This document shows positions 1 through 64,000 of a DNA stretch of 64,000 nt, in pieces. Source of the DNA: Anthoceros angustus. Taxonomy: Eukaryota; Plantae; Anthocerotophyta. Positions within the stretch are counted from its first letter, which is position 1. Every line of letters begins with the position of its first letter. Below the pieces are notes generated by a model that saw only the letters and a program-made list of their open reading frames with translations, did no database searches and was not told where the DNA came from. The stretch spans positions 868,001-932,000 of the forward strand of contig VJWM01000106.1 of assembly GCA_010909165.1 (NCBI GenBank), read 5' to 3'. Both the position numbers and the translations under genes were made by a program.

Positions 1-4
1 GCGC

Positions 5-2173
5 ATGTATGCAGCTGGAGGTAGGCTAGAGGAGGCCATGGATGTGCTTACCAGGGTCGGCAAACCGAATGCCTTCATGTGGTTTTCCATTATCTCTGTC
101 CATGCTAAGCATGGGAAATTTAATGCGGCCATACAATTGTACCATGAGATGCGTAGGTCAGAAGTGAAGGCGGATGCTCACGTCTTTGTAGCTGCCCTTC
201 AAGCTTGTGCATCTGCCGCAGACTTGGAATCTGGTAGAAAAGTGCACTCTGATGTGTTGGACAGTGGCATTCCTCCCAACTTGTTTGTTGGAAACTGCCT
301 GGTGGACATGTATGCAAAATGTGGCGAACTGGAAGATGCACGCCGGGCCTTTGACAGCTTGGCCAGAAAGGATGTGGTGACATGGACAGCCCTGATTGCT
401 GGGTATGCACAGCAAGGGGCTCAGCAAGAGGGCCTGCTTGTGGCTAACGATGTGACTTTCGCTTGCCTTCTGAAGGCCTGTGCGAGCACTGGTGCCATAC
501 GGAAGGGCAGGCAGCTGCACTCACAGATTGTCGAAAGGGGACAGCTGGATAACATAGTGTTGGGCAACTGCCTGGTAGACATGTATGCAAAATGTGGTGA
601 ACTGGAAGATGCACGCCAGGTTTTCAACAGCTTGGCCACAAAGGATGTGGTGACGTGGACGGCGCTGATTGCTGGGTATGCACAGCAAGGGCTGGGGCAT
701 GAGGCTCTTGTTTTGTATGAGCAAATGGAGCAGGAGGGCCTGATTGTGGCTAACCATGTTACTTTTGCTTGCCTTCTGAAGGCCTGTGCAAGCGCTGGTG
801 CCTTACAGAAGGGCAGGCAGCTGCACTCACAGATTGTCGAAAGAGGACTGCTGGATAACATAGTGTTGGGCAACTGCCTGGTGGACATGTATGCAAAATG
901 TGGTGAACTGGAAGATGCACGCCAGGTTTTTGACAGCTTGGCCACAAAGGATGTGGTGACATGGACGGTGCTGATTGCTGGGTATGCACAGCAAGGGCTG
1001 GGGCATGAGGCTCTTGTTTTGTATGAGCAAATGGAGCAGGAGGGCCTGATTGTGGCTAACCATGTTACTTTTGCGTGCCTTCTGAAGGCCTGTGCAAGCG
1101 CTGGTGCCTTACAGATAGGCAGGCATCTGCACTCACAGATTGTAGAAAGAGGACAGCTGGATGACATACTGGTGGGTAACGGCCTGGTGGACATGTATGC
1201 AAAATGTGGCGAAATGGAAGATGCACTGCAGGTTTTTGACAGCTTAGCCACGAAGGATGTGGTGACATGGACGGCTCTGATATCTGGGTTTGGTACTTGT
1301 GATGAAAGTCGCTACGCACTAGCTTGTTTTGAGGAGATGCTACTAGCTGGTATTCAGCCTAATGATACTACTTTTACTTGCCTTTTAGCAGCATGCAGTC
1401 ATGAGGGACTGGTGAACGAGGGTCGCAGGCACTTCAATTCCATGGTTGAAGAGTATGGCATGAAACCTACTAGTGACCATCACACTTGCATGATTGAGCT
1501 TCTTGGGCGTGCAGGCCATTTGGATGAGGCAGAGAACATGCTCTTATCGTGTGAGGGCCAAAGTAATATTGTGGGCTTGACCTCTTTGCTGAATGCCTGC
1601 AAAAGTCACGGGGATATAGAGAGGGCGACGCGGTGTTTCGAAAGCCTGGTTAGACTAGACCCGCAGCGGGCGTCCGCTTATGTTCTGATGGCCAATGCGT
1701 ATGCAGATGCAGGTAGGTGGGCCGATGTAGAGAGGATTGAAACCCAGAGAAGGGCAGCAGGAGCTAACAAGAAACCTGCAGTGGCGGGCATTGAGGTGAA
1801 CAAGCAGGTACATACATTTGTAGTTGGAGAAAATAGAGATGATATCGGGGTCAAGGTAGAGAGCTTGAATGCACGTCTGAAGCAGGAAGGGGGACACGTC
1901 CCCCACACAAAGTTGGTGTTAAAGCCATTGCCCGAGAAGGATAAGGAAGATGCACTTTGTGGGCACGCTGAGAAGCTAGCTCTGGCGTTTGGTCTGTTGA
2001 ACACTCCGAGTGGCACACCTCTGCTGGTAACGAAGAATCTGCGGATGTGCAGTGACTGCCATAGTTCCACTGAGGTCATGTCAAGGGTTGAAAAGAGAGA
2101 CATTGTGGTGAGGGATGGGTACCGTGTGCATCGATTCGAAGGTGGTTGTTGCAGTTGCAAAGGTCGACCGTAA
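5..2173 (+). CDS. PLS-class PPR protein with E1/E2 and DYW:KP (GRP-type) deaminase domain; 5' end lies outside the window
   Basis: Intronless P-L-S triplets (DVVTWTALIAGY / TFACLLKAC / LVDMYAKCG), then P2-L2-S2, E1, E2. Domain starts KKPAVAGIEV, has Zn motif HAEKLA...CSDCH and ends CSCKGRP. The ORF begins mid-S motif, so it is partial. Confidence 0.97.
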   Translation: MYAAGGRLEEAMDVLTRVGKPNAFMWFSIISVHAKHGKFNAAIQLYHEMRRSEVKADAHVFVAALQACASAADLESGRKVHSDVLDSGIPPNLFVGNCLVDMYAKCGELEDARRAFDSLARKDVVTWTALIAGYAQQGAQQEGLLVANDVTFACLLKACASTGAIRKGRQLHSQIVERGQLDNIVLGNCLVDMYAKCGELEDARQVFNSLATKDVVTWTALIAGYAQQGLGHEALVLYEQMEQEGLIVANHVTFACLLKACASAGALQKGRQLHSQIVERGLLDNIVLGNCLVDMYAKCGELEDARQVFDSLATKDVVTWTVLIAGYAQQGLGHEALVLYEQMEQEGLIVANHVTFACLLKACASAGALQIGRHLHSQIVERGQLDDILVGNGLVDMYAKCGEMEDALQVFDSLATKDVVTWTALISGFGTCDESRYALACFEEMLLAGIQPNDTTFTCLLAACSHEGLVNEGRRHFNSMVEEYGMKPTSDHHTCMIELLGRAGHLDEAENMLLSCEGQSNIVGLTSLLNACKSHGDIERATRCFESLVRLDPQRASAYVLMANAYADAGRWADVERIETQRRAAGANKKPAVAGIEVNKQVHTFVVGENRDDIGVKVESLNARLKQEGGHVPHTKLVLKPLPEKDKEDALCGHAEKLALAFGLLNTPSGTPLLVTKNLRMCSDCHSSTEVMSRVEKRDIVVRDGYRVHRFEGGCCSCKGRP

Positions 2174-2374
2174 GCATTCGAGAATCAACTAGCTGATGCT
2201 CAGTCAGCAAGTCAAATGCGGCAGACGGGAGGGTGACGGGAATGTCTTACCCAATCTGCGCCTTTGCGAACTGCCATGGCAAATGTGGAGGAGGCAATGA
2301 ACTAGTGAAGGTCCCCTATGAATTAGTTCCGAGGTCAAGAATGAGAAGAGGGGGAATGCTGGTGGACTCCTTCT

Positions 2375-2528
2375 CGGCTTTCAAAGCACAGCTTGTCGGC
2401 TTCCAAAGCACAGCTTGTCGGCTTCCAAAGCACAGCTTGTCGGCTTCCAAAGCACAGCTTCCCGGCTTCCAAAGCACAGCTTGTCGGCTTCCAAAGCACA
2501 GCTTGTCGGCTTCCAAAGCACAGCTTCC
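2375..2528. repeat. 22-bp minisatellite, 7 copies
   Basis: Unit CGGCTTCCAAAGCACAGCTTGT; copies 4 and 7 end in CC instead of GT. Confidence 0.97.
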
Positions 2529-3333
2529 TCAACGAGCAATTGAGTAGCTCAGACCCCCATGCAGCCAGCTTGGGTGCAGCAAGAAGGTTCGGACAAAGTC
2601 TGAGATTGTCAAGTTTGGGTAGTGGGCCCGTGCCGGCACAACCTCCACCGTAAAACCTCCACTGTAGCCACAGTTGCTCTGCGAGCGTGGCTATCGAACT
2701 TGTCGCCTCTCCATTGCCACAGTTACGCTCAACACCACAGTTTGCTTAAGAGCTATGAGCTGCCAAATCCACCTGCCAGACAGAACGAGATGATACTACT
2801 CCATGACAAAGCAGGTCCGTTAACAACTAGGTCTCTTTCCTGACCCTCTGCTGGTTCCTTCCGATGCCCAGGTGGACGAAGCTGATTGCAGCGAGCAACA
2901 TCGGAAATATCCCCCGGGCTGTTCATCTAGAACGTTGTACACTCTGACGTCTGCTACCCGCAATATCTGGATTCGAACTTCACAGTCCTCTCATCTGTCC
3001 AGATACCGTCTCCCACTGTGTCGTTTCCCGAGCAGGATCCTGATGTAAGGACGTTCCAAGGATGGGTCACATCCTCAACCACAAGGAATCACAGCGCGGG
3101 CCTCGCCTATCACCGGCCCTCCACATGATGGCCCGCAGGACAGATATACAAGAAAACCCCCAGTTCCTGCACACCAGCCTGCTTGCACGTGTTGCCCTGC
3201 CGATTCCATCGCTTTACATCCCTTTGACTCCTGTGCGACCTGACCTAAGACAGACTGGAAAGTAGCCTCCTCATACAAATGTGCCTGTCTCAACGAACCA
3301 GGAACTGTCTTCAGGTGCGGAGAGGAGAGACCG

Positions 3334-5730
3334 ATGATCGAGGCCATGGCGAAGCACAGCAAGACGGAAGCGGCCTATCTCAGCCTCCTCTTCCTGCTCC
3401 TCGCCATCTCCTCCCCGACCCTCTCCTCGACCCAGAACCTGTCCTCAACGCAGAACAGCACCAGCTTCAGGGTCACCAACTTCAAATCCTCCTCCATCCT
3501 GGTGACAGGGGACTCGGCAGTGCAACCCGACGGCTCCCTGCTAATGACGGTGAACTCGAGCGGAGTCTCAGGCCCGTCTCTCAAATCCCGCGCAGTCTAC
3601 TCCACCCCGGTCCAGTTCCTGGACGCGGCCTCCGGCACTGCGGCCTCCTTCAACACCTCCTTCACCTTCGCCATCGTCTCCGCCAACGGGACCGAGAAGG
3701 GCGACGGCATGACCTTCATCATCACCGCCGAGCCCGGGGTCCCCAAATCCATCTACAGCGCGGGAGGCAACCTGGCTCTCTACGACGTCCTCCAGTACAA
3801 CGTCTCCAACTCCAGCATCCATGTCGTGGCCGTGGAATTGGACACCTTCTCCAGCCCCCCCGACCCCGTGGGCGACCACATCGGGGTGGACGTCAACTCC
3901 TACATTTCTGCCAAGGCGGAGGTCCTCCCTCCAGGCCTCGCTCCCCTCAATTCCTCCTCCTCCAGGCAACGCCTCACGGCATGGATCGACTACGACGCGG
4001 TGGCCGGGCAGATGGACGTCTTCCTCGCCCACGCCCCCGCCCAAAAGGAGGCCGCCAGTCACGTACTCTCGTACGGCCCACTCGCCATCTCCCAGTACGT
4101 GCTCCCCAACTCCTACGTCGGCTTCACCGCCGCCACCGGGTCCTTCTTCGAGCTCCACGCCGTCTTCGACTGGAATTTCTCCAGCAGCCTGGTGCCCAAT
4201 CCGCTGTTGTCTTCCCCGCCTCTATTTCCCCCGGCTCCGGCTCCGGCTCCAGCCCCGGGACCGGAGCCGGTGGGCGGTGGGAAGTCCGGGAAATCCTCAC
4301 ACACGGGGCTGATTGCTGGTGTGGTTGTGGGATGTGTGGGAGCTCTGCTTTTGGTGCTGCTAGCGCTTGTGGTGCTGTTCCGGAGGAGGAGGTTGCGGGA
4401 GCCGGAGGAGCGGGAGAGGACGAAGTTCATGCCGGGAGGGGACGAGGGGCAGGATCTGTCGAGCTCGTGGAAGGAGCTGTATGCTGCGGATGTGAATTTC
4501 GGGCCGAGGAGGTTCACGCACGCCGAGGTGAGCTCCGCCACCAACCAGTTCGAGCAGAGTGCTTTGCTGGGGCAGGGCGGGTTCGGGAGCGTGTACAAGG
4601 GGGTGATTGCTGGTGCGGTGGCGGGGACGACGGTGGATGTGGCCGTGAAGAGGGTGTCGAGGACGTCGAGGCAGGGAGAACGGGAATTCCGAGCGGAGGT
4701 GCTGAGCATCGGGAGGCTGCGGCACAGGAATCTGGTGCCGCTTGTTGGATGGTGCCATGACCAGGGGGAGCTGCTGTTGTTGTACGAGCTCATGCCGAAC
4801 GGGAGCCTGGACAGATGGCTCTACCGCCCTCACCACCAGATTGATGTGGAATCGGATGCTTCTGCGAAGCCGCAGCTGCTGCCGTGGGGAGACAGGTACA
4901 ACATTCTCTGCGGGGTTGCATCCGCCATCGTCTACCTGCACGTGGAGTGGGAGAAATGCATCGTCCACCGAGACATCAAGGCGAGCAATGTGATGCTGGA
5001 CGCGCAGAGGAATGCTAGGTTAGGGGACTTCGGGCTGGCCAGACTCACCGACCACCGGTACGGAGACGGCGACCAGTCCGCGACCTCCACCGCGGTCGCG
5101 GGGACCCGGGGTTATCTCGCGCCGGAGTACGCGGTGTCGGGGAAGTCGACTCCCGAGTCGGACGTGTTCAGCTTCGGGGTTTTGGCGTTGTCTGTGGCGA
5201 CCGGTCGCCGGCCGTATGAGCCAATCGGGGAGGACGAGCAGTATCTGGTGGATTGGGTGTGGAGTTGGCAGGAGAATCAGAGGCTGGTGGAGGTGGTGGA
5301 TGGGAGGCTGGAGGGAGATTTCAATGAGGAGCAGTTGCTGCGGGTTTTGAAGGTTGGGTTGTTGTGCACCCATCCGGATCCTAAGGTTCGGCTTCCCAGC
5401 CAGGTGTTGTTGCAGATGCTGAAGGGGGACAATGAGCTGCCGCCATTGGCGACCTCCAGGCCGGTGGCAATTTATGTGAGCGAGTTCACGGTGCCGTCTG
5501 TGGATTCGCAGTTCTCGAGTTTGGAGAGGAACGTGGTGGAGAAGAAGGGGGGATCCGGAGATGTGCAGTATCCGGAGCCGGTGGAGACGAGCCACTCGGA
5601 GTCGTATCCCAGTGATTCCAGTCTCGTGAATCCCAGTGAGGTGGTGAGTCAGCCGGATGGCGAGAAGCAGCAGGGTGGTGATGCCGGGCCCGGGCATGGC
5701 AGGATGGGTTCTTTTGTGCAACCTAGATAG
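3334..5730 (+). CDS. L-type (legume) lectin receptor-like Ser/Thr kinase, intronless
   Basis: Signal peptide, legume lectin domain (GDGMTFII, VAVELDT, DHIGVDVNS), Pro/Ala stalk and TM helix. Kinase motifs LGQGGFGSVYKG, VAVK, HRDIKASN, DFG, GTRGYLAPEY. Confidence 0.97.
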   Translation: MIEAMAKHSKTEAAYLSLLFLLLAISSPTLSSTQNLSSTQNSTSFRVTNFKSSSILVTGDSAVQPDGSLLMTVNSSGVSGPSLKSRAVYSTPVQFLDAASGTAASFNTSFTFAIVSANGTEKGDGMTFIITAEPGVPKSIYSAGGNLALYDVLQYNVSNSSIHVVAVELDTFSSPPDPVGDHIGVDVNSYISAKAEVLPPGLAPLNSSSSRQRLTAWIDYDAVAGQMDVFLAHAPAQKEAASHVLSYGPLAISQYVLPNSYVGFTAATGSFFELHAVFDWNFSSSLVPNPLLSSPPLFPPAPAPAPAPGPEPVGGGKSGKSSHTGLIAGVVVGCVGALLLVLLALVVLFRRRRLREPEERERTKFMPGGDEGQDLSSSWKELYAADVNFGPRRFTHAEVSSATNQFEQSALLGQGGFGSVYKGVIAGAVAGTTVDVAVKRVSRTSRQGEREFRAEVLSIGRLRHRNLVPLVGWCHDQGELLLLYELMPNGSLDRWLYRPHHQIDVESDASAKPQLLPWGDRYNILCGVASAIVYLHVEWEKCIVHRDIKASNVMLDAQRNARLGDFGLARLTDHRYGDGDQSATSTAVAGTRGYLAPEYAVSGKSTPESDVFSFGVLALSVATGRRPYEPIGEDEQYLVDWVWSWQENQRLVEVVDGRLEGDFNEEQLLRVLKVGLLCTHPDPKVRLPSQVLLQMLKGDNELPPLATSRPVAIYVSEFTVPSVDSQFSSLERNVVEKKGGSGDVQYPEPVETSHSESYPSDSSLVNPSEVVSQPDGEKQQGGDAGPGHGRMGSFVQPR

Positions 5731-7173
5731 CGGGTTCAGTTTGCTGCTTTCGTCGAGATTCCGTGCTTCTCTCTTCTTCTGCCTGCATTTCTTTCGTCAT
5801 GGAGTGTATTATAGTGATTCTTGCAAGTGGCTGGCTGCCTGTCGGCACTTTTTGTTTGCCTCGAAGACAGCACCGTATGTTTGCAGCTTGCAAGTCTGCT
5901 TGTACCAAATTGCTGCTGCTCGTTAGTTTGTTAGTTCTGGCAAAGAGCCAGCTAGCAGTGCTGAGGGTTGAGCACTGGGGCTCTGCTCAACCCTCAGCTT
6001 GTAACATTCCTTTTGCGAGAACGCCCACTTTCTATTTCTCCCTGTGGTGGGTGCATCTTGTGTATCCACTTCGATCTGCACATCTGGGCTATGTCTGGCA
6101 TGGTGGTACCCCACTGCCTAACATGCAGGACATGAACGCACTCTGCAACGAGTGAGGGCTCGCCTTCGTGTATCCCTCTGGATTGACTTTCTGGTGATGC
6201 TTATGTAGTTACCCTCACTCATACTGGACTTAGTTGCTGCAAGGCGCGTATATGTGTTGGACAACACATGAAGGCAGCCTCTGTTGCTGCTGGAGTGCTG
6301 GTTCCTCCCTGCTTTGGTTTCATACTAAGGTTCCTCCATTTCTTCACGGGCACCCACATACATCTGGACTTTCGTGATAGGTTTTCCGGGCTTTCTACTT
6401 GCTCAGCTAAGCAGACGGCGCATAACAGTGCCCCAGACCACATGGGCTGCCCGAAGGATTACGTCACCTCAGATAGGCCCTATGTCGAGTTTGGAAGGCA
6501 TTTCATTCTGCTGATGGGACAGGGCTCGGATTCTCAACGGCATACCATCCACACACGAACTGACAGGCCGAGAAGGCTAACCAGACCACTGGATTGATGC
6601 TGCGCACATATTCCTTCAGGCCAGAGGAATCATGGATCAATTATGTGCACCCTGTAGGGTTAGGCGCAACATTGCCAAGAACACCTCCATCCGGACTAGC
6701 CTTGTCTACCTGTTGTACGCGCAGCATACCAGCTCTTCTTGCAGCCCTACTGCCAAGCTCCAACGTTGAGGAATCCCAGGATCTCCAAGCATGCTACAGT
6801 CCTCATGGGAGCCAAGATAAACATGCAGGTAGCTCAGAGTGAGCAAAAACAACAACCAGTAGTCCAGCCGAAACGCGAAGTGGAGATGGCTGCAGGCATG
6901 CAGGTCCTGCTTCCTGCTACACATCTTGCATTGCGAACCGGAACTCGTAAACTTGCTGACCCATTGTCAAGACACACGCAATCTCGCCCACGACCCACGA
7001 CGGACAGGTTGCAGTACCGGAGGGCAGGAAAAGAGTTTTTCAGATGAGTCTGTTCCGAAACCCCACGGCGTGCCCGGGGCGCCCTACATTTCTCATTTTT
7101 CAGGCTCTTCCCGTCAGTGCTCAGCGTCTCAAGCATGGTCGACCGCATCCAAAATCTCATCTTCCAGAACTAA

Positions 7174-7230
7174 AGGTTCCACCGAGATTTGAACTCGGGC
7201 TATTGGATTCATAATCCAGTGTTCGACCAA
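7174..7230 (-). pseudogene. 5'-truncated tRNA-Gln pseudogene
   Basis: Minus strand reads ...CTGGATTATGAATCCAATAGCCCGAGTTCAAATCTCGGTGGAACCT. The T-arm and acceptor 3' strand match the eukaryotic tRNA-Gln type. The 5' acceptor strand is absent and the anticodon loop is TTATGAA. Confidence 0.8.
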
Positions 7231-7289
7231 CAAAGATAATACCTTTATTTATGACAATAACTCTATTTATATCCTTGGCAACGTGTTCA

Positions 7290-7846
7290 GAGTCTGGACA
7301 TTTGGGTTTTGGGAGGAGGCCTCTATCGCCGAACTGTGAGTGAGAATTTGAGGTTGCGGCAGGACTGGCGTAGTTTCTACGTGCGAGGTTTAAGTAGTAG
7401 AACTCTCCTTATTTGCACGTCACAGCAGATGAGTTCAACACTTTTTTGGGGCAGTTGACAGCAGATGAGTTTAACACTCTTGTTGGGCAGTTGACAGCAG
7501 ATGAGTTTAACACTCTTTTGGGACATTTGAGGGTGTAGTTCCACTAATATGGCTGCACAAGTTTCTCAGACCCTCCATGCTAACCAAGTTCCCTAATGCA
7601 GCACTCCCGCACATGCAAAAGATGAGAGGATGATGTTGACTTACGAGAATATTCTACATCACAAGAATACCGCATGTTTGAACATTATCAGGTCTCAAGG
7701 ACAGGGATTTTCGTTTGCATCGGATCAAAATCTGTTTGCTATCCTGCACTTGAAACTGAGAGAGGGGAAACTCCCACCTGCAGGATACGATGTTTGGCTT
7801 TGAGGGTGATCTTCGGCAATCCATCCAATTGGATATGAAGGGAAGG
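7290..7846 (+). pseudogene. Decayed gene of unknown family, copy A of an inverted pair
   Basis: Aligns to the reverse complement of 9165-9685; shared peptides CLNII(R/K)SQG, HLKLREGKLP, MFGFEGDL. Has stops and frameshifts, and a 36-bp unit x3 at 7422-7522. Confidence 0.6.
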
Positions 7847-9029
7847 TGCTCAGAGTCTACAAGTGCGCATTCCGGCCAAGTAGATAGACAAACATACCCA
7901 ATCTGGTGGACACCAACTTGTAAGTCGAGCCCAATGCGGTGGACACCAACTGAAAGTCGAGCCTTGCTGAAGAGAGTTTTGAATATTTGCTTCAGAATAT
8001 CCACAGGGTCGGCCGACAACGTCTATCTTGTCTCTGTAGTCCGAAAGAGCAGTCAATGCAATGCTCGAAAGGGACTGTACACCTCGCTTGCTGAAAGTTC
8101 CTATAGGAACCTGCACAGGAGTCACACACGAAAGCAGCAGCAAGCTGGAGCTGATAGGAGCGCACTGTAAGCATGCTACAATCAGTCAAACAATCAGAAC
8201 GATAGTCAACGATGAACCAGAGCAATTACGAATTACCACCGACCCCTGGCAGTAAGGGCTCCAACTGGGAACCCTATAAGGGCGGGGAATTGTGGTCGGT
8301 CTTAGTGGGGAACAGACGGTATCGAGGAGCACTCATCCTGCGGCACCGGCGCAAATAGAGTCACCGGCAATCATCACCGAATAGATGCCTCCGGATGCAT
8401 TGCCACTCGCATCAACCCATACCTCACATAAGTTCACCATGACAAAGCAACAGAGACAAAATGCAGCCCCCTGCTGGCTGAGCCACCACTGCCAGCCTCC
8501 GCTGCTGGCAACAGCCAACACATCCAGCCAGCCCTTGCATTTTTTTCAATATGAGCTGTTCACGAGTCCAGCAGTTCATGCCATAAGATCTGGTCTGCTG
8601 TTGTGAAGCACCACATACTGCCACAGCCCACATTCACAGAACTCGCCCCACATCCCAAGAAACAGCTAGACAAGCCATGCCCAGCCAATGGCTTGCACGT
8701 AAATGAAGAACAAGGTGCCCAAAGCGCACCCAACTACTTCTAGCTTCGTTTGAAAGAAAACACTCCATCTGATCAGCACACTCGCCAACCCATCCGCCTG
8801 TAGCCCCACAGCTCAGCAGCTCGTAAGAACGACCAGCGAATCCGCGCGATAGCCCACATCTCCTCCCACCTGCAATCTGCAACCCATTCCACACTGCTGC
8901 ACCACATGCTACACCAATTCAATGCATCCCACAGTACTGTAACGCAGCCTATTCCCCAGCTCCAGCTAGCCCTTCCAGCTGATTCACACCTCACAAAGTC
9001 TACTTAGGCTGAAGGATGGATCACATGAA

Positions 9030-9840
9030 TTATCCCTTGTGCCACACACTAAAAAAAAGAAACTGCTGTCTAACCTTCTTTACACTTGATAAGGTGTATC
9101 TAAGTTTGATTTCACCTAGCCGGATGCCCGAGGTCCATATATGGTTGTGCATTTGTCTTATAACCCTCCCCTTTACATCCAAATGGATGGAATGATGAAG
9201 ATCACCTTCAAAGCCAAACATCGCCACCATGAACAGATTCCTGTCTTGCAGGGTGGGGAGTTTCCCCTCTCTCAGCTTCAAGTGCATATCCTGCAGCAGA
9301 CAGATGTGATCTGATACAAAGGAAAAGTCCTGTCCTTGAGACTTGATAATGTTCAGACATGTGGTACTCTTGTAAGTCAACAGCATCCTCTCCATCTTCT
9401 TAAGAGTGCTGCACCCATACATATTCTGTGAAACTCGTTCAACCATCTCAAAGAACAAAGTAAACAGTTCCTAAATGTGGTTGGATTGAACCATGTTACC
9501 CTCAAATATCCCAAAAGCGTGTTACACTCATTTGCTGTGACGTGCAAATAGCTACACATGTCCTCGGAGTTCTAATGGTAAAACCTTGCACAGAGAAACT
9601 ACGCCAATCCAGCCGCAACCTCACATTCCCACTCACAGTTCGGCGACAGAGGTCTTCTTCCAACACCCTAATGTCCCCCATGCTCTTTGATTGAGCCTGC
9701 AAACTTGACATTCGGGCATTCAGATTTCCATCCAATAACTTCATGTGTTCATGCACAAGCTGGAACAGCTGATCAATCCTCCTATCTCTCTCAAAGAGCC
9801 TGCCTCCTAGGTTGAACGTGTTGTAGCAACAACACATTTA
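9030..9840 (-). pseudogene. Decayed gene of unknown family, copy B of an inverted pair
   Basis: ORF pieces 9502-9837 and 9030-9458 are homologous to 7290-7846, with frameshifts between pieces. Confidence 0.6.
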
Positions 9841-10599
9841 ACCCCTTGTTGAGCTTTTCTATCATCTCCTCCATCTTCAACAGCATCTGCTCACAACTTC
9901 AGCAAGGTACCATCAGATGTGTATGCCTAGAGCCATTTGCTGCTGAGTGCAAATTAACAACCAAAAGGAGCCGTTGGAAACCTCAGACGCCATCACCACG
10001 CCCGTTTGTATGCAGTCCCTCCGCACTGAAATACAACACCGTGGTGAATATACCTGAAAGGTCAGCTTGCGGTATCGAGAGCGCTTGCAGTTAGTTCAAA
10101 CAATAGAGGTAGGCAAACAGCAAGGCCTGGAAAGAAGTCTTTGAAAAAGACGGATAAACTACATGCTGACAGTACAGCATGCCGTTCGATGCGCAATCAC
10201 AATAACCAGGAACTTCACAGCCAGAAGGAGTCGGTTGAAACCTCACATGCCATCACCAAGCGACACTCATGGCTATACAAAGCCCCATGCCCCGCTCCAC
10301 AGCCCTGACCAGTAGACTATGGGCTTACGACTGTTAACTGAAACGCGCCCGTCTTCGCTTGCGTAAGATCATTGTACGCAAGACCTTCTTTCAATACTCA
10401 GTATAAAGAAAAATTCTTATTTTATCAAGTAATTTACTAGAAGCAAAACAGATCTAAGGCACGTATATGGACTCAAAACAAAGGTAATAGGTATATTTAA
10501 ACTTTTTTAAGATATCTAAAGGTATTAATACTTTAACGAACCTAGATCTATTCATAACTATGTATTGGAATATGAAACAAACCTGATTGATCAGCAGAA

Positions 10600-10860
10600 C
10601 CTTTGTATTTTGAGACATGGTTTGAAGTAAGGGAGGGTAAGTGTGTAATGAGATGACTGAGAAGTGTAAGTGATAATCAATGATATTCGGCATACATTTT
10701 TAGTAACCGCAATGCATGTTTGATGGCAAAATGCTGATAGATGTGGAATATGCAAGTAATGTAACCTTATATGAATATTTTGAAAACCACAAGTGATAAT
10801 CGCTAATTGCTTGCACATTTTGTAAAGCTTGTTGAAGCCTAGCACCTAACATGATGTATG
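10600..10860 (+). mobile_element. Possible highly decayed LINE reverse-transcriptase fragment
   Basis: LIDVEYASNVTLY...TFCKAC resembles the (E)FADD-x-x-LY ... FC-x-ASG segment of plant L1 RTs; many stops. Confidence 0.3.
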
Positions 10861-11704
10861 CACCTAGTTTGCATAACTTTTTATATTGTAAAACTAGATG
10901 ATATTTTTTATGCTATAAAGTTAAGCATTCATTCAAGTTCTGAGTAAATTCTAAGTTTACTGTTGGAATGTATTCTTATGAACTGCCCATTAGCAACAAA
11001 TGTACTCTTGCTTATGTATTCTTATGAACTGCCTGTTCCTGCACCTATGTTTCTTGTCGTGCCCAATAGAGCTATGCCTTGCACTCATAGTGCAAATGCT
11101 CTCCAAAACATTCCCTCGGAAAAGGTAGAAAGAAACGGCTCCCCTGAAGACTGTTCTTCAACTTGAAGAGCTGCTTTAAATTTCATTCAAGATAAGCACA
11201 TGTGCTTCGTTGTGCTTTTGTTTCTCTTATTCATATATTATATATATTTTTTAATCTTGGTAATTGTAGTCGATGAACGAATTCATACGGGCAACTTAAA
11301 AAATAAAATGACAGTTATGGAGCATGAGATATAACCCCTAAAGCACCTAAAATCCCTTTTATATATACTCCGAGATCACCATGTCATTATATACCTCTTA
11401 CTTTCGTAGTGGGTTCGTTGTAGTGAATAAATTTATTTTCAACTCTCATTCAATTATGATTTCCAGGATAATTCGAGACATGCATTTTTTGCATCTAGGC
11501 TTCCAGTTTTTACCATTGGATAATTTAGAATGGACAGTAAACTAATTTTGCCTTTCAGTTGATCCTATATCAATTTACTTGCATATTTACCCAAAAAGGG
11601 ATGACATTTCCTTTGTGGAAAAATCACCTCTTCTTTAGTCTAGAGTTCTTTAAACTATGTGCATGCATGTTTTAGAACAAGAATCCTTAGAGAAAGTCCT
11701 CCAT

Positions 11705-12040
11705 CCAAGCCCAAGGGCTAATATGTAGTGCTCCTACACACCATTTTGTGCATGAAATATGAGAAATATTGCTTTCTAAATAGATTTTATGATCTCATGA
11801 AGAACATGATAGTGAAAATGTGCCAAGCCTAAGGGCTATATATGTAGGGCTCGTGCACACCATCTTGTGCATGAAATATGAAAACTATTGCTTTCTAGCT
11901 AGATATTATGATCCCATAAAGAACATGATAGCCAAGACATGCCAAGCCCAAGGGCTATATATGTAGTGCTCCTACACATCATCTTGTACATTAAACATAA
12001 GAACTATTGCTTAGTGACTAGATATTATAATACCATAAAG
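11705..12040. repeat. About 119-bp tandem repeat, 3 copies
   Basis: CCAAGCC(C/T)AAGGGCTA...ATATGTAG starts at 11705, 11823 and 11942. Confidence 0.9.
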
Positions 12041-12482
12041 AGGAAAAGATTAGTCTATATCATCCAGGAAGAAGAGGAAGAGAAGGAAGGAAACCCACCT
12101 CAAGCTTAAGCTTGAAGCTTGAAGCTTAAGCATCCAACGAGCAGCATCCCGGAAGGTAAGGTAAAATTTATGAAAGAAGAGGCCACGAAGGGTGCGTCGA
12201 TATATGTATGATGGTGTGGGTGTGGGTGGATGGTGACGGTGCAGTGTGGAGATAATGATGGAAAAATGGGGCATGGCTACCGATGCGACGTACTTGCATC
12301 ACGTAGGCGGAAGCAGGGCCGGGGATATTTGTGTCTTTCATGTGGAAGAAAAGGAGCCGGGTACGAGTCCGGGAGCAGGGGGAGGGCAGGGGGGAGGGCA
12401 GTTCTCGGGCCGTGACAGGCACTGTCGCTGTCACTGCTGTGATGGACACAACAACATGTGGTGAGGGAGCGGGGAAGGTATT

Positions 12483-12620
12483 CCCACGTGGGCGGGAGGG
12501 TGAGCCAAATTAAGCACTGCTCTGCGGGGGCGCAACAGCCAGTGATATTCGCCCCAGGTGCTCGCCCCTGGCATATGCCTAGGGCCTGCGCGGGCCGACC
12601 TCCGGTCCCCGGGCATATGC
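12483..12620. promoter_or_regulatory. BTA1 upstream region: G-box plus two P1BS (GNATATNC) palindromes
   Basis: CCCACGTGGG at 12483-12492. GCATATGC at 12571-12578 and 12613-12620, the second inside the 16-bp palindrome CCGGGCATATGCCCGG. Confidence 0.6.
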
Positions 12621-13106
12621 CCGGTCCGGCGTGGCATCTTGGGGGAGTACATGCCCATGGCACTCTCGCGTCCGGACCGGGCGCGACCAATGGGCGCGCG
12701 CTGCTCACTCCTCCCTGATCGCGGCCGGCTCCGGGCCTGACAGCATCACGCGACATGGATCCCGATTCCCGAACTCGATCGCCCTCAGCCCAGAGGCATT
12801 GCGTCTGTTCAAATTGCCTCGCCGGCCCCTGCGGAATGCCGCCATTCCTGCATCCCCACGGCCAGGCCTAGCCTCCGCCCCCGCCTGGCCGCATTCCCGC
12901 TGCCTGCCAAGCGGTGTGTGTGCCGTGTGCTGCGTGCTGCGTGCTGCGTGCTGTTTGCTGTCTGGACTGGCCCGGCCCCCGGCCCCCGGCCCCCGGCTCG
13001 GGAGATCGGATCGCTGGGTGTCGCGTCATTTTCTCAACCGATTTGCTCCCATTGTGCAGGTGCTGGCACTGGTGCTGGTTTGCCCAGCTCAGCAAGGAGG
13101 CTCGTC

Positions 13107-16100
13107 ATGATGGAGCTCGTCAAGGGACTGGCGCAAGACGCCACCTGTCTGTCCGCAATGTGGCTCAATTCCATCCGGGGGAAGACCCACAAGGAGCGCC
13201 TCGAGTCCTTCTACGGCCCCCAGGCCGACTCCTGTAAGCTCGCGGCCGTGCAATGTGGCTCCTTGCCCGCCTCTAATTCCTGCTGCCGGAGGGGAATTCT
13301 TGTGTGGAAAGTCTCGTGTTTCGGGAGGGGAGGTGACTGGGTTTCCTCGTGCCATGCCAGATGATCGCTTCCGAGCCAATTTTCTGCACGGACGCCTCCC
13401 GATGCTGGCGGCCTGTGCGGCTCGGCTGCGGGGATCTGCCGGAGGGGGGATGGTTTGGGTGGATTTGGGCGGGGGGACTGCGGAGAACGTGGAGATGATG
13501 TCCAGGCTCATCGACCTCTCCAAGTTTCACAAAATCTACGTTGTGGATATTTGCTCTGCTCTCTGCCAGGTGGCCCGGGAGAAAGTGGAAGAGCGTGGGT
13601 GGAAGAACGTTGTTGTGCTGGAAAGTGACGCTGGTCTGTTCAAGGCGGAGTCGGAAGCGACTCTCGTCACTTTCTCCTACTCCCTGTCCAGTGAGTACGC
13701 TCATTTGTTTTCTTGTCCTGAGTTTGCTTTACCGCTCCTGGTCGCATTTCGGGGAGGAGCTTGTCTGACTGAGGGATTGGTGGGGGTGCAGTGATGCCGA
13801 GCTATATGAGTGTGGTTGACAAGGCTCTGTCGTACCTTGCTGACGACGGCATCGTCGGTGTGGCTGATTTCTTCACATCGGCCAAGTATGACCTCCCCAA
13901 CAGGCAGCACAGTTTTGCACAGCGTTGGTTTTGGAGAGCGGTATTCGATTGCGACGGCATTGCTTTGGGACCAGAGCGCCGTCAGTACTTGGAGCATCAG
14001 CTTGAGCCAGGTCCGTATTGGTTTGTTGTTGGGTTGTTGTACTCACCAGCTCATTGCATTGGCAGCGTTTGCAGCAATCATTGTAACTCAAGTGCCACCA
14101 TGTACCTCCTGGTCTCTGGAATGCAGTTTTTGAGTTCAACGGAAAGGGGAAGATCCCTTACGTGCCCTGGCTCGAGGCTCCATACTACATGTGGATTGGC
14201 AGGAAGCGGAACGTTAAGAGTGAGCAATGTGGTCTCCTCTGCGTGCTGTCTGCTGGACCTTAGCTTGCCCCTGAGCTGACACTGAGAATTTGCCCACAGG
14301 TTCCAATTATGTCAGATTTCCCGCCAGGGCCTCCGACGAATTCGTTGCAAGGAGGCCCCCAACCTTCCCTCCCACGTTCTTGTATTCCCTGTCGTGGGAG
14401 GATCCTCGTGAAGATGACAAAGTGCTAGGCATCAATGAAGACGATACGGTTCTTACTCTCACATCAGGGGGCTGTAATGCGCTCGACCTTGTATCACAAG
14501 TAAGTTCATCTCTACTTGCTGAGCTTGAGCAGTAGCTCTGCTTTGCTCTATCGAGGGTTTCGACTTCTCATGTGCAGCCCCGTTCGTTCATTGCTGATAG
14601 TCCTATCTTGCAGGGTGCCAAGCAGGTGGTTGGGGTCGATATCAACCCCGCTCAAAGCTACCTTCTCGAGCTGAAACGAGTTGCTGTCATGAGGTAACGG
14701 TCCTTTTGGAGACGGTGCATTCACTTGTGGAAATTCTATCAGTGCTTAGATGCGTGACGGGATATCCTTGCAGGTTACCCTTCGAAGACGTGTGGCTGAT
14801 GTTTGGCGAGGGAGTGCACCCCAGATTCAAATTGCTTTTTGAAACGGAGTTGGCACCGTTCCTCAGTCAGGGCGCTGCACAGTTTTGGTGGGTGGCTGAC
14901 CTGAGCTTTCGACTTGTGCCGTAGTTCAGTGAAGTCTTGTGGCGACATCTAATCTTTGGGGTCTCCTTGTGCAGGCGTCGAAGGGCACGATACTTCAAGA
15001 ATGGCCTGTATTATCATGGTAATCTGTCTAGGTTGAGTGAAGACGAATTTGGCCAGGCAAGGCCTTGTTAGACGTACCTCCCGCATCCGCATCTTCTGAC
15101 TCGCTTATTGATGATCCGCAGGGGGAATGGGTAGGTTGATTCGTGCTGTTCGGACACTTGCAAAGTTGACTGGGCAGGTAACTCTCCCTACCCTGGACTC
15201 CCCTGGTTTATGTTTAGAAAAAAGTTTCTCACCCGCCTCACCTACTGTGTGGCAGGAGAAATGGATTGAATGTCTAGTCAATGCCCCGACTCTTGAGAAG
15301 CAGAAAGAGCTGTGGTAGGCGTGACTGTACCTTTCTCCCCTCTTTTAATCTTAGAAAAGCTTTTGCGACATGTCCTTACCGTGGTTGTTTGGCAGGTTTT
15401 CCACAGTCGGAAAATGGCTCATCAAGGCTGGTGTTATCACCAAAATTTCGTCGTTCCTTGTGACCAACCGATTTGTGCTGTGGTTCTGTGCGGGCGTTTG
15501 TAAAGGGCAACTGGACCACATCCGGAAGGAGGACGACATTTACAAGTAAGTGCAGTCCCTCTTCTCAGTTGGTTGCTTTGCGTTGAATACACGTTAATTA
15601 ATGGTATCGTGACGTTGCACAGCTACATCGTTCGGTGTCTTAATTCAACAGCCGAGTCCTCCCACATCCGAGACAGGTAAACTGCACCTCTGGATTGTCC
15701 TCTGCACTGCACCTCTAATTGGACACTTAGGGCATTTCATTTGACTTGCCAATGTGCGCTGTGCAGCAACTACTTTTACCGTTGCTGTTTGACTGGAAAG
15801 TTCTCTAGAAACTGCTGCCCTCGGTTTTTGGAGGAGGAAACGTGCAACAGTCTGAAGGTAAGAACGCAGGTTTCTGGTATCTGTCCTGGGTGAAGGCCTT
15901 ACATCCCATTTTAGACAAGTATACGTAAGTTGTGGCTCCTTGCTTGATGCAGGTTGCACTTGCTAAGGACGAGCGTCTGATCATCCGCACTGGATCATTT
16001 GTCGACGAGTTAAGGAAGCGCACTTACTCCAAGGTATCGCTTGCCTATGTCTCCCACCTACAGGCCAGAAGCATGTGTCCAATTGCACTTGTCTGACTTG

Positions 16101-16652
16101 TTAAACGATGTGAACAGTCATTAACGGTTTCCTGCAACAGGTAATTTTGATGGATCACGTGGACTGGTTAGGGCAGACTGACATCGACACCTTGTGTGAC
16201 GCGTTGCGACACCATGTAAAGGTCGGAAACGGTCCTCACCCTTACGCCAGCTTGCAGCATGCATCTATGGCATCATGGTCAATGAAGGGCACAATTTCAC
16301 ACTATTACTGTTGGCTTATGATCAACTCCTTCTCTGATATCTTGAAAGCTAACGGAATGCAGGCTGGAGGCCGAGTCATATGGCGAAGTGCTTCACGAAA
16401 CCCATCTTACGCCAAGGACATTGAGAAGGCTGGTTTTCAAGGTGAGGTCTAATGCGGATGGTTGTAAGGCTGATGGATATGTGCATAATGGCTTCACTAA
16501 GAAACTGAAATCCCAGATCTAACATTTCAATCTGTAATGCAGTTATCCGAATCTCAACTAGCGAGAAATACATGGATCGGGTAAACATGTATGCCAGCTT
16601 CTACATCGGAATTCGGCTTGGAGGGCACACATTGAACAAGGAACTGCTGTGA
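13107..16652 (+). CDS. BTA1: Betaine lipid (DGTS) synthase: BtaB-like methyltransferase fused to BtaA-like aminocarboxypropyltransferase; multi-exon
   Basis: Exons give ERLESFYGPQADSYDRFRANFLHGR, WVDLGGGTAEN, VADFFTSAKYDLPNRQ, KIPYVPWLEAPYY, FLYSLSWEDPREDDKVL, LTLTSGGCNALDL, MDHVDWL and YMDRVNMYASFY, all with GT-AG junctions. Exon 1 is 13107-13233, exon 2 is 13361-13690, exon 3 is 13792-14010. Confidence 0.95.
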
Positions 16653-16999
16653 AGTAAAGTAACCCTCTGATCGCAGACATCAACGTCTTTTCACTGAAGC
16701 TGCTGCGGCTACGAACCGTCTGTACCATGAAACGAGTGTGCACCGTGATTGACTTTGAGCTGGCTTTTCTGATAAATGTTCCTTTTTTGCATAGCTTCGA
16801 ACGTAGATAGCATAAGTAGCTATCTGTTTTTCGTTCCTAGGAACCAGATTTTTGTGTCAAAAATTCTTTTCACAGGACCAGGAAGAGCACATCTGGCATA
16901 GCCAACGCGGAGTTGTATTTTATGGACCTTATTCTTTGGATTTATGACATCTCTCAAGTGTAAACTCTAGTGCCTACACTCGATGGGAAAAACAAGATG

Positions 17000-18430
17000 T
17001 GTCGGTAAAATCGGTCGAAACGTTTTGCGCCCCGGTAGTTAGCCATGTCAAACCTGAATAACCATTTCAGTAATTAGAACGTTGGCTTGTTTATCTACGG
17101 GCGGAGCTGGCGAGCGACTTCGCTCGTGCGCGGAGCTGGCCCTCCACTTGGCTTTGTGCCCGAAGCTGAAGCCACGCTCGGAGCCAGGGGACGTTCCAGC
17201 TTCGGCTCCCCTTCCATGATCGGCCGGCTTGATCTCGTCAACTCTTTCGAATGAAGCTCTGACGGTGCTGCAACAGCACCTATGTAATCTGGCAGTTTGT
17301 CAGGAATAATGATATCCTTTATGCATTGATAAGCTAGCCCAGCATGAACAAACACTACACGAACATTCTGGCAAACCAGCAATCATCTTTGAGGCTCTGA
17401 TACCATGAAAAGGAAGATGATGTATTAATTGTAAAGAAGTGCAGAGGAAGGAAATATGTCCAGTTCGCAAACTTGTTCACAGGCACCCCTTAGGTGGAAC
17501 AAGGAGACCAATGAAGAATAGGACCTGGTGAGGGAAAACAGGAGGAGGACCCAAAATGCCACGAGAGAGAGGGAGAGGGGGTTCAGAAACTAAGCCAGAG
17601 AATCCAGGAACAGAGGCAGGAGAGTCACCAACAGAGAACAGAGAGCTCTCAAGCACTACACGAGGAGAGGAGAGTCGGGGAAGAAACCTGTCCAACCCGA
17701 ATCATCCTCCGAGCCATCGAACGGAGGCGGAGAAGAAAGGGTAGCAAGCTCAATTGAAGGAGGAGCCAAGTTGGGAGAGGCGGAAGTCGAAAGAGAAATT
17801 GGGGCAGGAACAGCGACGAGGTTAGGACCAGAACCAAAGATAGATGGAGGGGAGGGCACAGGGATGAGAGAATCCTCATCATAAGAGGTGAGAGCAGAAT
17901 CGAAAGAGAAATTGTCAGAGAGAGGGGCGCCCCCTGGACCGAAATCGTGAAGCAAACGTGTCTTATCAAAAATCACATTTCTACTTACAGAAATCTATAT
18001 CCTTTGATACCTCATCCTCGCCATATCCAATGAAAGTCAGCTTCTTGGACTTCGGGTCAAATTTCTTGCGAAGCTTGGAAGGCCCAAAATGTGCATTGTG
18101 TTTGAGGGAGGGTTTCCAACCGGTCCAGTACTCATACGGTGTCTTATTTCGGAGGTGAGGCAGTACTGCAGCAATTCTGGAGATAGCAGATAGTAGCGAA
18201 GCTTGGAGGTGCGACTCAAAGAGTGGGGATAAGGATAGCGAGCTTTATGCTTGCCTATATCGCAGCCAATACAAAGAGGTATGTCTCGAATGGACTTAGG
18301 AAGGCCAAGAACCATGTCCTCCTTAGACATTCTTTCAATGTCGTTGAGATGATGATGTACTAACAGTAAATGCCAAAGCTTCGAATCTAATTCCAGGCGC
18401 AAGTAGGCAGTACTAAAACTAAGGACCGGA
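17000..18430 (-). mobile_element. Degenerate Ty1/copia remnant
   Basis: GAG-pre-integrase motif LWH...GLPKSIRDIPLCIGCDIGKHKAR; retroviral SH3-like ...ISVSRNVIFDKT; Pro/Ser-rich linker. PBS TGGTATCAGAGCC (tRNA-iMet) at 17393-17405 is preceded by ...TTTTCA. Confidence 0.8.
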
Positions 18431-18919
18431 GCCGATGGACTAGGAACAATACTTTTCTGATTTTATACCTTTATTCCAATTTTGCAATATGTATCTCAAC
18501 AATCTATGTTTATGTGGTTAGTTTCGTGGAGTAGTTGGTCATCACTTCAGTCTAGTTTCGTGGTGTAGTTGGTCATCACATCAGTTTGACATACAACAGG
18601 TTGGGTCCTTGTATCGAACCCGGGGCAAAGACATCTTATCCATGAAACTGAATGACTTCCTATTTTTTGGTCCCCGCTTAAGGAGTTGATAAGTAGGAGT
18701 TCATTGGAACTCCGTGGTTCAGCAATCACTTATAAGATGGGGTACCTCCCACCCCCTGACTACTCTGGCCCTTGGTGGGTTGTCTGTTCTAAAGTGCTTC
18801 GGGGCCATTCTAATATATGATCTTTGCGGCCGCAAAAAGGGCTGAAGTCCTTCAAGGCAGCCTGATCTATGATGTAAGGCCGTTCGAGGTCATAGAATGT
18901 AAATACTAGAAAGAAGTTT

Positions 18920-19088
18920 GAAGGGTATCTCAATTGAAATGTATTCAATTGAAATTCGAAAAGGGGATTTTTCTTTTGGTTTCCAAAGAAGGAAGGGTAT
19001 TTCCATTCAAATGTATTCGGTTGAAATTCATAAAGGGTGTTTTTCTTTTGATTTTCAAAGAAAGAAGGGTATTTCAATTGAAATTCAT
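18920..19088. repeat. 72-bp tandem repeat, about 2.3 copies
   Basis: GAAGGGTAT starts at 18920, 18992 and 19064. Confidence 0.85.
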
Positions 19089-19500
19089 TATGCCCATTCT
19101 CTAATTATATGAATCTTTCATACATTGTCATGAGTTGGAGCACAATAGGTAGAGGCGTCCCACCACCTTTGAGTGTGTCGAGCCCGGTCCTACTCCAATC
19201 TACCTAGAGCCATGGAATGGCGCAACCGGGCAAGGTATGTCAATGTCTTTTCTAAAAAGAAAGTACCAAAGAGAGCAAACCATGGAAACAAGTTTGACAC
19301 TCTCCATTTCCATTTTGAGTACGAAAAATCCTGGCTTTCGACTCCGAACTATAGATATTTTTATTGACTCCGAACTATAGATATTTTTATTTTTAGACGA
19401 GGAACTTACCTTTAGGGCTTTCTTTCTTGCAAGAAAAAGTTTTTGGGCACTTAATTTAAAATTTTAAAGTTTTAATTTATGATCAAAGGTTGAGTACCGT

Positions 19501-21695
19501 TATGGCATACCAAAGGGGACAGAGGGGATGGGACATTTTTTTTTTCGCGAAACCCATGCAAGGCGTGGGGATCTTGAGGAATATACCCTACATTCCAGTT
19601 TTTTCAGAGCACATGCCCACATGGCCGCTTTGGCGCCCTAACCAAGAGCGGCCAAGCACCAAAGGGGACACACACTTTTCAGTCCCGAAACCCTAAGTTT
19701 GATTTAAATGTTTTGTCCTTCCAACTTTGAAAACAAAGAGCCGGGACCGGGAAACTATGTTTTCAAGTTTTCCACACTTCCTCCTGCGATTAAGTTTTCT
19801 TCAATGCTATCCCATGCCCGGCAAACCCTAACCCGCCCGCCGCGCAGGCCGCACCAATGTGGTTGCCAAACCCTTCGTCAGCCCCGGCCATGGGCTTGCA
19901 AGGCAATGGCGGTAAGACGGCCATCATTTGCGAACCCTGCACACGCTCGCGGGCGTGTCCGTGTCTTCTTATCTAGGGACAATGGATTCTTGTTTGTAGG
20001 GTTTAGGGTATCGCGTTGCAAACACGTTCTAGCGAGATCCACCTCCACAGTGGAAGAGGGATGGGTGACCGAATTGGGTAGACCCATGCCTTATTCTTCC
20101 ATATCACGGTATACATGAAGGGCTGTCACGCACACACAGTGGTCGGAATTCCCTCCTATTATGCAAGTCTAGGTAACCACATCCTACTTACCAAGTCTAT
20201 GAAACACTCACTGACCGTCCTCCAATCTGCCACCCTTGGCATACATATTCACCACAATGGTCGGCACAAACACATCGCCATAAGCTGCGGCAAGAACCCA
20301 CACCACCACCGCCGCCTACCCAACAACCTCGCCAAGAACGGTTAGGCTCCGTGGAAAGAGCTGAAATTTTCAGCGAAGGGGTGCCATTCCATTGATCAAA
20401 AAAGGATGTCCACTGCACACATCGCAAAATTGCACAGCTAGCATCAAACCCTATCTCCTACTGCGGCCTTCCTAAGGCGCATGCTTCGGCCCCCTATGCA
20501 AAAAACCAAACAGCGCTGCTGATGCAACTCTGAGCACAAGGGATGACGACGCCGCCTACTTCCCCTCGTCCTCCATGCGCTTGATCATCTGCCGGAGAAC
20601 CTTAATTGTGCCCTCCATGGCCTCGACGGCGTCAAGCATTCCGCGGCTCATCGCTCTCCTGTCCCGGTTGGCCGCGTCCCCGCCTCCAGCAGGCCGCGTC
20701 CGGGCATTGGGCGTCGGAGGCACCCGCCTTGGCCTGGCGCTTCCCGCCGGACACTGTCCGACTCCTCGTGAGTCGCGCTTCCTCCCCTTGTGCTCGCCTC
20801 CGCGGAGTTGGGGTTGGGCGCACTCCGCTCTCCTTCTTCTTCCGACATGGCCTCCGCTCCGCCACCGTCAGCTGCAGTTGCTCCCCCCCCTCCTCCTCCT
20901 CCTCCTCCTACGGTGTGCCGCCGGATGATGCCCTCCACCGCCGTGAGCTCGCGCGCCTCCGCTCCTCCCCTCCAGCCACCTCCGAGCCTCCGCCTAATCT
21001 GCTGCTTCCGCTCCACGTCGAGATGCCGCCACCGATGGGCTGGTTATTCCTCCCATAAATCGCCTTCCTCAACCGGATGGCGCTCGGTCCCACTCCCTGA
21101 TCGCGCCAGATGCCGTGGCATTGGCTCGCTCGCTCCCAAAGACGTCGCCCCATCCGCGCCTTCGCATCCCGCCTCGTTCACTTGTGGCGCGCCCAGGCCA
21201 GTGGCTGGTGGCGAGCGCCTCGCCTGGATCGCCGCGCTCGCACCACGCGCTGCACCGCCTCGCACCTCGTCGCGTGCCGCCGGACCTCGCCTCCGCCCCC
21301 CATCCGTGCACTGCGTCGCGCCGTGCGCCCGTGCTCGTGAGTCGGCAAAGCAACCCGCCAGGTGATGTTCCTCGCCCCTGCCCTAAACCCTGCTGCTCCA
21401 GCCTCTTAGGATATGAACCCTAAAAACGGGCAGGTGGCTTGCTTATGCCACGTCCCGCTCCCTAAACTGGAACAGTGCAGGCGGAAAAAAATTTCTTGAT
21501 GCGTGCGGGAGAAAAAAACAGAGTGAGTGCGGGGGAAAAAACCCTAAAGTTCCCTTTCTTTCTTCCGGTGACGGCGAGTGGCGCTTTGGTCGTCCTTTGG
21601 GCTACCCCATTTTGATCGGGTTACCAAACCGGACACCAAAAGTTTTGCGGAAGAAAAAAAATGTCCGTCCCCTCTGTCCTCTTTGGTATGCCATA
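19501..21695. mobile_element. Non-autonomous TIR DNA transposon, 2195 bp, 6-bp TSD (IS3EU-like signature)
   Basis: About 50-bp imperfect TIRs beginning TATGGCATACCAAAG(G/A)GGACAGAGGGGA. TSD TACCGT at 19495-19500 and 21696-21701. No transposase seen. Confidence 0.9.
20064..20420 (-). pseudogene. PLS-PPR gene fragment inside the TIR element
   Basis: One frame reads DVFVPTIVVNMYAKGGRLEDGQ*VFHRLGK*DVVT*TCIIGG...ALHVYRDMEE*GMGLPNSVT (S then P motif), with an L-like segment upstream after a frameshift. Confidence 0.85.
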
Positions 21696-22232
21696 TACCG
21701 TACCCCAAGGAATGGTTCAACAGGATAATGCCGAAATAATTAGTTTTTGAAAAAAATAAGGTTCAACATAAATATGTATATTTTTCAAAATTTCAACATT
21801 TACAAAAAAATAATTTTATCAAATTTCAAAATTTATTAAAATACATAGCTATATATATAACTAATGGATATGTATAGACCTCCCCTAAATAGGCCCTAAT
21901 TTTCCACACAAACCCTAGTTTCCTTATTTTCGGCATCATAAACTCATAATTTTTTACCTATTCAACATTTTAAGTATAATAATTTCTGGATTTTCAACTT
22001 TTACTAATTTTAATTAATTAACGCCGAATCACCCCTTGGGGTATGGTAGTAGTGTAATATGCAATATACCTCATGGGACAGTATTTAATAAATATTAAAA
22101 AATAAAAATATATAATTTACCATATGTGTGGAAAATCCACTCAAACTTAGTATGACAATTAGCTATAAAATAAATATGAGAAACTTTGTATAAGAATTAT
22201 AAAAATGAATTACAAAAAAATGAGATTAAGTC

Positions 22233-22313
22233 TTTCAAATATGATGTATGCTTAATTGATTAGCGCAAAATAAGATTTTGCGCTAATCAATTAAGTATAC
22301 ATCATATTTGAAA
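22233..22313. repeat. Near-perfect palindrome/hairpin (39-bp stem, 3-nt loop)
   Basis: TTTCAAATATGATGTATGCTTAATTGATTAGCGCAAAAT-AAG-ATTTTGCGCTAATCAATTAAGTATACATCATATTTGAAA; one G:T pair. Confidence 0.95.
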
Positions 22314-22360
22314 CATTAGGTTTGCATACCCAGCAAGGTCTATATTGAAAGGACGAAGAC

Positions 22361-24755
22361 ATGTTTTCCTTTAAAAGATGGAATTGTGCATGGATTTTCA
22401 TAAGTGTATTGCACATTAATTCCCATGTGGTCTGTTGGGCTTCCCATCAAGATATCCAGCAATTTTCACTCCAAGATGATGCTATTAATGTACTCAAGTT
22501 ACACCATGATCGACATAACATTGGCAATATATGCTTCCATGTTGCATATGCAGGGTTCTTAAAAAATTGTCGTGCAATTTTGCACGACGAAATGCCAAAA
22601 GCAAGATTATCTTTTCAGCTCATGAACTGTTTTCTAATTTCCTCTGGTAGAGAGGATGTTGATTGTCCTTCTTCTATCCCTATTTTAAGATGTATTAGTA
22701 TTCTTAGTAACCACAACCACCAAATTTATTTAGCTTTTTATCTGGAAATTGAGCAAACATGTAGCTATTTAGAGTAAGATTTATTTTATTTTTATTGAAA
22801 TAAATTTTAAAATTAAAAATATATTATAGTACCCAAAATATCTCTAATATTGTTCTTTATTTACTTTGTAACAGAAGTGAAGCTTTTAATCTTCACGCGG
22901 CTAAATTAGTCGAGGATATCAAAGAGGATGCAGCTCATTTGGATACTGCATTAGAGGAGATGGAACAAAGATCTGACAATATTTTGAGAAATTCAGAGAA
23001 TGTATTATCATATCAAAACAAATTGTATTATCAACACAATGTAATGCAAAGTTCACTACATAAATCACTAAGTGAGCTAGAAGAAATTGCAAAGAATACA
23101 CATGCGCATCTAAAGGTACATTAATAACTCACTTCGCACTCACTCTTCCTGGAAGTCACATTTTCTGCATACACTGTATAACTTGAGAAAGTAAGGCAGA
23201 AATTTGATGATTTTCCTTTTGTAGTAGACTATTACAAGTTCCCAACAAAATTTAGCTAATACCAATGCGGAGCTTTCTGAAATCATGACATCCGAACTTA
23301 CAAAGCTCCACAATAGAACAATTGAAATCACAAACAGTCTACAAAAATCAATGGAGGATCAAAACCTCTCAATAGAGAATCAAGACTCAATATTGAGTAG
23401 TTTAAAGCAAGTCCAAGATACGGCACTAAAAGCTATAAGTCAAAGTCAAAAAGCCTTTCACACATTTTCTAGTAATGCACAGCGATATCAGGATGATGTA
23501 ATTACGTGGCAAGAAGAAGTTGGTAGGTTATATGATCGGTTGATGCTTGGCTCATCCAAAATGCTTGATGCTCAGGTATATATATATTTAAAACATATAA
23601 ATACCACTTTTTTCTTCTTTGTCTTATCTTACCAAAACTAAAACAAAGCATATGACATCATTTTAGAATGATTTTGCGAGAAATCAGGGAGCTATTTTTC
23701 AATCCTTAGATCGGTTTTTCCTATTACAATCTACTGTTATGGAAGAATTCCTTACTACCGGAACCACTTCGTATTACTTCACAATAAGCGTACTTCTGAT
23801 TTGTATAACAAGTATATCTACGTTCTCCAAAGCTAGATTTCCGTCAATGATAGGTATGGTTTTCTCCGTGATATTAGATATTATATCTATTATACTAAGG
23901 TCATGTAAAGTAAAGTAAAATATAATAAAGTAGAATAATTTTATTAGTTTTTATTAGATAATTATTTATTGATTTAATACAGATATTATTTCCATAGTAA
24001 CAACTACATGAATTTCAAAGTTAGCGGAGGGCAAACTAGTTATCTATTCACCATGATCCAAACTTTAGCCAGAGATCCATCAAATTTTATAGGTTTTTTT
24101 TATTATATTCAACATACATTAAAAAGTATGAATTCTACAAATTTACAATCTTTGACATGATATGTTGCATATTTTTTGAAAATAGTCATATATATATAAT
24201 AATATATTTATATATGTCTTCCAGTACACATGGGTACTTTCCTGCTGGATTGGTGGCTTACTTCTCAAAGAAATAAGATTTTGGGAAAACTTTTCACTAC
24301 AAAATTGACTTTGCTAATATATGGTTTGAGATTTTTGAGTGTTATTATTTATTTTATTATTTTAAATATCATGTCTAACAATTCTAGGTAAGATTCTTTC
24401 TTTTTTGAACTTATCAATATATTATTAAGCTCATATATTAACAAAAAGATAACTTTCTAGTACAAATTACAGGAACAAGCTAGATCTCAACTTAGAGTTG
24501 GTACATACAGTGAGCAAAGAGACAGCAAGACTGAAACAACAATTTGGTAAGCGACAAGTCAATGTAGATCTCATCATAATATTAAGAATTTTCTTTATCA
24601 TTGTGCACTGACATTGATGATTTGAGGCAGACGCATTTATATCGGATACTATCAGTACATCTACAGGAGATATTACAAACGATGATGACCCAGATTATGT
24701 ACCGAATAACTTTCATACATATAACCTGAGATCATCCGTACCAAAAAAATCATAA
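22361..24755 (+). CDS. GEX1: GAMETE EXPRESSED 1 (GEX1/Kar5/Brambleberry-type nuclear fusion protein), about 7 exons
   Basis: Signal peptide; Cys-rich domain CFHVAY...C...KARLSFQLMNCF...SGR...C...IYLAFYLEIEQTC; coiled coil; three TM segments. C-terminal DDDPDY...YNLR, stop at 24753-24755. Confidence 0.9.
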
Positions 24756-25073
24756 TATTTCCCGCAGACCTGGTGAGTAATTAGTCTTTTTTAATGTATA
24801 TTTTAGGTTTGCTATACTTAAGAGTTAAAAAGTATTGAAGTTCCTCATTCAAGAATAAGGACTTTGCAAAAACTTCAATACAACTTGACCAGCATCAGAA
24901 AGATAGCAAAAAATCATAATATTTCCCGCAGACCTGGTGAGTAATTAGTCTTTTTTAATGCATATTTTAGGTTTGCTATACTTAAGAGTTAAAAAGTATT
25001 GAAGTTCCTCATTCAAGAATAAGGACTTTGCAAAAACTTCAATACAACTTGACCAGCATCAGAAAGATAGCAA
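24743..25073. repeat. About 164-bp near-identical tandem duplication covering the GEX1 stop and 3' UTR
   Basis: AAAAAATCATAATATTTCCCGCAGACC...AGAAAGATAGCAA occurs twice, 164 bp apart; one internal T/C difference seen. Confidence 0.95.
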
Positions 25074-25845
25074 CGGACCTAACATCATACAGTGGAAGAA
25101 GATAGCAACAAACTCCTAGCGAACCCGAGGTTGATGAGAAACATGGGAAGCATACAACATGAACGCATCCAGAAAGCCATATGACATTACACAATTCTTT
25201 CATTTGCAGTGATAATTTAGACTTCATTCAGATATTACAATGAAAGATAAAAGACTTGATGAGGACAAAGACAGGGAGGAGCGACACAAAGTCCGCCAAA
25301 GACAGTCGGGGATGCAGCAAAGCCACAAACCGCCCACAACCAGCCCATTAGCGCATATCCACTGTGACGCAACCTCAGAAAAAGCTTGGTAGAAATTGGC
25401 TCAGTACCAGCCCAACAGCGTCTATTCAAGGTCTCACGACCTCGGAAAAGCCTTGCAGAAATTGGATTTATCCAAAGAACGGAATCTAAAGCCCACAGTC
25501 CACCTCCTGCACAGTCTTCCTAAGAAGGGTCAGCTCGACTGGGGGGGTCCTCCATCTGATGTACAGATTCAGCCATCTGGATACATTCGGTGAAAGCTTC
25601 AGAGAAGAATCCTGTCGTTCTAAAGACATTATCCCAGCAGTGAACCCCAAGGAAAAGGAACAGCCAAGCAAAAAATATTGTGAAGGTCCCTCTGGTTGTT
25701 GGCAAAAAGATCCGAAGAGACCGAAAGCTTACACAACGATATTACAAAATGAACCAGGCGTGGAGCTCCTGGCCACAACCCCAACCAAAAGTGAGGACTT
25801 GGCGGTCGTGGAGCTCCTGGAAAATGCGAGCGCAAGCAGAGCATG

Positions 25846-26487
25846 TTAGTCCTGAAGAGCAGGAGCCTCTGCAGGGCTATCTGCAAAGCCTGGGGATGAC
25901 TCGAAGTCGTCTGGATAGCCTCCTTGGGCCTCCATAGCTTCCTTGTAAACTGGGGTCTGCTTGAAGTCAGTGGCCCCGTTGTTGTACGTTCTCACGGCCA
26001 CTCCACATGCAACCAGCTGCCAAAAACATCACCAACCAAAACCTCTGTCAGTCATGGCCTTTTGAACATTAAGGCAGATGCAGCAGGGGAGCACGCACTG
26101 GGATTGGATTGGGAAGAGGCTCACCGCGAACACGATCCCAAACGCCCACAGATACTCTAAGGTGAAGCCCAGCCAGTCCCATTTCTCACCCTCCCAGAAG
26201 TCGGGCTCGTCTCCGGGCAATTTCGGCATGTCTTTGTCATAGTCCGGCGGGGGAACCTTGGGTGTGGAAGGGTCCGGCCCCGCCGCCACCTTGCCTTGCT
26301 TAGTCGGCGGCACATTCTTTGCTGCCAGTACCTGAAACCTGTGCCGTCCGAGCCGAGCTGCATTCCTGTAGCTGGGGTTGGGGTTGAAGGAAAGGGAGGG
26401 AAGATGTCTGCCTTGCAACTGCCCGTGACTCCCACTGCACACCCCAGACGATGGGGCCAGCGGGCACCAGTGGGCGGTAGCCGCCAT
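25846..26487 (-). CDS. Small plastid-targeted membrane protein of a conserved plant family of unknown function; exons 26487-26125 and 26016-25846
   Basis: Transit-peptide-like N-terminus, then LPGDEPDFWEGEKWDWLGFTLEYLWAFGIVFA|LVACGVAVRTYNNGATDFKQTPVYKE; GT-AG intron in frame. Confidence 0.85.
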
Positions 26488-26851
26488 TGCTTCTCTTCTC
26501 CGTGCGAAGTAGGAGGTGGCTCGCTTTTGAAAAAATCTCTAGAAATGTGGCTTTCTTCTGTCAATGTTCATTTTTGTGCTTGATTGTTGGCAGGGGCTAT
26601 GTAGTTTATCTCCAGCTCTGCCATAGTTGTCTCCATTCTGATGCTTGATTATTGTTATGCTTACTTGAGGATTTAATGAGATGTTTGATTCTGGTCATGC
26701 ACTGATTATTAACTGACTCCTAATGGCCTACAGCGGTGGACATCATTCGAGTAAAGGAATGGTGGACACCACAGATTGCAGGTACTGAATAAATAGTGTT
26801 CAACGATGCTAATCCCAATGCATAAAAATGGGAACTAGGAGCTGGGAAAAG

Positions 26852-28927
26852 CTACGAGTGCCTCCCAAAGTCGATGGGGATGGACTGAGGTTCCTTCTTA
26901 CCCTGTTGGACGGTCACCTCAATGGTGGAGCGACCGAAGAAGAGGGAAACCTTCAGCTTTCGTTTCATGTCCCTCTTGACAAGCCAGCCATCGGGCATCT
27001 TGAGGATGAAGCTGCCTTCTAGCTGCACTCCAGGTTCGTCTACGTATGCCGGGTCCCTATCTGCGCTAGAGCTGTACAATGAGATCTTAAGTTCCTTTTG
27101 ACCATGCTCTGTGGGGTAGAAGACATGGGAAAAGGTCTCGTTGATGGGGATTTCCTGGCCTCGTCGCACAAACACATGGAACACGTTGGTGCACCTCTTT
27201 TTGCCATCACCAGTCCGGAATGCATGTGACTCGGGATCTGTAGGCTGAAACTCACGAGTCACAAGAATGCCATAGGTCTTTCTCAGCACCCTGGACACCA
27301 CGATATCCGGAGACATGCCCAGAGTGACAGCTCCTTGGCAGATGGCACTCCCTGCATCCTTATGGCTCACGATCTCACAACTCTGCCCGAACCTTCTCCT
27401 CAGTCTCTCGTTCAGATAGGCAGACTGAGAGAAGCCCCCCACCACCATCATGATCTTGATATCTGCCGTCATCTCCCTTTCAATAAGAAAGATGACCTCA
27501 TCCACCACCGGATCGAAAATTCCCCTCATGTCTGCCTCCGAAATCTCTATTTCCCCATAATGACCTTCCTCCCCATCCTTTGTGCTGTCCATGGAACCAT
27601 TCATGTCCTCCTCATAGCTCTGCCAGTGCTTCTCCATCCTGGACGGGATGTTGAGGGTCTGAGGCCCATCCGGGTACTTGCCGCCGAAGTCATACTTGAG
27701 ATCTTCCCACTGGCTCATGACGTAAGACACAGCATGTGGATACCTCACCATGATCTCATCCAGGCACCCGATCCTCTTCTTCAGAAACTCCAAAAAGTTC
27801 TTGTCCACATGCGAACCTCCACAAAGCCCTCCAGTGCTGGGCTTCACCTGCCGGACCTTGAGAGCCGTGGTTTCCTCGTTGGCCTTGCACTGCACCACAA
27901 TATCCACCGTCCCACCACCTACATCAGCAACCAAGAACTTGTCTCCCATCTTCAGCTTGCTGCGCAGCTCAGTGTGCTTCCAGCAGAAGACAGAGGCAGC
28001 CTCAGGCTCAAGCACAATGATGAGTGGGTGCTGGCTCCCAGGCTCTCGGTCATCCATCTCCGGGCCGCGCGTAAGGGTCGACAGGTTCCTCTCATAAACT
28101 GCGGTGGAGGTGACAAGCCCAGCAGCCTGCGCACAGTCTCTCATCTTCTGCTTTGCTTCATCCTCCCATATGGCAGGCACAGTCAGGCACCATTGAACCT
28201 GGCAGGCAAGCAGAACAAGCACACCAGCAGCTCAGCCCGAATGCCACTAGCCACCATGCCGACAAACCATCTGAGTAATGCAGGACATGCAACACAAACA
28301 CCACCACCACATCCTTCTTACCTCGCTCTTCTTGAGCTGAATCATATTCAACCGCAGCTTCTCCAGAATGAATTCCCCAATCGCCCTCAAATAGTCCGTG
28401 ATAAGGATGTCCACCGTGAGGCCCTCGGGAAGCGGGTCCACATTCCAATTGTTCATCTGCTTGCCGTTGCTGCCTGCAAGATGGAGCTTGAACTTGGTGA
28501 GAAACAGCTTTCCCTCTACAGTGGCGACAGGGGATGTAGGCTGCGTGACCGGGGGTGCTGTGGGCGTAGTGGCAGACGCCACTCGAGTCCGCCTGCTCCG
28601 ATGCGCGTAGGCTGGATTGGGCACCACGGCTTGCCCGACCCTCTTCTCGTTGTGGGCCTTCTTCATGGCCTCGGAGTAGGCCACCTGAGCCAGCCACCCC
28701 CATTTCGCAAACACCCACGTCCCGTCCCCGCTAGACTCGTACAGCAGACTGGTCTGCGTCTTGCAGTACGCCCGCACCTTGGCCTGCGCCTGACCAGGCC
28801 ACTCGAAGAAGGTCCGAATTGCATCCGGATCCGCCGTCTCCGCATACGCAAATCCCGAATATGTGGTCCCGAAATCCAGCCCGACCACCACCCTGGGCCG
28901 ATCCTTGGACGACGCGGAGCGGAACAT
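26852..28927 (-). CDS. HSPA12-type atypical Hsp70 / actin-like ATPase; exons 28927-28322 and 28198-26852
   Basis: Motifs VGLDFGTTYSGFA, CKTQTSLLY, WCLTVPAIWEDEAKQKMR, LEPEAAS, VADVGGGTVD, VGGFSQSAYL; no EEVD tail. Confidence 0.9.
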
Positions 28928-29877
28928 CTTCAGATCCGATCAGCCCACCATACGCAGCTGCAGCTGCTGCTGCCCACTCTCAAATCCAGATCACAAGCTC
29001 GCTTACTTCCTTCCTTCCTTCCCTGACGAGCCAGCCCCTACCACCCACTTCCTTCATGCATCCTCCAGGCACCCAACAACAGCAACTTCAGCAAACACAG
29101 CAGCAACAGCGTATGTGGGAGACCGAGAGGGCAAAGGACTAGAGGGCTCGTGCTCCTTTTACATTCCTGCCCTGGGCTTGCTTTTCCCTTCCCTCCTCGC
29201 CGCCGCTCGTGGCACCGCGGTAGCAGGGGAAGGTTGGAACTGGTAAACGGGCAATGGAAAACGGTCAGAGCGCGGAGGGCGGGGCCACAGATCGCGCCTG
29301 TAGCTCCGGGACGCGGCTTCCCCAGTTCGTCGAGAGCGTTTTGTGAGAGAAGCAAGGACTGCACTTCCCCGCGAGCGCAGGCGCAGGCAAGGATAGGCAG
29401 ATACAAATGCCTGCCAGAGTTCAAACCACCCACCTCACATGCGGTTGCAGACATCAAGGTCAGAGCTGTCATGTCCATGGGACATGGGGATTGATGATTG
29501 ATGACAACCCCGCGTACAAATCATCCATGTTTCATGTCAAGCATTTTCCCGGGCTCCGGGCCCCAGGGTTCTTGGGGTCCTGCACTTTCCTGCTGTCACC
29601 AGCCTGGTGTCGTAGACTGCAATATGTAGCAGGCTGCTGCAACTGTGATTGGTTGCTGATGCAGTGATGGATTTTCCATGGCATCACTCGCTAATCCTGG
29701 CATTACTGTGGATGTGGCGCCTCGTAAGCCCTTCTCTCTCCTGGGCAGCACGGCCAGCACACGGTGCGGGTGTGGCTGTGGATCCGCTACGCGGCGTGTG
29801 AAGGAGATCTGAGGTTGCTGGGCGAGAATCTGAGGAATTGGGTTTGTTGGGTTGCCCTGCGATCTTGGGAGGACGGG

Positions 29878-30622
29878 ATGGCGAGCGGGGTGCTGATTGG
29901 CAGATCTGTCTTCACTGGGCTGGGCCTGATCACAGCTTCCACAGTGCTCTACACATGTGTCACCGATGGGTCTCCTTTCCGCCGGGAGCTTCTCACACCG
30001 TAATAAGCTCTTGGAACCTTCCTTCTCCGTCTGCAAATGGGGGTCGTCATACTCGGTTCTGATTAGGTTGCGGGACGGATCTGAAGCCCTACCTCATTGT
30101 GATACGCTGCAGGTGGATGTTCGCCACACTCGCTGACTTCTACATCAACATTGCCGTATTCTCGGTGAGATGTAGAAAGCTGTCTCGGTTGCAGAGTGCT
30201 AATATGCATTTCATCAAGGCTAGCGGTTAACACTGGCCAGGGGAGTTGCAGATCTGGTTGTGGTATAAAGAACCGTCATGGGGTCCCCGCCTCATTTGGA
30301 CATTGCTCTTCATCGGTTTGGGCAGGTGAGTTGAGACAATGTCAAGACTCCAACTAACAAGTGGTTGGTTGCATGCATCCGTTTGAGAACTAGTATTTCT
30401 TCTTCTTGTTTCTTGGTGTCTGCAGTGTGACAGTGAGCTGGTATATTGCCCTCGAGTTCTGCAAGCTGTCTCCAGAAGATCCTCCGCATTTGGTTCTTCT
30501 TAGGGACCGGCGGGACAAGTATGTGTCATTTTCAGCTGCTGCTGCCACTCCAAGCTCATGCATGTTTTATGCTCGGCTATCTGAATGCCTGCCCTGATGC
30601 AAGCAGGCTTCGTAGGGAGTAA
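29878..30622 (+). CDS. DUF1475 family membrane protein, 5 exons
   Basis: YTCVTDGSPFRRELLTP|WMFATLADFYINIAVFS|IWLWYKEPSW...LG|SVTVSWYIALEF..LSPEDP; exons 29878-29999, 30113-30164, 30252-30325, 30426-30518, 30607-30622. Confidence 0.88.
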
Positions 30623-32464
30623 TAGGTCAGGTGGAGGATGGATTCTCCATCAAACTCGTGAAAACTTACATCCACATTCTTGGCAGGAAAGGTGGATAGG
30701 CTCAGACGGGTTGGATGCCTCGGAGTTCATAGTCTCGGATGGAGGGTCGTAATTAAGAGGAAGAGAGCAGTTTTGTCACCCACGTGTACGATGTGTAGAT
30801 AGGCGACACCGTTTGTAGTATCTATGTGTATTTGCACTGTATGCGGATACCTTGTGGGAGACATCGTTCTGGGACCCATCCGTCCTCGGGATGATCACAA
30901 CACGCCTTTGGCTTGGTGCAAAGCACACGCACAGGATGACTTAACAGATGAGCCTGCCGAGTTCTGTGTCTTATTTGTGGGGACGATGGGAAGACCTCAA
31001 CAACTGATGAGTTGGTGTTTTAAAGCCTGCCTTACTGACAACTGTCGGGACACTAGTCCCGATCGCGGTCTTCCCACCATTGGCCTCTGATCGTAGGGGA
31101 CTCAGCGTTTGGTTGCTACCCAAGGGTAGTAGCACCAACTCCAACACAGCTGATGACACCCATGGAAACAACTGCTCTCCGAGCCTGATGGAAAGGCAAG
31201 CTCACAGTGGTCCCCATCCTCACCTGCTCACCATTGCGACATTCCAAAGTCATGCTCATCAATTCTTGGTTGTGGGCTCGAGCCCGGAGGTGCGGATCGG
31301 GGGAGGAATGGACTGTGCAGCAACTTGGAAAGTGACTGGTTCGTGTGGCAACACACCACCAACCATGCTTCATCACCACTATGCTCCGTCCGCTGTCTGC
31401 CATCTCCCCAAACGGACACAACCTTGTTGTGCGGGTGGTTGTCAGTCTGATCCCTGACGTTGTTACGTCTCTCTTGAAGATCACAAGACGTCAATGCACC
31501 CCATGTTACCACATAACGGATGCAAAGGCTCATGCACGCAGGAATCTTGTGGGCCGAGCGACAGTGCAGCAGCTTGTCAAATCCAAACTCTGTGTCACCA
31601 TCACTCTTCACACCAGCAGAGGCATGTGATTGAACTGCTGCATACTGGAATAGTCTGGAATCAATCTACTCGCTAGGCATCTTCACTAGGCATAACGCAG
31701 GCTTACGTATGAACGGAGCCTAGCCTTCCCTGGCACTGTCATGCCTTTCAGTTTCATCGCTCTTGTGAACTGTATCGCACAGCACGGTTGCTGTCACGGG
31801 TTGGTGTGTCCCTTTGTTGGATTCTGATCGACTGTACTGATGTATCTGTAGAGGCTGACCACTGCACAGATGACACACGGTCCTGTCGGTTGGGCCCAGA
31901 TGGGAATCTTCGAGTTACGGCTGCTGTCCAGGGAAGGTAGAAAGAATAGAAGGCCTCGTCAACAAGGGAGATGGAACATTGGGTTAGGCATCTTCCCTAT
32001 GGACACATTGTACTTGTGATGTGTGAAGTGAAGCTGGTACCTCATCTGCAAATTCTCTCGAACTGCCCAGGGCCAGTGGGTCCTCTCGTCACTTTGAACG
32101 GTTCCCTGACATCTGATTTTATGTTGGTGTCACTGTATTTGGCTGTGAAGCTGTTACAAATGTTTCCTTACTGTATCCATGATCAGCCACGTTGAAAGGA
32201 GAACGATGGTTTTTCACAATGTTGATTTGTACGCTACCCAGATCTTCCGACTCATCTAACATGAGAAAACGACGAAGTGCACTGAAATTCTGTATCGCTG
32301 GCACGGGCCTTCTCTCTGTCCTTCTGCTGTCAGCGGGTGACGATCGAAACCGCCATATGAAAGTGCCAATCTATAGCAGGTGGTTAGCGTGAGTGCATTC
32401 GTCTGCAGCAGACCCCTGGTGGGCTGGCTTTAGGGCTTGCTGCAAGGTTCTCTGCCGAGATTGG

Positions 32465-33786
32465 ATGATTCGTGCTGCTCGGAAGCTGCGGATTCCTTGC
32501 GACATTCCTAGAGCTCAGCGAACTGGCTGCTCATCTCCGGTTTCTTGCATGGCTAGTGCCAGTGCGGTCTGCCATGGAGTCCAGTGTAGCTCTGTAGCCG
32601 ATGCTTCTGGTGACAGGCAATCTTCAGCACAAGAAACCACAGGGAGCACGGAATTGGCTGACAGTGTGGAAAGGGGTGGGAGAGATGGAGCTGTAGAGAT
32701 GACCTCCGCCCTAAATGGTCGGCTGCAGAGCCCTGCTGGTCTGGCGACGCCGGAAATTGAAAGGAAGTATGTGCACAGGGTGTACGATGCCATCGCCCCG
32801 CATTTCAGTGCAACTCGCTTTGCCAAGTGGCCGAGAGTGGCTGAGTTCCTGGATTCCCTTCAGCCAGGCTCGGTAGTGCTGGACGTGGGATGTGGAAATG
32901 GAAAGTACTTGGGCCTCAATCCCAGGTGCATCTTCATGGGATGTGACATTAGCGCTCCTTTGGTTTCGATTTGTGCCAAACGGGGTCACGAGGTGCTCGT
33001 TGCTGATGCGTTGAACATTCCTTACCGTTCAGATATCTGCGATGCAGCCATCTCCATAGCCGTGTTGCACCACTTGAGTACGGAGCAACGGAGAAAGAGG
33101 GCAATCACTGAGCTGTTGAGAGTGGTTCGCCCTGGAGGCAAGGTGCTCATCACCGTGTGGGCTTTGGAGCAGGAAAATCCTTCGCTCTTGTCCAAGTGGA
33201 CTCCCCTCACAAGAAAGTACATGGAAGAGTGGGTGAGGGGATCAGAACGCAAGCTGAGACGCAGTGGTTCCAGCTCCTCTCTGGGGAGCATCAAGGAAAT
33301 GAGCAGGGAAGATATGATCGACGATGAACAGACCCCCAGAATTCAGGAAGACTTGGAGGAGCTTGACCTGGATCTCGATGGCCCGAGTATTTCCGCTGGG
33401 GACTACAGCGGGGAGCAACCGGGGGCTCCAAGAAGTGTGCCGGGCGACCAGCGGGAATACTTTGTTCCTTGGCACCTACCATATCACCGAGCTGAGACTG
33501 GTGGAGCTTCAGCAGCTGCTGTAGCCAGCGGATTTGCAAGGAAAGATGACAAGAAAGGAGCTGTGGTTTATGATCGCTATTACCACGTATTCTCGGAAGG
33601 CGAGCTGGAAAGGTAGGCAGCCCTGGCACTTCCCTGCTGTTCCCAGCATCCGAGAGTTTTTCCATCTTTCGTAGTGACCATGTGGCATGTGGTTCTTCAA
33701 GGGTGGTAGCGGAGGTCAGTGGAGCATTGCTTGTTGACCACTTTTTCGATAAATCGAACTGGTGTGTCATCCTCCAAAAGCAATGA
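32465..33786 (+). CDS. TRM9: tRNA wobble-uridine (cm5U34) methyltransferase; exons about 32465-33612 and 33702-33786; start codon uncertain
   Basis: EIERKYVHRVYDAIAPHFSATRFAKWPRVAEF, LDVGCGNGKY, SIAVLHHLST, ITVWALEQ, YFVPWHLP, RYYHVFSEGELER|...DKSNWCVIL. Confidence 0.92.
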
Positions 33787-34852
33787 AGGCCAGTGGTCCT
33801 TCCCAGCAGCAGCAGTTTGGAGAGGATATACGTACCCAGAAGGCCTGTGTTTCTGAAGCAGCTGACCATTCAAGTGTGGTTTTTGCAATGTCTGGTGATT
33901 TGGAATGACTCCCACCAGCGTTACATCTATTGAAACTATCCGGAGCTCCAAATTCTATACGTGGACATACATTCACAAGATAGCAGCAGGGTTTGGTATG
34001 AAGCAACCTTTGGGTTGTTATCCCTGAAAGGTGAGATGAGATTTCTGACGAACTCTCTTGGCTTCTCTCAAGAAAATTTCTCCTTTTTCGGTGGTTCTAA
34101 TGTAATGTGCTTGGCAGGGTGACAAACTCAAGCAAGTTTCTGGCATGATCCAGTTGATGAAGACTGGCCTGTTAGTCGTTTGGAGTGTATAAGTGCAGGA
34201 GCTCTTTAATCTGTGCGTTCTGGAGTGATGTAGATCAGCTGCTTACTTATAAGTTTGTGGACATCTTGATAAATTGAGGCAGGCCACGTTTTACAGATGG
34301 TAGCCTTGCACAAGCACACGGTGGTGGGCTAAAACAACACTAGACTTCGAGGATTTTATTTCTATGGAGACTCGGTTTCTCATCTAATTCCCACAAAAAT
34401 TTACATCACGTTAGGCCTACTGGGTGCATCAGTACCAAGAAGCCAGAAACAGCAGCAGGATCTCGAGTTCTCTGTCTCTTCCTTCTTCCCCAAGGCCAGA
34501 AGCACCTTATCCGGGTGCAGCATGACAGTCCACTTGAGTAAGAGCAGAACTTGGTCTGTTTCGCTGGATTCCATTTCCAAAGGAATGTGGCAAAGGTTGC
34601 TTCATAGCCAAGCGTCGCAGTTCTGATTGGTTCCACGTATTGACCGAGATTTCCCTGTGCCACGCAGCCAATTGTGAAACCATTTCAAGATCGAAGACCT
34701 GTTCTTCGTAATGTCTTTGAGATTGCAAGGAACGATGTCTGCTGCCATAGGCTGTCCATGAGGATTTCCTGTGAGGGTCCCTTCGGATTGCTCGAATTCA
34801 TGTGGATCCTATGGCTGTAACCCTAAATGACCATACCTATTTTCCATGAAAT

Positions 34853-35806
34853 TTAAGCGGTATACGCTGTGGTAAAGTATTAATTTCAAGTTTTAAGCAT
34901 TGACGGTATACGCTGTGGTAAAGTATTAATTTCAAGATCTAAGCATTGAGGGTATGGAATACCGATCTCGTCCGGAAGCCCTTTAGGGTTTTTTTCGATG
35001 GTGACAAAAGAAGTTTTCCTGCCGCATACGACGGGAAAACTTCTGGTGTCACACACTTGACGACATCGGGCGGGCGCGCCTCGTGTCCCGATCTCGTCAC
35101 TAAGCTGGTGTGTGTGTGAAGGTCGTTTAGGTTTTGACACACAAGGTTTTCTTTTAGGTCATGTGGCATGGGCCATCGCACATCCATTCGCATGACCCCA
35201 TCTGCCGTCGATTTGCCATAAGGAAACTGCCACGTGCCTTTATGGCGAATAGCGAGGAGGAGCCATCCGCCGGCGCCATGTCGATAGCTGGAGGCACCAT
35301 ACAGCCTTTGTGGTCGAGCGCTGAGGCGCCATGTCGATAGCCTGGGCGCCATGTCGATAGCCTGGAGGCACCATGTACGCCTCGCGCGCCTGGCTTTCGC
35401 AGCCATCCAGGCGTCGTGTGATTGCATTTGGCAGCCATACAGGCCTCGCGCGATAGCAGAAAGAAAAGTGGATGACGAGATTGGCAGCCATACAGGCCTC
35501 GCGCGATAGTAGAAAGAAAAGTGGATGACGAGATTGGCAGCCATACAGGCCTCGGGCGATAGCAGAAAGAAAAGTGGATGACAAGATCGGAACACGAGGG
35601 GGCAAGTTCCGAGACAAAAAAACTTTGTGGCGCCTACGGCACGTCGTCCGCTGATGTGGCGCGTATGTGATGAAGGAATCTTGAAGATGCGCAGGCATCT
35701 TCATGTAGAATACCGGAAGAAAAAAACTTGTCACACACACCCGGCTTCCTGACGAGATCGGTATCCCATATGAGGGTATACGCTGTGGTAAAGTATTAAT
35801 TTCAAG
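34853..35806. repeat. 46-bp tandem repeat x3; the third unit is split by a TIR element
   Basis: TATACGCTGTGGTAAAGTATTAATTTCAAG at 34861, 34907 and 35777. Confidence 0.9.
34953..35770. mobile_element. Non-autonomous TIR DNA transposon, 818 bp, 6-bp TSD (IS3EU-like signature)
   Basis: Ends TATGGAATACCGATCTCGTCCGGAAGCC ... GGCTTCCTGACGAGATCGGTATCCCATA. TSD TGAGGG at 34947-34952 and 35771-35776. Internal 53-bp repeat x3 at 35428-35590. Confidence 0.9.
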
Positions 35807-36792
35807 AAAATAGGGTAGTGCCAAGCTCCGTGTGGCTTTCTGATAAGCCTATGATTACCTTCATCGGAGTAGAACTGTAGTTACAAGTGTGAAAGGAACC
35901 TTCCGAGAGTTTCGGCCGGGATGTCGGACGGGATGCTCTTTCGAAGTGTTCCAAGGTACGTGCTCAATGCAAAACACAACTGCATATGGAGAGGATCACT
36001 ACTAGTCACCACGAGAAATCCAAGGAAAATTGATTGACAGTTTATACGATACACCCAAAGAAACAGCGAGGCCCTTCACAAAATGGACCCACCATGGCAG
36101 CAAGCTTCTATGTACCGATTCATAAAACTAGGCCCCATGTGCAAAGCGGCGGTCACACAGTCCCTGCCATGCATGCGATGCCCCTCGCTAAGTGATTGCC
36201 ACCAGTGGACGTGTGGCAGTAAAGCCCCCCGTTCTCCGGGTCAACTGTAAGACACCCGTCCTCGCACGCAGCGGCCACTGGCCACGTCCCACATCTCGCT
36301 TTCCCCATGACCGAATTCTCTCTCCTACAGATCTCGGAGGCGGAGGACACTATGGATACCCGGAGCGCACCATGACCCGTCTTCTGGCCTCCAACTCTCG
36401 TCCACTCTCCTTGCTCGCCGCACATTCACGATTAGAGGCCTGGTCAGGCATTTTACGTAGAACAAGTAATGCAATTCTAAAACCGGAAGGGCCAGTCAAG
36501 GATAGTGACGACCGGCTAGGTGGCGGACCACGGCTGAACCATGCCACTCCCCTTGCTCGCAGCAGTTCACCCCTGTCCTCCGATTCTTTTCCGGCCCACC
36601 ATGCCTCACCCCCGTCCTCCGATTCTTTTCCGGCCCACCATGCCTCAGTCGCCGTGGTATGGCTCCTCTACTCCTGTTCCGAAGTTGCCGATTTCGGAAA
36701 CATGGGCATGGATCGATAATAAATCAATAATAAAATTCTGAATTTCTATGAATTAACTAAAGTAGAAAAAGTGGGTCTAAAATCTGGAGCCC

Positions 36793-36910
36793 AGACCCTT
36801 GGACGTTTAGGGTTAAGAAGTCAAGCAGACCCGAGATCCATGGACATTTAGGGTTAAGAAGACAAGCAGATCTGAGACCCCTGACGTTTAGGGGTTAAGA
36901 AATCAGGCAG
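36793..36910. repeat. About 41-bp tandem repeat, about 3 copies
   Basis: GGAC(G/A)TTTAGGGTTAAGAAG(T/A)CAAGCAGA units. Confidence 0.8.
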
Positions 36911-36954
36911 CCACCACACAACAAACTATGATTTGAAATCTTGGGGGGAGCACC

Positions 36955-37520
36955 CCAGCGCACTCTGCTCAACCCTGGCGCAGTCTGCTCGACCCCGGCG
37001 CACTCTGCTCGACCCCGACGCACTCCGCTCGACCCCGACGCACTCTACTTGACCCCCGCACACACTTTACTCGACCCTAGCATACACTCCGCTTGATCCC
37101 GACGCACTCTGCTCGACCCCGGTGCACTCTGCTTGACCCTCGCACACACTCTACTCGACCCTAGCGCAATCTACTCGACCCTAGCACACACTCTGCTCGA
37201 CCCCAGCGACCCTAGCACAGTCTACTCGACCCCAACAACCCTAGCGCAGTTTGCTCGACCCCAGCGACCCTAGCGCAATCTGCTCGACCCTAGCACACTC
37301 TGCCGACCCGGCGACCCTAAGCGCAATCTGCCGACCCCTGACCCTAGCGCGATCGCTCGACCCCGACCCTAGCGCGATGCCGACCCCAGCGACCCTAGCG
37401 CAATCTGCTCGACCCCAAGGACCCTAGCACAGTCTGCTCGACCCCAGCGACCCTAGCGCAATCTGCTCGACCCCAGCGACCCTAACGCAATCTGCTCAAC
37501 CCCAGCGCACTCTGCTCGAC
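36955..37520. repeat. GC-rich degenerate minisatellite (20- and 29-bp unit types)
   Basis: Repeated CTCTGCTCGACCCC and GCGACCCTAGCGCAATCTGCTCGACCCCA motifs. Confidence 0.9.
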
Positions 37521-37783
37521 ATATGACCTGCTCGATAATTAGACGCGCCTGCTCGATAATTAGACGCACAGACGCTTCCAGAGACTTCTAAGAAGTTGGA
37601 AAAGCTTGAATCGCTCAAGTCTCTTTGAATTTAAATAATACTACAAAGAATGAAGTCGCCAGTGAGATCCACGAGGCACATTAGTGACCACAGGCTTTTC
37701 TTGGAACCGAAAGGAAACAGCGATGAGAAACATGCGTAATTACAAACTGTGAACCAGGACGGGGGTCACCCTCGAGGCAAGCA

Positions 37784-40700
37784 TCACATCATTTCGTGAA
37801 ATCTCGCGAGGGCCTTCTTTTGGATTACGATTCGATAGCTGTCGCCTGGCTGAGTTTCAAACCGAGCATCGACTTTTCGCTGCTGTGCTTGACTACCTAG
37901 GCCTGCTCTCTCCCCTGATACCTGGGCCTGAACAGGCTCAACAATCCCAGTTCCTTCTTTCCCAAGGCCCTGCGGGAGACAACAAGCAGCTTTGAGCTAT
38001 GTGCTAAATTTCTTGCCAAGGTCGAACACTTGTCAGCCAGTGTTAATGCAGTGGAAGCACCTCCATACAAGTCCTCTAGGCTTCACAATTTTGACACATT
38101 ATCTGTTCATACGCACCGAGCCTTCTTGCCAACCCATGTTGCGAAGCATCCGGTTTCCGACATTCCTCTCATCAATCGCTCTCTCACCAGTAATGACCTC
38201 AAATGACTCTGCTTCTGGACCAGCTAAGACTGGCCCCGAGCCAACCCCAGGTGCTTTGGCTCCGACCCCTGGAGGAAATGGCATGTCCAAACCTCGAGAG
38301 CCTCCCACACCCCTGTTTCCAACACCTGGTGGGAATGGCATCTCCCGACCTTCACAGTCACAAAGATAACATCAGAACACAGAATTCCAGCAACAAACCC
38401 AGGTCAGGCCAGTACCTTGCGAACAATAATTGTACCTTTTTCTTTGATGTCACTATCTACTGCCAAATCACCGGGCAATGAATGGCCATGCAGGTTTCGC
38501 CTTTCTGCTGCTCGGTCTCTATACCCTGATTGGGGGGTCTCTGAAAACCTTCGTTTAGTGCCAGCCATAGGGCCATACGACCCCAAGGCTGAAGCATCTG
38601 TCCTGAATGGAGGTGGTGTGCTTATTTCTGCACATACAGACACTGAAGGTGAGACTGAGGCAGAAGGGGCGCTTGGGGCAGAAGGAAGGCTTGAGGTTGA
38701 AGGGAGGCTTGAGCCAACTCCCAGACCAGTACCAGCACCTCTTCCTGCTCCTCTACCCATTCCTGATCCTGCAACCCCAGAGGAGTTGACTTGTCTGGGC
38801 CTCACAGCACTATCCGCAGGATGATAATTTCCACCAAAGGGATTCCCTGCCCCACGGCCCAGAGTGCTGATTCCACGTCCTACAGACTCTTTGGAGGTGA
38901 TGTCAGCCTTGAATCTGCTTGCACTCATTTGACTTGAAGTGGCCACTGTCGAGGAATTCTGAGCAAATTTGTCACTTGGGTTGACTGCAGAGGCAGGAGC
39001 ACCAGTAACAGAGTCCTCAGGAACTATCAAGCCAGCCTGACCCTCATGCTGACGCTGCTTCCACAGAGACAAAGAAGAGGTGATCTTTTTCTTGCTGCCC
39101 ATCACAGGGCCTTTGCCAAGCCGGGCCTCCCGCTCTCTCTCCTTCATTCTCTCTTTTTCCTTCTTCACAGCAGCCTGCGCAGCAGCAGCTGCTGCTGCAA
39201 CCTGCTCAGCAAGAGAGTGCTTCTTTTCTACACCTGATTCTGGATCAACTAAATTAGTAGATGGGGGAGCAGAAATGACAGCCTTAGAGTGAGCCTCTGC
39301 TGAGGCGTCACCACCCTTGTCATTTCCCACTGCTTTCACAGGATCTTTCACTGCCCGGTTGTCAGCAGTTGGCTCAACGTAGGGCGTATATTGCTGAGTC
39401 TCTTGGTCGTATGTATACCAGACACCATTGTTACCATCATAGTACAAACCTGGAAACAGAGAAAAGACGCAAACGTGACAAGCAAATCAACGCATACTAC
39501 ACTGAAGCTGGATGATAACACCTGACAAGCCATTGATGCATACAGAATATGACCATGAACACGTCCTACAATCTACATTCCGACCTCGGTGTCCGTCATA
39601 GTAGAATCCTGAAGCAGAATCATAATAGTAGCCAGAGGCTTCATCCCAGACAAAACCAGACTGGGGAGCTCTACTGGCTCCTGAGGATGCTTGGTCCGAT
39701 ACAGAGGCTTCGCTTCCAACCACGTGCTGTGTGGTTTGACCTAACCTATCTCTCCCACCCATCCCATTCTTGGAGTGGAAACTGTTGCCTGAGGCAAGCA
39801 TACCAGATAGTGCACCTCGCCCACTGTCTTGGTCTGGATTGTATTCCTTCGGAGCCCAGCCAACTGAATCATACTGCACAAACATGTTCTGTTCCAGTGA
39901 GTGCCCAACACAGCTGGTTTGGTAAATAGAAGGCCTTCCGAAACGGGGAACATGAAAGAGGACTCCCCGCCAGAAAGAATGAATGAAGAAACAAAACCTG
40001 CTGAGCAAAAGTTGCAGCTTCAATAGCAGCAGCTGCAGCTAGGCTGCACTGTGAGCCATGAATGCTCTTGGCAAAAGCTACCCTCAAACACTGTCCATTT
40101 TTTTCAAGTGCAGTCCCGTTTGTAGCCCCCAATGCCTTCGTAGCATCTTCTATCTGTGTAGGAAAGGAGAATACACGGCTTGAACTTGCGCTTCATGATC
40201 AGGGATAAGGATCAAGCGCGGGCCTTCCTCTTTTTCCTTCTAAACGAGCATATACCACCCGATTAAGCAAAACATACCGAGTGAAAATGGACAAACGCAA
40301 AACCTCTCGACACATGGGTGAACTTGTCACGGACAAGGCGCAGATCCTGGAACTCAACAGAACACAAATGTCAGGCTTAATCTGAGAACGTATTTGGAGA
40401 AAACACATCAGATGAGTGCTTACCTTTACATCTTAAGCAGTCAGTCAACAAGGTCAACAATAGCTCTAACATGATAGAAAGAATAAAACTTACCTTTATT
40501 GGAGCATACTTTGAGAACTCATAATGCAGGGTTTCTTCATTGACACTTTCATCCAAACCCCGCACAACCAGTACATGTGTTGGTCCTGCTCGACTACAAT
40601 TGTTCAGCAAAACAATCAAGGACACCCTTCCCCCAAAGGATACACACTTACAGACCATCACTCACATATTCAGAACATCACCTGCTTCAGCTCGCCTCAG

Positions 40701-42800
40701 AAAAGACGCGGGGCCTGCAGATCCCAGATCGACAACTAGGGAGTCCTCGGAGCGCCCCTCATTGCACTGAACCAGGGATATTAAAGTTTGGTCAAAAGAA
40801 GCACCTCCAAAGAAGACGCTAACAAATGAAAGAACTAAGAGGCACACCTGGAAACATAATGTTCGACGAGCAAAGTTCACACATCCACAGACAGCACACA
40901 TCCAATCAGTTACAGCTGAGGTTCCCGTTCGGCTAGAAAATCCGGCACCCACTTGAGGTGCTCCTGCGCCTCCAGTTGGTTTGCTACTGCAACAACACGT
41001 TGTAAACCTTAGACCCAGACCAAGTTAGAGTCCTACCCCCAAGCATCTTCACTCTCGGCTCCAAGACAGACTGCCTAGGCACTAATACTATTCTGCCAGT
41101 TCACCAGGAAGAATACACGACCACCACCAACAAACCTGTACTCAAAGAAGAGGCGTCGACCGTCTACAACCAGCCCATCCCATCCAGCAGTATCCATCAT
41201 CTTCTGGGCGGCCTCCTGCAAACCATCAAGCAAATGTTGATCAGCCTGGACATGCCCCTCTCAAGACACCACTGAACAAACAGTGAAAACGAACAGGTCC
41301 TCGAACGTACCACAGAATGAAAGTCCACGAAGGCAAATCCCCTGGAAGCACCTGAGCTTCTCTCCTTTATTACTCTTACATGCCTCAAAGGACCAAAGTC
41401 AGCCTGTGAAGATGAAGCAAACCAATCCAAATATAGGCACTTCATAAGTTCTCGGGGAAGCATGTCTTGAACACATCCACGAGTATCTCCTCGGTTCTCA
41501 GACCATAAACCGGAAGAAAATGGTCAGTCTCGAATCTAAAAGCGCGAGGACCACATACCAGAGCTTTGTACAGGTCATCTTCAACGATCTTTTGAGAGAG
41601 ACCCTTCACCACAAGGGTCGCGGATGGAGCCTGCAGATTCAGGGTTGCACACAATCGAAGGCCATGGTCAAGCAACCAAAAGAAAAAAGAGAAGCCTCTG
41701 CCATACATGCTTGCACTGAAGAAGAAGACCACTTCAAAAAGCTTGCTCAATCTCCCAAAAAGAGGCATGCTCACCAAGGAAGCTCGATCCTGATGCCGCA
41801 CCAGATCACGGTCTCTCCGTTTATCAGCCCTCCCTTCGTGACGGGCATCCTCATAACTGTCCTCCCGCCAGCTCCTGCTATGCGTCCGAGGAGATCGCGA
41901 TCTGCGCCCATCATGGCTAAACGATCGCGACCTATCCCGTCGCCGCTCTCTCTCAGAGCTGCAATCCCGCTCCCTGCTTCTGCTCCTCTCCCAGTCCCTG
42001 TCTCTCCGCCTCCGCCAATCCCTCTCCCTCCTACCCCTCTCCCTGTCCGAGTCGTAGTCCCGGTGCCTGGAATACTCATGGTCCCCATCCCGGCTCCCCT
42101 CCCGGCTGCCCCTCAAACCCTTCCGGCTGCTGTTGTACTCATAGTCGTCCCCATCGAAACTATCTCGATCCCTACTACTGTGCCTGCCGGCGGGTCTGTC
42201 ATACCCATAATCCCGATACCCTTCCACAAAGCCCACCTTATCGTGCCTCTGCGCCTCCCTAAGGAGTGCTATATCCTCCTCCAGCGACCGCCTCTGCACC
42301 GGCGGCCAGAGGGCCGGGAAATTCTGTGCCCCCATGGAAAAGCCGTCCCGCTCAAGAAGCACGTCCCTCTCAAAAGCTGCTCTGGGATACGAGCTGTCGC
42401 GCGTCGCAAAGCCAGAGTCCGCTCTGGAAAATCCAGCTTCCCCTCTGGGATAGCCAGTGTCTCCTCTGGAATAGGCAGCGGCAGCAGCAGCAGCAGCATC
42501 CCCCCGGATGTAACTACTCTCCCCTCTGGGATACCCACCAGAGTCCCCCCGCTGGTAGCCAGCATCCCGTGCAAAACCTCCATCGACGAAAGCTCTGCCA
42601 CCATAGGCTCCCCCATTTCTATCACAGCAACGAGAGGGGGTGAGAAATTGGTAGCAGTCCATAACTTCACCTCAAGAAGACAAATCAGTGAGCCTGCGAA
42701 CATACAAGCCTCCTCTGAACCCAAAGCCCTCGCAGTCTAGGTATGGCCCCCGGGAATCGTAGTCGCCACTGCCTACCACGCGCGCATCCGCCTCGCTCAT
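37784..42800 (-). CDS. SUA: SUPPRESSOR OF ABI3-5 (RBM5/10-type splicing factor: RS region, RRM, RanBP2 zinc finger, RRM, OCRE, G-patch); start approximate
   Basis: APSATLVVKGLS, SRGFAFVDF, DWMCAVCGCVNFARRTLCFQC, GPTHVLVVRGLDE, GFVWDEASGYYYD, YRDRAAERR, IDERNVGNRMLRNMGWQEG, KKALARF. Confidence 0.93.
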
Positions 42801-45699
42801 AATTCTTCAGCATCATCTTTCCCCGGGTTTCGCCGCTAGGGCTTGATGCATGTCTCTGCGACCTGGAGTTGCCATGCCATCCAAACTCCCCGCTAGGGTT
42901 TCAACTTCGCCAGTCCGCTCTCTCACCCACAATTCGCTCGATACCTTCCTGCCGCCGAGTATATCTACGAGCCGGATCTAACATGGCCCGTTCCGACGGG
43001 GAGGTTAATTCCTTTTTTTTTATCGCTTATAACTCCACTCTATCATATATCGACTCCACTCGACTGGACTTGTATCACTGCTGCGACGTTTCCACTTGCG
43101 CCGCATCGACTTGCTTTTCCACCAATGTAAGGCCTGCGGGTACGGCCTATAATGCCACGTCATCACGAAGCACAACCTCTTGTACTTACTCGACGAGACA
43201 TCCATCCGTCGTCAACAGTGTGCGCGCTTCCCTAATGCTTGCCCCGGGAGCGCAGTCCATGTCCCTGCCCCGCCGCTGCCCATGCCATCGATGCCCTCGT
43301 TCTGGCGGCCGTCGTCGATGCCCCTTAGCCTCGCCGGCGGGGATCGGCCGTCATCAAAATTTATACTTGGGAAGTTGAGCCTTCACTCCTTCTACTTTGG
43401 CCTCACGCTTCTTAATCCGGGATATCCCCGTGTTGGAGGGCTTTGTCCTAGGAGTGGAGGTGGGGGACTGCTCGGTTTTTTAAGGACCTGGCCAGGGACC
43501 TGTAATTCCCTCGGGGTGAAGGTGGTTATGCTCCCATTTCCCTCTTTCCTCCCAGGCGGATTCTAAGGTCTAGAGGCTTCTCTACAAGAAAGGCAATGGG
43601 CAGGTGCTTTAGGCCTTGCTTTTGGATACCTCTGTTGCCCGATCCGCCAGAGCCTGCCTTCGCTCTTGTTCAGGGAAGGGGGCAAGTTCTTGGCTTCTGG
43701 CCCAACCTTGAATCCAGACCTTCCGATTCGCATTAGCTTCTTTCTCTACAGCAATGAGGTTCCTCCTGGGCCTGGTTCAACCTCTGGCCTCTTCTCCCCC
43801 GACTTGCAGCAGTGGAGCCTCCCTCGACGAGCCGGGGATTCACCTAGCCCGTTGTCCAAACAGTGGGCATTGACGTCGTGAGAGACGTCATGTTCATGGT
43901 GGTTAGGGAGAGTTGTTCATGGTGGTTAGGGAGAGTTGCTTTCTTTCTCGGAGGGAACGTGCATCTACATTGCACGACGATGCTCCATCTACATTGCACG
44001 ACGGTGCTCTATCTCTACACTGCACGACGGTGCTCCATGGAGGGAGGGCTGACCTATACTTGGTTTAGGGAACCAAGTTTATGTTGCAGATGTGGTTGTA
44101 ACAAACCCCACATGTGATACTGTCTACGTGCATGTCATCATTTACCCTCCTAGATGGGTGGCTAAGGGGAGGGCGTCAGCCAAAGTCTTCAAGTGCAGGC
44201 CTTTGCAGGAGGGCCACATCTTCATCCCCCTCACTGTTTAGAGACTACGAGGCCATGGTTAAGGGTTTCTCGAAGTTTGTCAAGGGTTGTGCTAGGGTAG
44301 GTCTCCTCCTATCATATATGGTCGCCTTTTTCCTACAATGGATCTCCATCACTCTGAAATCTTCAGGATGGCAACGAACGCGAGAGACGTTCCATCATCA
44401 ATCTCGGTAGTAGGTACATCCTATTATTCACCCGACTAGGATATTTTAGGAGCAAGAGGTAACTTTCAATTAGACTAAGAAAACTCAAACATTAGAATAA
44501 TTAATCAAATGAAGTTAAGTACATAGTCGTTTCTTTGAATGCAATAAGAATGTCATAGAGTCATTTTAAGGTTAATGTTATAGGCTCCACACCCTATATC
44601 TGCTCTATTTGTACCACTTCTAAGCATTCTGCCCTCTTGATTTGTTGTCTTTGCCAATGCTACCATCTGTATAAGCTCCATCGTTGTTTAGGGGTTTGGG
44701 TTCTATAATACTCATTTGCAATTGGCTTGTAATCTAAAACTGAGGTCTCCAAAATGGGCTAGTAAGAGCTTCATGTTTTTTAAAGATACTAAGCAAATTG
44801 CTACTGTCTCATATATTTGGAAATTATTACCATTTATATTTATTTGCAACATCATGCTTGAGTTGATACGCTTTGGGTTTTCGCTTACAAAGTTGGTGGA
44901 TATATAATGACTTTTAGTTCATTATTAGGTAACTATGAAAATATCTCAGCTTAAATCTCCCATAAAGAAATTAGCGCCTATTACCTGGACCAGACTTAGT
45001 CTACGATTGGTTTTGCATACTCTTCCCCAGGCAACTGAATCGAGTTAGCTTCTTTACCTTCACCACTCCAAAGTGGACTTTAATCGTTATCTATGTCGCG
45101 AATAACGTTTTTGATGACCCTTCACGGTGACTCTATGCTAATCACATATCTCAGCTGTTATGTTTTGCAATAAATTTTTCACCAGTGAGCAGAATCCTGT
45201 CTGGGACATTGGGGCCTACAGTTCTGTAACAGTGCGGGCGCGCTACTGGCCTAGTCCAGCCTAGTCCATAGTCTGTGACTGTCAGACTTCGGAACTGCCG
45301 GGTTTGCTGCTGGAGAACCCGGCTGGGAGTTTTCTGAGGAGGTGTGGGAACCTGTATCTTGGACCTGGGCTGTGACGTAGTGGATGAGCTAAGGTGCTCG
45401 CTGGTGGAATGTCCATTGAGCGGATGCTGGGCTTGGGATGCTGGACAATGGTGAGTGGGCAGCTAGGGACTTGGGTGAAACTCTTGTGTTGGCTAGCACT
45501 GGGCGGGGCTGGGCTGGGTCTTGCTGGTTGCTGACTGGTGGTTGTGGGCTGCGGAGTTAGATTTGTCTGTGTTGGGACAGCATCTGACCTGGGCATGGCT
45601 AATCTGGGCGTCTGCCATCGTGTGTGGCTTCAGTTGTGCACCTGATGGTTGATCTCCATTCAGGTGCGGCCATGTTCCTTCTGCAGGCTCATCTTCTGG

Positions 45700-46290
45700 A
45701 TCATTCCTCTTGTTTCTACCATATCTGCACGAACCAGCTCCAGCGTATATGTTTGACATGAGAACATGTGCTGCCGGGCATCTTGGGTTGGGCTTCAACA
45801 TGGATTCAAAGGCACACCTTCCTAACTCCACATTAAAATGTGTACGGCAAGCTCCAAGCAAGGATAGCCACACAACTGCCTGAAGACTGTAGTCCAAAGT
45901 GTTCATAGTTAGCCTTTTGCCGTGCTGATCATATCTCGCAATCCTAGCATTCCTTGACAGCATGTTTTCAGTGGGAAGTCCATTAAATACTGCTCTTTCA
46001 TCTGCAAGTGTGCTGACAAGGCACATCTCCTTGGCCTCCTCTGTTTTGTCAAACCTTGCTAGGAACCACATCTCGCGGGTTTAGTCTTTAACCAACATGG
46101 CGCATCCATCATCGAGGCTTCCAACCTTCGGACAGGTTTGGCCAAACAGGGCATTGTCAACTGTAACTGTGAGATCAGAAACAATGTCCACCGCTGAAAG
46201 CATTCCCGACCACCATGGCGATGATACGCTTGGGCAGCAATTTCATCTGAATCTGGTCAACAGCTTGGTGGGTCTTCCAAAAGACATCAG
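45700..46290 (-). pseudogene. Internally deleted PLS-PPR/E-domain pseudogene
   Basis: SDLTVTVDNAL...KVGSLDDG (S motif); RAVFNGLPTENMLSRNARIARYDQHG (S/P); AVVWLSLLGACRTHFNVELGRCAFESML.PNP...AAHVLMSNIYAGAG (E1/E2). Has stops and frameshifts. Confidence 0.85.
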
Positions 46291-49015
46291 AGATGTTATT
46301 GCCCCGGCAAGCTTCCCTGCACTTCTCTCACTCAGTCTGCTGGTTCTCACCACTCGACCTGTAGTGTGTGCCAGCACGGGCTTCAAAGATTCAGCAGGGT
46401 CTGGATGATGTGCAGTCAATGCTGCAATCCTCGCATCTACCCAAGGAGGGTTGTGCTCACTGCCAATCCACAAACCCTTTTCCGTTATGTTGTCCACAAA
46501 ATGTAGGGACGTCTTCCTTCTCTTGCTGAGCATGTCGTCAGACCTCTGTTTATGCTTTTCAAAGAACTTCTCCCACAACTCGGCCGGCTTCGATGCGCTC
46601 GCCGAGCTCATCCTCTATTTTCCCGCTCGCGGTGCCATTCTCGCGAGTCCCTAGACCACGAGATGCATTCTTCCTACTTATTAAGGTCCTGCAGCTGTCC
46701 AGCAATAACGTCCAAGAAAGGCAGAAATTCTGCTCCCAATTTGCTCTCTTTAGGGGTTGCCCCCACCTCCTCGGAGCAGGTCGAGGGGCATAGTCTGCCT
46801 CGCCAGTCGGTTCCACACTACTTGCACCGATCGCGACCCCGACCAGGTATGACCTCTCCAGGTCCGTTCGTTCCTGGTGTCTCTGGCGCAGCTTTTCTCT
46901 CCACCTACTCTGACCCATGTTGCCCTCAACAGGTTCCCGGCCTAGTACTTGGAGATAAGCGAGGCGGCTTTCAGCATTCGGATTCTGCCATCCGGCTCTT
47001 CTCCATACCCGTTCACCAATACCTTTCAATAGGTTTTCTCCATCACTCCCGCGGACCAATGCTTGTTCCACCATAGCCAGCGGCACAAAATTCCTCATCT
47101 TTGGCTGCCCATAGATAATGCCTCACAGCTGTTGTCCAATTTGTGGTCACATACAGCTGAGATTTGTCTTGGCTCTGTTACCAAACGTCCCAACCTGGAA
47201 TTTCTACCCTCAAATCGGACTTGACCCTCAAGAATGGCTATGTATTTTCACGAGAGGTTCCTACCCTCTGATCGATCAGACTTGAGCCTCAAGAATGGCT
47301 ATGTATTTTCGCGAGAGGTTCCTGTTTGTACATCCTTGGTGGTGCAGGCCAAGAAGGCCCAGCCACCTGTGCTAAACGGGATTTAATCCCGTTCAACAGG
47401 CTATTCAGCAAATTCCTCGACTTATCCTAATTACCCTTATTTCCTAATTACAGGAAATAAAAATATGTCTGAAATATCCTGATACCTGTTCAGGCTAAGA
47501 ACTTGCAGTGTTTTAAGTTATGTATATCATCCTTGATTGGGACGCTGGACTCCCTAAAGCAAGTTCTTAAGATAATGGAACATAAAGATAATTGCAAAGT
47601 TTGCTTTTACTCCATTCTATACTACAGTTTATACTACCGTTATATCACATCGTGCATAATGCCTTCCATCCAAGCCATTAGTGCCTTCCATCCGAGCCAT
47701 TAGAACGTAGCATGCTAGTTTGCAGTTATTTCATCATCAAACTCACTTAACATTTTTCTTACTTCAAATATGTATAAGATAATAATCGTGGAGACATTAC
47801 TTTATTACATTTAAAAGATTATAGATAATGGTACAAAAAATTTAATTTAGGTTATATAAATTTTAATATTTCATATTATTGATATAAGTAACTATTATAA
47901 AGAGAATACTTAATTTTTATTTTCAAATAATATGGATATTATCTAGATCCGTCCTTAAATCTAAAAACTATTTATTTAAAAATATGTGCGTATAATTATG
48001 TATTATATATATAACTGGGTACATATACATATTTTTTGCAGTGCCTAATTTTATAGATTAGTTTTACTTTACCAAATGGCCCGCATGGATAAAAACATGG
48101 TCCACTAGGCAGTCAGTTGCATAAATAGCTATATAACCTATGGTATATCCCACACCATAAAAGATATCCAAGTTTACCCAAGTAGTAGGAATTTTTATTT
48201 GGATGCGGTTATCATGTATAGGTTGATTCATAGAAAATTGGGAATGAGTGCAAATTGAAAAGATGAGAACGAAGAAAGGTTGATCACGTCACATATTTAT
48301 TTTTCCATACAAGGGATGTGAGCATAGCAGATATAAAAACTAATCTCATAAGATGCAAATCTTAAGTGCGCAGTGTGGAAAAAGGCAAGAAATACCTCTC
48401 CAGCCGCCACTCCACTTATGAAGCATTCCATCTTGAATGAGCAGCAAGGCGAACTCAGATATAGCAAAAGACAACAATGAAGATGATGCGACGATGTTCC
48501 ATGATGGTGATGGTAACCAAACAACAATTTTTCATACGGTATCAAAGGTAAAATGCTATTCAAAATTCATACCATCGAAATTTTTTTCTTTTGAGAATAG
48601 GACTGAAAAGTCTCTCTAGGTGGGTGTCGGGTATGAGAACATCGATGGACAAAACAGACTATAAAGAAAATATAAATACTACTAAAAAAATTTAAGCTAA
48701 ACTGCTATGGAGTTTTCTAGTGGAGAAATTAGTCCACGAAAAGAAGGAAATAGAGTACATAAGATAATTAAGAACAGAGACATAGACCAATTAACTTTTA
48801 AGCTTTTCTGACTACATCACGAGCTAAACATATAGGAATATATAACATAGGATCTATGTTATGATATTTATAAATATATATTATAAAATAATAAAGTTGA
48901 AAAATAATATAACAACATAACTATAAGCATATCAAACATTATAACATATTCATTATGAAAACCTCACCTAGATTTACTACAAAACTTTGGTGTAACAATA
49001 TACATCCTATTATTT

Positions 49016-50857
49016 TTAATATTCCCTTGCAAGAAATTCATCCAATTCTGCATCATCAGCATCATTTCCATCTCTATCTTTTTTAAGATTTCTTCTCTTG
49101 CGCCAAATATATGATCGAAACATAATAGGAGGCCCTTTTCTTTTAAAAATAGGAGCCCTAGCACGGGCTAAACTTCGTTGTCTCCTTTCCTCTTGTTCCT
49201 GTTTTTGTTGAAGCAATTTTGCTGCACGCATTCTATACCTTCTTTCCTTCTCCCTTATCTTCTCAGTTTGAATGACAAAGTCAACTGGGATATGTTCAAT
49301 TGTGGCCAAACATTCTTCTAACTTGGCCTCTATATTTGTGAGCATTTGGAGTGTACCTTGAGAGACATCATAATCTAACCCACATCTTGGATAAATTTCA
49401 ATTACCTTACCTGCAATTTGCTCAAAAGAAACCTCATGTTTTTTATCCTCCACGTTTACAGTAGTTTGAGTTTGAAGTGTTTTATGCCTCTCTTCCTCGT
49501 TCTGGATAGCCAGCTCCAAGTCCTTTAGTTGTGAACGTAGGCTCGCTATCTTAGCATCGTTTTTCATTCGTGTAGCTTTATATTTGTTTTGGAGTGACTC
49601 AAGAGCATCTTCAGTATCTTGGCTCTGTTGCATAAGGGCTAGATTTTCTCCCTCCAATTCTCCAAATAATTCTAATAATTGATTCGGTTGTTCGAAGTAC
49701 ATTTTTTCCTCCAATTCATCTTCAATGTCATTTTCTTCTTCGTCCTCCTCATCATCAATATCCCGTATTCTAACTGACATCTTCTCTGCACGTTCTATCT
49801 TTTCTACACGCCCTATATTCTTGTGTGCACTTTCTTGAGCTTTCTTTTCTTTTAGCTCCAAAATCATTTCTTGCCTCAACAACTTTTGTTCCTCTAGCCA
49901 CTCTTTTGGAGTGAGACTCACTAGGAAGTCTTTGTATTTTTTGCAGTCCTCAAATTGTTCTTCAAGTTTGTTCACATCGCTCCGCAGCATTGCAATAATA
50001 CCGTTAAGCTTTTTAATTTCGGAGACTTTATCTTGCTTGATTTTTACCTGAAATTCAGCATTTTTTATTGCTTCTTGTACTCTTTCATCATTTTGCTTCA
50101 AAAAAGCATCAAATTGCATTGTGTCTTCTTCAAGCATGTCTTCACTTTTTCTCAAAGCTTCCTCACGTTGAAAAGTTTTATCTTCAAGTTTCCTGATTTC
50201 AGCACGTTTAATGTCAAGACTCATTTGTACGAGAAATATTTCTCTTTTTTTTTGGATGAACTCTTTCATATTTTCTTTCTCTCTGTGATAATGACTAGTC
50301 TGAAGAATTGGAGTAACTGGGTTTTCTTCCATTACTTTTGCCATTTCTATATCCATTTGCTTTAGAATGCTTTTCAATGCATTTGAGCCAATTGTAGCGC
50401 CCATCCTTGAAGCAAATGTTGTCCTTTCTGCAAGTGGAAGAGTTTGGATTCGTTTGATTTCTTGTCTTTCTCGAATTTTCTCTTCACCTCTAATCTGAAA
50501 TACTTTCTCATCAGGTGGCATAACAAATGGTATTTCATACCACTCATTACAAAGTATCTCCTCTTTGTCAATATGGTCAGGAGATGGAGAATTTTCAGAA
50601 GGTGATTGCCAACTACTTTCTCCAATTCCAACTTTATCCTTAAGATTTGCACCATTATCATGACTATGCGGGGAAGTGGGTCTTGATGGAAGTTGGAGAG
50701 AAGTTGAAGTTGTATCAGAAATATCATCGTTACTGCCTAATCTAGTTTCAGATTTAGTTGAATTAACTGATACTATATCTACATCATTTTGTTTAAGAGT
50801 AGGACTGGCTCCCGACTCTGGCACAAGTGATGCTCTTTTAAGTACGGTAGCTGACAT
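49016..50857 (-). CDS. CFAP100: Cilia- and flagella-associated protein 100 (CCDC37/38, DUF4200), intronless, AT-rich
   Basis: 613-aa coiled-coil ORF with EKENMKEFIQKKREIFLVQMSLDIKRAEIRKLE...FDAFLKQND, MYFEQPNQLLELFGELEGENL, MLTNIEAKLEE. Confidence 0.85.
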   Translation of the reverse strand: MSATVLKRASLVPESGASPTLKQNDVDIVSVNSTKSETRLGSNDDISDTTSTSLQLPSRPTSPHSHDNGANLKDKVGIGESSWQSPSENSPSPDHIDKEEILCNEWYEIPFVMPPDEKVFQIRGEEKIRERQEIKRIQTLPLAERTTFASRMGATIGSNALKSILKQMDIEMAKVMEENPVTPILQTSHYHREKENMKEFIQKKREIFLVQMSLDIKRAEIRKLEDKTFQREEALRKSEDMLEEDTMQFDAFLKQNDERVQEAIKNAEFQVKIKQDKVSEIKKLNGIIAMLRSDVNKLEEQFEDCKKYKDFLVSLTPKEWLEEQKLLRQEMILELKEKKAQESAHKNIGRVEKIERAEKMSVRIRDIDDEEDEEENDIEDELEEKMYFEQPNQLLELFGELEGENLALMQQSQDTEDALESLQNKYKATRMKNDAKIASLRSQLKDLELAIQNEEERHKTLQTQTTVNVEDKKHEVSFEQIAGKVIEIYPRCGLDYDVSQGTLQMLTNIEAKLEECLATIEHIPVDFVIQTEKIREKERRYRMRAAKLLQQKQEQEERRQRSLARARAPIFKRKGPPIMFRSYIWRKRRNLKKDRDGNDADDAELDEFLAREY

Positions 50858-51261
50858 TGTGATGCTTACTTGTATAATACGTAATTCACGGTTAAATCAT
50901 AAATTAATAACAATAGAATTAAATACCTAAATATTATCCCACTTAATTTGACTTATTTGCATAAAATAAGAAGAACTTGGAGACTTTATAAATATGAAGA
51001 CATGGGAAGTCCCGTTTACACTGAGACGATGCAAAACAACCCTTAACACGGCCCTAGGCCAAGGGGGATTAGCCTCCCGCCCCCCTCCCCCGATTGTCCA
51101 TAGTCTTGAATAAGGAACGGCCTACTTACCATCGGAGCTAAAGATGCTGCGTCCCCCATATTTGAAGTCCGTCCTCAAATTTTTTTGCATTTACCAGCAC
51201 CCTCTGCAGAACGATGATTACTCATTGCCGGAAGAAAGCCACTACACAAGAAAGAGGTGTG

Positions 51262-51344
51262 TCCAAATGGCTTAGGCCAAATGGACACACATTTATAAGA
51301 GCGTCATTATTAAGCATCCTGCGCTTAGATCGGTAGACTTAAAT
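51262..51344 (+). repeat. Dispersed repeat, copy A (related to 60343 and 61505)
   Basis: TCCAAATGGCTTAGGCCAAATGGACACAC...TTAAGCATC...CTTAGATCGGTA. Confidence 0.85.
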
Positions 51345-52015
51345 AGAATTTATTTTATTTTTACCTTCAATTTATGGACCCATGGGCAAGGACTTCTCAA
51401 GGTTTATCAAGGCTCATGCTAAAGCATACCACATCCACATTTATAAGAACGAGAAGCATCTAGGTATATGCTGCTATGATATGCTTATTGCAAAAGTGAC
51501 ATGTTAAGAATAATATGTAATCCTGCATCATGAACTTGCATCATAAAATAAGTATATATATTAATATAACTATTTTTAATATTTCATGACGAAGGTCAAT
51601 CTTTAGTTCAGCAATTTTAGCTGCTACCAAAATAAAAAATTTTATGTGCTCAATCAACTACGACAATCTCCGACCGTACTTGAGACCTTCCCTCATTCCT
51701 GAGCCGTATGGATAATTAAGAACTTTGAGAATTTTGCCGTCGTCAGAGAATATTCCCGCCGTTTAGCGGCTCAGACAGCGGCCACGCTCAAGGTTTTCCA
51801 GCTGGCATACATTTCAACGCAAAGATCAATATCGTAAACACAAAGCTGCTGCACTCCATGGAGGTGCTGTTTGAGCTTAGATAGTCATTCTTGGGGATGG
51901 AATCTGCTAAGAAAATTTGCTGTGGACACGCTGACCTTACAATACGGACGAGTCGATCTCACCTAGCTACAAGAAATCTACATGCATATAGGCAGAGCTG
52001 TCTGCCCGGCAACAG

Positions 52016-54560
52016 TTATGCCAGACCAGCCTCCTTCAATACTTCTTCGAATGCGTCGTCGTCGTTATATTGTACCTGAATAAGGAGGAACAGTGACATC
52101 AGACTAGCTACAGGAAGAAAAACATAAACATGGGACAAAATACAGAGAGAAAGCAGTCAACAAGCGCCGTGACTCCATGCAAGTCTAAGACCTCTCACAT
52201 TAGGAATAATGCGGTTGAAATGCCGTGCGATTTTGTCGAGATCTCGTTCATCCTGCTCACTCACCACCAAATTAAAGGCAGCACCTGGCATGAGATCCAT
52301 TCTCGAGAAATTAGCATTCTGAAGCCACAGAGGCAACTTCATCAACAAGCCCAATACTATGGCACTGTTTATACCTTTGCGACCAAATCGTCCACTCCGT
52401 CCAATCCTGTGCAGATAAACTTCGTAGTCGGGCTCATATGGACGGTTTTGCTTAACCGGAATATCAAAATTCACAACTAAAGTCACCTGCAATTGAATAC
52501 AAAGACTCACATTATCGATTTGAGATTGACGAGAGGCCACGAAAGCCCTAGACAAACGCACTCACGTACCTGTGCCTGGTCAAATCCTCTCGCCAGCAAA
52601 TCTGTTGCTATTAGGATCTTTGTCTCTCCAGACCTAAACTCTCGAATGACGCGATCTCGATCATCGTGGCTGAGTCCCCCTTGGATTGAAGTGCACTTGT
52701 GTCCATCTGCTTCTAACCTTCTGTGCAACTCACTGGCACTGCTTCTGCTTCGCACGAAAATGATGGACTGACCAAGCTTTTCTGCTACTGGAAATATTCG
52801 GTCCCTCAATACTTCAATCTTATCCAGCGGGGTTGGACACTTCACTCGATACTGCTTGATTACGTCCAGTGATAAGTTCTCTTTGGGGACAAATATAAAG
52901 TTCGCTCTCTGGACAGTCTTCAGAGCAAATTGCTTCACTTGTTCACTGTAAGTAGCTGAGAAAAGTAATATCTGCCAGGAGCGCACCACACACAGCTTGC
53001 TTCAGCAGACGTGCACCAATTCATAGCGCAACGGGAGAAAAAGAAAAAAGTAACAAGACGAGCTCCTACCTGGAAGTCTCCCCCTCTGGACCTGCTTACG
53101 TCCTTGATGATCCGTTCAGAATCGTCCTTGAAGCCATACTGCAGGTGCCAACAGCAAGTATTACTGAACACCAAACCCTGAGGACAACTACGTTCCGAGA
53201 AGAAATACTCGGCTACAACGGCTAACAAGGTCAAGCTAATATCCCATTACGAAACGCCTCCATAACTCTCATAAAAAAGATGGGCATGGCTTCCTCGCAC
53301 ACCTGATCTAACATATGGTCTGCTTCATCGAAGACAAGCACTTTGATAGTTCTGGTATTCAAAATCTTATCCTTCGTCATCCACCTCTTCAAGGTACCTG
53401 GAGTGCCTATCACAACCTGATCCACCACTAGCCCACGCCTTGTAGAGGAGAGCAAGCTTGACTCAGTCGGAATAGCAAGCACCGATGTGATACCAGTATA
53501 CTTTCCCATTTTCAGCAAAACCTCCTGATTCTGCACACACCAAAACCTCCCTGTGAAACTTGTCCGATAAGCACAACCCGAGCGGCAGCAGCGGCAACAC
53601 CACCATCAATCTACCACATGGTAACACTGCCACTTTCCAGGCCAGCAGGTTCAAGCCACCATCCACACCGACCTGAATAGCCAACTCCCTAGTCGGACAA
53701 ACACAGAGAGCCTGCGGAGCTCTCAAAGTCGGGTCCACTCGGCTAAGCATCCCAAGCACAAAGCACGTGGTTTTTCCTGATCCGTTATGTGCCTGCGCAA
53801 TCAGGTTCTGATACGGCGGCATGACTATCATCGGCAAAGTAATCGCCTGAATTTTGCTCGGCCTCTCAAACTTCATTTCCGAGTAGATCCCTTGCAGCAG
53901 GGCCGGACTCAGCAACAAGTCCTCGAACGAACTAGCCGACTCATAGGGAGTGTTGGGATCGGCAAGCACTTTCTTGATCTGTGTGTCGGACAACGCCTCC
54001 ACATCCTCGTTCAGCTGCGGCGCCTGCAAAGCTACCTCCGGCGTGTCCAATTTCTCGCCATCTTCCACTTTCAGCGATTCAAATGACAGTCCTCCTATCA
54101 GATCTGCCGTCGTCCCCGTCTGAGTCTCCTCCTCTTCCTTCTTTTCAGTCTGCTTCGCCTCTTCCTTTCCCTGCACCTTCTCCTTAACCTGGTCCTTCTC
54201 CTTCACCACCTCCTCCTCCCCCGCCTTCTCGTTCACCTGCTCCTTCTCCTCCCCATTCTCCTTCACCTGCTCCTTTCCCGTCACCTGTTCCTTCTCCTCA
54301 TCCTTCACCTGCTCCTTCTCCCCCTGCTTCTCCTTCACCTGCTCCTTCTCCCCCTGCTTCTCCTTCACCTGCTCCTGCTTTTGCTCCTTCTCCTGCTCCT
54401 TCTCCTTCGCCATCACCGGCGTTCCAACCCGCTCCTCCTGTTCCTGCTCCTTGACCGCCACCGTCACGGCCGGGGCTTCATCCTGGGCCGCGTTCTGAGG
54501 CGGGTCCACCTTCAACGAGCCCAGCGCCTGGCCGGCCAGGTCCTCATCTGACGAGTTCAT
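52016..54560 (-). CDS. LOS4: DEAD-box mRNA-export helicase (DBP5/RH38), multi-exon
   Basis: [63 protein letters not shown]; long Glu/Lys-rich N-terminus. Confidence 0.95.
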
Positions 54561-55311
54561 TCCCGCTCCGTCCTAAACCCTTCCGCTTTCGCAAAACCCG
54601 GCCAAAACACTGTTCTCAGAGCTCTTTAATATACATAGCCGGGAACTCGCACCTTTCTCCAGATTCGAGGACAATTTCACGTAATAATAATACATTTATA
54701 ACACCTAAAAAGTCTTCATGTGACCGTTGGCCCGGTACCTGCTTCACGCTTCGTTCTTGCACAGCGGGCCTCGGCCTGTCAGTGAATTCCAGCTCTCTCG
54801 CTTCATCTGCTGCGGTCGATTCTGCTCCAGCCTCCAGCCTGGCTTTGTCTGAGCGAGCTGGAGAAATCTGCGTCGGTTTCCAGAGACGCACGTTTGTGCG
54901 GCTGGCGGGATTGGACTTCTGCGGTTTCTGGTGCTCGTCTGGTTACACTTTGAGGTGATTCTCGTGAAGCATGTTTCTCCAGGGAGCCGCTCAAGAGGTG
55001 CCGAATTGCGTGTGAATCGCCTTGTTTGGTTGATGGGTTTGCAGGATCCGGCACTGCGGGGAGCTTCGAATTGCTGACGGGTTGTACGGTGGAGAAGGCG
55101 GTTTGGCGGGCGGGGATGAAGCTCCCATGGCTCAGGAGCATTACGGGGATGGGAGTGATGTTCGGTGAACCGATTCCTGGCAATTCACTGCGTCGATTGT
55201 TCCTGCCTCTTGCCTGACGTTTGATTTTTCTGCGTGGGTGTGGGTATGCTGTGTGAGTTGTAGTGTAGGTTGTCTGCATGTGGCTGTGTCTTGCAGGAGA
55301 GTACAGTAGGA

Positions 55312-57367
55312 ATGGTGACAACTGTGCGAGTCGGAGAGAAGCCAATTCGCGGACGAGCTGGTAGGCAACGGCCTTCGAACCTGCTCATTCCCAGTAATGG
55401 AAGAAATCTCTCACAGTTTCAGGTGAGAGGGTCATGCAGTAGAGCATTTTTGTATGTTTCAGTGCTGCCTCAGCTGATGGGTTGCGTCTGAAACAGGGTG
55501 ACAGGTTTATCCCAACCCGGAGTTCCATGGATCTGGATGTTGCCAACTTCAACTTGCTGAGGGTCACTAAGGATAATGCAGCTTCAAATTTAGAGGTTTC
55601 CTCTCCTATTAAGGTTGAACACTGTTCCTAGCCACTGTTAGCTCAGCTCTTCGGGTGTGATGGGCGGCCTGCAGTTTTTTGTTGATTGGGAGGCATTCGA
55701 TTTTTGTGCAGGAGGAGTATAAGCGGCAACTTGCTGAGAATCTGTTGCATGATGTCTCAGCATTGGACAGCCCCAAAATTCTGTCATTCAAACAGAAAAA
55801 TCCTTCTTCACCTTGTTCCTTGCAAGCTGACAAAGCTGGGTTGAGTGTTCCTTCAGCAAAAGCTTTCAGGCACATACCACAGGTCAGTGTCTTCTCATGC
55901 ATCCGATGGAGAGCTGGAGTATCACTTGTCTGACTGGTAGAAGGTTTCTGTTCCTTGTGCAGTCGCCAGTGAGGATCCTGGATGCACCCGAGTTGGTCGA
56001 TGACTACTACTTGAATCTTCTGGACTGGAGCTCCAACAATGTGGTGGCAGTGGCGCTGGGCACCTCGGTCTACTTGTGGTATGCTGATAGTGGAGAAATA
56101 AAGAAACTGATGAACGCATCTGGGGAGGAAGACTTTGTAACCAGTATCTCATGGGCTGAAGATGGGAAGCATATTGCCATAGGACTGAACAGCAGTGAGA
56201 TACAACTGCTAGATGTGATGGAAACACGCAAGGTTTGTTCGTCACTCTAGAGACTTCGCCTACATGCTTTCACTGCCTGGGAGCATAAGTGTTGACACCC
56301 TTATTTCTATATCAAGGTTAGGAGCATGCAAGGGCATCGGTCACGTGTTGGAAGTTTGGCTTGGAATGGATCAACACTTACATCGGGAGGTCGGGACGGC
56401 AACATTTTGAACCACGATGGTACAGCTCTTACCAGGAATGGCTGTTTCATTCACTTGCTTGGTTTTTTGTCAGCCGCTTTCACGATTTACTCACATGCCC
56501 TATGTCGCTATGTGGTTGTTTCTGCAGTGCGGATACGAAACCATATCTCCTCAGTTCTTTCCGGTCACACGCAAGAAGTCTGTGGACTTAAGTGGTCCCC
56601 GTCTGGACAACATCTGGCAAGCGGGGGAAATGACAACGTTCTGTGCATATGGGATGCAAGTCACATAAGTGCAGCAAGACCAGGACAACAGAGCGCGTCC
56701 TTCCTGTACAAAATTGATCAGCACCAGGCAGCAGTGAAAGCCCTTGCATGGTGTCCATTCCAGCGCAACTTACTAGCATCTGGGGGAGGTACAGCTGATC
56801 GGTGCATCAAGTTCTGGAATACACACACGGGGGCTTGCATCAAAAGCGTGGACACGCTATCACAGGTTTGTCAGTCGTTTCCTAAAATGCTCACCCTTGT
56901 TCCTGGACGCATCCACATTTCTCTTGATTATATACCATGGTTTGCTCCGCTTACAGGTGTGTGCACTGGAATGGAGTCCATTTCAAAAGGAAATTTTGAG
57001 CAGCCATGGTTTTAGTCTCAACCAGCTGTGTTTGTGGAAGTATCCCACGATGGTGAAGATAGCCGAACTCAGGGGTCATACTGCCCGTGTCTTACATCTC
57101 GCTCAGGTCAGTAAAGCTCAGGAAGATATCAACCAGGTCCTTGTGTTTGTCAAGCAGCTAATCTGTTGCACCTACCTGTTGCTCCCATTCGATGCTGATT
57201 AGACTACGTATTTCTGACAGAGCCCAGACGGAAGGGAAGTCGTGTCTGCTGCTGCAGACGAGACACTAAGATTTTGGAACGTTTTCGACTCACCTTTGTC
57301 ACATAAGAAGCTCTCTCGCTCTGCTGGAGCACAGGCCGAGAGGATGTCCACGCGGGGCATACGGTAG
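55312..57367 (+). CDS. CDC20: CDC20/FIZZY APC/C activator, multi-exon; start uncertain
   Basis: C-box [32 protein letters not shown]40 repeats, [10 protein letters not shown] and C-terminal IR tail. Confidence 0.93.
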
Positions 57368-58394
57368 ATCGTGTCAACAAGAACACAGTGGACCTGGTTG
57401 AGCTCGATACTTCTTTGTAAATTGTTGTACATCCTAGGCACTTGAAATCAGATTGAAACGCAAAGTGGGTACAATATTGATTCTTTCACAAGGAGCATTG
57501 CTGCCCCAAACTTGATGGAGGTAGGAAGCGCGCATTGACAGTCTTATGTACCTAGTGCAGAATGCTTAGAAGATGGCTTCGAAGAGGAGGCTGGATCACT
57601 ACCAGCCTGTCACCCTTGTTGGGATAGGAATTGAATTGAGTGGCTTGCGTGTTCATGCTTTTTACAACATTCCAGATCGCCTCCAGCCATACGAGGGTTT
57701 CCACTACCGAGTATGTCATAGGATATGAGTAGATACTGCAATGTCGTAGAATCGGGTGGTACTTTTCGACAGCCCTTCACAAAGAGGTTACAAAGTCCAG
57801 CTCTTCGTCTGCCCCTGGTTGCCTGATCCATGCCCTCGTTGCGTCGAGTTGCGCCGCTCATGGCCGCTTCAGGGTTGGGCTCCCCAAGCTTCGAGAGCAT
57901 CCACAGCCCGCATGAGCTGCTCTTATCGACACCCCTTGTTCAATCGTTCAATCGACACAGCTTCGAATCCCAGAGAATCCGAAACTCGTGGCAAAGGTCG
58001 TCAGGCTGCTTCCATCTCCATGCGTGATGATTCCGTAAATGCCCACCTTACGAAAGCAGCAAATGCGAGCGCACAAAGATGCCATTCTAATGCGATGCAT
58101 CTTCAGAATGGCATCTTCAAATAGCATGGTGGGCAGTCGCAAGAACCAGAATATCTTTCTGATAGATTTCTAATTAGGGTAGCTGATTTCCCTTTGCGAA
58201 CCCTGTAGAGAGTGTGGTCTGTATTTTTCTGCCGTCTCAGAGCCTTTAGACTCTGTGTTCTTATTTAGCTACCTACTCATGCTATGAAGCTCTTGAAGTT
58301 CATGGTGTGATTTTCTGTGAAACACCCTCGGAACTGTTTGCAATTGCAGTTCGCAATTGCAGCGTCTGGCAGTAGGTCCAGGTTTGTTGCCATG

Positions 58395-59585
58395 CGGAAT
58401 TCCAGGAAGCTCCGGGTGCCGACCAGCCGAGCCCGGCTGCCGGCCATTCCGGAGAGCTCTTGTGAGGGCACAGACGAGAGCCCTCATGAGAGCGGATGGA
58501 CCAGGTTGGCATCGGAGAGGCAAAGCATGGAGACTCTGACGGCGGAAATGTTCATGCTTCTAGTAAGTAGGCCATCGACTGAAGGGACGAGCAGCAGAAG
58601 GAGGAGAACTTCTCCCAGCAAGTTATGGACTGAAGAGACGAGAAGCAAGAGCAGAAGAATTTCTCCTAGCAGCAACAGCGAAAGGCACCCTGCGTCGGCC
58701 TCTATACCGCGCGAGCAGGTGGCTGTGGTGAGACCCGAGCTCGTTGCCAAGGATGATAATTGGCTCAGGCTGTCAAACCTACAACCACATCCTAAGGAAG
58801 CAACAGGGAACCGCGATGCCGAGCTCAGCAGCATCATCGGCAAGGCACAGGAGCTGGACCTCGCGTTCCTGGTGGACGCTACACGGAGCATGAAACGCTG
58901 CATCGACATGGTGAAGAATGAGGTGGTTTTTGTGGCGGAGGCCATCGCCAAGGCACATCCTCAGCTGAAGCTCCGTGTGGCGTTCGTATCTTACCGGGAT
59001 TACGACGATCCCCCTGACAAGACGTTTGATTTCACCGCCAGCTTCCGCGGCGAGCACAGCTTCTTCGTCAGAGCTCTGGCAACTGTGCGGGCATCCGGCG
59101 CTGGCCTGGACGTAGCGGAAGATGTTTTCAGTGGCCTGGACAGGGTGGCAGATTTGAGCTGGCAGGCTGCTAACCGTGTGTTAATTCACATAGCTGACGC
59201 TCCTTGCCATGGCAGGCGGTTTCATCACGGTGTTGGAGACAGGTACCCGCACGGGGACATCTACGGGCGGGACGTTGGCGTTCTGCTTCGGACCTTGCGC
59301 GATCGGTGTAAAATCTCCACTTACACATTCTGTCACCTGAACAGGAGTACGAGGAAGATGCTGCGGGAGTTTCAGAAAGAGGTCGGGGAAGGCTGGATTC
59401 AGCAAGAGCTGTTTGAAAACGTTAGCCTGATACCGTACAAGGTGGTGGCGGTATCCCAGGAAACAATTTCCAGTACGTTGAGCAGCCTTGGTGTGACCGA
59501 AGATGCAAGCATGAGTGATGGCTGTGGAGTTGTCGATCAGGTGCCCCGAGCAATCGATCAGGAGACTGGAGCAACTGGAATGTGA
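58395..59585 (+). CDS. von Willebrand factor A domain protein of the VwkA/alpha-kinase-associated type, with no kinase domain
   Basis: DLAFLVDATRSM, RVAFVSYRDYDD, AEDVFSGL, W..ANRVLIHIADAPCHG; a short extra exon to about 59693 is possible. Confidence 0.8.
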   Translation, partial: RNSRKLRVPTSRARLPAIPESSCEGTDESPHESGWTRLASERQSMETLTAEMFMLLVSRPSTEGTSSRRRRTSPSKLWTEETRSKSRRISPSSNSERHPASASIPREQVAVVRPELVAKDDNWLRLSNLQPHPKEATGNRDAELSSIIGKAQELDLAFLVDATRSMKRCIDMVKNEVVFVAEAIAKAHPQLKLRVAFVSYRDYDDPPDKTFDFTASFRGEHSFFVRALATVRASGAGLDVAEDVFSGLDRVADLSWQAANRVLIHIADAPCHGRRFHHGVGDRYPHGDIYGRDVGVLLRTLRDRCKISTYTFCHLNRSTRKMLREFQKEVGEGWIQQELFENVSLIPYKVVAVSQETISSTLSSLGVTEDASMSDGCGVVDQVPRAIDQETGATGM

Positions 59586-59809
59586 GAGTTGTATTCGACA
59601 GGCGTCGGGTTCTTGTGTTCTCGTCCGGTTGTCATCACTCAAGGTTTCTTTCACCTGTCCGGACAGGTTCGTTATCGAACTGCAGGTAGCCTGACTGCTG
59701 TTGGACTAACCACACTCGACAGTTTTTTTTAGTGAATTTAAAGACTTTTAAAGTATATATCAAAATCTCAAATTCCACGCGCCGGAATTTGATGAGCGTA
59801 GGGCACTAA

Positions 59810-59950
59810 CAATTGGAATTCGATTTAGAGTAACCCGGGCACTAACGACTAGAATTTGACAATTGGAATTTGATTTAGACTAAAATTTGACAATTGAAAT
59901 TTGATTTAGACTAAAAGTTGACGACTGGAATTTGATTTGATTTAGAGTAA
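59810..59950. repeat. Degenerate GAATTTGATTTAGA-based tandem repeats
   Basis: Several GAATTTGACAATTGGAATTTGATTTAGACTAAAA-like units. Confidence 0.7.
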
Positions 59951-60342
59951 CCCCGTATGGCACTACCAATTGGCGACCTCGCACACCAGCATGATGTTTA
60001 TAGCTTGGATGGGCAACTCCTCATCTAAGTATTGATCCGTCCCAAGGATGAACGCAATGTCGGGATGTCACTCCTTGAAGGGAGGACACCTTCGTCAGGT
60101 GCTCCCACGCTATCCTCCTGGGCGTGCCCTAGCTCTCTATCCTCTTGGGTGCCCTATTTTTTCGTCAAGCTTGGACATCCGGCTTGCCTGCTCACCGCGA
60201 GCTCTGACCATGGGACTTCGCACATCACAAGCCCTAAGAATACGAGTTCAGGGAAAAGTCTTGCGACTCCTTGGTTAAGCTTTTAGAAAGACAGGCTTTC
60301 TACAAGAATCCTGAACTGGAACCAATGCCCACAATTTATGTC

Positions 60343-60858
60343 TCCAAATGGCTTAGGCCAAATGGACACACGTTTATAAGAACATCGTGATTAAGCATCT
60401 TGAGCTTAGATCGGTACTTAAATGGGGTGCCTAAAGGAAGTGGATGCCCGTGCAAGTAACTTAGGCACACCATGGTACAAGTTGTTAAGCACCAAGTCTC
60501 ATGACGGAAATCCGTCCTAAGTGGACTTTAATAAAATTCTTCTTCTTCTTCTATCTAGCACCACCTTAGGACTTTAATGAAATTCTTCTTCTTCTTCTAT
60601 CTAGCACCACCTTAGGACTTTAAAAAAATCCTTCTTCTTCTATCTAGCACCACCTTAGGACTTTAATAAAATTCTTCTTCTTCTTCTATCTAGCACCACA
60701 CCTGTTCTGGGGTGCCTAAAGGGAGTGGATGCCCTTGGTGCAAGTAGCTTAGGCACACCATGGTACAAGTTGTTAAGTACCAAGTCTTATGATGAAAATC
60801 CGTCGTAAGTGGACTTAAATAAAATTCTTCTTCTTCTTCTTCTATCTAGCACCACACC
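60343..60858 (+). repeat. Dispersed repeat, copy B, with internal tandem duplications and AATAAAA(TTC)n tails
   Basis: Same head as 51262. GGGGTGCCTAAAGG...AATAAAATTCTTCTTC...TATCTAGCACCAC block is duplicated, and the tail unit occurs about 5 times. Confidence 0.85.
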
Positions 60859-61235
60859 TACTCAGTGAGGCTGTAGCTTTGTCGTGCCCTTACTTTGCGC
60901 TGGTCTACTACCAGCCCTCAAAGTGCGAATTTGCAATACCATCAAATAGTCAAGCACATCTTCCCAATCCGTCATGGTAAGGATGTCATTTTGGAATTAG
61001 GGTCAACCAACAAGAGGTAAAGAGACTATGAGGAGGACAATTTTCCCAAAATTGTAGCCTCCTGCCAACCCTAGCCCAAAATTACACAATTCGTTGCTAG
61101 TGTGCCGTTCCAGCGCAATGATAGAGGTTTGCTTATAGTATAAGCTATAAGCTCATGTGTAGCTAATTATAGCTTTTGCCTATTTTTTCATCTCATATAA
61201 TCTTTTTTTCTTTTTTAATATTATCTCAAATAATT

Positions 61236-61263
61236 ACGTGGCCGTAGGTTCGATCCTCCGTAC
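61236..61263 (+). pseudogene. Degenerate 3'-half copy of tRNA-Lys
   Basis: ACGTGGCCGTAGGTTCGATCCTCCGTAC versus ACGTGGTCGTGGGTTCGATCCCCACGGAC in the intact tRNA. Confidence 0.65.
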
Positions 61264-61318
61264 TCATACGTCTTCCTGCTTTGTATATATTTATTAACTA
61301 TTCCCTTTCCTCCCGTCT

Positions 61319-61390
61319 GCCGTCCTAGCTCAGTGGTAGAGCGCGTGGCTTTTAACCACGTGGTCGTGGGTTCGATCCCCACGGACGGCG
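61319..61390 (+). tRNA. trnK-UUU: tRNA-Lys(UUU)
   Basis: Full cloverleaf GCCGTCC TA GCTC AGTGGTA GAGC G CGTGG CTTTTAA CCACG TGGTC GTGGG TTCGATC CCCAC GGACGGC G; TATA-like sequence upstream. Confidence 0.97.
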
Positions 61391-61504
61391 TGGCTTGGAC
61401 GAAAACCACAATTGACCGATAACGTTTCCACCCTGAGCATACCTTTCCCCATGGGGCTGTCGGGGGCTAGCCAGTTGCCGTGCATTTGCGAAGGAAGGCA
61501 AGTT

Positions 61505-61608
61505 CAAATGGCTTGGGCCAATTGGACACACGTTTATAAGAACGTAGACCGGTACCTAGATGGGGTCCCTAAAGGGAGTGGACTTCAATAAAATTCTTCT
61601 TCGTCTTC
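61505..61608 (+). repeat. Dispersed repeat, copy C (internally deleted)
   Basis: CAAATGGCTTGGGCCAATTGGACACACGTTTATAAGAAC...GGGGTCCCTAAAGGGAGTGGACTTCAATAAAATTCTTCTTC. Confidence 0.85.
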
Positions 61609-62027
61609 ATGGACGAGCCGTTCAACAAGAATCAATAGACCGGACAAAAGCCCCGCGCAAGACGAGGATGGTTTCCTACCAACAAATGAAGCTTTTATAA
61701 CCAGGGGGGGACTCGTCACCGTCTCACACTAGCACGCAATTTAATCTTTCATGCTTCTTCAAGCGACGATGGTGCATGTTGCTTCGCCAATCCAAGGCTT
61801 TTCAGATTTCCCCCAATAAAAGAGTGATACGAGAGCTTATCGGCATCATCTACTCCGGTAAGGACGTGCCGAAACTGTCCAGTGGAGAAGTAGGCCCCCG
61901 GAACACCATCCATCTCAAGAAGCGCGCTCTGCACTTTGTACACCTCAAGATCTAGACGGGTGGCAGATTGTTGTCATTCTTGTCATGATTCATCGCACGA
62001 CGGGGAATCTACAAAAGCAGCGCAAAC

Positions 62028-63956
62028 TCAAGGCGCTCGCAACTCTTGAAATGGAGGGCGTTCCAAAGCTAGCCATCCAAATTTGCCAGACCGGAAGTCG
62101 TTGAGCACTCTATATGATGCTTGGTCAACATCTCCATTGAACATGGGACTCAGCCGCTCCAAATACCTGAAGTTTAGCCATTAGTGTGTCAACCAACCGA
62201 GACGTCACAGTTGGCTGCACACCGAACAGGAGAAGAAACTTTTCCTAAGGTGCATGAACATGCATGGGTTGAGACGACTTACTCCTCTCCTGACAAGCTG
62301 CCAACGTCAACTTTATAGCGCTGCTCGAGGACTTCAGCACCTGAAACACCCAGAAGTTGTTGTGGGCAAAGTGAGAACAAAGAACAACTCTAATTTCCTG
62401 GACGCCCATGTCTTGAACCGCAGCTTTACCTGCAGTAGGCATGCGCTTTATCATCTCGATCAGCACAGCCGCAACACCAGCCACAGCATAAGCCGCCTCT
62501 CCGATGTCATTGCATATAGCAAGCCTAGTTGCAGCAGCCTGATCCAGTATCTTCATAGGCAGTACTCCTGGGGCGTCCAACAAATCAAGATCCTCACCAA
62601 TGCGTGCCCATCTTGGCACACACAGACATTTTAGGAGGAAAAACTTTTTTCTTACCACCTGAATTGCAGGAGCAAAGCAGAAAACAAGTTCCAAATCAGA
62701 GACAGTACAACATACTTCAGATCTCGAGTGACTCCAGGTCTTGGTGCAGCTTCACATAGTTTGCGCCTCAGAAGACGGTTTATTAGAGACGATTTCCCAA
62801 CGTTTGGATACCCAACAACAGCAGCACGCACCTGCCAACCACACAGGGAATCACATTGTGTGGAGTAGACACAGCCTAAACCACTTTTGAAGATGCCCAA
62901 TAGGAGCCTCATGCCTCACCGCACGAGGAAGAAGGCCTTTTGCTCTTCGCCTTGCATTGATATCTGCTGCCACTGTTTTTGATGTTCGGGCCAGCTTCAT
63001 GGAACCCTGCACGAGACAAACGGTTCCATGAGATCCTCAAAGTCTGAAGAAATAACAGCAGAACAATACTCCCACAGCAGCAAGATAGCAACGGGACAGA
63101 GAAGGGCAGTAAAGCCTAAACTTGAGTTGATTATCAACGGAATCTAGTACAGATCAAAGAGCATGTGCCTCTCAGTCAGCAACTGCCCCTGAACTTACAG
63201 CTCCCCGTCGACCATCTGTGAACAACGCAGTCTCCCCACGTTGGGCAAAATAGGCAGCCCACACATTCCTGTCAGCAGTGGAGATCATGTCCTCCCGGTT
63301 CAAGACCAGTATCTTCATCTTGTCGCCTATCCACGAGTCAATCTGCGGCAAGAGCTCCTACTGAGAGAAATCCAAACGCCAGGAAGGAAAACTGCAACAA
63401 CGCATATACAAGCTCAAGCCCGACGGTTGGATCCTTACAGACCTCAGGATGGCAAGTTGACATGGGAATCCTTGCATCCCGCACTTCAATAATCACATCC
63501 ATTAACCGCAGCTGCTCTTTAAGTTTTCTCTCCGCTTTTGCAATGTGTCCTGGATACCACTGTCAAGACATGCTCTTCCATAAACCTTCACATGTGCAAC
63601 AGCCTTGCAATCTGGGATACTGTCAAGCTGTTGATGGTCGTGTACCTGGACAAGACGGGCGGATCTGGTGAGGTAGCCCACATCTGCATCCAAATCAGCC
63701 CACTCTTTCTCTGAAGTCGGTGCCATGCGGGCTGTTGCCGTAACACGGCATGGTGGCCATCCATTTCCAGAGCCTCTACTCTGTTCAACGATGGGTCACG
63801 AGATCGTCAGGCATGGCTGGAGCCAGAGCACGAAAGCACCTGGGGAAGGTAGGGTAGAATCCGTACCTTGGCTGGCAACGCGAATTCTCTGCACCGAGAA
63901 TGAGCAGCCTCACAGCTCGAGAGATGTGGCACCACAGGCAGATACACTCCGGCCAT
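62028..63956 (-). CDS. DGP3: Plastid RbgA/YlqF circularly permuted GTPase (DAR GTPase 3-like), multi-exon
   Basis: LVQ|[69 protein letters not shown]; transit-peptide exon starts at 63956. Confidence 0.93.
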
Positions 63957-64000
63957 GGCAAATGGACACAGCGAACGAAAACGGAGCTTAACTGGACGAT

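Follow-up and report, generated by a model that had tools for sequence, protein, structure and literature searches.

A PPR gene fragment between the ends of a small non-autonomous transposon, probably of the IS3EU/GingerRoot kind, in a probable hornwort genome

Introduction

Pack-MULEs are Mutator-like elements that carry gene fragments, and they are found in rice and in other plants. Another lineage of DNA transposons with such cargo is that of IS3EU and GingerRoot. IS3EU elements invariably end in TA..TA and in most cases have a 6-bp TSD (Kojima 2023, PMC10045372), GingerRoot has a 6-bp TSD and TA..TA ends (Cerbin et al. 2019, PMC6839031), and the two make up one lineage, with a DDE transposase related to those of IS3/IS481 and to integrases (PMC10045372, PMC6839031). 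In Selaginella lepidophylla, 22 of the 77 intact GingerRoot elements carry gene fragments, introns included; capture is usually accompanied by loss of the transposase, and the cargo has 79-98% nucleotide identity to its parents (PMC6839031). Hornworts are unmentioned in Cerbin et al. 2019 (PMC6839031). As for PPR genes as cargo, the grapevine element Cactavine-5 is a member of the CACTA superfamily, of autonomous size and with a transposase ORF, and its PPR fragment includes the 3' UTR (Benjak et al. 2008, PMC2528002). Both gene-fragment capture by GingerRoot (2019, PMC6839031) and a class II element with part of a PPR gene (2008, PMC2528002) had thus been described before.

The element described here (element 1) spans 2,195 bp, from 19501 to 21695, and has TAT...ATA termini. 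All positions are those of the window, by which is meant the whole stretch of 64,000 nucleotides that was analysed. Like a Pack-MULE, it is a non-autonomous TIR element that contains part of a host gene in non-functional form, such elements often being GC-rich and moved in trans; Pack-MULEs differ in having a 9-bp TSD and long Mutator-type TIRs, where this element has a 6-bp TSD and TAT..ATA ends. The likeness to GingerRoot extends to the TA..TA termini, the 6-bp TSD and the TIRs (PMC6839031, PMC10045372), and also to a host gene fragment apparently copied at the DNA level and to capture with the transposase absent (PMC6839031). However, the element is only 2.2 kb long, compared with 3.9-12.9 kb for the GingerRoot elements of S. 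lepidophylla, and its TIRs measure 46-55 nt rather than 100-150 nt (PMC6839031). In addition, parents were identified for the S. lepidophylla cargo, whereas none was found in the window for the patch described here. With Cactavine-5 it shares the status of a class II transposon with a PPR gene fragment, but it is small and of IS3EU type, and its fragment is an internal S-P piece (PMC2528002).

We consider it probable that element 1 is a non-autonomous transposon of the IS3EU/GingerRoot kind carrying a passive PPR patch, likely captured before the last transposition and moved in trans. To the IS3EU/GingerRoot-type elements with gene-fragment cargo this would add one clean case, probably from beyond the plant groups in which such cargo was first described.

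The element and its ends

The ends of element 1, and a second element of the same group, are as follows.

19495-19500, unstranded: left TSD copy TACCGT, identical to 21696-21701 and abutting the TAT terminus
19501-19546, plus strand: left TIR, starting TATGGCATACC, 46 nt, 85% complementary to 21650-21695
21650-21695, minus strand: right TIR, ending GGTATGCCATA, an inverted match to the left TIR
21696-21701, unstranded: right TSD copy TACCGT, in direct reading
34953-35770 (34947-35776 with its TSDs), unstranded: second element of the group, ends TATGGAATACC...GGTATCCCATA, TSD TGAGGG

It might be supposed that these TIRs and the TSD are chance flanks, or belong to two separate insertions, around a PPR pseudogene that was resident at the site. 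The window does hold material for such a reading, with an intact PPR gene at its start and a PPR relic at 45733-46008 that has no detectable TIRs. However, the ends of element 1 are far from what chance would give. When gaps are allowed, the inverted match extends to 55 nt at 87% (E 2e-11), and its 25-mer core is present in the window at the two element ends only, with 0 chance matches expected. An exact 6-bp direct repeat stands at both ends, for which the chance at fixed positions is 1 in 4096; because it abuts both termini, the two ends belong to one insertion event. Moreover, the termini carry a family-specific 11-mer, TATGGNATACC, that is common to element 1 and the second, independently validated element. 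Chance flanks, which the initial annotation had itself raised as one way in which its reading could fail, are therefore close to refuted by the TIR statistics, the family termini and the TSD, and a resident pseudogene so flanked is scarcely credible. The stretch from 19501 to 21695 is a true single insertion with the patch between its TIRs.

The validation of the second element comes from its surroundings. It sits in a short tandem array, the adjoining unit of which (about 34893-34946) is the uninterrupted target with TGAGGG present once, so that the 6-bp duplication and the boundaries are proven for this group. Apart from the 11-nt terminus, a subterminal motif, TTTTTTTCTTCCG, is common to both elements. 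No gene fragment was detected in the second element, and tblastn with the intact PPR protein was blank there.

Both elements have the 5'-TA...TA-3' termini of IS3EU/GingerRoot, both have a 6-bp TSD (TACCGT in element 1, TGAGGG in element 2), and TIRs of 46-55 nt are present in element 1. Neither a transposase nor any other Pfam domain was found in ten interior frames of element 1, and the large ORFs of the window likewise contained no transposase by Pfam, so no element-encoded DDE transposase accompanies these ends. Accordingly, element 1 is non-autonomous, and from its ends and TSD only it would be placed in the IS3EU/GingerRoot kind. Element 1 is a single insertion bounded by an exact 6-bp TSD, lacks a transposase and has host-gene sequence between its TIRs, which by definition makes it a Pack-type element, as first proposed. 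The element itself would be passive, and a DDE (integrase-like) transposase supplied by an autonomous relative and recognising the TATGGNATACC ends would move it in trans.

Non-autonomous elements usually originate by internal deletion, which brings up another account of the small size and the cargo together. The patch may go back to an IS3EU-like element of far greater size that already carried cargo, and of which the 2.2-kb element is an internal-deletion derivative. This would still be capture, but older and by a different element; we regard it as unlikely.

The two TIR arms diverge by 13-15%, which means that the element is old and that the history of its interior is blurred. In nucleotide comparisons, the window contained no further copy of element 1, nor was a paralogous empty site for it found there. 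A metagenome scan with the TIR core returned 0 matches, and Rfam gave no match on 19000-22200.

The PPR-derived patch

The part of the interior with PPR similarity, and the stretch that lies upstream of it on the same strand, can be given as two features.

20064-20276, minus strand: PPR-derived cargo, from tblastn, L-S-P profile, codon-phase GC and CpG o/e
20277-20540, minus strand: stretch upstream of the patch, without PPR similarity, with CpG o/e of 0.68 and weak GC periodicity in the PPR phase

The PPR-derived stretch runs from 20276 to 20064 on the minus strand, in a single frame and with zero indels, for 71 codons or 213 bp. It comprises an S motif of 31 aa, followed by a P motif of 35 aa and by the opening 4-5 residues of an L motif. 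Read on the minus strand from 20420, the translation is ...DVFVPTIVVNMYAKGGRLEDGQ*VFHRLGK*DVVT*TCIIGGNSDHCVCVTALHVYRDMEE*GMGLPNSVT, with four in-frame stops in the patch: TGA at 20208-20210, TAG at 20184-20186, TAG at 20169-20171 and TAA at 20091-20093. These are the four that were originally described, and all were located.

The stop-free pieces of the patch are only 25-35 aa long, which is too short for the Pfam PPR models, and they were left unscored by Pfam; for this reason, tblastn and a home-made profile were used. The profile, modelled on the four L-S-P units that the local PPR gene contains, was run on six-frame translations with X in place of stops. It matched the patch frame only, over model positions 36-100 (S and P), with an i-E of 5.8e-14. 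When the intact PPR protein was used as the tblastn query against the whole window, only three places were found, namely the gene itself (5-2173), 20276-20064 and a relic at 45733-45864. Over 71 aa, the patch aligned to the intact protein with 39% identity (E 1.7e-8); over 42 aa, identity was 48%.

The initial annotation had placed the PPR fragment at 20064-20420. The S and P motifs in one frame hold for 20064-20276, whereas no PPR similarity was found on the minus strand of 20277-20420 by either tblastn or the L-S-P profile. In the frame of the patch, 20277-20420 contains two additional stops (TGA at 20370-20372 and TAG at 20316-20318), so the longer span holds six in total.

A working PLS-class PPR gene has an uninterrupted P/L/S array followed by an E or DYW tail, and nothing of the sort was found around the patch, which has no start codon and no L, E or DYW similarity flanking it on either side. 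A short stretch elsewhere in the element, 'KCGKLEN' at 19759-19779 on the minus strand, was considered as a PPR motif and rejected as a chance likeness, with a profile score of -5.

The intact gene at 5-2173 encodes a PPR-DYW protein, in which Pfam recognises PPR, the E motif and the DYW deaminase, with a tail of the DYW:KP type. Such a tail agrees with a hornwort host, as does the lack of close annotated relatives. The gene is apparently truncated at its 5' side by the edge of the window, the frame being open upstream of the first ATG. The alignment of MYAKGGRLED in the patch with MYAAGGRLEE in this gene, to which attention had been drawn earlier, reflects a true likeness (18 of the 49 residues in that stretch are identical, or 37%), but one that is generic and at the family level, with no match between the DNA sequences. 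Indeed, no nucleotide-level match was found between the element and the rest of the window, including the PPR gene and the relic. Because the amino-acid identity of the full patch is so low and nucleotide similarity is nil, the gene at 5-2173 is not the parent of the patch and resembles it only as a member of the same family, and nucleotide comparison revealed no other parental PPR gene in the window.

The second PPR sequence of the window, the relic at 45733-46008, has an open frame of 192 aa with a sub-threshold match to the E motif. TIRs were sought around it and none were detected within 2 kb.

Composition of the interior

The remaining interior features of element 1 are the following.

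20541-21400, unstranded: GC-rich core, GC 0.69, CpG o/e 1.06, several frames open
20556-20702, minus strand: coding-like end of an open frame ...AMSRGMLDAVEAMEGTIKVLRQMIKRMEDEGK, GC3 0.81, stop at 20556-20558
21476-21660, plus strand: right subterminal region with TGCGGRAGAAAAAAA four times (21476, 21504, 21528 and 21646)

The base composition of the patch resembles that of the PPR gene and differs from the remaining element. The patch has a GC content of 0.48, a CpG o/e of 0.53 and codon-phase GC of 0.55/0.36/0.51, and the corresponding values of the intact gene are 0.51, 0.45 and 0.60/0.41/0.53; in the rest of the element, outside the patch, CpG o/e is 0.9-1.06. The interior is thus a mosaic of the element's own subterminal repeats, a GC- and CpG-rich core and the PPR patch. 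The weak periodicity at 20277-20540, of about 2 sigma, suggests that this stretch is possibly more decayed cargo and that the captured piece may once have been longer.

The rest of the interior had been described as GC-rich, which is borne out by the value for 20541-21400. No recognisable protein was found in the open frames of that core. The frame ending at 20556-20702 has no Pfam family, no look-alike in the ESM Atlas and no relative in a word search. Two queries were used in the word search, the longest frame of the interior (197 aa, plus strand) and the coding-like minus-strand frame (103 aa), and neither of them retrieved a relative or itself.

The several telo-boxes noted at the outset are also present. 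The motif AAACCCTA occurs five times in the element, where 0.05 would be expected (P about 2e-9), and three times in the other 61.8 kb of the window, one of these three standing 215 bp beyond the right end of the element and another lying within element 2. The third copy of TGCGGRAGAAAAAAA (21528) continues into the telo-box at 21539, which in turn lies in the 14-mer CTTTAGGGTTTTTT (at 21536; read inward from the nearest end, on the minus strand). Only two copies of this 14-mer exist in the window, one in each of the TATGG-ended elements (21536 and 34981), and both are subterminal and in the same orientation to the end. As CTTTAGGGTTTTTT is common to both subterminal regions, the telo-boxes are, at least in part, a property of the transposon group. 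The earlier proposal that the GC-rich, telo-box-bearing interior is a captured promoter or 5' region is weakened by this, given that the telo-box sits in a 14-mer specific to the subterminal regions of the two elements.

Capture, movement and decay

The contrast in composition between the patch and its surroundings is compatible with any foreign origin, and so also with the patch having arrived after the element had inserted, as filler in the repair of a double-strand break or as a later nested insertion, in which case the element would never have moved it. A length of 213 bp is well above what is usual for filler insertions, which counts against the first of these routes. With regard to the second, no internal TIR/TSD pair, LTR or poly-A was found bracketing the patch, only short repeats at chance level, and in the absence of a bracketing pair nothing indicates that the patch belongs to a nested element. 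Furthermore, transduplication is documented and frequent in GingerRoot (PMC6839031). Entry after insertion is therefore distinctly improbable.

Capture by the transposon before its last move remains the preferred explanation. The 213-bp patch would be a DNA-level copy of a middle part of a PLS-class PPR gene. Its uptake most likely preceded the last transposition, in the manner of Pack-MULEs and GingerRoot, the timing being judged from its position alone. Interrupted by four stops in 71 codons, derived from inside the repeat array and lacking a start as well as E and DYW parts, the patch is presumably dead cargo.

The stops were initially ascribed to transition decay, and for two to four of the four this is plausible, the fitting changes being TGG to TAG, CGA to TGA and CAA to TAA, with CAG to TAG as a further possibility. 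Extended to the element as a whole, decay by way of methyl-CpG finds no support: outside the patch there is no depletion of CpG, and the intact PPR gene is itself low in CpG.

Bearing on the PPR family

PPR genes make up 7.9% of the predicted genes of Anthoceros angustus (PMC7027989). At a share of about 8%, random capture would often strike PPR genes. The initial annotation had gone further, holding that this transposon family picks up and moves PPR modules and so offers a route to the PLS-PPR expansion. As a general habit of the family this found no footing, since element 1 is present in a single copy, no gene fragment was detected in element 2 and the relic at 45733-46008 has no detectable TIRs. 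As a route to expansion it is implausible for an internal scrap of 71 codons with four stops, the more so as random capture of PPR pieces is to be expected. Being short, dead and without an identifiable parent, the scrap has no bearing on the expansion of the PPR family in hornworts.

A function for the cargo would take one of two forms, with PPR modules being shuffled into new editing-factor genes or with small RNAs from the element acting on PPR genes, in line with the siRNA crosstalk with editing genes that the initial annotation had envisaged. An antisense regulatory role was suggested for the PPR fragment of the grapevine CACTA element (PMC2528002), and hornworts have a greatly enlarged set of PLS-PPR genes (PMC7027989). 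Against this stand the density of stops and the internal character of a piece that has no start, E or DYW; the patch also resembles neither the PPR gene nor the relic at the nucleotide level, and hence has no obvious small-RNA target in the window, while capture by chance is expected where PPR genes are so numerous (PMC7027989). Functional cargo would therefore be highly improbable. A broader speculation is that non-autonomous elements of the IS3EU/GingerRoot type in what is probably a hornwort capture PPR modules above chance, their transcripts giving rise to small RNAs, or to substrates for recombination, by which the very large PLS-PPR editing-factor family is shaped, and that, separately, the telo-box-bearing subterminal motif is a landing site for telomere-repeat-binding or Polycomb factors; we hold this to be very unlikely.

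On the reading preferred here, that of a PPR patch carried passively by a non-autonomous element, the practical consequence is a modest one. PPR scraps of this genome can reside in transposons, and annotators would do well to mask such relics as transposon cargo and not to count them as PPR pseudogenes.

A neighbouring HSP70-12-like gene was also seen in the window, in the form of two ORFs, one of 456 aa and the other its upstream exon at 28247-28927. When the 456-aa ORF alone was searched against a protein collection, the best match had 80% identity and was located on a 3.2-kb contig.

Subterminal Motif of the TATGG-Ended Elements

The two TATGG-ended elements of the window, element 1 (the 2,195-bp non-autonomous transposon that carries a PPR scrap) and element 2 (at 34953-35770), have more in common than their 11-nt terminus. 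A 14-mer containing a telo-box, CTTTAGGGTTTTTT, is found in just two copies in the window, at 21536-21549 and 34981-34994, one subterminally in each element and in the same orientation relative to the nearest element end. Together, the two elements hold six of the eight telo-boxes in the window, and the 14-mer could serve this family as a binding site for the transposase or for a chromatin factor. The interior of element 2 contains a few tandem units. Its two long open frames gave no match to Pfam families.

35390-35590: about 3 tandem units of about 58 bp, GGCAGCCATACAGGCCTCGCGCGATAGCAGAAAGAAAAGTGGATGACGAGATT

A further sequence, TCTGGGATACC at 42525-42535, differs from the family terminus by one mismatch and lies 370 bp from a telo-box at 42894. 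Either chance or a further, degraded family member of which a solo end is left could account for it; seven matches were observed in the window, with 2.4 expected.

The Surroundings of Element 1

The region around element 1 is gene-rich, although the sequence immediately flanking it is AT-rich (GC 0.29-0.39). Adjoining its right end is an AT-rich stretch flanked by a 23-nt inverted repeat, TACCGTACCCCAAGGAATGGTTC / GAATCACCCCTTGGGGTATGGTA (83%), whose ends, TACC[G/A]TACCCCAAGG, bear a faint likeness to the TATGGCATACCAAAGG terminus. The repeat opens with the 6 nt that form the target site duplication of element 1, so the stretch may be a small older element, with element 1 having landed on its edge.

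21696-22048: AT-rich stretch bounded by inverted repeats, 353 bp
3334-5730 (+): L-type lectin receptor kinase, ordinary host gene
26852-28927 (-): HSP70-12-like gene, split into two ORFs of 226 aa and 456 aa
49016-50857 (-): DUF4200 coiled-coil protein, ordinary host gene
56326-57015 (+): CDC20/Fizzy WD40 fragment, ordinary host gene

The closest database relative of the HSP70-12-like gene is just 80% identical, and the named relatives, from a lycophyte, a liverwort and a moss, are about 40% identical, so the A. angustus genome and its close kin are almost missing from the protein collection.

Other PPR Sequences in the Window

5-2173 (+): intact PPR protein that also has an E motif and a DYW deaminase domain
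45493-46071 (-): second PPR relic in an open 192-aa frame, PPR similarity at 45733-46008

The relic retains degenerate remains of S/P motifs together with an E motif (Pfam E_motif, E 1e-4, under the cut-off), followed by a non-PPR tail, and matches the intact PPR protein at 45% across 44 aa. No inverted repeats of at least 22 nt were found within about 2 kb of it. As for the intact gene, its reading frame stays open 5' of the first ATG, and the gene therefore probably starts before the window. The protein ends in CSCKGRP with KPAVA upstream, a pattern that looks like the DYW:KP, U-to-C type.
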